Program-made: the position numbers and the translations under genes
Virus record (IMG/VR): IMGVR_UViG_3300048854_000267
Location: 1-48,860 of that record
Reading direction: 5' to 3' (one strand)
Length of the DNA: 48,860 nt
Source: a virus
Taxonomy: Duplodnaviria > Caudoviricetes
Shown: one piece after another, positions 1 to 48,860 of the stretch
Numbering within the stretch: position 1 is the stretch's first letter
How the letters are laid out: each line of letters begins with the position of its first letter
The notes under the pieces: generated by a model
Told to the model about the DNA's origin: nothing
Databases searched by the model: none
The model's input: the letters and a program-made list of their open reading frames with translations, nothing else

Positions 1-525
1 ATGTTTGATCGTGCATCATTTGAATCGGGTTTCAACGGTCGTATCAAAATCTTGGCTAAGGCTGAGAAGTTGACGAAAGAAGGCTTGCGTGATTTGTCTC
101 GTGAGTTGCTGTCCATCACGCAGGAAACGGAAGACATTGGCTATGTCAATCGCACTCTCGAAGTGCTGAGTCCTGCCAATCGTCGTGTATGTATTTTGTT
201 CTTCAAGGAATTCAGTGGGTTCTTGTTCTCGGACGAAAGCAACACGTTCGTCAAGAAGGATAAGAAGCGTTACGAAGCCATCAAAGCGAAGGCTATGGAG
301 TTCTTGGATGATCCGCATAACAACGTGTGGACGTGGCAGGAACGTAACGTAGACATGGAGGCAAAGCCTTTCGACTTGTCCAAGGTGACAGCCTTCGCAA
401 CGAATGCGCTGAAGAAGGCAGAGAAGGAGGGTATTTCTCAGGTGGACGTATTGAATGCGTTCTTTGCTGCTGGCTTTAAGCCTGAAGCATTGGTTGCACT
501 GATGGACAAAATGACGGCTGCATAA
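1..525 (+). CDS. hypothetical early protein (174 aa)
   Basis: Long ORF co-oriented with the early arm; stop overlaps next ATG (TAATG); no recognised motif. Confidence 0.8.
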   Translation: MFDRASFESGFNGRIKILAKAEKLTKEGLRDLSRELLSITQETEDIGYVNRTLEVLSPANRRVCILFFKEFSGFLFSDESNTFVKKDKKRYEAIKAKAMEFLDDPHNNVWTWQERNVDMEAKPFDLSKVTAFATNALKKAEKEGISQVDVLNAFFAAGFKPEALVALMDKMTAA

Positions 526-587
526 TGAGCTATATGGATTGGTTGTATTGGATGGATAACACACAGCCATACACAACGGCTGTGTAA
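525..587 (+). CDS. possible 20-aa peptide MSYMDWLYWMDNTQPYTTAV
   Basis: ATG overlaps upstream TAA; very short, and its 3' half is a hairpin (561-585). Confidence 0.3.
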   Translation: MSYMDWLYWMDNTQPYTTAV

Positions 588-631
588 CGCTATCATCGTT
601 TTCTATTTTCATTTTAGACAAAGGAATTGAC

Positions 632-775
632 ATGCATAACGCACTCGCTCAGGCACTGATTAAAGCTGGCTTCGCAAAGCAGGAAGATAAGCGGGGTAAG
701 TTCAAGGAAGGAACCAGCATGAAGCTGTCGTATCGAACGTATCAGGCGCTTAAGGCACAAGGTATCGTTGAATAA
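632..775 (+). CDS. small basic early protein (47 aa, MHNALAQALIKAG...)
   Basis: Read manually; AAGGA RBS at 621-625; below the ORF-track cutoff. Confidence 0.7.
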   Translation: MHNALAQALIKAGFAKQEDKRGKFKEGTSMKLSYRTYQALKAQGIVE

Positions 776-818
776 ACACGTCTGTACACTTGACACTTTG
801 TAACTGTTCATCTATCCT
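774..818 (+). promoter_or_regulatory. sigma70-type promoter TTGACA-N17-TATCCT embedded in repeated element CACGTC-N9-GACACTTTGTAAC (copy 1)
   Basis: TTGACA 790-795, TATCCT 813-818; the 13-mer core recurs at 4139, 5291 and 48197. Confidence 0.75.
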
Positions 819-856
819 GGGGTTGTTAGCGACAAAACCACAACACGGGGTACATC

Positions 857-1084
857 ATGGCAGGTTTTCAAGGTCACAAGAACTACAGCTACTGGAACGT
901 GCATTACTGGCTGAATAACGATGACAACCTGAATGTCCGCACAAGAGAAGCAATCCGTTCCTTGCGTGATAAGGATAAGGCTGCTCGTTATCTGCTAGAG
1001 CAATTTCCTCCTGCAACACCTGACATGGTGAGGTTCACATTCCGCAACATACGAGAGGCAATCAAAGAGTTCGATGTTGTGTAA
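857..1084 (+). CDS. hypothetical early protein (75 aa)
   Basis: ORF between the promoter at 790 and the terminator at 1102; GGGG RBS. Confidence 0.75.
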   Translation: MAGFQGHKNYSYWNVHYWLNNDDNLNVRTREAIRSLRDKDKAARYLLEQFPPATPDMVRFTFRNIREAIKEFDVV

Positions 1085-1101
1085 CATCCCGCACTAAAGA
1101 C

Positions 1102-1137
1102 AGGCTGCATTGAGAAATCAATGTGGCCTTTTTCTTT
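1102..1137 (+). terminator. rho-independent terminator
   Basis: AGGCTGCATTGA-GAAA-TCAATGTGGCCT stem-loop followed by a T-rich tract. Confidence 0.85.
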
Positions 1138-1180
1138 CCCTGTTTAATAGTTTAAAGCTATCATCAAAAATGGATTAATA

Positions 1181-1357
1181 GTGATTAGCGCAGTGTTTGA
1201 ACACGAACAAGGATACAAGTTCGAAGAACGCTATGGAGACAAAGACAGTTTCCGTAGGGCATTAAAACGCAAACATGCAACGTTCTTGCATGCTGTTGAT
1301 TATGTTGCTGGGATTGCAATACGTCCCTCTAACCTTTGGGGATATCTGAGAACATGA
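1181..1357 (+). CDS. small hypothetical protein (58 aa, GTG start)
   Basis: Read manually; open frame MISAVFEHEQGYKF...; ATGA overlap with next ORF. Confidence 0.55.
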   Translation: MISAVFEHEQGYKFEERYGDKDSFRRALKRKHATFLHAVDYVAGIAIRPSNLWGYLRT

Positions 1358-1446
1358 CTCAATGGTATTTGATGTACCTGAAGTACAAAGCAACGCATAA
1401 AGGAACAACCATCAGTTACAAAGAGTGGTTGGATTGTAGGAAGTAA
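1354..1446 (+). CDS. small hypothetical peptide (30 aa, MTQWYLMYLKYK...)
   Basis: ATGA-coupled to the upstream ORF. Confidence 0.45.
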   Translation: MTQWYLMYLKYKATHKGTTISYKEWLDCRK

Positions 1447-1633
1447 TAACTAGATTCTCATAAGCACGTTGACGTTTGAGTCAGTTCCCCCTTAGTCCCC
1501 CATAGATCGAGGACAAGGAGGGTGTGCGAATTCTCATGAAGTATCGAGTTGTCGCCAGTTCCCCACAAGGTTTCCCTTGCACATCTAATTACAGATGTGC
1601 GGTATCAATTTATACATTCTTCGGAGTAGGTTT

Positions 1634-3145
1634 ATGAACATTCGTGATATTCAAGTTGGCATGCGTCTTATCTTCGGTCAAGAGAAGCTTCGTATGACCA
1701 AGGGGAAGGCATATGAAGTGGTTGCAATCAAGGATGAACGGCAAGGCGAATTTGGTATTGCCGAAGTGCGGGACGACATTGGAGTAAAGCGTGGCTTCTA
1801 TGCTCGTCGTTTCGAACGTATTGCAGAAGAGGCTGCTCCTGCGCTCAATCTTCGAGTTGGTGATATCGTCTATTGGGCAGCTAATCGTGGTGCTGATTAC
1901 GAAGTTCTTGATGTTCGTTTCCAAAATGACAGGAACGAAGTGAATGTGAAGGTGGTTGGCGAAGGTAACTTCGCACTCGGCTGGTGGAATGAGAAAGACT
2001 TCAATCTGGTTAGGCGTGCAAATGCAGAACCACAAGCTATCATCAAGCTCGAAGTTGGCAACCACGTAAAGGTTGTCAAGAAGCAGGAAGGCGGAAAGGC
2101 AAATCTTCGCTGGGACGCAGCGATGGATGCAACAATCGGCAAGGTGTACAAGATCGAAGCGTATTTCGAACGTGCCAATAGCTACCAACTTTCAAATGGC
2201 TGGAGCTATCTGACCGAATCTCTCGAACTCGCAAAAGAAGAGGATATCAAGGTGGCAAAGAAAGCTGTGAAGAAGTTTCCTGATTTGCGCAGCTTGATTG
2301 CACACAGCCGCAAGGAAGATATCAAAGACGTTGGTGGTGTATCAAGCTATGTTGTGTTCGTTAAGAATATGGACACTGGTGAGATTACGCTGAACAAACA
2401 TCTTCGTGATGTGTGTCATGCTCGCTTGTCCGTGTATTACCCGGATCGGAAAGTGAACAAAGAAGCTGTCGCTGTGATTGATTACCAGCAAGAGCATTAC
2501 AAGCAAGTTGAAGTACGTGCTGGAAAGGAATTCATTCCGAGCTACAAGAAGTTTGTTGATTACATCGTCAATCGTTCACCTTGGGCTGTTGCATTCCAAG
2601 GTAAGACAGTGAAGAACGTGCTGGAGAATGGCGTTCTGATGAACGTAGAAGCTCCCAGTGGGGCTGTTGCAGGTGCATGCCAAGCTCTACGTTATCTGTC
2701 CGAGTTCGCCTATAAGAACGAAATCTGGAAGCTTCTGATGGACAACGGAATTCAGGAAGATGCAGCATTCCTGACAACGTATGCACTCAACAAAGAAGAA
2801 AATGGTACGTTCACCAAGAATCCGATGGGTGGGGGGCATCAGCCCATCAATGGGGCAATCTCTGCTGGTTCGCTGATTTCGTTCTTTGCCAATGGCTACA
2901 ACGAAGCGTTCCTCAAGAGCGAGCCGTATCGAACTTGTACCAGCTACGTTGTCCACAGGCATGTTGAAGAAGTTAAAGATGTGTTGCATCTTCCGAATGC
3001 ATACAACACGTACGTATCAGCTAACGTGGAATGGACGAAGAAGAAAGAAGGTTGGGCTGAAGTGAAATTTGCAACTGAAGAACAAGTGCTGGCATTTGCT
3101 CGTCATCTGGAACAACAAATCATCAAGGCAAAGGAAGCGAAGTAA
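1634..3145 (+). CDS. hypothetical protein with three N-terminal SH3/KOW-like repeats; first gene of the amide-ligase cluster
   Basis: ATG 1634 has GGAGTAGGT RBS (preferred over 1595); repeated 'VG(D/M/N)x(V/L)...G..Y(E/K)(V/I)' modules; TAATG-coupled to the GATase. Confidence 0.8.
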   Translation: MNIRDIQVGMRLIFGQEKLRMTKGKAYEVVAIKDERQGEFGIAEVRDDIGVKRGFYARRFERIAEEAAPALNLRVGDIVYWAANRGADYEVLDVRFQNDRNEVNVKVVGEGNFALGWWNEKDFNLVRRANAEPQAIIKLEVGNHVKVVKKQEGGKANLRWDAAMDATIGKVYKIEAYFERANSYQLSNGWSYLTESLELAKEEDIKVAKKAVKKFPDLRSLIAHSRKEDIKDVGGVSSYVVFVKNMDTGEITLNKHLRDVCHARLSVYYPDRKVNKEAVAVIDYQQEHYKQVEVRAGKEFIPSYKKFVDYIVNRSPWAVAFQGKTVKNVLENGVLMNVEAPSGAVAGACQALRYLSEFAYKNEIWKLLMDNGIQEDAAFLTTYALNKEENGTFTKNPMGGGHQPINGAISAGSLISFFANGYNEAFLKSEPYRTCTSYVVHRHVEEVKDVLHLPNAYNTYVSANVEWTKKKEGWAEVKFATEEQVLAFARHLEQQIIKAKEAK

Positions 3146-3768
3146 TGAAATACGTCTACATCATCAACGGCAATGCGCAATATCGAGCCTTGTTCGAAGA
3201 ACTTGGCTATGAAATCGCTGATGAGTTGCCCCTTGCAGATTTGGTGGTATTCACTGGCGGGGCAGATGTGTCTCCTGAGTTGTACTGGGATAAGAAGCAC
3301 CAGTACACAGGCAATGACATTGCACGAGATATGTTCGAAATGCGCATGTTCGACAAGGCTAAGGATTTGGCTATTCCTATGGTGGGCATCTGCCGTGGTG
3401 GTCAATTCTTGAACGTAATGAACGGTGGACGTATGTACCAGCATGTTGAGAAGCATGCGATTCACGGTACACATGAGATTGTGGATATGGAAACTGGTGA
3501 ACACATCCAAGTGACATCCACACATCATCAAATGTTTATGCCTGCCGACAACGCTATCATCGTTGCAATTGCTACGCTGGGTGGTGAACGTGAATGGTAT
3601 GACGGTGAAGTGTTCAAGCGTGATGTGAGCAACACCGATTACGAAGTGCTGTATTACAAGGACACCAACAGCTTGTGTTTTCAGCCTCATCCTGAATTCA
3701 ATGGCGAAGGGTATGAAGGAATGAAATCCTATTTCGCTGGTCTACTCAACAAATATCTCGGAGTCTGA
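3145..3768 (+). CDS. class I glutamine amidotransferase / peptidase C26 (PuuD-like gamma-glutamyl hydrolase family)
   Basis: FTGGADV, nucleophile elbow GICRGGQ, STHHQ, and QPHPE completing the Cys-His-Glu triad. Confidence 0.92.
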   Translation: MKYVYIINGNAQYRALFEELGYEIADELPLADLVVFTGGADVSPELYWDKKHQYTGNDIARDMFEMRMFDKAKDLAIPMVGICRGGQFLNVMNGGRMYQHVEKHAIHGTHEIVDMETGEHIQVTSTHHQMFMPADNAIIVAIATLGGEREWYDGEVFKRDVSNTDYEVLYYKDTNSLCFQPHPEFNGEGYEGMKSYFAGLLNKYLGV

Positions 3769-3769
3769 C

Positions 3770-4114
3770 ATGTGGGAAAAGATTTTGGCTCGATTGGGCA
3801 TCCATAGCTACGAAGTGTTCGGGAATGAAGATCATCTTCCGTGCTACATCAACCGTGCAACTGTGCGAGACAGCATTGAGAAGATTGCAGACATTCGAGA
3901 CTACATCGAAGGTTGTAAAGAGCACAAGGCAAACCGTATCAGCACGTTGCTATTCAGTGTGACAGAGCAAGACAAGTGGCACAAGAAGTGGCTGAAGGTT
4001 GCAGAAGAAGAAGGGCATGTTGTAATAGAAGGCGCAAGCATCCACGGTGATTACAAGTGTTGGTCCATCATCGTCAAGAATGACAAGTTTCAAGGAATGG
4101 CGTACTACCGCTAA
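3770..4114 (+). CDS. hypothetical protein (114 aa)
   Basis: GGAG RBS; tightly packed in the operon. Confidence 0.8.
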   Translation: MWEKILARLGIHSYEVFGNEDHLPCYINRATVRDSIEKIADIRDYIEGCKEHKANRISTLLFSVTEQDKWHKKWLKVAEEEGHVVIEGASIHGDYKCWSIIVKNDKFQGMAYYR

Positions 4115-4123
4115 GGGATTTGT

Positions 4124-4151
4124 CACGTCCATACGTCTGACACTTTGTAAC
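4124..4151 (+). repeat. repeated intergenic element CACGTC-N9-GACACTTTGTAAC (copy 2)
   Basis: Exact 13-mer core at 4139-4151, abutting the AGGAG RBS. Confidence 0.85.
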
Positions 4152-4161
4152 AGGAGAAGAA

Positions 4162-4887
4162 ATGAAAGTAGCCATCATCACTTACGTGGCAAAGGAGAGT
4201 AGCAGGACGCTTGCTAAGGCGATGGCTGCTTCTCTCAAGATACAGGTTGATGTATTTGATGCAAGCGAGTTCTACGGGACTCCTGACTTCAAACGATACG
4301 ACTATGTATTTGCATATGGCTGTAGCGCGTCTACAAGCCACAGGAAGCGCTTGAACAAGCGTGCTAATACCTTGGCATGCATTGACAAGGTGGAGACGTT
4401 CAAGAGGCTAGAAAAGGCTGGAGTGAATATCCCTTCTTGGACAAAGAATTGGAGTACAGCTACAGGAGCATGTTGGCCTACGACTGTTGTCCGCACATCG
4501 AGGACCGGACGTAAGGCCGAAGGGTTGGAATTGATTGACTACCCGGATGAATTGCCCAAGGGTGAATTGTTTACTGAGTACTTCTACCACAAGCGGGAGT
4601 ATCGGATCGTTGTGTTCAACGGTGAGGTGGTTGGTCGGTATTACAAGAAGCGCACGATTAAGAACGGCGAAGGCTGGCACGATTTCAAGCTACAACCGGC
4701 TCGTGGATTTGAGTTGATGGACGATCATTGCCTACGTGCTGCGAAGGCGTTAGGGATTGATTACGTAGGTTTTGACGTGGTTGCGAACACCAAGAAAGAC
4801 TTCAAGGTGTTGGAAGCTAACAGTGGACCAATCATTACTGATGAAGCTAAGGCAGCTATCATCAAATTTTTCAAGGGCAAGAAATGA
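4162..4887 (+). CDS. ATP-grasp amide ligase (RimK-like) no. 1
   Basis: DK..F..L...GV..P, REYRIVVF, GFDVV...LEANSGP motifs. Confidence 0.88.
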   Translation: MKVAIITYVAKESSRTLAKAMAASLKIQVDVFDASEFYGTPDFKRYDYVFAYGCSASTSHRKRLNKRANTLACIDKVETFKRLEKAGVNIPSWTKNWSTATGACWPTTVVRTSRTGRKAEGLELIDYPDELPKGELFTEYFYHKREYRIVVFNGEVVGRYYKKRTIKNGEGWHDFKLQPARGFELMDDHCLRAAKALGIDYVGFDVVANTKKDFKVLEANSGPIITDEAKAAIIKFFKGKK

Positions 4888-5270
4888 AGAAAACCATTAG
4901 TGCGGTTTTGTTTGCATGTGCTGCTGTGGCAATGTCCGGGTGCGATATCCAAGACAGCAAGGTTGCTTCACAAAACTTGAGTCAAGACGCTGACAACTTC
5001 AAGGTTGGTCGTCACATCAGCTTCATCAATACCCGCACTGACAATCGAATCATGGAGATTGTTGGTCTGTGTAGCATTGAATCAGGCACAAGCAGTAGCT
5101 CCATCGCCGTGATTTGCAAGGATGGCGGTGGCTACAAAAAGAACATTGTGGCTCTGTCTCAAGATGTGACGTATGTAGTAGAGCAGTTGGATTACAAAGA
5201 CGTGTCCACCGCTCAATTCAAACTTGTCATCAAACCTTCTTCGCTGATTCCCGCAATCGAACTGCGTTGA
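4884..5270 (+). CDS. lipoprotein (128 aa)
   Basis: MKK + hydrophobic stretch + lipobox MSG-C. Confidence 0.85.
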   Translation: MKKTISAVLFACAAVAMSGCDIQDSKVASQNLSQDADNFKVGRHISFINTRTDNRIMEIVGLCSIESGTSSSSIAVICKDGGGYKKNIVALSQDVTYVVEQLDYKDVSTAQFKLVIKPSSLIPAIELR

Positions 5271-5272
5271 TT

Positions 5273-5304
5273 AAACACGTCTGTACTCCAGACACTTTGT
5301 AACT
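5273..5304 (+). repeat. repeated intergenic element (copy 3)
   Basis: AAACACGTCTGTACTCCAGACACTTTGTAACT; 29/32 identical to 774-805. Confidence 0.9.
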
Positions 5305-5319
5305 CTCATAAGGATTGAT

Positions 5320-6684
5320 ATGTGCGGCATCGTAGGTATGGCAGGTGAGTTGGACGGTAAGACAGACAAAGTACTCAAGCAATTGTTGATTTTTGACAGC
5401 GTTCGTGGAGAGGATTCAACTGGTGTTGCTTCTGTTGGTCGTCACAATGACGAAGTGATTGTGGCTAAACAGCTTGGCAATCCTTTTGAACTGTTCGAAC
5501 ATCGTCTGTACCCGAAAGCGATTGCACAGAGTCAGAATCGTGTGGTGATTGGTCACAATCGCTATGCAACGGTTGGTGGTGTTAGCCGCGCAACAGCCCA
5601 TCCGTTTGAATTCAATACGCTAGTTGGTGTACATAACGGAACACTGTCCAACAAGCATGTCTTGGACAATCCGGGTGATTTCAAGGTGGACTCCGAGAAC
5701 CTGTATCACCACATCGAACGCAATGGTTTGGATGCAGCAATCAAAATCATTCGTGGTGCTTGGGCACTCGTTTGGTGGGACAAGGAAGAAGATACTCTCA
5801 ACTTCCTTCGTAATAAGGAACGTACGCTGTACTACACAGTGAACGAAGCAGGCAATCAATTGTTTTGGGCATCTGAAGCTTGGATGCTAGACATTGCTCT
5901 CGGTCGTAACGATGTGAAGCATAAAGGTATTGAAATCTTTGAAGAAGATTTTCTTCACTCTATTCCTATCCCCCGAGGTGGGAAGCTGGGAAAGCCGGTG
6001 CTACGAAAAATCGTAAACGACCCAGCCCCCGTGGTAGTGCAGCAAAGAAGCGTTTACGACAATCGAAGCTCTTTTCCGAAGGGGACGAGTTGTGCTGGTA
6101 CGTATGAGTCGTCCCCTACCACGAATGTTGTAAAGCTGGAGAAGCCTGCTGATGCAAAAGTAGACCCACGCAGCAAGGTTGATGCGAAGTTCATGCAGGC
6201 AAAAAAAACGGTTTTGGAAGCAGTAGTGGTGGTGAAGGAAAAGACTGGAGCAGAGTACGTGCTTTGCTTCTCTCCTGATCATCCGTTCTACGAAGTACGT
6301 CTCTATGTCCACAGCAAGCATGCAGTACAGCAAGACATTGGCTGTGAGTTCGAAGGGGATATCAGTGGCTTCGTTCAGACAGAGAGCGAAGGTGTTGGGT
6401 ACTACAAAGTAAGTCCTCATGGCATCGTCATCACAGCAACAGCCGATGCGAATGCCTGCCAAGCAGTTGGAACAGTTGGTGAATACCTCTCCCATGATGG
6501 CAAGTACCTTGGTAAAGCCGATTGGGAAAAGGCATACGGCCAATGTGCATTCTGTTCCGAAGATATCCAAGCAGACGACATGCTAGACAAAGGCGCACGA
6601 CTCACCAAGGCTGGTGATGCTCTGTGTGGTGGCTGCATGTCCGATCCTGAAATTGCTCAATACGTAAATACGGTGAACGTGTAA
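5320..6684 (+). CDS. class II (Ntn) glutamine amidotransferase with C-terminal Zn-finger
   Basis: MCGIVG N-terminal Cys, RG.DSTG, GHNRYAT, HPF, HNG, DSE; C-terminal CAFC...CGGC. Confidence 0.93.
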   Translation: MCGIVGMAGELDGKTDKVLKQLLIFDSVRGEDSTGVASVGRHNDEVIVAKQLGNPFELFEHRLYPKAIAQSQNRVVIGHNRYATVGGVSRATAHPFEFNTLVGVHNGTLSNKHVLDNPGDFKVDSENLYHHIERNGLDAAIKIIRGAWALVWWDKEEDTLNFLRNKERTLYYTVNEAGNQLFWASEAWMLDIALGRNDVKHKGIEIFEEDFLHSIPIPRGGKLGKPVLRKIVNDPAPVVVQQRSVYDNRSSFPKGTSCAGTYESSPTTNVVKLEKPADAKVDPRSKVDAKFMQAKKTVLEAVVVVKEKTGAEYVLCFSPDHPFYEVRLYVHSKHAVQQDIGCEFEGDISGFVQTESEGVGYYKVSPHGIVITATADANACQAVGTVGEYLSHDGKYLGKADWEKAYGQCAFCSEDIQADDMLDKGARLTKAGDALCGGCMSDPEIAQYVNTVNV

Positions 6685-6935
6685 TGAAGCTATTTGTTCT
6701 TATCAGTGATGGCGGTGATGGAAGTTACTACCCACAATATTGTACAGATCAAGCTGTAATAGATCGTCTCCGGCAAGCATTCGATGCAGACCTGATGGAT
6801 TACGAGAATGGCTTGGGCTGTGATGGCGACGGTTTTCATTACGACACAATCAACGTACAAGACACTTGGGTTCAAGATAATCCGCAAGAGCATTTGATTA
6901 CGATGAAATACGCAAATTCATTCTTTGAAAATTAA
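6684..6935 (+). CDS. acidic hypothetical protein (83 aa)
   Basis: TAATG-coupled ORF. Confidence 0.75.
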   Translation: MKLFVLISDGGDGSYYPQYCTDQAVIDRLRQAFDADLMDYENGLGCDGDGFHYDTINVQDTWVQDNPQEHLITMKYANSFFEN

Positions 6936-6949
6936 TTAAGGAGTTTTAA

Positions 6950-7738
6950 ATGGCTAAGATTCTCGTTGGTTGCGATCCTGAAGTGTTTGTGAAGAAGGAT
7001 GGCGTTTTCAAGTCGGCACATGGTCTTATTGTTGGGAACAAAAAGAGTCCCCAAAAGATTCATCGTGGTGCTGTTCAAGTGGATGGCATGGCGTTGGAAT
7101 TCAATATTGACCCGGCTGCGAGCGAGGATGAATTCTGTCTCAATGTGCAAGACGTGTTCAATGCGATGTGTGCAATGGTTCCGGGTTATGAAGTGGTGGC
7201 AACTCCAGTGGCTCACTTCGATCCTGCATACATGAAACAACAACCGGAAGAAGCTTTGGAGCTTGGCTGTGATCCTGATTTCAATGCGTGGACTGGGATG
7301 GCTAATCCGCGTCCTGATGGTGAGCGTGCTTTCCGTACTGCTTCGGGCCATGTGCATATCGGTTGGACGAATGGGGTGGACGCCTCATCGGGAATTCATC
7401 TGGCGCAAGCTAATGCGGCTGTCAAGCAGATGGACTTCTATCTCGGCCTTCCGTCCTTGCTCTATGACCCGGATAGCGAGCGTCGTGAAATGTATGGCAA
7501 GGCTGGCGCATGCCGATACAAGCCTTACGGGGTGGAGTATCGCACTTTGTCGAATGCTTGGCTCAAGAGTGAGAAGCTAATGCGTTGGGTGTTCCGTGCT
7601 GTTCAGAAGGGCATGGAAGATTTGATGCAAGGTAAGGAGCTGGTTAAGACGTTTGGTGACGTGCAGGAAATCATCAACACGTCAAACGTCACAGAAGCGA
7701 AAGCTATCATCAAACATGCAAAACTGGAGATTGCTTAA
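6950..7738 (+). CDS. phiEco32-like COOH-NH2 ligase type 2 (glutamine-synthetase fold)
   Basis: GCDPEVF, QVDGMALEFN, GCDPDFNAW, GHVHIG, RR.MYGKAG..R.KPYGVEYRTLSN; AAGGAG RBS. Confidence 0.92.
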   Translation: MAKILVGCDPEVFVKKDGVFKSAHGLIVGNKKSPQKIHRGAVQVDGMALEFNIDPAASEDEFCLNVQDVFNAMCAMVPGYEVVATPVAHFDPAYMKQQPEEALELGCDPDFNAWTGMANPRPDGERAFRTASGHVHIGWTNGVDASSGIHLAQANAAVKQMDFYLGLPSLLYDPDSERREMYGKAGACRYKPYGVEYRTLSNAWLKSEKLMRWVFRAVQKGMEDLMQGKELVKTFGDVQEIINTSNVTEAKAIIKHAKLEIA

Positions 7739-8331
7739 TGCCGCATGAAATGACAATTCACGACATTGACCAGAAATTCTGTGGCTCTGTTGTGATGTTT
7801 CAAAAGAAGCCTGTGTTGTTCAAGAAGGTGTCTGGAGACTTCAGCGTTCGCATCTTCGATTTGATGGCACAGAAAGAAGAACAGGTGGAATTCGATATGA
7901 AGCAATTCCTTCCTCCTCCTTCTCGCGTTGGCTTCGTCAACATCAATGGCAGTGTTGTCTACGCTGTTCGTAATGCCATTCGTCGTTACAAGCTAGGCAT
8001 CTCTCGTGAGAACTTCAGCGTTCAAACGTTGGAGGTTCCGTATCCTGATGGCCGTTCTGACGGGTATGTACGGCTCGTGCAGGGCTTGGAACGTCGTGAG
8101 CTTGGGGAGGCACTACTGAGTAAGTATCCGACTCTCCAACAGGCTGTACGCCGTGTTAGTCAGTTTGAGGGAGCATGCGCATTCGATAAGCAATTCGCTA
8201 TCGATCATACACACGCTGTCTTTTACAAGACTAAGCGGGCAGGGCAGTTGATTAACGGTGTCATCAAGTTTGATGAAGGCAACGAACATCTTCAAATTCT
8301 TCTGAACAAGGGCTACGAGAAATCTGTATGA
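7738..8331 (+). CDS. hypothetical protein of the amide-ligase cluster (197 aa)
   Basis: Coupled to both flanking ligase genes. Confidence 0.82.
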   Translation: MPHEMTIHDIDQKFCGSVVMFQKKPVLFKKVSGDFSVRIFDLMAQKEEQVEFDMKQFLPPPSRVGFVNINGSVVYAVRNAIRRYKLGISRENFSVQTLEVPYPDGRSDGYVRLVQGLERRELGEALLSKYPTLQQAVRRVSQFEGACAFDKQFAIDHTHAVFYKTKRAGQLINGVIKFDEGNEHLQILLNKGYEKSV

Positions 8332-9341
8332 AAAAGGTTATCGAACTTCTTGGCACCAAAAGCCAACGTGGTGACATTGGTATCGAGATTGAATGTGAAG
8401 GCAAGGGGATGATTGCGCTGGACGAAGCTGTTTGGCGCAGTGAGAACGATGGGAGCTTGCGAGGGGATTACCCCGACACTCGATGTGAGTACATCTTGGC
8501 TAAACCGCTAAAGATTGACGCAGTTCCTGTTGCTCTCAATGAACTCTCCAACCGTCTGAAAGAGGTTGGGGCAGTCTTGGAATTCAGCCATCGTTGCAGC
8601 GTACACATTCATGTGAATGTGCAGCAGCTTGAGTATCAACAGCTTCTCGCATTCATGTATGCCTACTACCTGCTTGAAGAACCGTTCATGACCTTCTGTG
8701 GGAAGGCACGTAAGGGCAATAACTTCTGCCTTCGCTTGCAGGATGCTGAAGGTGTGCTGGATGTGGTTAATGCAATGTTTAGCCAAGGTGAAGATGGTAT
8801 TCATCTTATCCGCCCTGATGCACAACGCTATGCCGCTATGAACTTCGAAGCGCTGCGTAAGTATGGCAGCGTGGAGTTTCGAGGAATGGAAGGCAACATG
8901 GATATTAAGCGAATCACTACTTGGTGTAATGCCTTGATTCGTATGCGTCAGTTTGCAGTGAAGATGGACACTCCCACTGCTGTGTACGACCTGTTCATGC
9001 AAAAGGGTCCGGTTGATTTCGTGGCAGAAGTGTTGGGGGATATCGCTGACAGCTTCCATTACCTTCGTCTGGTGAAGGATGTTCAGAAGTCCTTCTCACT
9101 CAGCCTTGATCTTCCCTTTAAGTTTGCTGAATTGATTAGCAAACCGAAAGAGGTAGAAGGGGAATACAAGCTCGGCCAGTTGGTGACCTACGCTGTAGCT
9201 GTGAAGCTCGCTAAGAAGAACTATCAATTCGACTATGCGCCAGATGGCATGTACAAGATTGTTGGCCTTCCTGAGAAGCCCAAGGCGCAGAAGCAAGCCT
9301 TTGCAGCAATGCAATTCGAAAACGTAGAACAGGAGTGGTAA
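8328..9341 (+). CDS. putative amidoligase (Amidoligase_2-like)
   Basis: GIEIE, DGSL, CSVHIHVN, RY.AMN, GSVEFR motifs. Confidence 0.9.
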   Translation: MKKVIELLGTKSQRGDIGIEIECEGKGMIALDEAVWRSENDGSLRGDYPDTRCEYILAKPLKIDAVPVALNELSNRLKEVGAVLEFSHRCSVHIHVNVQQLEYQQLLAFMYAYYLLEEPFMTFCGKARKGNNFCLRLQDAEGVLDVVNAMFSQGEDGIHLIRPDAQRYAAMNFEALRKYGSVEFRGMEGNMDIKRITTWCNALIRMRQFAVKMDTPTAVYDLFMQKGPVDFVAEVLGDIADSFHYLRLVKDVQKSFSLSLDLPFKFAELISKPKEVEGEYKLGQLVTYAVAVKLAKKNYQFDYAPDGMYKIVGLPEKPKAQKQAFAAMQFENVEQEW

Positions 9342-10090
9342 TGAAAATCTATCCGTACATGAATGGTAGCAAGTCCGCTAAGGCTCTGGCTGAAGGCTTG
9401 GGTATTCGGGTATTGAAACGTGAAGGCAAGCCCGTACGGGGCCATCTGGTGATTAACTGGGGATGTTCTGCGATTGACCGAGAGGTTGGTGAGAACATCC
9501 TCAATAAGCCTGTGGCTATCCAACGTGCAGCTAACAAACTTCGTACGTTTGAGACGTTCATGAAAGAGAACGTTCCTACGGTTGAGTGGACTACTGATTT
9601 AGAGATTGCACTTGGTTGGTTGAAAGAAGGAAGTGATGTTGTGACTCGTCACAAACTTTCTGGGCACAGCGGAGAGGGCATCGAAATCACCACAGCAGAG
9701 CAGTTTGCTAAGAATGAAGCGGGCCTTGTTCGTGCCCCTCTCTACACAAAGTACACGAAGAAGAAGGATGAGTACCGGATTCATGTATTCCAAGGTGAAA
9801 CGATTTTCCAACAGCGTAAGGCACGTAAGAAGGATGTTCCTGATGACCAAGTTAATTGGCAAGTACGTAATCTTACTGGCGGCTTCATCTTTGCGAATGA
9901 TGCTGTCGTTGCTCCTGATGTTGTGTTGGATGCCGCAAAGAAAGCTGTTGTGGCTTTGGGACTTGATTTTGGTGCCGTGGACGTGGGCTACAAAGATGGA
10001 GCAGCGGTTTGCTATGAAGTGAACACGGCATGTGGCCTTCAAGGAAAAAATCTTGAGAGCTATGTAAAAGCCTTCCAACAATTCCTGTAA
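9341..10090 (+). CDS. ATP-grasp amide ligase no. 2
   Basis: INWG, ANKL.TF, GHSGEGI, EYRIHVF, LGLDFGAVDV, YEVNTACG; TAATG coupling, AGGAG RBS. Confidence 0.9.
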   Translation: MKIYPYMNGSKSAKALAEGLGIRVLKREGKPVRGHLVINWGCSAIDREVGENILNKPVAIQRAANKLRTFETFMKENVPTVEWTTDLEIALGWLKEGSDVVTRHKLSGHSGEGIEITTAEQFAKNEAGLVRAPLYTKYTKKKDEYRIHVFQGETIFQQRKARKKDVPDDQVNWQVRNLTGGFIFANDAVVAPDVVLDAAKKAVVALGLDFGAVDVGYKDGAAVCYEVNTACGLQGKNLESYVKAFQQFL

Positions 10091-10093
10091 ATA
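10063..10093 (+). promoter_or_regulatory. putative phage-sigma promoter TGTAAA-N18-GTAAATA
   Basis: Matches a bipartite motif found at six other sites; upstream of the replication genes. Confidence 0.65.
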
Positions 10094-10103
10094 GGATTCT
10101 CAG

Positions 10104-10310
10104 ATGAACATTCGTATAGCTCTGCAAGTGGCTGGTGTTCTGGAAGATGAAGGGGTTGTTTCCACTGTAGCTCTTGCCCTTCGGACACTCGCTAAGGAGT
10201 ACCAAGTTGTGAAGGCTGAACTTGATGCTTTGGAATATGAACGTACGAGACACATTCCGGCACTTTTAAAGGAGGGCTTTGTTGAGCGGCGTATGCATCG
10301 AAAAGATTAA
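10104..10310 (+). CDS. hypothetical protein (68 aa)
   Basis: AGGA RBS; fills the gap before the primase. Confidence 0.65.
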   Translation: MNIRIALQVAGVLEDEGVVSTVALALRTLAKEYQVVKAELDALEYERTRHIPALLKEGFVERRMHRKD

Positions 10311-11943
10311 GCATGATGATCCTAAGTGCGGGGCACATGCGCTTCAGGTGTTCATGGCAGATGATGGTACATATAATGGTTTTTGTTTTAGTTGCGGAGC
10401 GTATGTCTCCGATCCCTACCGGGACAAACCGAAGGACTACAAGCCTGTAGCAATCCGAAAGACGCAAGAACAGATTGATAAAGAGCTTGCTGAGATTCAC
10501 GACTACCTCACCGTAGCCCTTCCTGAACGCAAGCTTAGGAAAGAATCTCTCGAATACTTCGGCATCAAGATTGGCGTCAGTGAGGCTGATGGAGCTACAC
10601 CAGTCTCCCACTATTACCCGTACTACTTGGACGGCGTGTTGGTGGGTTACAAGGCTCGTGTGATTGAAAACAAACAGATGTGGAGCATTGGAGATTGCAA
10701 AGATGTTGACTTGTTCGGTTGGAACGAAGCAGTTGCAGCAGGAGGCAAGACGCTCTACATCACTGAGGGCGAATGTGATGCAGTTGCCTTGTATCAAATC
10801 TTCAAGGATAAAGCCCGAGGTGGGCAATATGCCGATCTCAATCCCGCTGTTGTGTCCGTCCCGCATGGAGCAGCAGCAGCCGCTAAAGACCTTACTAAAC
10901 TAAAGGCGAAGATTGATCGAGTCTTTAAGGAAGTGGTGTTCGTATTTGATACGGACAAGGCTGGGGAAGAAGCTGTTGAGAAGTGCATGGTTGTCTTTCC
11001 TAATGCTAAGAGCGCTGTTCTTCCCGGTAAGGATGTAAATGACTGTCTCATCAAAGGCAAGGGCATTGCGGCCTTCAATGCTATCCGGTTTAACGCGACC
11101 AAGCCGAAGAACACACGCCTTGTCTTCGGGCAATCCCTTCATGAGACGGCAAAAGAACCTGCTGTGTATGGAGTTAGTTGGCCGTGGAAACACATCACTG
11201 AAGCCACTCGCGGTATCCGTTTGGGCGAGACGATTTATATTGGTGCCGGTCAGAAGCAAGGGAAATCCGAGGTGGTCAATTCGTTGGCGTCTCACTTCAT
11301 CAAAGAACACGGGTGGAAAGTTTTCCTATGCAAACCTGAAGAATCAAACAACAAGACTTACAAACTTGTTGCGGGAAAAATGGTTGGAAAGATTTTCCAC
11401 GACCCGAACGTTGCATTCGATGAAGAGGCGTTTGACAAAGCAGGGGGGATGATTGGCGACAATCTGTTCATGTTGAACTTGTATCAGCACGTAGGCTTTG
11501 AAACGCTGAAGGACGATATCAAAGCGGCTGTTGCTGAAGGTTGCAAGGTTGTTGTGATTGACCCGATTACTAACCTGACCAATGGTATGTCTGCGGCAGA
11601 TGCCAATGTCAAGCTGCAAGAGATTGCACAAGATTTAGCAGCAATGGCTTTGGATTTAAATATCGTCATATTCTTGTTTTGCCATCTACGCAATCCCGAT
11701 AGTGGTCCTCCTCATGAACGTGGTGGGGAAGTATTAAGCTCTCAGTTTGCGGGTTCTCGTGCGATGGCTAGAAGCTGTAATTTGATGTTGGGTCTGGAGG
11801 GAAATCGAAGTCCTGACCTCCCGAAAGAAGAACGAAACCTTCGAACGCTTGTTCTCCTTGAAGATCGGGCTTTCGGCAATGTAGGCAGGTTTGGTTTGTA
11901 TTGGGATGACCGTACTGGACTATTTAATGAAATCAACAGCTAG
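10279..11943 (+). CDS. primase-helicase (T7 gp4-like)
   Basis: N-terminal Zn ligands (C...CFSC), TOPRIM ITEGECDA / FDTD, Walker A GAGQKQGKS, SF4 motifs VIDP, FAGS; TTG start with GGAGG RBS. Confidence 0.95.
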   Translation: MLSGVCIEKIKHDDPKCGAHALQVFMADDGTYNGFCFSCGAYVSDPYRDKPKDYKPVAIRKTQEQIDKELAEIHDYLTVALPERKLRKESLEYFGIKIGVSEADGATPVSHYYPYYLDGVLVGYKARVIENKQMWSIGDCKDVDLFGWNEAVAAGGKTLYITEGECDAVALYQIFKDKARGGQYADLNPAVVSVPHGAAAAAKDLTKLKAKIDRVFKEVVFVFDTDKAGEEAVEKCMVVFPNAKSAVLPGKDVNDCLIKGKGIAAFNAIRFNATKPKNTRLVFGQSLHETAKEPAVYGVSWPWKHITEATRGIRLGETIYIGAGQKQGKSEVVNSLASHFIKEHGWKVFLCKPEESNNKTYKLVAGKMVGKIFHDPNVAFDEEAFDKAGGMIGDNLFMLNLYQHVGFETLKDDIKAAVAEGCKVVVIDPITNLTNGMSAADANVKLQEIAQDLAAMALDLNIVIFLFCHLRNPDSGPPHERGGEVLSSQFAGSRAMARSCNLMLGLEGNRSPDLPKEERNLRTLVLLEDRAFGNVGRFGLYWDDRTGLFNEINS

Positions 11944-11974
11944 TGTAATAATTCCTGTTGTTCTCTAGTAAATA
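11944..11974 (+). promoter_or_regulatory. putative phage-sigma promoter TGTAAT-N18-GTAAATA
   Basis: Occupies the intergenic gap before the HNH gene; matches the shared motif. Confidence 0.7.
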
Positions 11975-11998
11975 GATTGTGAACTACTAGAGGATGAT

Positions 11999-12511
11999 AT
12001 GGAACTAACACAAGAGGAAGTGCAAAAACTGTTTGATTACAACTTCATCACGGGAATTTTTAGTTGGAAGGTTTCTGTGAAAGGCACTAAAGGGAACGGA
12101 AAAAAGGCAGGGACGATAACCCATGCTGGTTACGATGATGTGTGCATCCGAGGAAAGAAGTACGGACTGCATAGAATTGCATTCTTGTACATGGAAGGGG
12201 CCGTTCCTGCCAATGTAGATCACGTCAATAACATTAAGAGTTGCAATGCTTGGCACAATCTACGGGAGGCATCCATTTCTCAGAACAGTTTCAATTGTGC
12301 AGGGAGAGGCACTAAATCAGGATACAAGAATGTGATTTACGATCCGAGAGGACGAAAGAAATGGACAGCATCTATCATCGTTAAAAAGAAACGAATCAGT
12401 CTAGGCTACTTCATGACGCCAGAAGAAGCTAATGAAGCTGCCATTGAAGCACGTAATAAACATCACGGAGAATTTGCACGACATGTCGCACACCTACCGA
12501 GTCAACCCTGA
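11999..12511 (+). CDS. HNH homing endonuclease with C-terminal AP2-like domain
   Basis: HRIAF, VDHVN...N.WHNLR, SGYKNV...W.ASI...LGYF.T.EEA. Confidence 0.9.
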   Translation: MELTQEEVQKLFDYNFITGIFSWKVSVKGTKGNGKKAGTITHAGYDDVCIRGKKYGLHRIAFLYMEGAVPANVDHVNNIKSCNAWHNLREASISQNSFNCAGRGTKSGYKNVIYDPRGRKKWTASIIVKKKRISLGYFMTPEEANEAAIEARNKHHGEFARHVAHLPSQP

Positions 12512-12650
12512 GACACATGAAGAAGAAGTTGAGCGTCGTCACCTTCGCCGAAAGATTGAGAAGCAGTTGAAAGAGAAAAGTTTCAAAGATTCATTCCTCT
12601 ATCAACCGGATGAAGAATACGAAATGGGGAGCAATGACGAAAGTAATTGA
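12483..12650 (+). CDS. small hypothetical protein (55 aa, MSHTYRVNPE...)
   Basis: GGAG upstream; fills the gap between HNH and sigma. Confidence 0.55.
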   Translation: MSHTYRVNPETHEEEVERRHLRRKIEKQLKEKSFKDSFLYQPDEEYEMGSNDESN

Positions 12651-13116
12651 AGAATTCTATGCAAAGAATTTTAACAATCTTGTCAAGAAGCTCACCTTCA
12701 GGGCAGGAACAACATGGGATGCTGAAGATGCCATTCATGATGCGTTTGAGCGAGCTATCAAGTATTTTGCTTCCTTCGATCCAAACAAATCTGCCTTTCC
12801 TCTGTGGTTTAATCGCATCCTTGTCAACTCACTGAAGGAACACTTCTCACGGAATCAAGGACGAGGTGATGTTGAGTTTGAAGAAGACATGGTTGATGGT
12901 GTCCCTTGTGGGCATTATGCGGACAAGGTTGTTGATGAAATCAGGGAGCGAATCAAGACACGTAAGCCACACATTGCCGAAATCCTGCATCTATTCTTTG
13001 AGAAAGGATATGGAGCAAAGGATATTTCACGCATGGTTGAAAGCTCCCATATTGCAGTTAATCAAACCATCTTCCGATTTCGGGAAGAGCTGAGGAAGGA
13101 TTACCGTAGCGAATGA
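12634..13116 (+). CDS. phage ECF-like RNA polymerase sigma factor
   Basis: Region 2 pattern DAEDAIHDAF..A.....FD.....F..W..RI..N; region 4 HTH G...KDIS......AV...IFRFR; start could be 12610. Confidence 0.85.
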   Translation: MTKVIEEFYAKNFNNLVKKLTFRAGTTWDAEDAIHDAFERAIKYFASFDPNKSAFPLWFNRILVNSLKEHFSRNQGRGDVEFEEDMVDGVPCGHYADKVVDEIRERIKTRKPHIAEILHLFFEKGYGAKDISRMVESSHIAVNQTIFRFREELRKDYRSE

Positions 13117-14990
13117 AAGTCTGTGTGTTTGATACTGAGGCGGACGGACTTCTTGACACAGTAACGAAAGTTCACTGCGGTGTTTTCACCAGCCTTGATG
13201 GTAAAGAAGTAACCAAGTTCCAACCGAATCAGATTCAAGACATGCTTCGGTATATGGACACTTGCGATGTATTGATTGCTCATAACTGCATTGGGTATGA
13301 CTTCCCGATGCTTAAGAAAGTAACGGGATATGTGTTCAAGGGGAAAGTAGTAGACACCTTGCTCATGTCCAGAGCCTTGAATCCTAAACGTTTCCTTCCT
13401 CCACATGCGAAAGATCGTAGAGCGGGCCCGCACAGCATTTATGCTTGGGGCGTTAGAGTTGGGATTGATAAGCCCGACCACGAAGATTGGGAGAACTATT
13501 CTCCAGAAATGCTTCACCGATGTACCGAAGACGTAGAGATTAATCGCCTCACCTACCATGCCTTGATGCAGGAGGCTGCTGACAGTGGGGGTAAGTGGCG
13601 TGACGCTTTCTTGTTAACTTTCAAGCTGTTCCAGAATTTGCAAGAGCAAGAGGAGTATGGCTGGTACGTGGACAAGCAGAAAATGCTTGACAACATTGTT
13701 GAACTTGAGCAGCTTATGCAAGAGATTGACGATGAAGTGATTCCACAACTACCGAACATTCTTGAGATTCTGGAGGTAAAGAAAGATGGACAAGTCAACT
13801 GGGTACGGAAGCCCTTCCTCAAAAGCTGCAAGCCTTCTGAATCGACTAGCAAACATTTTGGATTGGACGGGAGTGCTTGCGTTGGTGGTCCCTATAGTCG
13901 TATTGGTTTTCGCCCTGTTGATGTAAATAGCCGTAACGAGACAGTTGATTTTCTTCTCTCTGTAGGATGGGAGCCCGTCGAGTGGAACTACAATGACGAT
14001 GGTGAAAGAACGTCGCCTAAGCTTTCTAAGGATGATCCATTCGAAGGCGTGGAAGGTGAAGTTGGAAAGCTTGTTTCCAAACGAGTGCAGTGTCGGCATA
14101 GAAAATCTCTCGTTGAAGGCTTACTTGAGCTTGTGCGAGACGATGGACGTCTACCAAGCAGTGTTGCCGGGATGGCTGTTACCGGAAGAATGCAGCACCG
14201 ATGCATCGTAAACATCCCAGCAGCCAAAAGTTTCTTCGGAAAACAACTCCGAGAAATGTTCTCCTGTCCTCCCGGAAAGGTACTTGTATCTACTGACTCC
14301 GATCAAAACCAGCTAAGACAGCTAGGCGCTCGAATGAATGAGCCTGCCTATATCGAAGCATTGGTTAATGGGGATAAAGACAAGGGCACTGACGTTCACA
14401 CACTTGCTCAGAAAATGGCTGGCCTTGAGACAAGAGACCAAGGTAAGACATTCCAATATGGAGTGTTGTTTGGAGCAGGAGACGCCAAGACAGGCAAGAT
14501 CATTAAGGGGAATGCAGAGAAAGGGAAACAACTTAAAGCAACGTTCTTCAAGAACCTGCCCGGCCTACAAAGATTGATGGATAGGTTGATTGCTGAATGG
14601 CGTAGGACAGCCAAGAAGCGAATGAATAAGAAGTATGGCCGTGTGGAGTATTACGACGGCATCATCACTGGTCTGGACGGTCGTCCAATCAAGATCAGTT
14701 CAGAGCATCAAATCCTTGTTTATCTTCTCCAGTCAGACGAAGCAATTCAAATGTCTGCTGCGTACAACTACGCCATTGCAAAACTTAAACGAAAGTATCG
14801 TTATGGAGAACAGGTGCATGTTGTCTGTTTCTACCACGATGAATTCACGTTTGAATGCGATGAAGATATTGCAGAGGATGTAAAGAAAATCACAGAGGAC
14901 GCTATTTCTTGGGCAGGGCGTTTCTACAACATAGCTTGCCCTCACGTTGGTCAGGGCAAGATTGGTAAAAACTGGTACGAGGTACATTGA
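13113..14990 (+). CDS. polA: family A DNA polymerase with 3'-5' exonuclease
   Basis: ExoI DTE, ExoII HN..GYD, ExoIII C.EDV; TGR; motif A DSDQNQLR, motif B KTFQYG, motif C HDE. Confidence 0.96.
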   Translation: MKVCVFDTEADGLLDTVTKVHCGVFTSLDGKEVTKFQPNQIQDMLRYMDTCDVLIAHNCIGYDFPMLKKVTGYVFKGKVVDTLLMSRALNPKRFLPPHAKDRRAGPHSIYAWGVRVGIDKPDHEDWENYSPEMLHRCTEDVEINRLTYHALMQEAADSGGKWRDAFLLTFKLFQNLQEQEEYGWYVDKQKMLDNIVELEQLMQEIDDEVIPQLPNILEILEVKKDGQVNWVRKPFLKSCKPSESTSKHFGLDGSACVGGPYSRIGFRPVDVNSRNETVDFLLSVGWEPVEWNYNDDGERTSPKLSKDDPFEGVEGEVGKLVSKRVQCRHRKSLVEGLLELVRDDGRLPSSVAGMAVTGRMQHRCIVNIPAAKSFFGKQLREMFSCPPGKVLVSTDSDQNQLRQLGARMNEPAYIEALVNGDKDKGTDVHTLAQKMAGLETRDQGKTFQYGVLFGAGDAKTGKIIKGNAEKGKQLKATFFKNLPGLQRLMDRLIAEWRRTAKKRMNKKYGRVEYYDGIITGLDGRPIKISSEHQILVYLLQSDEAIQMSAAYNYAIAKLKRKYRYGEQVHVVCFYHDEFTFECDEDIAEDVKKITEDAISWAGRFYNIACPHVGQGKIGKNWYEVH

Positions 14991-15343
14991 TGGCAAAAGT
15001 ATTTGTTGGTGTTGAATTCGTTGAAGGGCTGAACAAGAAAGAATATACGTATGTGGCTGATACGGTAGTTCATCATGGAATGCCCGCAGCCGGTTGGTTT
15101 GCAGTGGTGGACACTCCCACTCGTGGCTATGCACTGGTGAAGGTTAAGCGTGTTCTGCAAGAAGCTCCTGTTGCCGGTATCGACTACAAGCACATTGTTG
15201 CATTCGTATTCGATGGTCCGTATCTGGCGCTTAAAGCACAGCAAGCTAAGGAGCATGAACGGGCTCGTGCTGTGAAGGCACGTATTGCCAAGCTTGGTGT
15301 TAATGAACTTGAAGAACTTCTTGCCATCTACGAGGATGCGTAA
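14987..15343 (+). CDS. hypothetical protein (118 aa)
   Basis: Overlaps the pol stop; GAGG RBS. Confidence 0.8.
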   Translation: MMAKVFVGVEFVEGLNKKEYTYVADTVVHHGMPAAGWFAVVDTPTRGYALVKVKRVLQEAPVAGIDYKHIVAFVFDGPYLALKAQQAKEHERARAVKARIAKLGVNELEELLAIYEDA

Positions 15344-15480
15344 TGACCAATCGTGAATTGATTGAGAAGCTACAGAAGCTTCCTAAAGATGCAGAAGTTG
15401 TGATGTCGGATGGAATTGGACACTTTCCGACTAATGCAACGTGCTATGACAACGAAGAAGAATTTATCGTAATCGAATAA
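15343..15480 (+). CDS. small hypothetical protein (45 aa, MTNRELIEKLQKLPKDAEV...)
   Basis: Read manually; GAGG RBS, TAATG coupling; common phage N-terminal pattern MT..ELIE.L...P.D.EV. Confidence 0.75.
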   Translation: MTNRELIEKLQKLPKDAEVVMSDGIGHFPTNATCYDNEEEFIVIE

Positions 15481-15495
15481 GGAAAAATAATAAAT

Positions 15496-16221
15496 ATGGG
15501 TTTGAACGCATCGAAGGTCAAAGGCGGTAACGCAAATAAAGTGGAACAACCGGTGATGGAAGCAGGCACTTATCCTGCACGTCTGGTTCAAGTGATTGAC
15601 TTTGGCCTTCAGCCGCAGCGAGCTTTCAAGGGTGAAGCGAAGCCTCCTGCACATGAAATCTCCACCACGTACGAGTTTGTCGATTGCTTCATGGTGGATG
15701 AGAAGGGTAATGACATTGAAGATAAGCCACGCTGGGTGAGTGAGACTTTCCCCCTGCGTAACATCATGGCTGACTTGGCAACCAGCACTAAGCGAGCTAA
15801 GGCACTCGATCCAGAGAATGTTCACGAAGGTAATTGGCCTGCTTTGCTTGGCAGTCCTGTGAATGTCACTGTGGTGATTAACGAGAGCAAGGGCAAGGTT
15901 TATACAAACATTGCTTCCACCGCAACGATGCGAGCTAAGGATGCTCAGAAGTGTCCTGAGCTTAAGAACGATACGAAGTTCTTTGATTTGAGTGAGCCTG
16001 ATTTGGAAGTGTTCAACAGCCTTCCTGAATGGATTCGAGAGAAGATTAAGGGGAATCTGAATTATGCTGGTTCAAAGCTTGAGGCTTTGTTGGGCGGTGA
16101 AGATAATCGTGAGGCACCGAAGAAGGAGGACAAGGGTGAAAAACCCGAACAGGAGAAGCCCGCTCGTGCCAATGCTGCACCGAAAGCCGAGGAAGATGAG
16201 GATGAAGACGCACCTTGGTAA
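15496..16221 (+). CDS. putative single-stranded DNA-binding protein
   Basis: Position in the replication module; acidic C-terminal tail ending in an aromatic residue (EEDEDEDAPW) as in T7 gp2.5. Confidence 0.7.
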   Translation: MGLNASKVKGGNANKVEQPVMEAGTYPARLVQVIDFGLQPQRAFKGEAKPPAHEISTTYEFVDCFMVDEKGNDIEDKPRWVSETFPLRNIMADLATSTKRAKALDPENVHEGNWPALLGSPVNVTVVINESKGKVYTNIASTATMRAKDAQKCPELKNDTKFFDLSEPDLEVFNSLPEWIREKIKGNLNYAGSKLEALLGGEDNREAPKKEDKGEKPEQEKPARANAAPKAEEDEDEDAPW

Positions 16222-17021
16222 GACAGTGTTTGATTGACAGCGATGTAATTTGTTACGAAATCGGCTTCGCATCGGAGACGGCATGGAAACATGCCTCTCC
16301 CAACTCAGACGATCCCCCACCTTGGGATTTCGTAGAGGAGTTATTGCTACGCCGTATCGACCACATCGAACATGAATGTGAAGCAACACTCCCCTCAATT
16401 TTTTTCTTTACAGGCAATGGCAATTTTCGCTATGAGTTGGCTAAACGAACTCCTTACAAGGAACGCGCTGGACACAAACCGTTTCACTACAAGAACATCA
16501 AAGCCTACATCAAGGGTGTATTCGAATACCGAGAAACGGACGGCCTTGAAGCAGACGATCTTATGTCGATTGAGCAAACTCTTCGACCAGACGAAACCAT
16601 TATCTGCACTAGAGACAAAGACTTGCGCAGTGTGGATGGATGGCATTTTGGATGGGAGTTGGGAAACCAGCCTTCGTTCGGACCTCTCCGAGTGGATGGT
16701 TATGGAGCTATTTTTCTTAGTGACGACCGCAAGAAAGTCACAGGGTATGGGCTGAAGTTCTTCCTAGCTCAGTGCCTCACTGGCGACAGCGTAGATAGCG
16801 TACCCGGATTGCCCAAATGCGGGCCTGTAGCAGCCTTCAACATCCTTGCCAATACCAACACCTATGCCGAAGGCATCCATGCCGTCTCAGAGGCTTACAT
16901 GGCTCGCTATGACGAAGGTTACTACGAAGCGCTTGAGGAACAGGGTAGGTTGCTGTGGATGACTCGCAAGCTTAACGAGGATGGTACGCCTGTCCTATGG
17001 GATGTGCATGCCACGTACTGA
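16215..17021 (+). CDS. 5'-3' exonuclease (T7 gp6/FEN-like)
   Basis: LIDSD, NFR, YK..R, LEADD, RDKDL, GDSVDSVPG. Confidence 0.93.
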   Translation: MVRQCLIDSDVICYEIGFASETAWKHASPNSDDPPPWDFVEELLLRRIDHIEHECEATLPSIFFFTGNGNFRYELAKRTPYKERAGHKPFHYKNIKAYIKGVFEYRETDGLEADDLMSIEQTLRPDETIICTRDKDLRSVDGWHFGWELGNQPSFGPLRVDGYGAIFLSDDRKKVTGYGLKFFLAQCLTGDSVDSVPGLPKCGPVAAFNILANTNTYAEGIHAVSEAYMARYDEGYYEALEEQGRLLWMTRKLNEDGTPVLWDVHATY

Positions 17022-17397
17022 GTTTAATGGAGGAAAGTGGACGGAAGCGAAGTTTCACTCATTCGTCAAATCAGCATTGCGGGCTGCTTCTCGCAAGTGG
17101 CCTCCGAAGTTCGAAACGATAAACGATGCATATGTAGGAACCCAAATCAATGCATCAAGTGGTCGCCTAGCAAAGCACTTCCGGTGTGCAGCTTGTGCAG
17201 GCTTATTCACCAGCACGAACATTCAGGTTGACCACATCCACGCTATCATCGATCCAAAAATCGGCTTCACCAATTGGGATGATGTTGTAAGCGCTATGTT
17301 CTGTGAAAAAGAAAATCTACAGGTTCTATGCAAGCCGTGTCACAAAATCAAGACGGCTGAAGAACGAAAACTAAAAAAGGAATCTAAGAATGGATAA
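17008..17397 (+). CDS. HNH endonuclease (Zn-binding)
   Basis: CAAC, QVDHI, NLQVLCKPCH..KT. Confidence 0.88.
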   Translation: MPRTEFNGGKWTEAKFHSFVKSALRAASRKWPPKFETINDAYVGTQINASSGRLAKHFRCAACAGLFTSTNIQVDHIHAIIDPKIGFTNWDDVVSAMFCEKENLQVLCKPCHKIKTAEERKLKKESKNG

Positions 17398-17635
17398 TTA
17401 CAAAGGCTTCTCCCTGTTCAATGACGTGGATGATGAAGCTCTCCAAACATTTAATCGTGCTCGTGTTCTAGCAAACATTGCTCAAGATCATCTGAAGGGT
17501 GGCCGTGTGAACATCAAGGGTGCAGGTTTGGTGCTTGGGTATTTCAATACGTTGCCTGAAGCTGAACGTCTCCCAGTGAAGATGAAGTTTGAACAGCTTA
17601 TGAAGCAAGATGGCTTTGCTCTGGTCCCGCGCTAA
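17390..17635 (+). CDS. hypothetical protein (81 aa)
   Basis: AAGGA RBS; overlapping gene packing. Confidence 0.8.
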   Translation: MDNYKGFSLFNDVDDEALQTFNRARVLANIAQDHLKGGRVNIKGAGLVLGYFNTLPEAERLPVKMKFEQLMKQDGFALVPR

Positions 17636-17898
17636 TGGCTAGTGAGTATATTGCCGATCCTGTTGGGATTCGGTTGGCTAGAGAAGCAAATGCCAAACAA
17701 GTTGGTGGACAGCACTATCAAGGTGCGATTCAAACTTGGGATTACATCGTAGCCAACGATCTTGGTTATCTTGAAGGCAACGTCATCAAGTACGTGTCTC
17801 GCTACAAGAAGAAGAACGGTATTGAGGATTTGAAGAAAGCAGATCATTACCTACAGAAACTTATGGAGACTGTCGTAAAAACACAAGAAAAGGAATAA
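17635..17898 (+). CDS. DUF3310 / T7 gp1.7-like nucleotide kinase
   Basis: QVGGQHY, GNVIKYVSR...KNGIEDLKKA. Confidence 0.88.
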   Translation: MASEYIADPVGIRLAREANAKQVGGQHYQGAIQTWDYIVANDLGYLEGNVIKYVSRYKKKNGIEDLKKADHYLQKLMETVVKTQEKE

Positions 17899-17924
17899 AT
17901 GGTATGTAACCTTATGGAGAATAC

Positions 17925-18347
17925 ATGCCAAAAGTAATGAATAGAAATAGAAACTGCGCAAATTGCCAGAAAGAGTTCAGCCTTGACGACGAAGGTGCAA
18001 GAAAGAAATATTGCTCTGAAAGATGCATGTCGCAGTTTCACTGGAACAAGCAAGGTAAGAAATATCGTAACTCCGAGAAAGGGAAGGCGTCAATGTTCGC
18101 ATGGCGTCTTAGGAAAGAGTTTGGAATCACGGTAGACGACTACAACAATATGTTAGAAGCACAAAACCATTCTTGTGCAATTTGCAAACGAACGGACCCT
18201 ACTGGATATGGCTGGCATGTGGATCATTGCCATGCCAAAGGGCATGTTAGAGGTTTGTTGTGCAGCTTGTGCAATCAAGGCCTTGGGCTGTTTAAAGAAA
18301 ATTCAGATGTAATGAAAAGGGCAATCGAATACATTGAAACTCGCTGA
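17925..18347 (+). CDS. endonuclease VII-like HNH nuclease
   Basis: FGIT...Y..M...Q...CAIC, VDHCH..G.VRGLLC..CN.GLG. Confidence 0.9.
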   Translation: MPKVMNRNRNCANCQKEFSLDDEGARKKYCSERCMSQFHWNKQGKKYRNSEKGKASMFAWRLRKEFGITVDDYNNMLEAQNHSCAICKRTDPTGYGWHVDHCHAKGHVRGLLCSLCNQGLGLFKENSDVMKRAIEYIETR

Positions 18348-18972
18348 GATTTCTGTAGAACTTATCGGCCACTATGGTAACGATGAAACCGTAGCAAATG
18401 CAGCTCGTGTGTCTTTCGATAAACACGCAAGCAACTATACTGCTGAACAAAACAACAAACTGCTGCACTATTTAGCACGGAATAACCACCACTCCCCCTT
18501 TAATCATGCTTTCCTATCATTTCGAGTCAAGGCACCGATCTTCGTAAATCGTCAGCTTGTAAAACATAAGTTTTTACCTTGGAATGAAGTATCTCGTAGG
18601 TATGTCGATGATGAGCCAGAGTTCTACTTTAGGAAGTTTCATGGTAAAGCCGCGAACGTCAAGCAAGGTTGTGATGAAACAGCCGTTCTCAAACTTCCGT
18701 ATTACAACTATGCCAAGGGTATTGAGGATGCGCTGTCCAATTATAAAGATGCGTTAGAGCTTGGTGCTGCACCTGAAGATGCCCGGATGTTGTTGCCGCT
18801 GAACATGATGTCAGAATTTGTTTGGTCAGGAACCCTTGGTGCATTCCTTGACATGCTTGTTCTTCGTTTAGACAAACACACACAGTTTGACAGCCGTATC
18901 GTAGCCAAGAAGATTAGTGAGAAGGTTGAGGAGTTGTTTCCTATCTCACATAGCGCCTACATAAAAGGATAA
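18334..18972 (+). CDS. thyX: flavin-dependent thymidylate synthase
   Basis: AARVSF, H.SPF.H, APIFV.RQL.KH, NEVSRRY, EDARMLLP, R....TQ; TTG start. Confidence 0.92.
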   Translation: MKLAEISVELIGHYGNDETVANAARVSFDKHASNYTAEQNNKLLHYLARNNHHSPFNHAFLSFRVKAPIFVNRQLVKHKFLPWNEVSRRYVDDEPEFYFRKFHGKAANVKQGCDETAVLKLPYYNYAKGIEDALSNYKDALELGAAPEDARMLLPLNMMSEFVWSGTLGAFLDMLVLRLDKHTQFDSRIVAKKISEKVEELFPISHSAYIKG

Positions 18973-18975
18973 TAA

Positions 18976-19734
18976 ATGACGCGAATCGTTGTAATCCCTG
19001 ACACCCAAGTTCATGAGGGTGTTGACATGGCTTACCTGAATCACATCAGTCAATACATCGTAGAGAAGAAGCCTGATTATGTTGTACACATTGGCGACCA
19101 TTGGGACATGCCTAGTTTGTCCAGTTATGATTTCGGGAAACGTCAGTTTGAAGGCAGGCGCTATCGTAACGATATTGACTACGGTAACGTTGGTATGGAC
19201 ATTCTTACCCAGCCTATCCTAGATGAAGTGGATCGGTTGGAGCGTAATAAGAAGAAACGTTGGCAACCTAAACTTCACTTCCTGTTGGGTAATCATGAAA
19301 ATCGTATCTCGCGTGCTGTTGATAATGATGCAAAGCTTGAGGGTGCTATTGGCCTTGATGATCTTAGGCTTGATGATTGGACTGTGCATGACTTCCTTGA
19401 TCCTCTGTTCCTTGAAGGCGTTGCTTTCAATCACTATTTCACAACTGGACTCGCTGGCCGACCAGCTTCTACTGCTGCTGCGCAACTGAACAAGCAACAC
19501 ATGAGTTGTATTGCAGGACACCAGCAAGGGCTTCAGATTGCCACTGGGAAGCGTGCTGATGGCGCTCTGCTTACTTCTGTTATTGCTGGTAGTGGTTACC
19601 CCCATGATGAAGCTTACTTGGGCGTACAGGGCAACAAACACTGGCGTGGAATCCTAGTGCTGAATGACGTACATGATGGTGAATTTGATTTGATGCCGGT
19701 TAGTCTCTCGTACCTCAATAAGAAATATAACTAA
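18976..19734 (+). CDS. calcineurin-like metallophosphoesterase
   Basis: IPDTQ, GDHWD, GNHE, H, GH.Q motifs. Confidence 0.9.
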   Translation: MTRIVVIPDTQVHEGVDMAYLNHISQYIVEKKPDYVVHIGDHWDMPSLSSYDFGKRQFEGRRYRNDIDYGNVGMDILTQPILDEVDRLERNKKKRWQPKLHFLLGNHENRISRAVDNDAKLEGAIGLDDLRLDDWTVHDFLDPLFLEGVAFNHYFTTGLAGRPASTAAAQLNKQHMSCIAGHQQGLQIATGKRADGALLTSVIAGSGYPHDEAYLGVQGNKHWRGILVLNDVHDGEFDLMPVSLSYLNKKYN

Positions 19735-21569
19735 TGATTGAAATTGACATTAAACGCGATGAAAACTTTAACGAGCAGGGAAAAGACCTACTTTCGAAAT
19801 ATTATTCGGACGGCAGAGAGGGAATCCAAAAAGCTATCGCTAGGGCAGCCAACTGCTTCAGTTATGGTGATGAAGCCCTTGCTCAGCGTATCTATGACGC
19901 TGCCAGTAAGCATTGGTTCTTCTATAGCTCGCCAGTGCTTAGTAATGCTGTGGACGGATATTGGCAGGAAGGTGGCCGAATCCCGTACAACACAAAAGAA
20001 TTCTGGTTAGCCGATAAGGATTACCGAAAAGCCTGCTGGAGAGGTGCAGAACCAAAAGCGATGCCTATTGCGTGCTTCGGTGGGTACGTACCTGACACTA
20101 TTCAAGGACAGATTGATGTTAGTAGCGAACTTGCTTTGCTTTCTGTTATGGGTGGCGGGACCGCCCTGCATAGTGGCATACGTGCTGTTTCCGAGAAAGC
20201 CCCCGGACCCATCCCCTTCTTCAAAACCGTGGATGGCATCATGGGGTATTACCGGCAAGGACGAACTCGTAGGGGCTCTACTGCTTTGTATCTGGACATT
20301 AGCCATCCTGACATTGTCGAGTTTATTAATATTCGGAAGCCCAGTGGCGGCGATCCGGCACGAAAGATTAACAACCGCCCCGGTGTGCACAACGCAGTAA
20401 ACATCACAGACGCTTTCAAGGAAGCTGTTGATAGGAATGAAGGTTGGGATTTGAAATGCCCTAACACTGGCGAAGTGCACCACACGATGCCCGCCCGAGA
20501 GCTTTGGGAACAACTACTAGAAACAAGGGAACTAACTGGTGAGCCTTATTTGTATTTCATTGATGTTGCTAACCGTGCTTTGCCTGCTGCGCAGCGGGCA
20601 CTCGGACTTACGAACAAAGGCAGTAATCTGTGTAGTGAGATTACGCTCGCTACTGATATTTCTCGCACTTTTGTTTGCTGTCTTAGCAGCCTTAATCTAG
20701 AGAAATATGATGAGTGGAAAGACACAACTCTTGTTAGCGATCTTGTCCGCTTCCTTGACAATGTGGTTCAGTGGTTTATTGACAATGCTCCACCCGGCTT
20801 GGGCCGTGCCACTTACAGCGCTCTCCGTGAGCGTGCTCTTGGCATCGGTGCTATGGGCTTTCACAACTACCTAATGTCGAAAGGCATCCCATTTGAATCT
20901 GGAGGTTTTAACAGTGCTGCTCAAATCAATTTCAATCTATTTAAGCGAATCAATGAAGAAGGTTTGCGAGCGTCAAAGGCTCTTGGTGCAGAGCGTGGAG
21001 AGTGCCCCGACATGGAAGGGACTGGCCGCCGTAATAGCCACGTCTTTGCCATTGCTCCTAATAGCAACTCCTCTGTTCTTTGTAATACAAGTCCTTCTAT
21101 TGAGCCTATCGCTTCCAATGCTTATACTCAGAAAACTCGTGCAGGTATTTACCTCGTAAAGAACAAATGGCTTGAACCTGTATTGGAGAAGTATGGAATC
21201 AATACCGAGGAGACTTGGAAGTCTATTGTTCGTAACAACGGAAGCGTCCAACATATCGAAGCACTTCCAGCTGAAGAAAGGAATGTCTTTAAAACTGCAT
21301 GGGAAATCGATCAACACTGGGTTGTTGAGCATGCTGGCAACCGTCAACAATTCATCTGCCAAGCCCAGTCTCTCAATGTATTTTTCCTTCCCGGCTCAGA
21401 TCGAGAATATATTAATTCTGTGCACTTGAAAGCTATGAGGGAAGGGAAGATTAAGAGTATGTACTACTTCCGTACAGGAGCCGCTAGTAAGGCTGATACG
21501 GTTAAAACAATTCAACGTGTTGTGCTGAATCAAGAATCAGCTACAGCATGTCTTAGCTGTGAGGGTTAA
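19734..21569 (+). CDS. nrdA: ribonucleotide reductase class Ia alpha subunit (no ATP cone)
   Basis: SSPVLSN, MPIAC, SNLCSEI, VCCLSS, AIAP, YYFR, C-terminal CLSCEG. Confidence 0.96.
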   Translation: MIEIDIKRDENFNEQGKDLLSKYYSDGREGIQKAIARAANCFSYGDEALAQRIYDAASKHWFFYSSPVLSNAVDGYWQEGGRIPYNTKEFWLADKDYRKACWRGAEPKAMPIACFGGYVPDTIQGQIDVSSELALLSVMGGGTALHSGIRAVSEKAPGPIPFFKTVDGIMGYYRQGRTRRGSTALYLDISHPDIVEFINIRKPSGGDPARKINNRPGVHNAVNITDAFKEAVDRNEGWDLKCPNTGEVHHTMPARELWEQLLETRELTGEPYLYFIDVANRALPAAQRALGLTNKGSNLCSEITLATDISRTFVCCLSSLNLEKYDEWKDTTLVSDLVRFLDNVVQWFIDNAPPGLGRATYSALRERALGIGAMGFHNYLMSKGIPFESGGFNSAAQINFNLFKRINEEGLRASKALGAERGECPDMEGTGRRNSHVFAIAPNSNSSVLCNTSPSIEPIASNAYTQKTRAGIYLVKNKWLEPVLEKYGINTEETWKSIVRNNGSVQHIEALPAEERNVFKTAWEIDQHWVVEHAGNRQQFICQAQSLNVFFLPGSDREYINSVHLKAMREGKIKSMYYFRTGAASKADTVKTIQRVVLNQESATACLSCEG

Positions 21570-21709
21570 TGTACGCATCTAATGGCTTGTATATCGAAAA
21601 AGAGTTTGAGGACGGGTTAGTTTTCTACTATGTAGTAAATAGCTTTAGGGACATTCTTCTCTCCACTACATCTTACAGCACCGCAGAGGACTATATTAAT
21701 GCTGCTTGA
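21569..21709 (+). CDS. small hypothetical protein between nrdA and nrdB (46 aa)
   Basis: Read manually; GAGG RBS, TAATG coupling, overlaps the nrdB start. Confidence 0.6.
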   Translation: MYASNGLYIEKEFEDGLVFYYVVNSFRDILLSTTSYSTAEDYINAA

Positions 21710-22646
21710 AGTATCCAAGAGCTACGTACCGATCTATCCGCAGTTTGTAGAGATTACGATTGAACATGAACAAGCCCATTGGGGCGAGTGGGAAGCAAAG
21801 CTGCAAGACGATGTAGAGTCTTGGAAAACCGGAAAGATTACAGATAAGGAAAAATATTTTGTCAACTCCATCCTACGATTATTCACCCAGTCAGATGTTG
21901 CGGTTGGAAGCGATTATTACGACAATCTTATCCCGGTCTTCAGAAACAACGAGACAAGAAATATGCTCGGTTCTTTCGCAGGACGAGAAGGCGTACATCA
22001 GCGGGCCTATGCTCTCCTCAATGACACTCTCGGATTTGGAGAAGGATTCTATTCAGAGTTTCTTGAATACGGAGAAATGAAGGAAAAGCTTGAGTTCATG
22101 CTTGATGTCAAGAACACTAGTCCGCATGAGATTGCTAAAGGGATTGCAAAGCAAGTGTTGGTGGAAGGTGTTTGTCTGTTCGCTTCTTTTGCTATGCTTC
22201 TTAACTTCCAGCGTCAAGGGAAGCTTATGGGCATGGGGGATGTAAACCAATGGAGTATTCGGGATGAGTCTATCCACGTTAAAGGTTTGGCTGCTCTCTT
22301 TCGTCAATTCGTTAAAGAACAGCCTGACGTTCTCACGGATGCGTTCAAGAAAGAAATCTATGAGACAGCACGAGATTGTGTACGATTGGAAGATGGATTC
22401 ATTGACCTTGCCTTCCGAATGGGAGGAGTTGAAGGTATTTCTCCAGAAAGTACTAAGCAATACATCCGAAGCGTCTGTGACTACCGAATGCAGCAAATTG
22501 GATTCAAGCCTGAATATAACGTTGAAAACCCCTTTGATTGGCTTGACTGGATTACAAGCTCCTCAACTATCGAGAACTTCTTTGAATCAAACTCAGCAGG
22601 ATATTCTAAGAACAGCATGGTTGGATCGTATTCGGGAGGGTACTAA
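21699..22646 (+). CDS. nrdB: ribonucleotide reductase class Ia beta subunit
   Basis: FTQSD, E..H..AY (radical Tyr), EG..LF.SF, RDE..H, NFFE. Confidence 0.96.
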   Translation: MLLEVSKSYVPIYPQFVEITIEHEQAHWGEWEAKLQDDVESWKTGKITDKEKYFVNSILRLFTQSDVAVGSDYYDNLIPVFRNNETRNMLGSFAGREGVHQRAYALLNDTLGFGEGFYSEFLEYGEMKEKLEFMLDVKNTSPHEIAKGIAKQVLVEGVCLFASFAMLLNFQRQGKLMGMGDVNQWSIRDESIHVKGLAALFRQFVKEQPDVLTDAFKKEIYETARDCVRLEDGFIDLAFRMGGVEGISPESTKQYIRSVCDYRMQQIGFKPEYNVENPFDWLDWITSSSTIENFFESNSAGYSKNSMVGSYSGGY

Positions 22647-22903
22647 TGTCGATTGTTAGAATCGAAGGCGGCTGCACAATGATTGACTGGGGAAGCTATC
22701 CCTATCAATTCTATTATGAGTGGGCGGATACAGCGGGGACTCATCGTGAATACTTCAGTGCCACTCAGCATCCAGCGATTGGGGATACGATTGTCAATGG
22801 ACAATTGGTTCCGAAGACTGGATACATCATCAACAACGATCCGGGCTTTCAGAAGAAACATCTTCCTAAGCGCACATGGCCGATTGAAAGTCAAGACGTT
22901 TAA
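22646..22903 (+). CDS. hypothetical protein (85 aa)
   Basis: GGAGG RBS, TAATG coupling; last gene of the + arm. Confidence 0.7.
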   Translation: MSIVRIEGGCTMIDWGSYPYQFYYEWADTAGTHREYFSATQHPAIGDTIVNGQLVPKTGYIINNDPGFQKKHLPKRTWPIESQDV

Positions 22904-22905
22904 TC

Positions 22906-22941
22906 AAAAAAAAAGCCCCCTTGGATTTCTCCTTGGGGGCT
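22906..22941 (-). terminator. terminator at the convergence of the two arms
   Basis: AGCCCCC...GGGGGCT stem; A9 run gives a U-tract on the minus strand; may act in both directions. Confidence 0.85.
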
Positions 22942-22986
22942 AATCACTTGGGGTCGGCTCCGCAACAGAGCCAGCAACATTCTACC

Positions 22987-23268
22987 TCACTTCTTCCTAC
23001 CGTGGTCTTTCAGGTGATGCTTGTTCTTCTTACGATTGGCATTGACAGAGATAGCATGCAGGTTCTTGCTGCTGTTGTCTGCCGTATTCATATTTTTATG
23101 GTCAACATCCTTGCCATCACCCTTGTGCACCTTACCTTCCTTCTCAAGCTTCCTACGTGCTGCATTACGCTGTGCTCTGCGTTCCTTCTGGAGTGGGCTG
23201 GAGTTATAAGCCCGTTGCCGTTTGCTATCCGCTGTAGCATTGGCTTTTAGTTGCCCCTTCTTTGCCAT
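22987..23268 (-). CDS. small basic HNH-like protein (93 aa)
   Basis: GDGKDVDH.......N...NL.......NR pattern; very K/R-rich. Confidence 0.75.
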   Translation of the reverse strand: MAKKGQLKANATADSKRQRAYNSSPLQKERRAQRNAARRKLEKEGKVHKGDGKDVDHKNMNTADNSSKNLHAISVNANRKKNKHHLKDHGRKK

Positions 23269-23435
23269 TACTTTTTCTTATTCCCTTTGTATCGGTTGCC
23301 GTGCCCAGTGGTGTCTTTGCCGTTGTGGGTTTTATTAGCCCAAGCCAAGATGCCCTTAGCCTGCTTCGTACTCATGTGTTCTTTCTTAGCCATGCTCTTA
23401 GCAGCACTAGCTTTGCTCATCTTTGCTTTAGCCAT
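23268..23435 (-). CDS. small very basic protein (55 aa, MAKAKMSKASAAK...)
   Basis: Read manually; TAATG-coupled at both ends. Confidence 0.7.
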   Translation of the reverse strand: MAKAKMSKASAAKSMAKKEHMSTKQAKGILAWANKTHNGKDTTGHGNRYKGNKKK

Positions 23436-24826
23436 TATTTAACTGCCCTATTCTTAGCCACTTGATCCCGATTGCTTGCGCTATTCTCCGCTTCCGGGTA
23501 AATGTAGTTGATGACGTATTGTTTAAGCCAAGGGTACTTCTGTTCCATTGTTGTCAAAGCTGCTGCTGGTTCAGCGTACCGACCTGTAGGTGTGTATCCT
23601 TTTCGTTGCATTTCCTTGATTGTTGTAGCAGTAGCAAGGAACTCATTCAACGCATCCCCATTACGTGCACCTTGTGGGTCCACACTAGGGAAGTCATGTT
23701 GTGCTGCATCGTCCAGCATCTTCTTCCAGTTGTCTCCGAGGCCATCATTGAACGTACCGATGTTTGCCATACGTGCATGTTGAATCTCATGCAAAGTAGT
23801 AGCCAATGCTTCATTTACCTGAGAAGTGGGCAAAGGTTTACTGCTTTTTGTAGGATTGCCATTCTTATCTGTCCAAGTGACGTTAGAGCCTTGAACCTTT
23901 CCCAGTTTGATTGCGTCACCAGAAAGTCCTCCATAACTAGCTGTAGCTCCATCTTCCGCTTCAGAACCCGTCACTTTGGTATTGATTGCATCTACGTGGT
24001 CGGGGAAATCTTTCTGGATAATCCCTACAACCTGTTGCCCCAGTGCATTAGATTGGTCATGGTACTGACCACCATCAGGCTTGCCGTTATATCCAACGGT
24101 AGGTCCGCTAGTAGTCTTATTGGTACTCAGGTAGTCGGAAAAGTCAGCACTAGCATTAGCATTGCTGCTACCCGTTGCTAGTGCCAATCCGTTTCCCAAG
24201 ATTTTTGTGATGTACTTGCGCGTTTCATCTGGAATGTAAAGTTTCCAGCCTCCACCAGTCTGAGTAGCTTTCGCTACAGCACGCTCAATCTTTCCTGGCC
24301 CTGCGTTGTAAGCGGCCACGGCCTGTTCTTGATTCCCATGAAAGTTCTTCACCATTGCGTTCAGATAGTCTTTGCCGAAGCGGACATACTCATCCACTGA
24401 GTTGTTCTGAATCGGTGTCACTCCATAGCCGGGGTCACCCCCAGTCTTTGGCATCACCTGAGTAATTCCCTGTGCACCTTTCGAGCTGGTTAGCAGGTTT
24501 CCGCTATCATCCAAATGCTTCCCGCCACTCTCCGTGTTAATGAGCCTTGCGAATAGCCCTGCGGAGGTCGTAGGAGCGCTAGGAGCGGCTGCTTGCTGTG
24601 GGGCAAGGTCTGGTATTGCCGGAGGTTTGTTGGCTGTCACAGAGGCTAAATCAGGACCATTCATTTCCCAAGGCATCTTCTGATGCATGAGGGAGTCAAT
24701 ACCTTCCTTGACAGGCTGAACAACGTCAGAGAGAACGTTGCCAGCCGCCTTGGTCAATCCTTGCCAACCCATGCTCCAAGGGCCATCGTCAGGAAGTTCT
24801 TGGGTTTGTTGAGTTGCTTCAGCCAT
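23435..24826 (-). CDS. virion lytic transglycosylase (SLT) fused to a C-terminal HExxH domain
   Basis: TESGG, SSKGAQG.TQVMP, AVAAYNAGPG; C-terminal TTLHEIQH; ATG 24826 overlaps the upstream stop. Confidence 0.88.
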   Translation of the reverse strand: MAEATQQTQELPDDGPWSMGWQGLTKAAGNVLSDVVQPVKEGIDSLMHQKMPWEMNGPDLASVTANKPPAIPDLAPQQAAAPSAPTTSAGLFARLINTESGGKHLDDSGNLLTSSKGAQGITQVMPKTGGDPGYGVTPIQNNSVDEYVRFGKDYLNAMVKNFHGNQEQAVAAYNAGPGKIERAVAKATQTGGGWKLYIPDETRKYITKILGNGLALATGSSNANASADFSDYLSTNKTTSGPTVGYNGKPDGGQYHDQSNALGQQVVGIIQKDFPDHVDAINTKVTGSEAEDGATASYGGLSGDAIKLGKVQGSNVTWTDKNGNPTKSSKPLPTSQVNEALATTLHEIQHARMANIGTFNDGLGDNWKKMLDDAAQHDFPSVDPQGARNGDALNEFLATATTIKEMQRKGYTPTGRYAEPAAALTTMEQKYPWLKQYVINYIYPEAENSASNRDQVAKNRAVK

Positions 24827-26615
24827 TTCCGCCCACCTTTGCCCAAGTGGACTTGTCGCGATAATCGCCAGTACCAGACCACTTATAGCCATTAACCACT
24901 TGACCCGGCTTAACTGGATATACTTGCGGCAAGAGATAGTATTTATGGTCATCCCAATATTTCTGATAGTCGGTTGTGCCTTCCATGTGTGCACCGATAC
25001 GCACAGTGGAATTCAAACCTTGTGCAGCCGTCTTCAAGCCGTCGATAGTGGTTGCAGCTTGCTTGCTATCATCAGCAGACAAACCTTTCTTCGGACTGAA
25101 GCTAACCCCTGCTCCAGTGAAGTTGACATCCACTGCATCAGAGATATTGGTTGCACTGTTCGGAAGCGTGCCTTGTAGCTTAGTACCCACTGCATTGACG
25201 ATTGCAGGTTGGTAGAGCATCTGGAAAGTCTTCTTTGCTGACTGTGCAGCAACAGGATCAATCTGGCCGTGTTGCATCATGTACGCGTACTCAGAGCTAC
25301 CGAAGAAGTCAGCAAGACCCTTGAGCTTGTCTGGTGTAGCTCCCTGATTCAAGAGTTGCCCCGTTTGTGAAAGCAGGTTGTTGACAGCGTTAGAACCTTC
25401 AGTGTTGCCTTGCATCGAGTCCGCGAACTTGCCCCCACGAAGTTGATTGATACCAAACTTCAAGCTCTTGAGTGCGTCTGCTTCCACTTCAGGATTACCA
25501 GCCACTTGAGGGACATACGAACCCGGAAGCCCGTTCTGCGTAGGTGTGTTCGTTAGACTAGTCATCGCTTTCACTGTGGCTTGCGCATTCGTAGCCATCA
25601 GAAGGGGATTGTTAGTACCAAGCATCTGAGACGCAGCAACAAGCTTTTGAACCTGAGGGTCTTGGTTCATAATCAAGATTTTCTGACGAGTCACCATGTC
25701 AGTGTACTGACGATTCAAATCCTCACTGCGTTTAGCAGGATCGAGCAGCTTGCCAGCTAGAGCATACTTGCTCTCAAACAGAGAACGATACGGAGCAGCG
25801 AGTTCTGGATTCTGTCCTGCCAAAGCTTGAAGCGTTCCGCTAATCTGTCCGTACTGATTCTGCAAGATCATCTGTGCAGCTTCAGGCGTTTTCCGTCCTG
25901 CCTGCACATCGTTGTACAGGGATTGATAGGTTGCATCGAATGCATCCATATTCTTACCTGCCATGTCTGCAACCATCGTCACTGCTTGTTGTTTCTGCTG
26001 CCGATCTGCTTGAGACTGGTTGAATGTCTGACGATCTTTATCAAGATTGAACTGAGCCGTCTGTGCTTGCAATTGCTTCTGTGCCATCAAGTTACCTTGT
26101 GACGCAGTGATGATTGCACCACGTTGAGCTTCATTCATACTTGGGTCAAGATGGTATCCTTGAGAGATTGCTTCGTTGTTCTCTTGGTCACGAATCTTCT
26201 GTGCTTCATCTTGACGCTGCTTAACAATATTGTCAGTGTCGCCAGTCTGAGTGGTGGCCTTGAATGCGGCATTCAGTCCGCTGATGTCAGAAGCAAGCTG
26301 TGGATATGCAGCGAGCGATTTGTTGTAGACAGCCATCGATCGCACATGAGCTTCCTGAGCGTCCATCTGTCCTGAAGCTACAGCGCTGTTGATTGCTGCT
26401 TGCTGTTGGCCAATATCTCCAAGGATTGAGTTTTTGGCCTTCTGCATCTGAATGTTGTAGTAGTTGTCTACGCCCTTACCAAGCAAATCAACAACACCCG
26501 CCAAGGCTTGTGGAACATTGCTTTGAGGAACGGGAGTACGTTGAGCAACTACCGGATTGTCTCCAGCCCCCGAAGGGGCTTGGAGGTCAGCGGATTGGGC
26601 ACTAAAATCGGCCAT
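24819..26615 (-). CDS. internal virion / ejection protein (598 aa)
   Basis: Q/A-rich helical protein in the podovirus ejection-protein position. Confidence 0.75.
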   Translation of the reverse strand: MADFSAQSADLQAPSGAGDNPVVAQRTPVPQSNVPQALAGVVDLLGKGVDNYYNIQMQKAKNSILGDIGQQQAAINSAVASGQMDAQEAHVRSMAVYNKSLAAYPQLASDISGLNAAFKATTQTGDTDNIVKQRQDEAQKIRDQENNEAISQGYHLDPSMNEAQRGAIITASQGNLMAQKQLQAQTAQFNLDKDRQTFNQSQADRQQKQQAVTMVADMAGKNMDAFDATYQSLYNDVQAGRKTPEAAQMILQNQYGQISGTLQALAGQNPELAAPYRSLFESKYALAGKLLDPAKRSEDLNRQYTDMVTRQKILIMNQDPQVQKLVAASQMLGTNNPLLMATNAQATVKAMTSLTNTPTQNGLPGSYVPQVAGNPEVEADALKSLKFGINQLRGGKFADSMQGNTEGSNAVNNLLSQTGQLLNQGATPDKLKGLADFFGSSEYAYMMQHGQIDPVAAQSAKKTFQMLYQPAIVNAVGTKLQGTLPNSATNISDAVDVNFTGAGVSFSPKKGLSADDSKQAATTIDGLKTAAQGLNSTVRIGAHMEGTTDYQKYWDDHKYYLLPQVYPVKPGQVVNGYKWSGTGDYRDKSTWAKVGGNG

Positions 26616-29600
26616 TACTTATTTTCCTTTAGGTATTTATCCAACTCGTTCTGTGAGTTCTTGGCGAAGTCCAATGCGTCATTCATCTGCTTCTTTGTGT
26701 CATCGCTGACATCCATGTTTGCAATACGAGTGCGATAGTCGGTCATGCCGGGAAGGTTGAACGAATTGAACATCTGCTTGGTGAGGTTGGCATCTGTGCC
26801 AACAGAGTCACGCATCCACTGCTGCTGAATGATTTGCATAGCATCAGGATCGTTTGCGTAATACTGCATGGCAGCACCAGTAACGTCCGTCATAAACTTG
26901 GTATCGGGACTTTCGTTCTCGTAGTAATGCTGTGCGTAGAACTTCTTAATATCCTTATATACCTTCAATACTTGCTGTTTATGACTATTCGTGTCCTGAC
27001 GCATCTGATTTGCCAAGTCATAGTTCTGAGCCTGAGCCTGTGACGTAAAGCCGAATGCCTGTGCAATCACATCACCATTGGTCGTGTTGCTGTCAATCAG
27101 CGTGCCGTATTGGTCACGTCGCTCTCCAAACTTCTTCACCAGATATGCCTTGTGAGCATTGGAGAATCCCGAAGAAAGATCGGCAGTGGAGGTCATCAGG
27201 TCCACAAACTTCTCTGGCGTAGTCCGATCATCGAACGGTTTAGGATTGAAGAACGAAGCCATGTTCTTAGCTACGTTAGCGAATCGGCTACCGATCAAAC
27301 CAGAAGAAGGACTATTCATCACAGTTTGGTAGACGCCTTGCCCAGTGAGGCTGTGCCAAAGCTTCATCCACCCATCCAATCCGTACGGACTAAGAGCAGA
27401 GAAGTCTTGTTTGTGCGTTCCTTCAAAGATCGTATTCAACGTATGGTTGTACAGCGTTGACACAATCCCATCCCTCAATACCTCTGAAGCCGTTGAACCA
27501 TCATCCGGCATGAAATCGAAGTTCAGCGCATTCGACATTCCATCCAGAGCCGTTCCCCAAAGAAGCAAATCCCCAACAGCCATCTTTGCCCTAACAGCAG
27601 GATCGATACGACGATTGGTATATTGCAAGAGAGCCTTGTGAGGCATCTGCATGAACTGAAGGAGAGCAGCAGCAGCCCCTTGGTTATACGGCATGTCTCC
27701 AGCAGCATTCATGTCATACGTCAGCGCACGAATCTCACTCTGCATCTGCTCCATCACGTTACGATCTTTCACATTACGACCAAGAGCTTTGTAACGGTCA
27801 TACACAGCAGCGCTATGCGCCACCATATTTGCCAATTCTCCCGAGTCGAAACCCACACGACGGAGGGTTTGAGTCACAGCAGAAACACCTTTCGACAAGA
27901 GGTTTTGTTGATCCACCAGTGACGTGAGAGACGAACCAATCAGGTTATGATGTTTCACAGCTTCCGTGAATCCGCTACGATCCATGAACTTAGTGAAGTC
28001 GGTATCAATCCCACCAAATGCATGAGTGCTGTAGAACTCATTCATCAGCTTGGGAACACGTCCACTGATGATGCCTACCGGATTGTAGGAAGTGATTCGC
28101 CAAGCCTGTGCAGACTGCGTGATGATCTGGCGTAAGGGGTTGGTAGCGAGATAGGCTGCAAACACAGTCTTCTTCATCTTCCCCATTGGATCGGTTTCCC
28201 CAACAGCACGCAAGGCACGCTCAACCGTAGAGAATCCTTTGTGGCCTGCTTCGTCCGCCATCGTGTTGAATACAGCCTTCATGCCGTCATTCAGCGAGTT
28301 GATATAACCATTGCGGAGATAGTCCAGATATGCATACGTGCTACGTGCATCTGCCACCCGCTTGCTAGTGGTTTCTCCAAGACGGCCAATCTCGTCAATC
28401 GATTGTGGAAACTTGGCATCCCCCCAAGCCGTCTTCGGCAAGAGGGCAGAGTACTGCTGCATGAATCGATCGGTTGCAGTGTCGAGCATAGGACGCATCA
28501 CAGTACGCCCGCTGATGCTCTTAGCAGCCCGTTCAGCGCTCCGAGCAGGACTGTCTACATACTTCATATCCCCAAGCATGTTAGGCGCACTTGCGTCCTC
28601 TAGGAGCTGCCCACGCTGACGCTGGTTGATGCGGCCACCAGCACTGTGGATGTCCCAGTGTTCATCTGAGTTGAACCTGAACTCTCTGCTATCGTTGCGA
28701 AGGCTGTACATCTTCGAAGGATCGTTAGCCACCATACGCTTGATGAAAGCATTGGCTTCGTTCGTGTCACCAGCAACAGCAACAGTACGGAGCTTGTTGC
28801 CTTGTCCATCCACTTCATCAATGAACTTCGCACCGTTGTATGAAATCGAGTAGTAGCCTTTACGCTTGTTCAACACACCATCGCTATCTCGCAACCCACG
28901 CGAATACTCGGTAGGGGTTTGACGAATAATCATGTCTCCCACTTCCTCACCAGACAGAGTAGTAGGACGACGGAGTCGGGCGATGGTGCCACCCTTGTTG
29001 TACAGATCGTCTAGCTCACCGGGAGCAAAACTGCGTACAGTATCGGTAGCAGGGTCGTAAAATCGTGAGACGTTGCGAACCTTGCCAATGGGGCGAGCAA
29101 ACAATCGAGCATTCTTGTTTTCAAATAGTTCAAAGCCTTGGTTCCTCAGTGAACGAACAACATCAAGGTTTTCCAGATAGTGATGATCGTCCCAAAAATC
29201 ACGCCACTTACGAATAGCACCAACTTCGGCACTATTAAATCCGCGAGCAGCCAAGTCAGCTTGGTCAAAATCAATACCTTTAAAGTTCGCTTCCCGAATA
29301 TAGTCATTGACCTTTGCTTGTCTTGCTTCGGGGAATGAACGGAAATCCTTGGCGAAGTCTTCAGCCTTACCCACAAATGCTTTTTCAAACCGCGCGCCAT
29401 AATCTTTCGCAATGGCAGCCGGACCAGTGATGTACTTAGAGAGTTTTGATGCAGCGTCTAGAATGTATCCATTCAGATTGCCACGATTCTTGAAGAACGT
29501 ACCTGCAAACCTATCCAGTACATTACGCTTGACAGTGAGGTGTTCCATTTCGGAAGCGAACGTAGAACCAATTTCAGGATTGAACTTCACCTGAATCTTG

Positions 29601-31630
29601 AAGTCGCCTTCCTTCAGATTCTTAACGCTGTCTGCATCTACAGGAACGTGGTTGATGCCTTTCTTCTCAAGGATGGTGATGTCTGAATCATCTACACCAT
29701 AGTGACGAAGTGCGTACTTGGCTTGCTCCATTGCATCTTCTGCATTCGAGAAAGAGCCACCCGGAACCTCATACACCTGATTGATGATTGCACGATTGCC
29801 CTCCCACTTGAACGAACTCATTGCATCATTAGCAACCAGACCGCTTGCGTTTCCAAAGTCGTTCACTACCCGTGCACGAGCCGTAGCTTGTTCAGCAGGG
29901 GTGAGCGCATTGACGCTGGTGTCATTCACCAAATCCACAAGGCGAGGATCAACAGCATTCTCAATACGTGCGTTACGGTCGATGTCATTGGTGCGAGAGA
30001 AGACAACACCACTGTCCGAAGTCTGAGGCATCACGTTATTGACGATAGCCTGTTGCTTGTCCACACCTGTGAGTGCATCCGACATTTCATCAGTGCCCTT
30101 AATCACAGCTTCTTGGAATCCACGAGCCGCGTCAGGATTGGAGTTCTGTGCAATCTCCATCGGACTATTCGGATTGATGTCGTGAGTGACACTTTGCTTT
30201 GTCATGCGAGACATAAGTTGTGCCAGATTCTCTTTCGGTACTTGAGGCACACCCTTGGGCATCAGCAATGCAGGCACCTTGGAAGCAGGAGAAACATCCT
30301 TGACACCAGAGCCACCAAGAAGGGCAGGAACACCGTTCTGCCCGGCTGTAGTTGCTTCCTGTGCCACGCCCATTGCCCTAGGGGTGAGAAGGGCACCAGC
30401 GTCTTTCTGAGCAGTCTGTACAGACTTACCATCACCACCAAGCAACGTACCTACGTTCTGAGGTTGATTTACAGGAGTCTTAGTGCCTTCCAATGCAGGC
30501 TCAGCCTTTCCACCAGCCGACGTTGCCGCACCACCCATAGTGGGTTCTGCTGGAGCATTCGTCACAGGGCCACTACCAACCGTGCCTTCCTGTCGAACTG
30601 TCGAGGGAGTGTGGGCGTTAGCTTTGGCAAACTGTTGAGCTTCGGCATCCGTCAGTGGGCCAGTGCCACCACCCACCATACGAGCTACGTTCTTGCCCAT
30701 CAAACCAATATCGTGAATCGTGCTGCCTGCCAATGCGAGGTCAGCAATACCACCTAGGTTGTCAAGAAACTCACTGCCCGTGCCGTATGATTCCGTATTG
30801 AAAATCTTGTTAAATTGTTCAAATGCTTCGTGCTGGTTGTCATTGCCGTACAGGAAGCCTGAGTGGTTTTGTACAGAATTAAACATCACCTTCGCCACTG
30901 CCAATTGCTGTTGTGGAGGAAGGTTTTGAACATACCCCTGTAGGTCACGAGAAGCCGTACCGGGACGAACGTAAGTGGTGAAGTTCTTCCACCATTCACG
31001 AGGAACCCCCGTCTGTTTTGCAAGATCGTTATAAATCTTGTTTTCAATAATTGGGCTACGGAACGGAATCAAACCTGCTGCATGGTCGAAGAACTGAGTG
31101 CCGATGTCGGTCGAGTCTGCCTTCGCCTTCAGTTGGTTTGACATCACCTGAATAGCAGCACGGCTCTGTGCCATTTCGTTAATAGCATCCGATGTAGAGA
31201 TACGAGCATTCTCTGAGTCAACCGTCTCACCAGCAGAGGGCTTGGAGAGAAGATTGGTTTGGAGGATGGTGGACGTATCCGTCATCACAGGATTCAGATG
31301 GAATCCGCTTACAGCTTGTTGCTTCTGAGCCAGAGGGACAGTAGGATCGGCCAACACGCCCATCAGGCTCTTTTGATCTTGCTCCTTGATACCTGCCACT
31401 GCTTGCTGCTTAAGAAGCTTCTGAGTGGTATCTTGCCCTTGCTGTGCCTCCCCCATGATCGTGTTGTATGAGTCTTGGGCGGTGAAGGGGTTTGCCACCA
31501 AAGAAGTAATTGCTGCTTGGTTACGTGTAGCTGCAACAGGAGGAGGGGATGACGGCAGAGGGGAAGTCGTCACCAAATCATCTAGCGGTACTGGCGAGCT
31601 AATTGCCCCGCTGTCGTCAAGAATATCCAT
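26615..31630 (-). CDS. large internal virion / ejection protein (1671 aa)
   Basis: Largest ORF, downstream of the tail tube genes; AAGGA RBS. Confidence 0.8.
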   Translation of the reverse strand: MDILDDSGAISSPVPLDDLVTTSPLPSSPPPVAATRNQAAITSLVANPFTAQDSYNTIMGEAQQGQDTTQKLLKQQAVAGIKEQDQKSLMGVLADPTVPLAQKQQAVSGFHLNPVMTDTSTILQTNLLSKPSAGETVDSENARISTSDAINEMAQSRAAIQVMSNQLKAKADSTDIGTQFFDHAAGLIPFRSPIIENKIYNDLAKQTGVPREWWKNFTTYVRPGTASRDLQGYVQNLPPQQQLAVAKVMFNSVQNHSGFLYGNDNQHEAFEQFNKIFNTESYGTGSEFLDNLGGIADLALAGSTIHDIGLMGKNVARMVGGGTGPLTDAEAQQFAKANAHTPSTVRQEGTVGSGPVTNAPAEPTMGGAATSAGGKAEPALEGTKTPVNQPQNVGTLLGGDGKSVQTAQKDAGALLTPRAMGVAQEATTAGQNGVPALLGGSGVKDVSPASKVPALLMPKGVPQVPKENLAQLMSRMTKQSVTHDINPNSPMEIAQNSNPDAARGFQEAVIKGTDEMSDALTGVDKQQAIVNNVMPQTSDSGVVFSRTNDIDRNARIENAVDPRLVDLVNDTSVNALTPAEQATARARVVNDFGNASGLVANDAMSSFKWEGNRAIINQVYEVPGGSFSNAEDAMEQAKYALRHYGVDDSDITILEKKGINHVPVDADSVKNLKEGDFKIQVKFNPEIGSTFASEMEHLTVKRNVLDRFAGTFFKNRGNLNGYILDAASKLSKYITGPAAIAKDYGARFEKAFVGKAEDFAKDFRSFPEARQAKVNDYIREANFKGIDFDQADLAARGFNSAEVGAIRKWRDFWDDHHYLENLDVVRSLRNQGFELFENKNARLFARPIGKVRNVSRFYDPATDTVRSFAPGELDDLYNKGGTIARLRRPTTLSGEEVGDMIIRQTPTEYSRGLRDSDGVLNKRKGYYSISYNGAKFIDEVDGQGNKLRTVAVAGDTNEANAFIKRMVANDPSKMYSLRNDSREFRFNSDEHWDIHSAGGRINQRQRGQLLEDASAPNMLGDMKYVDSPARSAERAAKSISGRTVMRPMLDTATDRFMQQYSALLPKTAWGDAKFPQSIDEIGRLGETTSKRVADARSTYAYLDYLRNGYINSLNDGMKAVFNTMADEAGHKGFSTVERALRAVGETDPMGKMKKTVFAAYLATNPLRQIITQSAQAWRITSYNPVGIISGRVPKLMNEFYSTHAFGGIDTDFTKFMDRSGFTEAVKHHNLIGSSLTSLVDQQNLLSKGVSAVTQTLRRVGFDSGELANMVAHSAAVYDRYKALGRNVKDRNVMEQMQSEIRALTYDMNAAGDMPYNQGAAAALLQFMQMPHKALLQYTNRRIDPAVRAKMAVGDLLLWGTALDGMSNALNFDFMPDDGSTASEVLRDGIVSTLYNHTLNTIFEGTHKQDFSALSPYGLDGWMKLWHSLTGQGVYQTVMNSPSSGLIGSRFANVAKNMASFFNPKPFDDRTTPEKFVDLMTSTADLSSGFSNAHKAYLVKKFGERRDQYGTLIDSNTTNGDVIAQAFGFTSQAQAQNYDLANQMRQDTNSHKQQVLKVYKDIKKFYAQHYYENESPDTKFMTDVTGAAMQYYANDPDAMQIIQQQWMRDSVGTDANLTKQMFNSFNLPGMTDYRTRIANMDVSDDTKKQMNDALDFAKNSQNELDKYLKENK

Positions 31631-31638
31631 TTAATTCC

Positions 31639-32151
31639 TTAAGTTTGTTGTGCGGTAGTGCCCGGAATCTTTGCTGCTTTCCCGTACGCACCCATACCCA
31701 TAGATGCCACACTGCTGATGGTCGAGAAGATGGACGACAACCCTTGCATCTGTCCCGCCTTCTGGCTTGCGTCGAACATCGTCTGGTTGGCTTCGTTAAT
31801 GTCATTGCCAATACGAACGCCTCTGTCATACTGTCCTTGGATGTCGCCTTGATTGGTCGCGTACTGAGTTTGCAAACTACCAAGTGCACCTAGTTCACCA
31901 GAGCTATATTCAACCCCAGTGTTCTCCGAAGACTGCATAATTCGGGCACGTTTGATTCGATCTTGTCGATATTGGTCACGAGCAGCTTGAGCCGCCTGTT
32001 GTGCGTTAGACGCTCTTTGTTCAGAAGCAGCTTGTTGCTGCAAGTCATTGGAGTGCCGTGCTGCTGCTCGTTGCTGATTACCTGATACAATTGCTGTAGT
32101 GGTGGAAGCTACTGCTGCAACAACGGCAACAACAGCTAGTGCTACTGGCAT
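31639..32151 (-). CDS. small ejection protein (T7 gp14-like position, 170 aa)
   Basis: AAGGAG RBS before ATG 32151; hydrophobic N-terminus, A/Q-rich body, G/S-rich C-terminus. Confidence 0.75.
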   Translation of the reverse strand: MPVALAVVAVVAAVASTTTAIVSGNQQRAAARHSNDLQQQAASEQRASNAQQAAQAARDQYRQDRIKRARIMQSSENTGVEYSSGELGALGSLQTQYATNQGDIQGQYDRGVRIGNDINEANQTMFDASQKAGQMQGLSSIFSTISSVASMGMGAYGKAAKIPGTTAQQT

Positions 32152-32152
32152 A

Positions 32153-32602
32153 TTAAATCTCCTTGCAGTAGACAACTTCCATAGGCCTATAACCAAGACG
32201 AGCCAGGATTTTTCCGAGAGGAGAATCCATTGGAGAATTCCATGTCATCATGTCCGCTCCAAATTCTTTTGCCTTATTAGAAGTGCCTTTGATTAGCCGA
32301 ATGCCTAAGGGTGTGTCTCTAAATAAAGGATCGACATACAAGGCATCATTTGTACACGTAATACCGCCTGCGGCATGTACGTTCGGTCCTAGGAAATTGA
32401 CAGAGTAGCCAACAATCAGATTGTCATAGAACGCAAACAAACCGAAAGCACTACCTGCATCTTCCATAGTTCCGTACAGTGGGAAATCAATCGATACCTT
32501 TCTATCGGTATCTTGTCCATACACTTCTTCCCAGTGATCTTCGAACAAGTCTTCAAGTTCGTAGAGAGTAGGGATAAGAGGGAGTTGTTTGATTTCAACC
32601 AT
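32153..32602 (-). CDS. GNAT-family acetyltransferase-like protein
   Basis: LYVDPLFR...LG..L acetyl-CoA loop; ARLGY C-terminal motif. Confidence 0.8.
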   Translation of the reverse strand: MVEIKQLPLIPTLYELEDLFEDHWEEVYGQDTDRKVSIDFPLYGTMEDAGSAFGLFAFYDNLIVGYSVNFLGPNVHAAGGITCTNDALYVDPLFRDTPLGIRLIKGTSNKAKEFGADMMTWNSPMDSPLGKILARLGYRPMEVVYCKEI

Positions 32603-32627
32603 TTCGATTCCTAGTCAGTAAATACTT

Positions 32628-32658
32628 TATTTATCTATTTAATTGTTGGATTGTTACG
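32628..32658 (-). promoter_or_regulatory. putative phage-sigma promoter CGTAAC-N18-ATAAATA
   Basis: Intergenic, upstream of the GNAT/ejection genes; boxes identical to the 39031-39061 site. Confidence 0.8.
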
Positions 32659-32678
32659 TAAGAGCCGAAGCCCTTACG
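32657..32678 (-). other. cUUCGg tetraloop hairpin at the end of the tail nozzle gene
   Basis: CGTAAGGGC-TTCG-GCTCTTACG; no U-tract, so a stabilising or pausing hairpin rather than a clear terminator. Confidence 0.6.
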
Positions 32679-34965
32679 CAATCTGGTTAAGGTTCACTGA
32701 AACATTCCAGCCTAAGATTTGGCAGTCTTTCCCTGATTCAGTCTCGAAATAGAGAGCGAAAGCCTTGCCACGGCCACGTAGTTTGTTCTTCGTCTGAATG
32801 ACAGAGAAGCCAGTGTCGTACACGTCATCCAGTCCTTCAGAGAAACGAACTTTCCTGTAGCGGTATGCTTGAACCAACGGACTCCACTTGTTGCTCTGGA
32901 TTGCGTTAGCAAAGTTCCACTGGGAACGCATGAGACAACTCGACTGATGGAGGGGGGTTAAGTTGGAATCAACGCCATTCTCTGTACGTACGAAGTTCAT
33001 CGTTAGGTAGGGAGTTTGTTTGTCAATCGACGAATCACCACCCGTAGAACTGCCCGTTAGGCAATATGCTTTGGCATCCGTACCAACACCATCAATCGAT
33101 TTCCAGTCAAGAAACTCTGTTTGATGATAGCTCGCAATGGACAGCTTGTACGAGCCACCGACATATGACACAGCCAAGTAACGTAGATACTGCACAGAAG
33201 ATATCGTTGAAAGCTCCTCTGTTACCACGTCATCCGGACCGGAGAACACTTGGTTGTTGTCTACAAAGATTGACGTGGGGCTTTGCGCCGTAACAAACAA
33301 CTGACTCTGGAATAGAGACATGAGTTCAGTTGTCACTGTGTCTCCGTTGGCAATCACGTTCTGAGTGAAGGCGTTCAGCATCGAATCGAAGATGAGTTCT
33401 TTCGTAACAGAGCTTGAGGCGAACAACTCACCACTCTTGTACACCCAACGAATCTTCTTGTTGATCTGATCGTATCCACCGAACGCACCGATCTTCGAAA
33501 TGTTCGGGATGGCTTGGTATAGCTTCTGGATTGTCGTTAGCGTCATCGAAGTAACTTGCAAGTCTCCGAATTGGTTTTGACCAATCTTGTAGATGCCATC
33601 GTTAGCCCAGTAGTAGCAGGTATCTCCTTCCACAACAACGGACGATTCAGAAAGTCCACCGAATGCAGAAATCTTGCTCACCTTGTAGCTGGTAGCTGCG
33701 AAGCCACTTTGTTGCGTGCCACCCGTCACATACCACACACCGTTCTCAGCAATAATCACTAGATTGATACCAAGCGAGCGCATAGCGATGATGTTCTGTG
33801 CGCCTGAGATACGAAGGAAACCGCCATCCGTATCAATCACATCCGAACTGTCACGGCTGGTAGGGTCGCCATCTTGATAACATTTATTGATGTCTGGACG
33901 GCTCTTAACCAGTTGCGAGAAGAAGATATAGTTGGCGTAGTTGGGGCTTCGTGAATCACCACCAACAACCTCCCCTCGGAATCCACCGTAGAAGATACGG
34001 CCAGCAAACTCCGCTACACACTTCGGACCATACGGGCTGTAGTCCGCAGGTAGGTTGGGATTGATACCGGTGTTCGTGTACTTGCCTACGTTCTGCGCCA
34101 GTGCATCAGTACGTCCCTGTCCTCGACGAAGGGCATCAATGATGAAATAACCCTTAGCTGCAACAGTTTTCGCACCAATAGTCTCGTTGTACAGGTTTGG
34201 GAACACCCGCTCATAGGGAGTCTGATTGACCGATACCGCCTGATACTGCATGCCCGTCCAAACTTGCTCAGAGTTGCTAGGCAACACTAGCATGTAGTCT
34301 TTATAGATTTTGATGGCGTCAGTGGCTACACCTTTCGAATCCGCACGAGGGATACCCCATGATTGATTCTGTAGGTTGTATCTGTGCAAGGTAGACTCAC
34401 CACCACGATAGGTAGGATCAACCTCATACTGGGGAATCTCAGTCTCTTGAACACCCCACAAGTCACGAGTGAGAATGCGTTCATACGTAACCGTGAACGC
34501 CCCATTGACGTACTCTACAACAGCGTACTGTTCGGTTCCCGAGGCAAGAACAAGTAAGCCTTCTACGTCCGTCAGGGAGAAGATGGTGTCGCTAGGAAAC
34601 TGATCTACAACCAAGTATCCTGCTGCACCATTTGCTGTGATTGGGTCTTGATCGACATTGAAGAACCACAGCTTGTTAGCCAGTTGGATTACAGCGAAGT
34701 TTGAATCTGGATTACCACCAGCAGCAAGCCAACGATAGGAATTCCAGCCCGCATTAGAAAGCTGATCTAGCGTCAATCCAGTTTCAGTGAAAGTAAATCC
34801 ATCCTCATAATCCATCCCAAGACGACGCGAACGACTGCCATCACGATGGAGGTCAAAATTCACTTCATCTGCTGAAGCGTTAGGAGGGAAGTTGAGGGGA
34901 CTCGCTTCTGTAATCAAACCGCCAACAAACGAATTAACTTCCGCTCTTTGGCTCTGCTTCGGCAT
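32674..34965 (-). CDS. tail tubular protein B / nozzle (763 aa)
   Basis: N-terminal F.GGL.TEASPL, beta-propeller-like content; size and position after the adaptor. Confidence 0.85.
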   Translation of the reverse strand: MPKQSQRAEVNSFVGGLITEASPLNFPPNASADEVNFDLHRDGSRSRRLGMDYEDGFTFTETGLTLDQLSNAGWNSYRWLAAGGNPDSNFAVIQLANKLWFFNVDQDPITANGAAGYLVVDQFPSDTIFSLTDVEGLLVLASGTEQYAVVEYVNGAFTVTYERILTRDLWGVQETEIPQYEVDPTYRGGESTLHRYNLQNQSWGIPRADSKGVATDAIKIYKDYMLVLPSNSEQVWTGMQYQAVSVNQTPYERVFPNLYNETIGAKTVAAKGYFIIDALRRGQGRTDALAQNVGKYTNTGINPNLPADYSPYGPKCVAEFAGRIFYGGFRGEVVGGDSRSPNYANYIFFSQLVKSRPDINKCYQDGDPTSRDSSDVIDTDGGFLRISGAQNIIAMRSLGINLVIIAENGVWYVTGGTQQSGFAATSYKVSKISAFGGLSESSVVVEGDTCYYWANDGIYKIGQNQFGDLQVTSMTLTTIQKLYQAIPNISKIGAFGGYDQINKKIRWVYKSGELFASSSVTKELIFDSMLNAFTQNVIANGDTVTTELMSLFQSQLFVTAQSPTSIFVDNNQVFSGPDDVVTEELSTISSVQYLRYLAVSYVGGSYKLSIASYHQTEFLDWKSIDGVGTDAKAYCLTGSSTGGDSSIDKQTPYLTMNFVRTENGVDSNLTPLHQSSCLMRSQWNFANAIQSNKWSPLVQAYRYRKVRFSEGLDDVYDTGFSVIQTKNKLRGRGKAFALYFETESGKDCQILGWNVSVNLNQIA

Positions 34966-35138
34966 CAGGCAACCTTCGAATCGACGTACATGTCAATCAA
35001 GCTCTTTGCTGTACCGCGATCTGTGAAAACACCTTCCAGAATCTTTGGAATCTTGCCGGCCTTGCCATGATGAACGATGATTAGGCTACGGGGGTTAGCC
35101 TTCTGAGGGATAATATCGAAACCTTTGTACTCAGTCAT
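34965..35138 (-). CDS. small hypothetical protein (57 aa, MTEYKGFDII...)
   Basis: Read manually; AGGAG RBS; ATGA and TGATG overlaps at its ends. Confidence 0.8.
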   Translation of the reverse strand: MTEYKGFDIIPQKANPRSLIIVHHGKAGKIPKILEGVFTDRGTAKSLIDMYVDSKVA

Positions 35139-35890
35139 TTTGAACTCCTACGTCCGTAGTTTTGGTAGCGAACACCACCATGTGTGCGCCAAGCTTTTCG
35201 GGAAAGCCACTTTTGTTGTCGTTGTGCTTTGGCTTCTGCTTTCTGATTTGCCATCTGCTTGAGTGTCAGAAATACAGTACTTTTAGATTCTTCTACAAGC
35301 AGCGGGAAGGCTTCTGAGGGAAGATCGGGTACTGCATCGTCCTCATGGTCCCAAGAAGGCTCCATATAGGCCATACATTGCGTCTTGGCGGATTGGAGAG
35401 TGTCTTCCAATTGCTTCGTATATGAATCACATACAATGTACGTGTCATCGAAGGAAGTCCAATACGAAGGAGCCCAACGCGTATCAATCAGCAGGGACAA
35501 GCCACTCGTATCCTTAACAGTGAGAATGTTTGTATCGTTGCTATTCCGATTTGATACGTACCTAAGGAACTCGTCAGGATAGAGATACTTAACGTCCTGC
35601 ATCTGAATCCGGTTGTCATCAGGACGCTGCTTGTCGTACCGGAAGAAAATAAGTTCCTTGATGTTCTCAGGAATCTTGAAGTGAGTTGGCTTGGTGACAT
35701 CCACCGATGAATCAAGAGCAATCAACTTGCGAAGGTGAGGCCAGTTTCGATTGGCGATAAGTTCGAAGTAGCAGCCTTTGACAATCGTGGCAACCTGTTG
35801 GCTTTCAATTGTATCGTCAATGCTATTTACTTCATCACTATCCATTTCATTCAAGATGTCCTGAACGATTTCCAACAATGACAGTTTCAT
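35135..35890 (-). CDS. tail tubular protein A / adaptor (251 aa)
   Basis: LLEIVQDIL..MDSDEVNSI.DT.ES.QVA N-terminus typical of podovirus adaptors. Confidence 0.85.
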   Translation of the reverse strand: MKLSLLEIVQDILNEMDSDEVNSIDDTIESQQVATIVKGCYFELIANRNWPHLRKLIALDSSVDVTKPTHFKIPENIKELIFFRYDKQRPDDNRIQMQDVKYLYPDEFLRYVSNRNSNDTNILTVKDTSGLSLLIDTRWAPSYWTSFDDTYIVCDSYTKQLEDTLQSAKTQCMAYMEPSWDHEDDAVPDLPSEAFPLLVEESKSTVFLTLKQMANQKAEAKAQRQQKWLSRKAWRTHGGVRYQNYGRRSSK

Positions 35891-36570
35891 TAGAGAGCGC
35901 GCACCAGTTGAAGCGAGAAGTGGACATCGCTAAGGATTAAGCTACCTGCGCCAGTTGACGCTACATAAAGCTGGAGGTAGTCATTGATGGCAAGTTGGAT
36001 CATCGAGCATCCAGAGATATTTCGTGCATCCGTAGTTGCAGCAGCATTCGCCATAGGATGCTTGTTTGCGAAGGTAGCCCCATTGAGACGATGCTTAATT
36101 GCCACCTTGGATGTTGCTGTAGGGAACTGCGCTATATTTGCCCAGTAGTCAAGGCGATAGATACCCGCTACAGGCGCTACAAGCTGGTTGGTATTGAAGG
36201 TAACCCCAAGCATCACTGACGTGGCCTGCCAAGGAGCTCCCGTGCCGTTGATAAGAACGTAATCGGTATTGCTATTAAGAGACGGGTCAGCAGCAGCCGT
36301 GGTAGTGAAGGCATTGGTGTTATTCACAATCTCCATCGTTCCATAGGCTGCATCTGTCTTGAACTGGAAACCACCACTACCATTCGACAGAGTACGCATG
36401 TTGGAACTGCCACCATCCCCTGCAAGCCCACTTAGCGTGCTTGAATCAGGCTTCTTCCACGTACCTGTGCCACTACCATTAGCGAAGTATGCTGTGCCTG
36501 CCGAAGCCGTGCTAATGCCCTTGGGCTCATGAATCTTCCCATCCGGGATGTCTGCATGTTGTACAGTAAT
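35890..36570 (-). CDS. virion structural/fibre protein (226 aa) with probable ATT start
   Basis: Frame is open 57 codons upstream of the ATG at 36399; GAGGT RBS 7 nt before ATT 36570; N-terminus TVQHADIPDGKIHEPKG...GSGTGTW. Confidence 0.8.
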   Translation of the reverse strand: MTVQHADIPDGKIHEPKGISTASAGTAYFANGSGTGTWKKPDSSTLSGLAGDGGSSNMRTLSNGSGGFQFKTDAAYGTMEIVNNTNAFTTTAAADPSLNSNTDYVLINGTGAPWQATSVMLGVTFNTNQLVAPVAGIYRLDYWANIAQFPTATSKVAIKHRLNGATFANKHPMANAAATTDARNISGCSMIQLAINDYLQLYVASTGAGSLILSDVHFSLQLVRAL

Positions 36571-36594
36571 TTTGTGTACCTCTTTTCCTTAGAT

Positions 36595-36636
36595 AAAGAA
36601 AAAGGGGCAGGCAGGCTTTTGGCCTACCGCCCCTTG
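36595..36636 (-). terminator. rho-independent terminator after the capsid genes
   Basis: AAGGGGCGGTAGGC-CAAAA-GCCTGCCTGCCCCTT followed by TTTCTTT. Confidence 0.9.
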
Positions 36637-36640
36637 TCTA

Positions 36641-37141
36641 TTAGTTCACTGCGCCCAACTCACGGTTCTTGTAGATGTAGTTGATAACGAGCGAAGCCTT
36701 GCCAACACCCGAAGTAACAGCCGGGGTCGTGCCAGTTAGTGCAATCGAAACCTTCTCACTAGCAGTCGTACCGGTTGCGGAAGCCGTAGCCCACGTACCA
36801 GCAAGAGCAGCAGTAAGATCAATCGAAGCTGCCGCACTGAGGTTAGCTGCCGTAATCGGCACACCATTGGTAGCCGGAGCAGTACCACCAACAGCAAGGC
36901 CCGGAGTCGTCCCCGTAAGAGTGAACGGCTGGTGAACCACAAGCGTTGCACGAGTAAACTTTGCACCCTTCGGAATTACATGCGGAGGGACAAACAAACT
37001 GTCTGCAAGCGACGTACCGGAGAACTCAAGCGAGAGTTCGTGAGAAGCATTTTGCGAATGGTCAGTGCCAACCGAATTACCAGTGCTTCGTGCACCGTAC
37101 TGGTTGTACACGCCAATACCTGCTTGATTAACGTAAGGCAT
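36641..37141 (-). CDS. putative capsid decoration protein (166 aa)
   Basis: Directly after the MCP and inside the same terminator unit; T/A/G-rich beta protein. Confidence 0.7.
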   Translation of the reverse strand: MPYVNQAGIGVYNQYGARSTGNSVGTDHSQNASHELSLEFSGTSLADSLFVPPHVIPKGAKFTRATLVVHQPFTLTGTTPGLAVGGTAPATNGVPITAANLSAAASIDLTAALAGTWATASATGTTASEKVSIALTGTTPAVTSGVGKASLVINYIYKNRELGAVN

Positions 37142-37156
37142 TAATTATTTTCCTTA

Positions 37157-38101
37157 TTAGGCAATAGCCGTAGCCGAAGTAATGAGAACACCCAACGTGT
37201 CAACACGCTGTGTACCAAAGCCCCAACGGCAAGACGTAACAAACTCGTCACGGCGGAGGTCTTTATTACGCTCACCTTCAACCTTGGGCATACGACGCCA
37301 TGCAGCCATAATCGGCTTCGTGTTGTCATCTGCAAGCGACATGAAGATGTTGGCTACACCATTGGTGATCGAAGTCGTACCATCCGAGAACGTGCCCTTA
37401 GGGAGACGATTCGACGTGATGATGTTCCAGCCATACAGGTTCATCAGGAACTCATGTTCCTTGTTGAAACCATTCTCAAGAATCTGTTCAGCAAATGGCG
37501 TAGCGTTCGAGACAATCGATACCAGACCGGACAGCGTTGCAGCAACAACCGGGTCACAGATGAAGATACGGCCAGCAGCCGGTACATTGGCCTTGTCGTA
37601 CGCGAGCTTCATTTGAATCAGATGCGAAAGCTGGAAGATGCCATTCGTTGCAGCAGAAGCAATACGGTGAGCGAAGCCGTTAACCAGATTCGGATTGGCA
37701 TTCGTCTGTGCCGAATTACACTTGGCGAGGAAACGCGTTTCAAACACTTCCTGAATTGCACGAGTCGATTCTTGCGAACGTGCACTCATCAAGGCTTCAA
37801 CCTGTGCACCGTCTTCACGAAGCTCATCGTTCACATACCATGCATCACCAACATAGTCGGTAATAGTCAGGGTCACTTCACCCGATTCAATCGGTGTGTA
37901 ATCGAACGGAACTTCTTCAGCACCATCCTGAATCGTAACCGTACCAACCGTCTTAATATGCAGCGTGCTACCCGAACCGAAATCTGATACATTGCGGAAA
38001 TACGATTCCGGCAACAGACCGTCATGAAGGTTACGAAGAATGAATGCCGAATACTGTTCGCTTTCAATGAAAGCCGTGGAGTTAAAGCGATTTTGGGACA
38101 T
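37157..38101 (-). CDS. major capsid protein (314 aa)
   Basis: Follows the scaffold; AAGGA RBS; HK97-like patterns (G.G.TL.I.TVG, G.NI..SNRLP, R.GFG..R). Confidence 0.92.
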   Translation of the reverse strand: MSQNRFNSTAFIESEQYSAFILRNLHDGLLPESYFRNVSDFGSGSTLHIKTVGTVTIQDGAEEVPFDYTPIESGEVTLTITDYVGDAWYVNDELREDGAQVEALMSARSQESTRAIQEVFETRFLAKCNSAQTNANPNLVNGFAHRIASAATNGIFQLSHLIQMKLAYDKANVPAAGRIFICDPVVAATLSGLVSIVSNATPFAEQILENGFNKEHEFLMNLYGWNIITSNRLPKGTFSDGTTSITNGVANIFMSLADDNTKPIMAAWRRMPKVEGERNKDLRRDEFVTSCRWGFGTQRVDTLGVLITSATAIA

Positions 38102-38116
38102 TTATTATTGTTATCC

Positions 38117-38929
38117 TTATTTTCCAAAATACTTGAAGTACACCTTCGGGTCTGTCAAGTCATGTACAGATGCACCACTTGCATGAATCTCATCAACCAT
38201 TGCACGAGCGCGTGCTGCTTCTTGATTGAGTTCACGAGTAGTGGCACCGATACGTGCTTTCTCTTTATTGCGACCAATGAAGGTATCTTGTTGAGGCTGG
38301 AATGCAGCCGTATTGACAGCACTCGGAGCAGGGGCAAACGTGTTCGGCTTTTGAGCCGGTTGCTCTGAAACACCCAATGCTTTCAAAACTGCCTTGGGAG
38401 ACTTAGCTGCGAATTCATTCATTTCAGCGACAGTCAAGCCAAGCTCTTGCGCAGCAGCGTTATACTTTGCTTCCGCTTCCGCACCAAACTTAGTCAGGAG
38501 TTGGGTAGCAACTTCTTTCTGATTAGCTTGTGCGCGTTCCGAAGCAGTACGCTGGTCAAGAGATTTATTTACTAGCTCCGCAATCGTATTCGCATCTACC
38601 GCAGTTGCAGCAGGGTTAGCTGGTGCAGGATTGGATTGACGAGAAAGGAGTTCTTGTACAGTTCGTTCGAGTTCAGCTTGCTTATTAACGTCCACTTGCA
38701 CCGTATGCACCTTTTGTTCTAGTTCGGCTTTCTCAGCCTTGAGTTGTGCGATATACGCTTGTGCGTGAGCAGCGCCTTTAAGAGCGTCTTCAATCGAGTT
38801 GTACTTTTGACTGCCTTGCTCATTCACGATCATCCCAAGCAGGTTGGCGTAGGGATCAGGTGTCTGAGGATTTGCAGGATTGGCTGGTGTAGCCGGATTA
38901 CCATTGTTAAAGATTGTGGGGTCGCTCAC
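38117..38929 (-). CDS. capsid scaffolding protein (270 aa, GTG start)
   Basis: Coiled-coil, A/P/N-rich; between portal and MCP. Confidence 0.85.
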   Translation of the reverse strand: MSDPTIFNNGNPATPANPANPQTPDPYANLLGMIVNEQGSQKYNSIEDALKGAAHAQAYIAQLKAEKAELEQKVHTVQVDVNKQAELERTVQELLSRQSNPAPANPAATAVDANTIAELVNKSLDQRTASERAQANQKEVATQLLTKFGAEAEAKYNAAAQELGLTVAEMNEFAAKSPKAVLKALGVSEQPAQKPNTFAPAPSAVNTAAFQPQQDTFIGRNKEKARIGATTRELNQEAARARAMVDEIHASGASVHDLTDPKVYFKYFGK

Positions 38930-38966
38930 ATCTTTCCTTATTTTTTTATTGTTCTTATAGCTTCGT

Positions 38967-38997
38967 TATTTACAGCAGTTCACATAATTTCGTTCAC
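38967..38997 (-). promoter_or_regulatory. putative phage-sigma promoter GTGAAC-N18-GTAAATA
   Basis: Second of two tandem motifs upstream of scaffold/MCP. Confidence 0.7.
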
Positions 38998-39030
38998 TCA
39001 CTCGTTAATAACTTAACTCGCTCTTGCTGT

Positions 39031-39061
39031 TATTTATCGGTTGAGACGCTAAAAAGTTACG
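39031..39061 (-). promoter_or_regulatory. putative phage-sigma promoter CGTAAC-N18-ATAAATA
   Basis: Intergenic; boxes and spacing identical to 32628-32658. Confidence 0.8.
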
Positions 39062-39069
39062 AAAATAAA

Positions 39070-39411
39070 TTAAATAAATTTTGTAGTATTTTTGCTGCCC
39101 GGAGGGCGTCCACGTCTCTTAGGTTGTGGGGACGCGGACAGAGACTCAGCGACGTTGGTCGCTTCGCTTTCTGCCGATAAAAGAGAAATCACTTCTTGCA
39201 TTGCTCTCTCATAACCTACTGCGTCTGCTTGTAGATATGCCCAATTAGCAATCCCGTATGAATCTTTACTGCGTACAACCTTGTTACTTGCGTTAATCTT
39301 CTCAGTGAGGATCGTAGATAGCTGACTGCGGAGAAAAGCGGCATGAGCAAACGTCTGCCGCATTTCATCCTTTTGTTGGTCAGTTAGGTTTTTGAATAGT
39401 GCTGTTTTCAT
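39070..39411 (-). CDS. hypothetical protein after portal (113 aa) with C-terminal AT-hook-like motif
   Basis: TAATG-coupled to portal; PKRRGRPP. Confidence 0.8.
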   Translation of the reverse strand: MKTALFKNLTDQQKDEMRQTFAHAAFLRSQLSTILTEKINASNKVVRSKDSYGIANWAYLQADAVGYERAMQEVISLLSAESEATNVAESLSASPQPKRRGRPPGSKNTTKFI

Positions 39412-41285
39412 TACATCAACTTAGCGTTAGCTTTGGTTTGATCCAAGCTCATACGAGCCACCACGTTGTCTTGCCCAGTAGCTCCACCAGATGCAACAGG
39501 AGGTTGCGCTTGTTGAGCGGCCCCTTGCTGTGCAGCTACGTTCTGTTCAGTCCCAAGATTCTCCTGAAGCTGGTTAATCAATCGTTGCTGTTCAGCTTGC
39601 TCAAAGAGAGCCTTGTATGGGCTGTACAACTGGAATCGATTTAGACCCAGTACATCCTCGATCAGACGGCTTAGAGCCACTGAGCTAAGGTGTGGGGCAA
39701 TGGTTTGCCCAATCGGGCTGTTCATGACCCCTGTGAGGTTCTGGAGGAGTTGGGCTTGTGCAGCGAAGTGACGTGCGCCAATTGGACGAAGAACGCCATT
39801 TGCCGTGATGTCATCCTTGGTGATTTGAACGAACTGAGTAACACCCAAGTCGTTATCCATCACACGAACAACATCTTCAGCATCGAGATTGCGTCGTGCC
39901 GTCTCAAGCATTGCATTCAGCAACGGCTCAAGCATTTCAATCTCAAACGTATTAATCTTCTCTTGGAAAATACGACCAGCAGCATTCTCAAGCTGTTGCA
40001 CTTCAAAGGCAGTCTTTTCACCGGGAGTACGAACGCCCATAGCCTCACGAGGAGCACCCGCATACTGCTCCATGCGTTGCTCTAATAGTTGGATAGCATT
40101 GTCAGCTTGGATGACCCACTGCGCGTTCTTAGCTAGTTCTGTGACGCTGCCGCCTTCATCAATATGAATCTCCTCACCGGGACCGTAGACAAATTCCTCA
40201 ACCTCACCAGCAATCACCAGAGGAGGGAGAACAGCCAAGTCCATTGCATCGGCCTTCAGATTCTCTAGATGGTCAATCCGATATTGCATGCCAACCAGAT
40301 TGTCCAGCGGACCCATCGACCAAATGTTGTCACTACGTCCACGCCAACCTACGTGATAAATAGGTGCACCACCAAACCAAGTAGGAAGTGGCTCATTCTG
40401 GATAACCCACATACGGTCAATCACAGTGATGACACGACCCTTCTCAAGTGCTTGGGTTTTCTCGTTGTACACATCCCCATAGAATTGAAGGAACTCAACA
40501 TAATTGCTGCCAAGGTACTCTGAGTAGTTTCCAAATCCATCCATTAGGAAGCCTTCCGCCTTGTCTGCTTCTTCAATACCGTAGGCATTCATGTGAGCCT
40601 TAAGGGCATCACGGTTCTCTAGAGCGCTCTTAAGGTAAGCATTATCTGGTTCATCCTCTGCCATCTGTGCTAGTTCACCAATGTTCCTAAGACTTCTAAC
40701 AATCTTCCAACTGTCGGCAAATGAACTAGCAAGTGGATTAAAGACAATATCAAGAGGACTAATTCGCCTAGCTTTTGGCCCCACATAGTTAATCGCCTTA
40801 TTTCCGTTGACATCTTCACGGTAGGAAGCTTCATAGTCCACAGTAGCGAACACATTGCCATAATCGATGAAGTCAAGCAGAAGCTTGCTCATTTCAGTAC
40901 GGAAGTGGCCTTCACGAGTTTTGTTACTCATGTAGCTTTCAATCGCTAGACGCTTCTGTTTAGTTGCGTCATCCTGTGTGTATGCTTCCCATCGAAGCCA
41001 ATCATCATTCGGGAACAGGGCACTCAGATAGTTTGAATGTAGGTTGTCTCGAATCTGACAGAGCTTGGGGAGGGTAGTGGAGTTCTTCCAAGGAAGGGAA
41101 CGATTAGAAGTGGTTGAGGTGTCCGTAGCGAAGATGTAGTTACGAAGCTCTTTCCATTCTTGAATCTTTGGGTACATCTGTGTGTGGTGTCGAAACCAAG
41201 TCATTGCGATATACTTCGCCATACTGTCTTGGTTATACGACTCAGCGATATTAGTTTCGCCTACATTAAGAACTTTTTTAGCCAT
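39411..41285 (-). CDS. portal protein (624 aa)
   Basis: Follows terL; size; GPLDNLVGMQ, GEKTAFEV.QL patterns. Confidence 0.9.
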   Translation of the reverse strand: MAKKVLNVGETNIAESYNQDSMAKYIAMTWFRHHTQMYPKIQEWKELRNYIFATDTSTTSNRSLPWKNSTTLPKLCQIRDNLHSNYLSALFPNDDWLRWEAYTQDDATKQKRLAIESYMSNKTREGHFRTEMSKLLLDFIDYGNVFATVDYEASYREDVNGNKAINYVGPKARRISPLDIVFNPLASSFADSWKIVRSLRNIGELAQMAEDEPDNAYLKSALENRDALKAHMNAYGIEEADKAEGFLMDGFGNYSEYLGSNYVEFLQFYGDVYNEKTQALEKGRVITVIDRMWVIQNEPLPTWFGGAPIYHVGWRGRSDNIWSMGPLDNLVGMQYRIDHLENLKADAMDLAVLPPLVIAGEVEEFVYGPGEEIHIDEGGSVTELAKNAQWVIQADNAIQLLEQRMEQYAGAPREAMGVRTPGEKTAFEVQQLENAAGRIFQEKINTFEIEMLEPLLNAMLETARRNLDAEDVVRVMDNDLGVTQFVQITKDDITANGVLRPIGARHFAAQAQLLQNLTGVMNSPIGQTIAPHLSSVALSRLIEDVLGLNRFQLYSPYKALFEQAEQQRLINQLQENLGTEQNVAAQQGAAQQAQPPVASGGATGQDNVVARMSLDQTKANAKLM

Positions 41286-41290
41286 ATTTC

Positions 41291-42895
41291 CTATCGGAAT
41301 GAGACCCCGCCGAAGCGCGAGCTTATTGGAATAATATTGTCTCTAGTTTTATTCAAGCCCCCACGAGATTTGGGCTTTACAGCAATCATTACAGCCGATG
41401 CAAGGGCATCTTTAATGTCGTCATGGGCAGGACGTGCCTGAATCAGTTGCTCCTCTAGAACGTCTGTGTATCCGCCCTTGAAGTGCCAGATGTGGCCGTT
41501 CTCATACCGATGCTCAAGGGCAGAGGCTATACGCTCCTCCTTGGTACCTTCTGAACGGTTAGGGCGGTATTCATCAATAGACAATACCAATCCCTGTTCT
41601 CGGAGCTTGTCTTTCAAGTCACGAACAATAACGGTCTGAGCAACTGTCACTTCTGCCCTGAGTTTCTTGAACTCCCACTTGCTGTGGAGACGTGCAATCT
41701 CCTCAAAATACTTGGAGATTTTGTCAGTCTGGAATACTGAGATATCTAGGATGTAGATGAAGTTGTCTGCGTCTACACCAATAACAACGATCGCAGTGTC
41801 ATCGGAGCGTTTTCCAATAGAGAATGCGAAGTCGATTGAGGCAAAGACATTGAGACGATTTCCTTTGAAGTACCAGTTGCCATCTGATTGCTTGAGGAAC
41901 TTTCGTTCATAGTATTGGAACTTGCTCGCAGAGATTCGGTTGCTTCCGGGATCATTGGGGTCGTTGTAATACTGGGAGTAAAATTGAGTTCTATCTGAGT
42001 ACTCCGCACGTATCCGGGATAGGACTTGTTGATCGAAACCAAATGCTTTACCATCTTTGGGTCTAATCGTTCTAGGCCAGATAAAAATTCCGTCCGTTTC
42101 GACAACATGCTCTTTAATCTCCCATACCTTGCGGCGTTCTGAAATCAAACCTTCTTTGTCGTACACGTCATACTCTTGCGCCTTCCAAGTTGCATACACA
42201 TCGTTCGGGTGATATCTCGTACCACAGGCCAATGTAAACCCTCCTGCATTTCGAATCGAGGCGAACTGAGAAGATTTCTTGCTAACAGATTCTCGCCCAT
42301 CTTCTGTGTATGCATTCTCAGGAACTACCAAGTCATCAGCAATAACAATGTCTGCGTGCCAGCCAGTGGTGTTAGTTGTTAAACCTGCCGTATCAATAGT
42401 GGCATCACGAATCCCTTCAATCTTTCTTTTCTCATGATCGATAGAGATTGTGGTGTTGCTCCACTTCTCACGCTTTCCTTCCTGTGGATCGATATATTCA
42501 GGGAAGTAGCGAGTAAAGACGGTAGACGCTAAGATGTTCTTGATGGCGTACAACTGCGTTTCAGCCAAACCAGACGTAGCAGAGACGTAAAGGATAGTTA
42601 CTTCAGGGTGTCTTACAATAATCCATGCAGCCCATGTAGCCACCATATGAGACTTCAGGTGGGCACGAGGGAGCATGATGAGTTTGTTAGCCGTTAGCTG
42701 GTCATCCAGACCGAACAGGCTATAATCCTGCATCCACTTGAAACACTCTTTGTGAATGTCGCCATATACATAACCAGGATTCATCAACTGGGCAAAGACG
42801 TATAAGTCGTCCATTGCGAGTTGCCGTAGTGCCTTAGCATCTTCCGGCATCTTCTCCAGTTTTCGTTTGGCATCAACTAGCCACTGCTCAGCCAT
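41291..42895 (-). CDS. terL: terminase large subunit
   Basis: PRAHLKS Walker A, IADDLV Walker B, GTRY, QYYNDP, RNase H DFAFS...DDTA, HDD..DA. Confidence 0.95.
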   Translation of the reverse strand: MAEQWLVDAKRKLEKMPEDAKALRQLAMDDLYVFAQLMNPGYVYGDIHKECFKWMQDYSLFGLDDQLTANKLIMLPRAHLKSHMVATWAAWIIVRHPEVTILYVSATSGLAETQLYAIKNILASTVFTRYFPEYIDPQEGKREKWSNTTISIDHEKRKIEGIRDATIDTAGLTTNTTGWHADIVIADDLVVPENAYTEDGRESVSKKSSQFASIRNAGGFTLACGTRYHPNDVYATWKAQEYDVYDKEGLISERRKVWEIKEHVVETDGIFIWPRTIRPKDGKAFGFDQQVLSRIRAEYSDRTQFYSQYYNDPNDPGSNRISASKFQYYERKFLKQSDGNWYFKGNRLNVFASIDFAFSIGKRSDDTAIVVIGVDADNFIYILDISVFQTDKISKYFEEIARLHSKWEFKKLRAEVTVAQTVIVRDLKDKLREQGLVLSIDEYRPNRSEGTKEERIASALEHRYENGHIWHFKGGYTDVLEEQLIQARPAHDDIKDALASAVMIAVKPKSRGGLNKTRDNIIPISSRFGGVSFR

Positions 42896-43430
42896 TCTTC
42901 AACAGCCGAAGAACATCGCCACTGAACTCATCAGAAGCTCGCGCTTGGAATTCTCTTTCTCGCTGTACTTCTTCCTTACTAGGACGGCCCGCGCCACGAG
43001 TTTCCCAACCTCTATCGGCTAACCATTTGGCTGCTTGAAAATTCCCAGTACTTCCTTGAAGGATAAGGGCTTTGACCCCCTTGGCGCGAAGCTTATACTC
43101 AAGTTCGCTACGCCATTCATCGATATGTTTTCGGATAGCCTTGTTACCGCAAAGTTTCTGCCAGTGGCTCCAGCCCGCAAAAGCAGCATTAGCGAAGTCG
43201 TATTCCGTAGGGTCTTCCATGCTGAGATAAACTCTCTTGATGGAATAATAAACTCGCCCGTTGTGGAAGTGGTCTTGCTCTTTAAGCGTATATACCGCAT
43301 CTTCATTGTAGGCAAACTCAAGGAACAGGCTTTGAGTCAGATACCGACCCATTGAGTCGAGCATCAGACTCTTGTCCACTGAGAAGCTTTCTTGCGTCTT
43401 CATATCTTCCATAGTAATAATCTCTTTCAA
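42888..43430 (-). CDS. terS: terminase small subunit
   Basis: Directly upstream of terL; AAKWLA..GW...GAGRPSK; start may be ATG 43412. Confidence 0.75.
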   Translation of the reverse strand: MKEIITMEDMKTQESFSVDKSLMLDSMGRYLTQSLFLEFAYNEDAVYTLKEQDHFHNGRVYYSIKRVYLSMEDPTEYDFANAAFAGWSHWQKLCGNKAIRKHIDEWRSELEYKLRAKGVKALILQGSTGNFQAAKWLADRGWETRGAGRPSKEEVQREREFQARASDEFSGDVLRLLKNG

Positions 43431-43836
43431 TCCTCACTGATTCAGCTTGTTTAGCGAACCCTGCAAGAAACTCTGCATCGTCTCGATAAAGTTGGGCACC
43501 TGTGCAGGAGCCGATACTCCCGGTAACTGAACTTGATCCTGCTTGCTTAGCTTCGGCTCTTGTGGCGCGTGTACGCAAGCTGCTAACGAGAGTGCTGTAC
43601 TGAACATCAACATTTTTAACTTCATTCTGTTTCTCCAAATCGGCTTGTGTCTTCTGGAATACCAACTGACTCTGCGCCTTCTGTACCGCTACTTGTCCAT
43701 CGGCAACTTGCTTCATATACATAGCAACCACTGCATTGTGTTCAGCAGTTACAGCTTTCTTCTCAGCGAAGTAGTGGAGTGCATATGCACACACAATCGC
43801 TAAAAAAATAGCCGCTAGTTTTTCAGTTAACGACAC
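43318..43836 (-). CDS. Rz: i-spanin (Rz-like)
   Basis: GGAG RBS then GTG 43836; N-terminal TM followed by coiled coil; downstream of the endolysin. Confidence 0.82.
   Translation of the reverse strand: MSLTEKLAAIFLAIVCAYALHYFAEKKAVTAEHNAVVAMYMKQVADGQVAVQKAQSQLVFQKTQADLEKQNEVKNVDVQYSTLVSSLRTRATRAEAKQAGSSSVTGSIGSCTGAQLYRDDAEFLAGFAKQAESVRIERDYYYGRYEDARKLLSGQESDARLNGSVSDSKPVP
43434..43625 (-). CDS. Rz1: o-spanin lipoprotein nested in Rz
   Basis: Signal peptide with lipobox LAA-C, Pro-rich mature part; alternate frame fully inside Rz. Confidence 0.8.
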   Translation of the reverse strand: MKLKMLMFSTALSLAACVHAPQEPKLSKQDQVQLPGVSAPAQVPNFIETMQSFLQGSLNKLNQ

Positions 43837-44299
43837 TGTAGTCTCCATCGAAAATATGGGCTTCCTTAACACGACGGTTATACAAGCCTTTGCTATATTT
43901 ACCGTTGACGTACACCCATTTGTACATCCCGTTACGGGCGTCCTCATATCTCCCTTCATTGAGAGGCTTCAAGACCGTTGAGGACTTGCAGAAGGCTCCT
44001 ACACCGATATTGAAAGCAAAGAGGGTTAGGGCGTTATACTGGTTTTGATTGATCGGCACATTGATGCACTGGAGGATGCCATCCCCATGCTGTACCAAAT
44101 CTTTCTTCAGTTGCTCAGTACATTGAGTGGGAGTCCAAGGTTTTCCCATCACAACATCTTTTCCAGTGTGTCCCGTACACACAGTTGGGATACCAGCGAT
44201 ATCCCGATACGGGTCAGTCTCAGTTCCTTCTAGAGAAGCAGCCCCCGTGATGAGGGCTGCTGAAGTTAAACCGATGAGCCATTTATTTTTTAGATTCAT
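43823..44299 (-). CDS. SAR-type endolysin (GH24 lysozyme)
   Basis: Basic N-terminus plus weakly hydrophobic G/A/S-rich anchor; E-x8-D-x5-T triad (LEG...YRD..GIPTVC.GHT); FNIG; GL..RR..E. Confidence 0.92.
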   Translation of the reverse strand: MNLKNKWLIGLTSAALITGAASLEGTETDPYRDIAGIPTVCTGHTGKDVVMGKPWTPTQCTEQLKKDLVQHGDGILQCINVPINQNQYNALTLFAFNIGVGAFCKSSTVLKPLNEGRYEDARNGMYKWVYVNGKYSKGLYNRRVKEAHIFDGDYSVVN

Positions 44300-46233
44300 T
44301 AGGGCTCAAGGGAAAGGTAGAAACGATGATCCGAAACAGCAGCCCCCGAAGATGTAACAATCTGAATCGTCAACCAGTCAGTTGAATCAACAGTAAATCG
44401 ATGTGCTATTGAATCCATCACTGATGTGCCTGAACCGGAAATGATCCCAGTCATTGCAGTCGGGACATTATTCTTTAGCACGGTGTAGGTATAAGACTCA
44501 CCTGGACCCGGAGAGACAGACGTAGATACGTGCATTTCAGTAACCAATCCTTTCCTTGATGTAACCCATGCGGTACGTTCCGGGAAAGAAGAAGCTCCTT
44601 GAGGGCCGAGATACATAGTCGAACCTGCTGCCACGGTTCCGGCAGATACCCCCGAAAGGGTAATTCGGTCAGATTGGTTTACTGATACGGTCTGTAAGGG
44701 CAGGTTGTTACTACAAATGAAGTTTGACGAGGACGAACCATTACTGATTGGGCCGCTTGCACCTGTATTGTCATTAAGATCACAATCTGTAATTACAAAC
44801 CCAGTAGAAGTACCCGGTTGAATCACAATTGCATAGAGTTGCTGTCCTACGCCAACAGTGGTAGATACATTTCCGATACGGCAACCATTGAATCGGAAGG
44901 AGTTGACATTCGGGGAAATCACAACACCTGAATAGACATTAGGGCTTGCTGCACTATTACGAGTAATCTCGGTCCCGGTAAAGGAGATATTCGTTCCACC
45001 TTGAATCTGAATGCCATCTTGTCGTGAATCCCGTACCCAACCTCCCGTGAATCGTTGGGAGTCGATATTGATGCCAGTGAATACAATCCCTACACCTTGG
45101 CAGTTACTAGACCAACACTGACTGAACTCATTAGCTACAACGGTCCCTTGCGAGCCATCTAGCAGCCAGTTATTAGTAAGGCAACTATCTCCCAATACTT
45201 TACTCATGAACAAGTATCTTACGTAAGAAGTAGAAGGAGGATTAGCATAGACGCCAGTATTTACTGTTGTAATATCGAGAGTGTCAAAGAATTCCCCGGA
45301 AGATTGTTGCAGCCAAAGGCCAACAGAGGCCGTATTGTTCCCAGTAAAACCGAAGTTGCTAATCTTACCGATCCGCCAGTAAGAACCGGCACCGTCTGTA
45401 CCCGTTCCTACGAATGGCGAGAGATAGATGCCATAGTTCTGAAAGTAGAGTACTCGGAACTGTTCAAAGCGAGGTTGGTAACAGCCGTCAATCCGAATGC
45501 CTTTATCGAAGTTGGTTACTTCGAAATCTCGACAAATGAAATTATCATTCGAATTGACAATCTGTAGGCCGATACCGGTAGAGCCTTGCGCTTGTGCGGT
45601 AGGGGCATTACCCTTAATAGTTAGGTTCAAAAGGCCACCGCCTTGAGCATACCCAACATTAAACCGAACACCACCAAGAGTGAGCCCAGTTTGATTAATA
45701 ATACTGACGCCTACACCTTGACCAACTAGGTAACGAATCTGACCGGAAGGCGTAGTGAGAAGGTTGGATATATTGTAAGTTCCCGCAGGAAAGAACACCC
45801 ACTTATTAGCATTGATCGCTGTTTGAATAGCTACTGTGTCATCAGAAACTCCATCACCTCTCGCACCGTAAGTCTTCACATTTACGAAGTTCAAGGAGGT
45901 GATAAAGTCGATAGTCTGCTGTACCGCTCCTTGTACATTGTTTGCCGTAATGATCTGGTATGGAGCAAACCCAGTGAGGTTGGCAACAGCCTGATTGCCG
46001 ATAGCATTCTGTACGTCTTGCAATCTTGCCGCTTCATTGGGAGTAGCAGGAACCGGGAGATTCAGGATACGATTGCTATTCATATCCTGATTGTTAGTCA
46101 TCTGATTAGCTTCGCCACCTGGGTTTTGACGATACAAAACCTTGTTGTTAAACTCGTCCTGAATCGCTTGAAAGTTGGCGTTAATAGCTGAAAGGTTAAA
46201 CCCACCAGCCGGTTGATTCAATTGGATTTTCAT
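44299..46233 (-). CDS. tailspike / depolymerase with pectate-lyase-like beta-helix (644 aa)
   Basis: VNVK.YGA.GDG.SDDT.AIQ.AI....VFFPAGTY followed by beta-helix repeats. Confidence 0.9.
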   Translation of the reverse strand: MKIQLNQPAGGFNLSAINANFQAIQDEFNNKVLYRQNPGGEANQMTNNQDMNSNRILNLPVPATPNEAARLQDVQNAIGNQAVANLTGFAPYQIITANNVQGAVQQTIDFITSLNFVNVKTYGARGDGVSDDTVAIQTAINANKWVFFPAGTYNISNLLTTPSGQIRYLVGQGVGVSIINQTGLTLGGVRFNVGYAQGGGLLNLTIKGNAPTAQAQGSTGIGLQIVNSNDNFICRDFEVTNFDKGIRIDGCYQPRFEQFRVLYFQNYGIYLSPFVGTGTDGAGSYWRIGKISNFGFTGNNTASVGLWLQQSSGEFFDTLDITTVNTGVYANPPSTSYVRYLFMSKVLGDSCLTNNWLLDGSQGTVVANEFSQCWSSNCQGVGIVFTGINIDSQRFTGGWVRDSRQDGIQIQGGTNISFTGTEITRNSAASPNVYSGVVISPNVNSFRFNGCRIGNVSTTVGVGQQLYAIVIQPGTSTGFVITDCDLNDNTGASGPISNGSSSSNFICSNNLPLQTVSVNQSDRITLSGVSAGTVAAGSTMYLGPQGASSFPERTAWVTSRKGLVTEMHVSTSVSPGPGESYTYTVLKNNVPTAMTGIISGSGTSVMDSIAHRFTVDSTDWLTIQIVTSSGAAVSDHRFYLSLEP

Positions 46234-46247
46234 TTATTATTATTGTT

Positions 46248-47492
46248 TTACCATGCAGGGATATACCGAATCGTCCCGTTGTCGTTGATCGGAATCCACT
46301 TAGTTGGGTTTCCCGCAACAGGGGCATTCGTCAAGGTTCCCGTAGCGGCGGCTGCACCATTAGTGAAAGCCGTATATGTGCGAATCAGTGTGGCACTACT
46401 AATGGATAGGGAACCGCCTACCTGAAGGTTCTCTGCTCCTGCTGTTGGCGTGGAAGAGCCGATCTGGAGATTGCCAGCAAGGTAGTTGTTAGCTGTACCA
46501 TCCATATAAACATTCCATCTGCCAGCAGCAGCCGGAATTTGCCCACGGAAACCGTAGTTGTTTGTTGCGCCTACAAGGCTAGGACGTACACGGAATCCAT
46601 ACTGACTAACCACTGTAGAGCCAGCACCAATGGTTCCTTGTGCCGCATCAAAGTAATTAATCTCGGTTATTGTGAAGGAGGCAGCTTGCGTAGACGGCTG
46701 TGCGTAATTGATACTGGCTGAAGTGGTAACGCCCGATTGGATAGTGTTGGCGTTTACTATACCGAAAGCAGTAGTTCCACCAGTGATGGGTGCAGAAGTC
46801 TGGATGACCGAGGTAGTTGGTGCAGAGCCTACCCCTATGTTCCCCATCGTCACCCCATTGATCGTGCCGCCTGTTATAGCTATGCTGGTGGCCGATTGGG
46901 TAGCCATAGTTCCTAGCCCGAGATTGGTACGCGCAGTTGTAGCATTCGATAGGTCACTTAGATTATTTGCGGTTGCAGCAGCACCAGTAACATCCGTAAC
47001 AGCAAGAGTGATATCCCCTATACGTCCGGCAACTTTCTGTACAGGTGCCACAGAAGCAGCCTGTGACGCATTGACACCACCAATGTTTGCTAGGGAAGCA
47101 GCCGGGTCTACAACATCGCTCAGATTGCTTGCTTTCTTCAATGAGCTTGTTAGAGTAGTTGTAGCCGAACTGGCCGAAGCAGCCGCGTCTTGAGCGCTCA
47201 GGGAAGCTGCATTTGCTGAAGCAATGGCACTGTTGGAGGCTGCTGTGGCGCTCTCTACCTGTGCTGTAATAGAAACACTGTCCACCAGAACATCTTGCGC
47301 GTTAATCGTTCCTACATTCAGTAGGTTGTTACCATTCAGGTCAACATCGTTTAGAAGCTGATTGGGCTCTGTACCGGGATTCTGCCGATACAGCACCGCA
47401 TTATTCAATGCATCTGCAATCTTTGAGAAATTGCTATTCAGTGTCGAGAGATTGGTTCCATTCGTCACTGTAGGTAGGGTAATCTTGCTCAA
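46248..47492 (-). CDS. tail fibre / receptor-binding protein (414 aa)
   Basis: N-terminus paralogous to the tailspike; A/S-rich coil; NNLSDL....ARTNLGLG fibre motif. Confidence 0.85.
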   Translation of the reverse strand: MSKITLPTVTNGTNLSTLNSNFSKIADALNNAVLYRQNPGTEPNQLLNDVDLNGNNLLNVGTINAQDVLVDSVSITAQVESATAASNSAIASANAASLSAQDAAASASSATTTLTSSLKKASNLSDVVDPAASLANIGGVNASQAASVAPVQKVAGRIGDITLAVTDVTGAAATANNLSDLSNATTARTNLGLGTMATQSATSIAITGGTINGVTMGNIGVGSAPTTSVIQTSAPITGGTTAFGIVNANTIQSGVTTSASINYAQPSTQAASFTITEINYFDAAQGTIGAGSTVVSQYGFRVRPSLVGATNNYGFRGQIPAAAGRWNVYMDGTANNYLAGNLQIGSSTPTAGAENLQVGGSLSISSATLIRTYTAFTNGAAAATGTLTNAPVAGNPTKWIPINDNGTIRYIPAW

Positions 47493-47701
47493 GGCAGAGA
47501 ATCCTCATCTTGTATTTGTTGTTTGCCTTTCCATTCCCTGTACCACACCCAAGCCTTATGCCCAATCAACATAGAAATATAAAGGGCTGTGGCGACATTG
47601 ATGAAGATGGGGATAAGGGCGATTAGATTGGCTCCAGACACGCCTGCGGCAATAGGAACTGCTACAGCGGGATTTGAAGCCACATCGGTAATAAGGCTCA
47701 T
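47489..47701 (-). CDS. putative holin / pinholin (70 aa)
   Basis: Two hydrophobic segments, charged C-terminus; GAGGTG RBS; no other holin candidate in the late arm. Confidence 0.6.
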   Translation of the reverse strand: MSLITDVASNPAVAVPIAAGVSGANLIALIPIFINVATALYISMLIGHKAWVWYREWKGKQQIQDEDSLP

Positions 47702-47733
47702 TGCTTCACCTCATTAGAAATTCTTTTGCTCAT
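47698..47733 (-). CDS. 11-aa leader mini-ORF MSKRISNEVKQ
   Basis: AGGAG RBS 5 nt upstream; TGA overlaps the holin ATG. Confidence 0.45.
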   Translation of the reverse strand: MSKRISNEVKQ

Positions 47734-47759
47734 TTATTCTCCTAGTTGGTCCTTCTCTC

Positions 47760-47809
47760 CATTTATCGGGCCAATTAGTTATTTATTACTTCCAAGTCCA
47801 ATTGTTGAC
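47760..47809 (-). promoter_or_regulatory. tandem putative phage-sigma promoters heading the late arm
   Basis: GTCAAC-N17-ATAAATA (47780-47809) and AGTAAT-N18-ATAAATG (47760-47790). Confidence 0.65.
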
Positions 47810-48190
47810 ATTTCTCTGAGAAATTTAGAAGGTGAAGTGCACATAGCATCAGACCCCCAACACCCCCGGGAGGGGCTTGCTGCGCTGCATCAATTCCGCC
47901 TTCGGCATTCGATAGACGACATTACTCCTATAATGTCGTGTTTGAGTTGTTACACATTTCTAAGGGAATACCCTGTTGACAAGAACGTCACTGCGTGACA
48001 TGTAGGTGCCTATGTTTGGGGCACAATGACCCTGTGAGGCAATATTCATTGGAGTATGCAGGGGTGCAAACTGGCGCAAACCCAAGCTGGATAAGGCTGT
48101 ACGCCCTACGGGCAGGTATTAAAAACACGCCTACGGCATCGCTAGATGTGTTGCTCACAATACACATAGGGAATACACCTATAGGTACGT
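47810..48190. other. divergent non-coding region, probable location of the genome termini
   Basis: Longest gene-free stretch; both arms diverge from it; several inverted repeats. Confidence 0.55.
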
Positions 48191-48194
48191 ATGC

Positions 48195-48223
48195 TTGACA
48201 CTTTGTAACTAGATGTGTAAACT
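48195..48223 (+). promoter_or_regulatory. sigma70-type early promoter TTGACA-N17-TAAACT containing GACACTTTGTAAC (copy 4)
   Basis: TTGACA 48195-48200, TAAACT 48218-48223; first promoter of the early arm. Confidence 0.82.
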
Positions 48224-48264
48224 AGCTTTCATGGTGCTGCGACATAGCACTAACACACTGGAGA

Positions 48265-48690
48265 ATGACCATGGCATTGAACGACAAGCAACGCGAGTTG
48301 ATTAACAACTGCCTGATTGCGATGGGACAAGAAACAATCACATCGATCCATGATGAACAGATTGCCGCAAACACGATCGATGCACAGATCAATGAGTGCG
48401 GCATGTGGGATGCGTACGATGCTGCGGATTCGATTCGTGATTCACGTCAGCAGGTTGTTCGTGTTCAATATGCAGACAACAAAGCTATCATCAACGCGCC
48501 TGTGTACGCTGTTGGTGATCGTGTTAAAGAAAACAACTATGGACACATTGGTACTGTGGTTGATGTGCGTAATGATGCGCATGTGACGTGGTACAAGGTG
48601 ATGTACACGACAGCAATGAAAGATGTATTTAGCGAGCACTTGGCGTCTGAACTGTCGCGCCCTGTTCCGTTTGGATGGGACAAGGTGTGA
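48265..48690 (+). CDS. hypothetical early protein (141 aa) with C-terminal SH3/KOW-like module
   Basis: GGAG RBS (start may be ATG 48271); YAVGDRVK....GHIGTVVDV. Confidence 0.8.
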   Translation: MTMALNDKQRELINNCLIAMGQETITSIHDEQIAANTIDAQINECGMWDAYDAADSIRDSRQQVVRVQYADNKAIINAPVYAVGDRVKENNYGHIGTVVDVRNDAHVTWYKVMYTTAMKDVFSEHLASELSRPVPFGWDKV

Positions 48691-48860
48691 TGTTGAATTG
48701 GCACATGCGCGAATACTGGGTGACACTGTTAGTTGACGGTGTCTTTCTGGTTCGCATATATGAAGGTAGCGCGCCTAGGCATGCTGAAGCAATGGCTAAG
48801 CTGGAATATCCAGACGCACACATCATCAATACACAGCCTGCAATGGGATGGGACAAATGA
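48690..48860 (+). CDS. small hypothetical early protein (56 aa)
   Basis: TGATG coupling; stop is the last base of the window. Confidence 0.65.
   Translation: MLNWHMREYWVTLLVDGVFLVRIYEGSAPRHAEAMAKLEYPDAHIINTQPAMGWDK

What the first reader, a model, noticed from the sequence alone, without database searches (positions are those of the whole stretch)
1634..10090. Expanded phage amide-bond assembly line: two ATP-grasps, two GS-fold ligases, two GATase classes and a lipoprotein
Seen: about 8.5 kb (17% of the genome) is one tightly coupled run of class I GATase/C26, ATP-grasp 1, lipoprotein, class II GATase, COOH-NH2 ligase, amidoligase and ATP-grasp 2, with catalytic motifs intact and several unknown genes interspersed. 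Known: related modules occur in phiEco32, LUZ24 and PA11/CW02/RIO-1-like phages and have been proposed to make gamma-glutamyl/peptide linkages; to my knowledge the product is uncharacterised. Differences here: a second ATP-grasp, an embedded lipoprotein, and no recognisable gamma-glutamylcyclotransferase. Inference: the phage builds a non-ribosomal peptide or peptide tag of up to four amide bonds. Possible uses are envelope modification for superinfection exclusion, tagging host proteins, or an anti-defence metabolite.
Basis: partly seen in the sequence, partly recalled or inferred. Interest (0 to 1): 0.85.

Follow-up and report, generated by a model that had tools for sequence, protein, structure and literature searches.

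The report
Phage amide-ligase cassette, swappable second ligase
An uncultured phage carries a gene cassette already known from many phages but never tested, predicted to add and remove glutamate-linked amide bonds; its extra ATP-grasp ligase is a distinct subfamily that likely stands in for the usual one, and its lipoprotein is likely a passenger.

Summary
The genes are real and intact. Their core order (unknown, C26, class II GATase, COOH-NH2 ligase, unknown, amidoligase, ATP-grasp, primase) is that of PA11/TC6, GP100, CVT22 and CW02, so the cassette is known; this scan met it before in at least 33 other genomes.

Of the three claimed differences:
- No GGCT: normal here. Six of ten named phages have C26 instead, three have GGCT only, one has both.
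- Lipoprotein: a common phage family (912 records), found in 0 of 51 related cassettes.
- Second ATP-grasp (AG1): a real subfamily not found in GenBank phages, always inside the cassette, lacking the RxN lid loop. But five complete genomes have only AG1 and the closest relatives only AG2, so it likely replaces AG2 rather than adding a fourth bond.

AG1 and the lipoprotein sit between two copies of a 40-nt repeat; close relatives hold a SprT-like gene there.

New lead: the first 'unknown' gene has invariant C/S/R/E/H and a weakly Dop/PafA-like fold.

Most likely: cytoplasmic gamma-glutamyl add, extend and remove chemistry; the target is unproven, a host protein tag slightly favoured. New variant of a known kind; interest 0.38.

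The parts
1634..3145 (+). U516: core cassette gene; variable N-terminal repeats plus a conserved C-terminal domain with invariant C274, S328, R366, E370, H415 (numbered from the ATG at 1595); candidate extra enzyme with a weakly GS/GCS-like (Dop/PafA) fold
   Evidence: C, R, E, H in 151 of 151, S in 150 of 151; pLDDT 93.5; same fold in CW02, CVT22, RIO-1, GAP52, PaP4 proteins; Dop Z 5.2, rmsd 4.7, 177 aligned
3145..3768 (+). Class I GATase / peptidase C26; predicted gamma-glutamyl-amide hydrolase
   Evidence: solved relatives include PuuD, E 9e-5; best NCBIfam hits are two gamma-glutamyl hydrolases, below their cut-offs
3770..4114 (+). U114: sporadic small protein of unknown function
   Evidence: (7 of the 51 other loci)
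4113..4152 (+). Copy of the 40-nt repeat CACGTC-N9-GACACTTTGTAAC; left edge of the variable slot; likely promoter or regulator site
4162..4887 (+). AG1: second ATP-grasp ligase, RimK/LysX family, own clade; keeps K76, R148, D205, E218, N220; lacks the VRN lid loop
4884..5270 (+). Lipoprotein of the widespread phage family PF25682 / phrog_478; Cys20 lipobox; likely a passenger
5265..5304 (+). Second copy of the 40-nt repeat; right edge of the variable slot, upstream of GATase II
5320..6684 (+). Class II (Ntn) glutamine amidotransferase with Cys2 and a C-terminal CxxC...CxxC predicted zinc finger
   Evidence: two CxxC in 50 of 51; xCG start motif in 50 of 51
6684..6935 (+). U83: sporadic small acidic protein (phrog_13236)
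6950..7738 (+). COOH-NH2 ligase type 2 (PF14395), GS/GCS-type by family assignment
7738..8331 (+). U197: core cassette gene (phrog_11055) between the two ligases; N-terminal SH3/Tudor-like barrel; no obvious catalytic residues; possible adaptor
   Evidence: best Z 5.6, weak
8328..9341 (+). Amidoligase_2 (PF12224), GS/GCS-type by family assignment
9341..10090 (+). AG2: the usual cassette ATP-grasp (phrog_2599), RimK-like, with WQVRNLTGG lid loop and EVN; the ORF finder starts at GTG 9335, the Shine-Dalgarno spacing favours ATG 9341

Best explanation
This is the conserved phiEco32/PA11-type phage amide-ligase cassette with a repeat-bounded variable slot, and it likely works in the cytoplasm as a gamma-glutamyl add, extend and remove pathway that needs one ATP-grasp of either subfamily. 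Shown: gene content, order, motifs, the slot and the presence patterns. Inferred steps: (1) one GS/GCS-type ligase activates the gamma-carboxyl of glutamate with ATP and joins it to an amine; (2) GATase II supplies ammonia from glutamine to the other ligase, which amidates a carboxyl; (3) a RimK/LysX-type ATP-grasp adds a further amino acid, probably glutamate; AG1 and AG2 are alternative versions of this step, probably with different acceptors because AG1 has lost the lid loop; (4) C26 here, GGCT in other phages, removes the gamma-glutamyl group. The target I rank first is a host protein tagged during early to middle infection (about 0.35), recognised through the SH3-like and zinc-finger parts. 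The lipoprotein is a co-transcribed passenger. My odds by step: known cassette 0.95, lipoprotein not needed 0.85, gamma-glutamyl chemistry 0.7, AG1 replaces AG2 0.65.
For: Core order shared with GP100, Asterion, TC6, CVT22, two oyster phages and CW02; 319 GenBank phage records hit the ligase. C26 and GGCT are near-complementary in ten named phages: both 1, C26 only 6, GGCT only 3, neither 0; the RIO-1 locus has GGCT and no C26. C26's relatives are gamma-glutamyl hydrolases. Over 52 non-redundant loci: AG2 only 21, both 14, AG1 only 8, cut off on one side 9, neither 0. In the ligase-anchored IMG/VR loci that could be judged (27 of 32): 7 both, 5 AG1 only, 15 AG2 only, 0 neither; Fisher p 0.0098, not corrected for kinship; AG1-only loci fall at about five places on the tree. 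Whole-genome searches: one ATP-grasp, AG1, in G001, G004, G005, G008, G009 (all 100% complete); one, AG2, in G007 (97%). All 22 AG1-anchored loci and one MAG contig hold the cassette. Both ATP-grasps score best on RimK/MptN-type glutamate ligase models. Only the lipoprotein has a signal-like hydrophobic N-terminus. In PaP3 the cassette genes are early to middle genes (PMC4707531, passages).
Against: No biochemistry here or in the papers found; substrate and order of steps are inferred. All family scores for the ATP-grasps and C26 lie far below the NCBIfam cut-offs, so glutamate specificity is not shown. Fourteen loci keep both ATP-grasps at 32-64% identity to the window's copies, which argues for distinct, not redundant, roles. 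G010 (90% complete) has a frameshifted AG1 and no AG2, so a phage may manage without an intact one, or this is an assembly error. CW02 keeps both C26 and GGCT. A 93%-identical lipoprotein and a 71%-identical AG1 are each listed on a 51,962-base contig, so the pair probably recurs in a sibling; I could not fetch it. C26's likeness to PuuD fits a small-molecule substrate better than a protein.
Confidence: 0.55

Rival explanations
1. Same chemistry, but the product is a small molecule, such as a gamma-glutamylated polyamine or a short glutamyl peptide acting as a metabolite, signal decoy or anti-defence compound.
For: C26 resembles PuuD and gamma-glutamyl-CDP-amidate hydrolase. GS-like ligase plus C26 is the PuuA/PuuD logic, and GGCT removes a protecting gamma-glutamyl group in butirosin synthesis (both recalled). 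All enzymes look cytoplasmic.
Against: Two conserved partner proteins with SH3-like parts and a zinc finger on GATase II fit a macromolecular target better. No substrate-supplying gene is conserved beside the cassette.
Confidence: 0.25
2. The cassette remodels peptidoglycan precursors or cross-links, for superinfection exclusion or to prepare the wall for lysis (the published hypothesis).
For: Stated in PMC5498523, PMC11945000 and PMC10580990 (passages), all citing Iyer 2009 and Hardies 2013. Wall precursors are cytoplasmic and hold a gamma-D-glutamyl link (general knowledge).
Against: Those passages give prediction only. The ATP-grasps score as RimK/MptN-like, with no D-Ala-D-Ala ligase model among the hits. 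The one envelope protein is absent from 51 of 51 related cassettes.
Confidence: 0.22
3. One reading: a four-ligase line that builds up to four amide bonds and works with the lipoprotein at the envelope.
For: Four ligase genes with intact motifs; 14 loci keep both ATP-grasps; AG1 and the lipoprotein overlap by 4 nt.
Against: AG1-only and AG2-only complete genomes. The two closest relatives (91-93% ligase identity) hold a SprT-like gene in the same slot. The lipoprotein family is found in 912 phage records, and 15 of 15 fetched homologue loci show no cassette gene, several of them short.
Confidence: 0.07
4. Auxiliary nitrogen metabolism: the genes run a gamma-glutamyl cycle or ammonia assimilation that feeds phage replication.
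For: Proposed for phage ZRK32 with a growth phenotype (PMC10945688, passages). The cassette lies next to the primase/helicase in nearly all loci.
Against: In the passages I read, that phenotype was not tied to these genes by mutants. The ligases have no solved host relative, and phage-only partner proteins are conserved with them.
Confidence: 0.05

Closest known systems
Zobellviridae form of the phage amidoligase cassette: Pseudomonas phages PA11/TC6 and GP100, Citrobacter phage CVT22, Klebsiella phage Asterion
   Same: Identical core and order: U516 homologue, C26, GATase II, COOH-NH2 ligase, U197 homologue, amidoligase, ATP-grasp, then primase/helicase; no GGCT.
   Different: They have one ATP-grasp (AG2 type) and no PF25682 lipoprotein; other small genes fill the slot.
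Salinivibrio phage CW02 and Pseudoalteromonas phage RIO-1 / PSA-HP1 'peptidoglycan modification cassette' (PMC5498523)
   Same: Same ligases, GATase II and one ATP-grasp; U516 fold homologues in both.
   Different: CW02 has C26 and GGCT; RIO-1 has GGCT and no C26 in the locus; neither has AG1.
phiEco32/GAP52- and LUZ24/PaP3-type cassette (Pfam PF14395, PF12224; Iyer et al. 2009, not held, known from citing passages)
   Same: COOH-NH2 ligase, amidoligase, GATase II, ATP-grasp beside the primase.
   Different: GATase II follows the amidoligase; GGCT in place of C26; two upstream unknowns that match the U516 fold (GAP52 twice, PaP4 once weakly).
RimK / LysX / MptN alpha-L-glutamate ligases (TIGR00768)
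   Same: Best family hits for both ATP-grasps; ATP- and metal-binding residues align.
   Different: Scores far below cut-off; AG1 lacks the RxN..GG loop that RimK and AG2 share.
PafA/Dop pupylation writer and eraser
   Same: GS/GCS-fold enzymes that make and break gamma-glutamyl isopeptides (general knowledge); top fold matches for the U516 domain.
   Different: Z is only 5.0-5.2; U516 lacks the ExE strand; no Pup-like tag or proteasome gene seen.

Membership tests
phiEco32/PA11-type phage amidoligase cassette | COOH-NH2 ligase type 2 (PF14395) | tested here: met
   34 bits over cut-off 25; phrog_3815, E 3e-91
phiEco32/PA11-type phage amidoligase cassette | Amidoligase_2 (PF12224) | tested here: met
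   40.3 bits over cut-off 22
phiEco32/PA11-type phage amidoligase cassette | Class II GATase with Cys2 | tested here: met
phiEco32/PA11-type phage amidoligase cassette | RimK-like ATP-grasp (phrog_2599) | tested here: met
   AG2 E 1e-82, AG1 E 1e-24
phiEco32/PA11-type phage amidoligase cassette | A gamma-glutamyl-removing enzyme (GGCT in some members, C26 in others; my generalisation from ten named genomes) | tested here: met
   C26 present, GGCT absent; the same state as six named phages
phiEco32/PA11-type phage amidoligase cassette | Clustered upstream of the primase/helicase | tested here: met
phiEco32/PA11-type phage amidoligase cassette | Modifies peptidoglycan or blocks superinfection (published prediction) | not testable with these tools
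   needs experiments; passages give prediction only
RimK-family alpha-L-glutamate ligase (AG1) | ATP- and metal-binding K, R, D, ExN | tested here: met
   K76, R148, D205, E218, N220 invariant in 106 sequences
RimK-family alpha-L-glutamate ligase (AG1) | RxN..GG lid loop | tested here: not met
   0 of 23 AG1, 41 of 41 AG2 (alignments)
RimK-family alpha-L-glutamate ligase (AG1) | Score over the TIGR00768 cut-off | tested here: not met
   32.4 bits against 143.4; it works like one, it is not filed as one
GS/GCS fold, Dop/PafA-like (U516 C-terminal domain) | Structural match to the GS/GCS fold | tested here: inconclusive
   Dop Z 5.2, rmsd 4.7, 177 aligned; PafA Z 5.0, rmsd 4.6, 176 aligned; 11 of 50 rows are GS/GCS-fold entries by title and recall; Z under 8 may be a common arrangement; Foldseek found none
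GS/GCS fold, Dop/PafA-like (U516 C-terminal domain) | Mg/ATP-binding ExE on the first strand | tested here: not met
   first strand has no conserved acidic pair; the invariant residues are C, S, R, E, H elsewhere
Phage lipoprotein PF25682 / phrog_478 | Family score and lipobox Cys | tested here: met
   141.6 bits over cut-off 27; signal-like N-terminus with a Cys in the window's protein and its 16 listed homologues

The most novel reading that the evidence does not exclude
The cassette is a phage-encoded, reversible protein-tagging system in the manner of pupylation and RimK glutamylation: the two GS-type ligases and an ATP-grasp write a glutamyl-amide tag on host proteins, U516 is an unrecognised Dop-like eraser or sixth enzyme with its own C/H/R/E site, and phages retarget the tag by swapping AG1 for AG2 and by exchanging genes in a promoter-bounded slot.
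Probability: 0.17. Interest if true: 0.85.

Novelty: new variant of a known kind. Interest (0 to 1): 0.38.

Why it matters
More than 300 sequenced phage records of E. coli, Pseudomonas, Vibrio and others carry this cassette, and no product turned up in my searches of papers since its 2009 prediction. This uncultured genome does not make that question easier to test than cultured TC6, CVT22 or LUZ24 do. It adds three constraints for anyone who tries: C26 and GGCT look interchangeable, which points to a gamma-glutamyl intermediate that can be trapped; two ATP-grasp subfamilies look interchangeable, which gives a natural specificity swap; and the first 'hypothetical' gene has an enzyme-like invariant site and should be included in any reconstitution.

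Tried and rejected
Lipoprotein as a module part, missing GGCT as a novelty, and the four-bond line: rejected on distribution (see rivals). The PHROG label 'recombination directionality factor' for the lipoprotein does not fit its signal peptide and lipobox; not used.

U516 as a GNAT: the Atlas gave weak GNAT rows (TM under 0.45) from a poor model, pTM 0.24; my confident model did not return GNATs in the rows shown. Profile-profile comparison of U516 with either ligase found nothing, but it also failed to link the two ligases to each other, so it has no power here. No solved relative for either ligase family. U197: only weak SH3/Tudor matches for residues 1-60; the rest is barely tested. U114: no usable Atlas hit, one GenBank relative.

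A described phage with two ATP-grasps: AG1 queries gave best identities under 34%, and the listed rows are annotated as the usual gene. The AG2 search gave 319 places in 313 records; the rows I saw (60 spread, 60 best, partly the same) all had one place, so up to six records with two places were not seen.

Carrier-peptide idea: small genes in CW02, CVT22 and Asterion end in LEEN-x or LEN-E/K, but most of these ends overlap the next gene's GGAG site, and the window has only a weak 'FFEN'; set aside.

No Rfam match in the window; sigma-70 promoter and terminator scans were below chance. Sequencing runs: no RNA holder listed; I did not lay reads. Complex prediction of U197 with the two ligases was not available, so binding is untested. 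The careful ATP-grasp tree did not finish; the quick tree was used. One of my regular expressions (the G-x-D row) was faulty and is ignored.

Literature searches that showed no biochemical product and no second ATP-grasp: (open-licence library only). Iyer 2009 and Hardies 2013 are not held; no supplements were read, and genome tables in supplements could mention a second ATP-grasp.


Full report
Context. The window is a whole virus record of 48,860 bases, 98% complete, classed 'provirus' by IMG/VR. It has a primase/helicase, ECF-like sigma factor, family A polymerase, ThyX and ribonucleotide reductase on the + strand, and podovirus structural genes on the - strand. The nearest named relatives are Zobellviridae at 50-62% ligase identity, so I infer that it belongs to or near that family. 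The host is unknown; one AG1 homologue is named as a Burkholderia territorii protein, a weak hint.

Observation. Eleven + strand genes fill 1634-10090 (8457 bp, 17.3%). Most junctions overlap by 1-4 nt or nearly abut. The exceptions are gaps of 47 nt before AG1, 49 nt before GATase II and 14 nt before the COOH-NH2 ligase.

The core is known. The ligase hits 319 of 50,697 GenBank phage records and AG2 hits 313. GP100, Asterion, TC6, CVT22 and two oyster phages have the same order from the U516 homologue to the primase; CW02 matches from C26 onward, where its record begins. PMC5498523, PMC11945000 and PMC10580990 (passages) describe the cassette as a predicted wall-modifying module and cite Iyer 2009 and Hardies 2013, which I could not read. 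PMC10945688 (passages) offers a nitrogen-metabolism reading. PMC3890496, PMC6209634, PMC3517423 and PMC4281155 (passages) only list the genes; the last reports the ATP-grasp and amidotransferase of phage SU10 in its mass-spectrometry table. PMC7824862, the Lipocone preprint and PMC10318531 (passages) had nothing on this cassette. Earlier notes of this scan hold 34 such findings in at least 33 genomes and none similar to AG1 by sequence.

Claimed difference 1, no GGCT. The window lacks it, but so do GP100, Asterion, TC6, CVT22 and both oyster phages; all six have C26. PaP3, GAP52 and Slicky01 have GGCT and no C26, and CW02 has both. The RIO-1 locus has GGCT and no C26. C26's solved relatives include PuuD, and its two best NCBIfam models are gamma-glutamyl hydrolases, below cut-off. 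Both enzyme types remove gamma-glutamyl groups (general knowledge). I infer that C26 does GGCT's job and that the pathway passes through a gamma-glutamyl amide.

Claimed difference 2, the lipoprotein. It is a real lipoprotein of PF25682 / phrog_478, with relatives in 912 phage records led by Mycobacterium and Bacillus phages. None of the 51 other cassette loci has it, and none of 15 fetched homologue loci shows a cassette gene, though several are only 1-3 kb. Against this: a 93% homologue and a 71% AG1 homologue are each listed on a 51,962-base contig, so a sibling phage probably has the same pair.

Claimed difference 3, the second ATP-grasp. AG1 has 185 homologues among 464 candidates, the best 120 at 40% identity or more, but none above 34% in GenBank phages. 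It forms its own clade of 23 rows against 41 AG2 rows (SH-aLRT 100, quick tree, midpoint root; L064 left out) and is a clear paralogue of AG2. K76, R148, D205, E218 and N220 are invariant in 106 sequences. The VRN loop, which aligns with the RxN..GG loop of RimK-type enzymes (PMC10375531, passages, calls the matching region an ATP-binding loop), is in 41 of 41 AG2 and 0 of 23 AG1. AG1 was inside the cassette in 22 of 22 AG1-anchored loci and one MAG contig. Across 52 non-redundant loci (13 duplicate contigs dropped) the states are AG2 only 21, both 14, AG1 only 8, cut off 9, neither 0. Five complete genomes have AG1 as the only ATP-grasp, and the close relative G007 has AG2 only. In 27 of the 32 ligase-anchored loci the table 7/5/15/0 gives Fisher p 0.0098, uncorrected for kinship; losses are scattered over the tree. 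So one ATP-grasp of either kind seems needed, which argues against a fixed four-bond line. Against: 14 loci keep both, and G010 has a frameshifted AG1 and no AG2.

The variable slot. A 13-mer occurs exactly four times (792, 4139, 5291, 48197), with a fifth two-mismatch hit; shuffles give a mean of 1.4 at two mismatches and none reached five. Three copies extend to a 40-nt repeat. Two bracket AG1 plus the lipoprotein. In L008 and L009 (93% and 91% ligase identity) DNA similarity breaks at these same two copies, and the slot holds a HExxH gene with a weak SprT-like hit, below cut-off. The copies at 792 and 48197 overlap TTGACA with a -10-like hexamer 17 nt on; the internal ones do not. I infer a promoter or regulator site, perhaps for the phage sigma factor; untested.

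The unknown genes. U516's C-terminal domain is in nearly all Zobellviridae-type loci where that region is present, has 2704 representatives at E under 0.001, and keeps C274, R366, E370 and H415 in 151 of 151 and S328 in 150 of 151 sequences. Its model is confident (pLDDT 93.5) and matches uncharacterised proteins of CVT22, CW02, RIO-1, GAP52 and, weakly, PaP4, so it is a core member across families. Foldseek found no solved match. VIA-align ranks Dop (Z 5.2, rmsd 4.7, 177 aligned) and PafA (Z 5.0, rmsd 4.6, 176 aligned) first, and 11 of 50 rows are GS/GCS-fold proteins. That Z is within what common arrangements give, and the ExE strand is missing, so this is a lead for an extra enzyme, not an assignment. 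U197 lies between the two ligases in the Zobellviridae-type loci, has a weak SH3/Tudor-like N-terminus and no obvious catalytic residues.

Mechanism. Shown: content, motifs, distributions, slot. Inferred: a cytoplasmic pathway (only the lipoprotein has a signal-like N-terminus), active early to middle in infection as in PaP3 (PMC4707531, passages), in which GS-type ligases gamma-glutamylate an amine and amidate a carboxyl with ammonia from GATase II, one ATP-grasp extends the chain, and C26 or GGCT removes the gamma-glutamyl group. I rank targets as host protein 0.35, small molecule 0.25, wall precursor 0.22. The protein reading rests on RimK-like ATP-grasps, binding-type partner domains, the zinc finger and the Dop-like hint; none of this is proof.

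Verdict. A new variant of a known, unsolved phage cassette. Interest 0.38.

Noticed in passing
GATase II starts in L003, L006, L008, L010, L013, L014, L017, L020, L024, L026, L030, L032, L045, L048, L049: In 15 of 51 loci the codon before the catalytic Cys2 is ATT or ATC with a Shine-Dalgarno-like site a few bases upstream, so GATase II is predicted to use a rare isoleucine start codon, which could put it under IF3-type control. The window uses ATG.
   Followed up: partly
L001 (CW02), L003 (Asterion), L005 (CVT22), small ORFs in and around the cassette: 7, 12 and 17 small ORFs, many SH3-like by eye, end in LEEN-x, LENK or LENE. Most overlap the next gene's GGAG, but a few keep the peptide without it, so a C-terminal docking motif is possible.
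   Followed up: partly
window 766-805 and about 48175-48215: Two more copies of the repeat coincide with sigma-70-like early promoters (TTGACA, 17 nt, TATCCT or TAAACT); conserved in L008 and L033.
   Followed up: partly
window 1455-1600: Intergenic stretch upstream of U516 conserved in L033 and L008, including TTCCCCACA; no Rfam match.
   Followed up: partly
L035:2106-2810 and L062 near 7993: A third, long-branch ATP-grasp subtype sits in the AG2 position.
   Followed up: no
L064:1494-2179 (G010): AG1 is split by a frameshift and AG2 is absent; a true loss or an assembly error.
   Followed up: partly
L006:5748-6434, L007:5952-6617, L010:7640-7981: Slot genes with a short 'PxCC'-like motif that look acetyltransferase-like by eye; no Pfam hit.
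   Followed up: partly
whole window: IMG/VR classes the record as a provirus and its proteins are listed on a 165,575-base contig, yet no integrase appeared among the 56 ORFs scanned.
   Followed up: no
window 11999-12511, 16981-17397: Two HNH endonuclease genes among the replication genes; ordinary.
   Followed up: no
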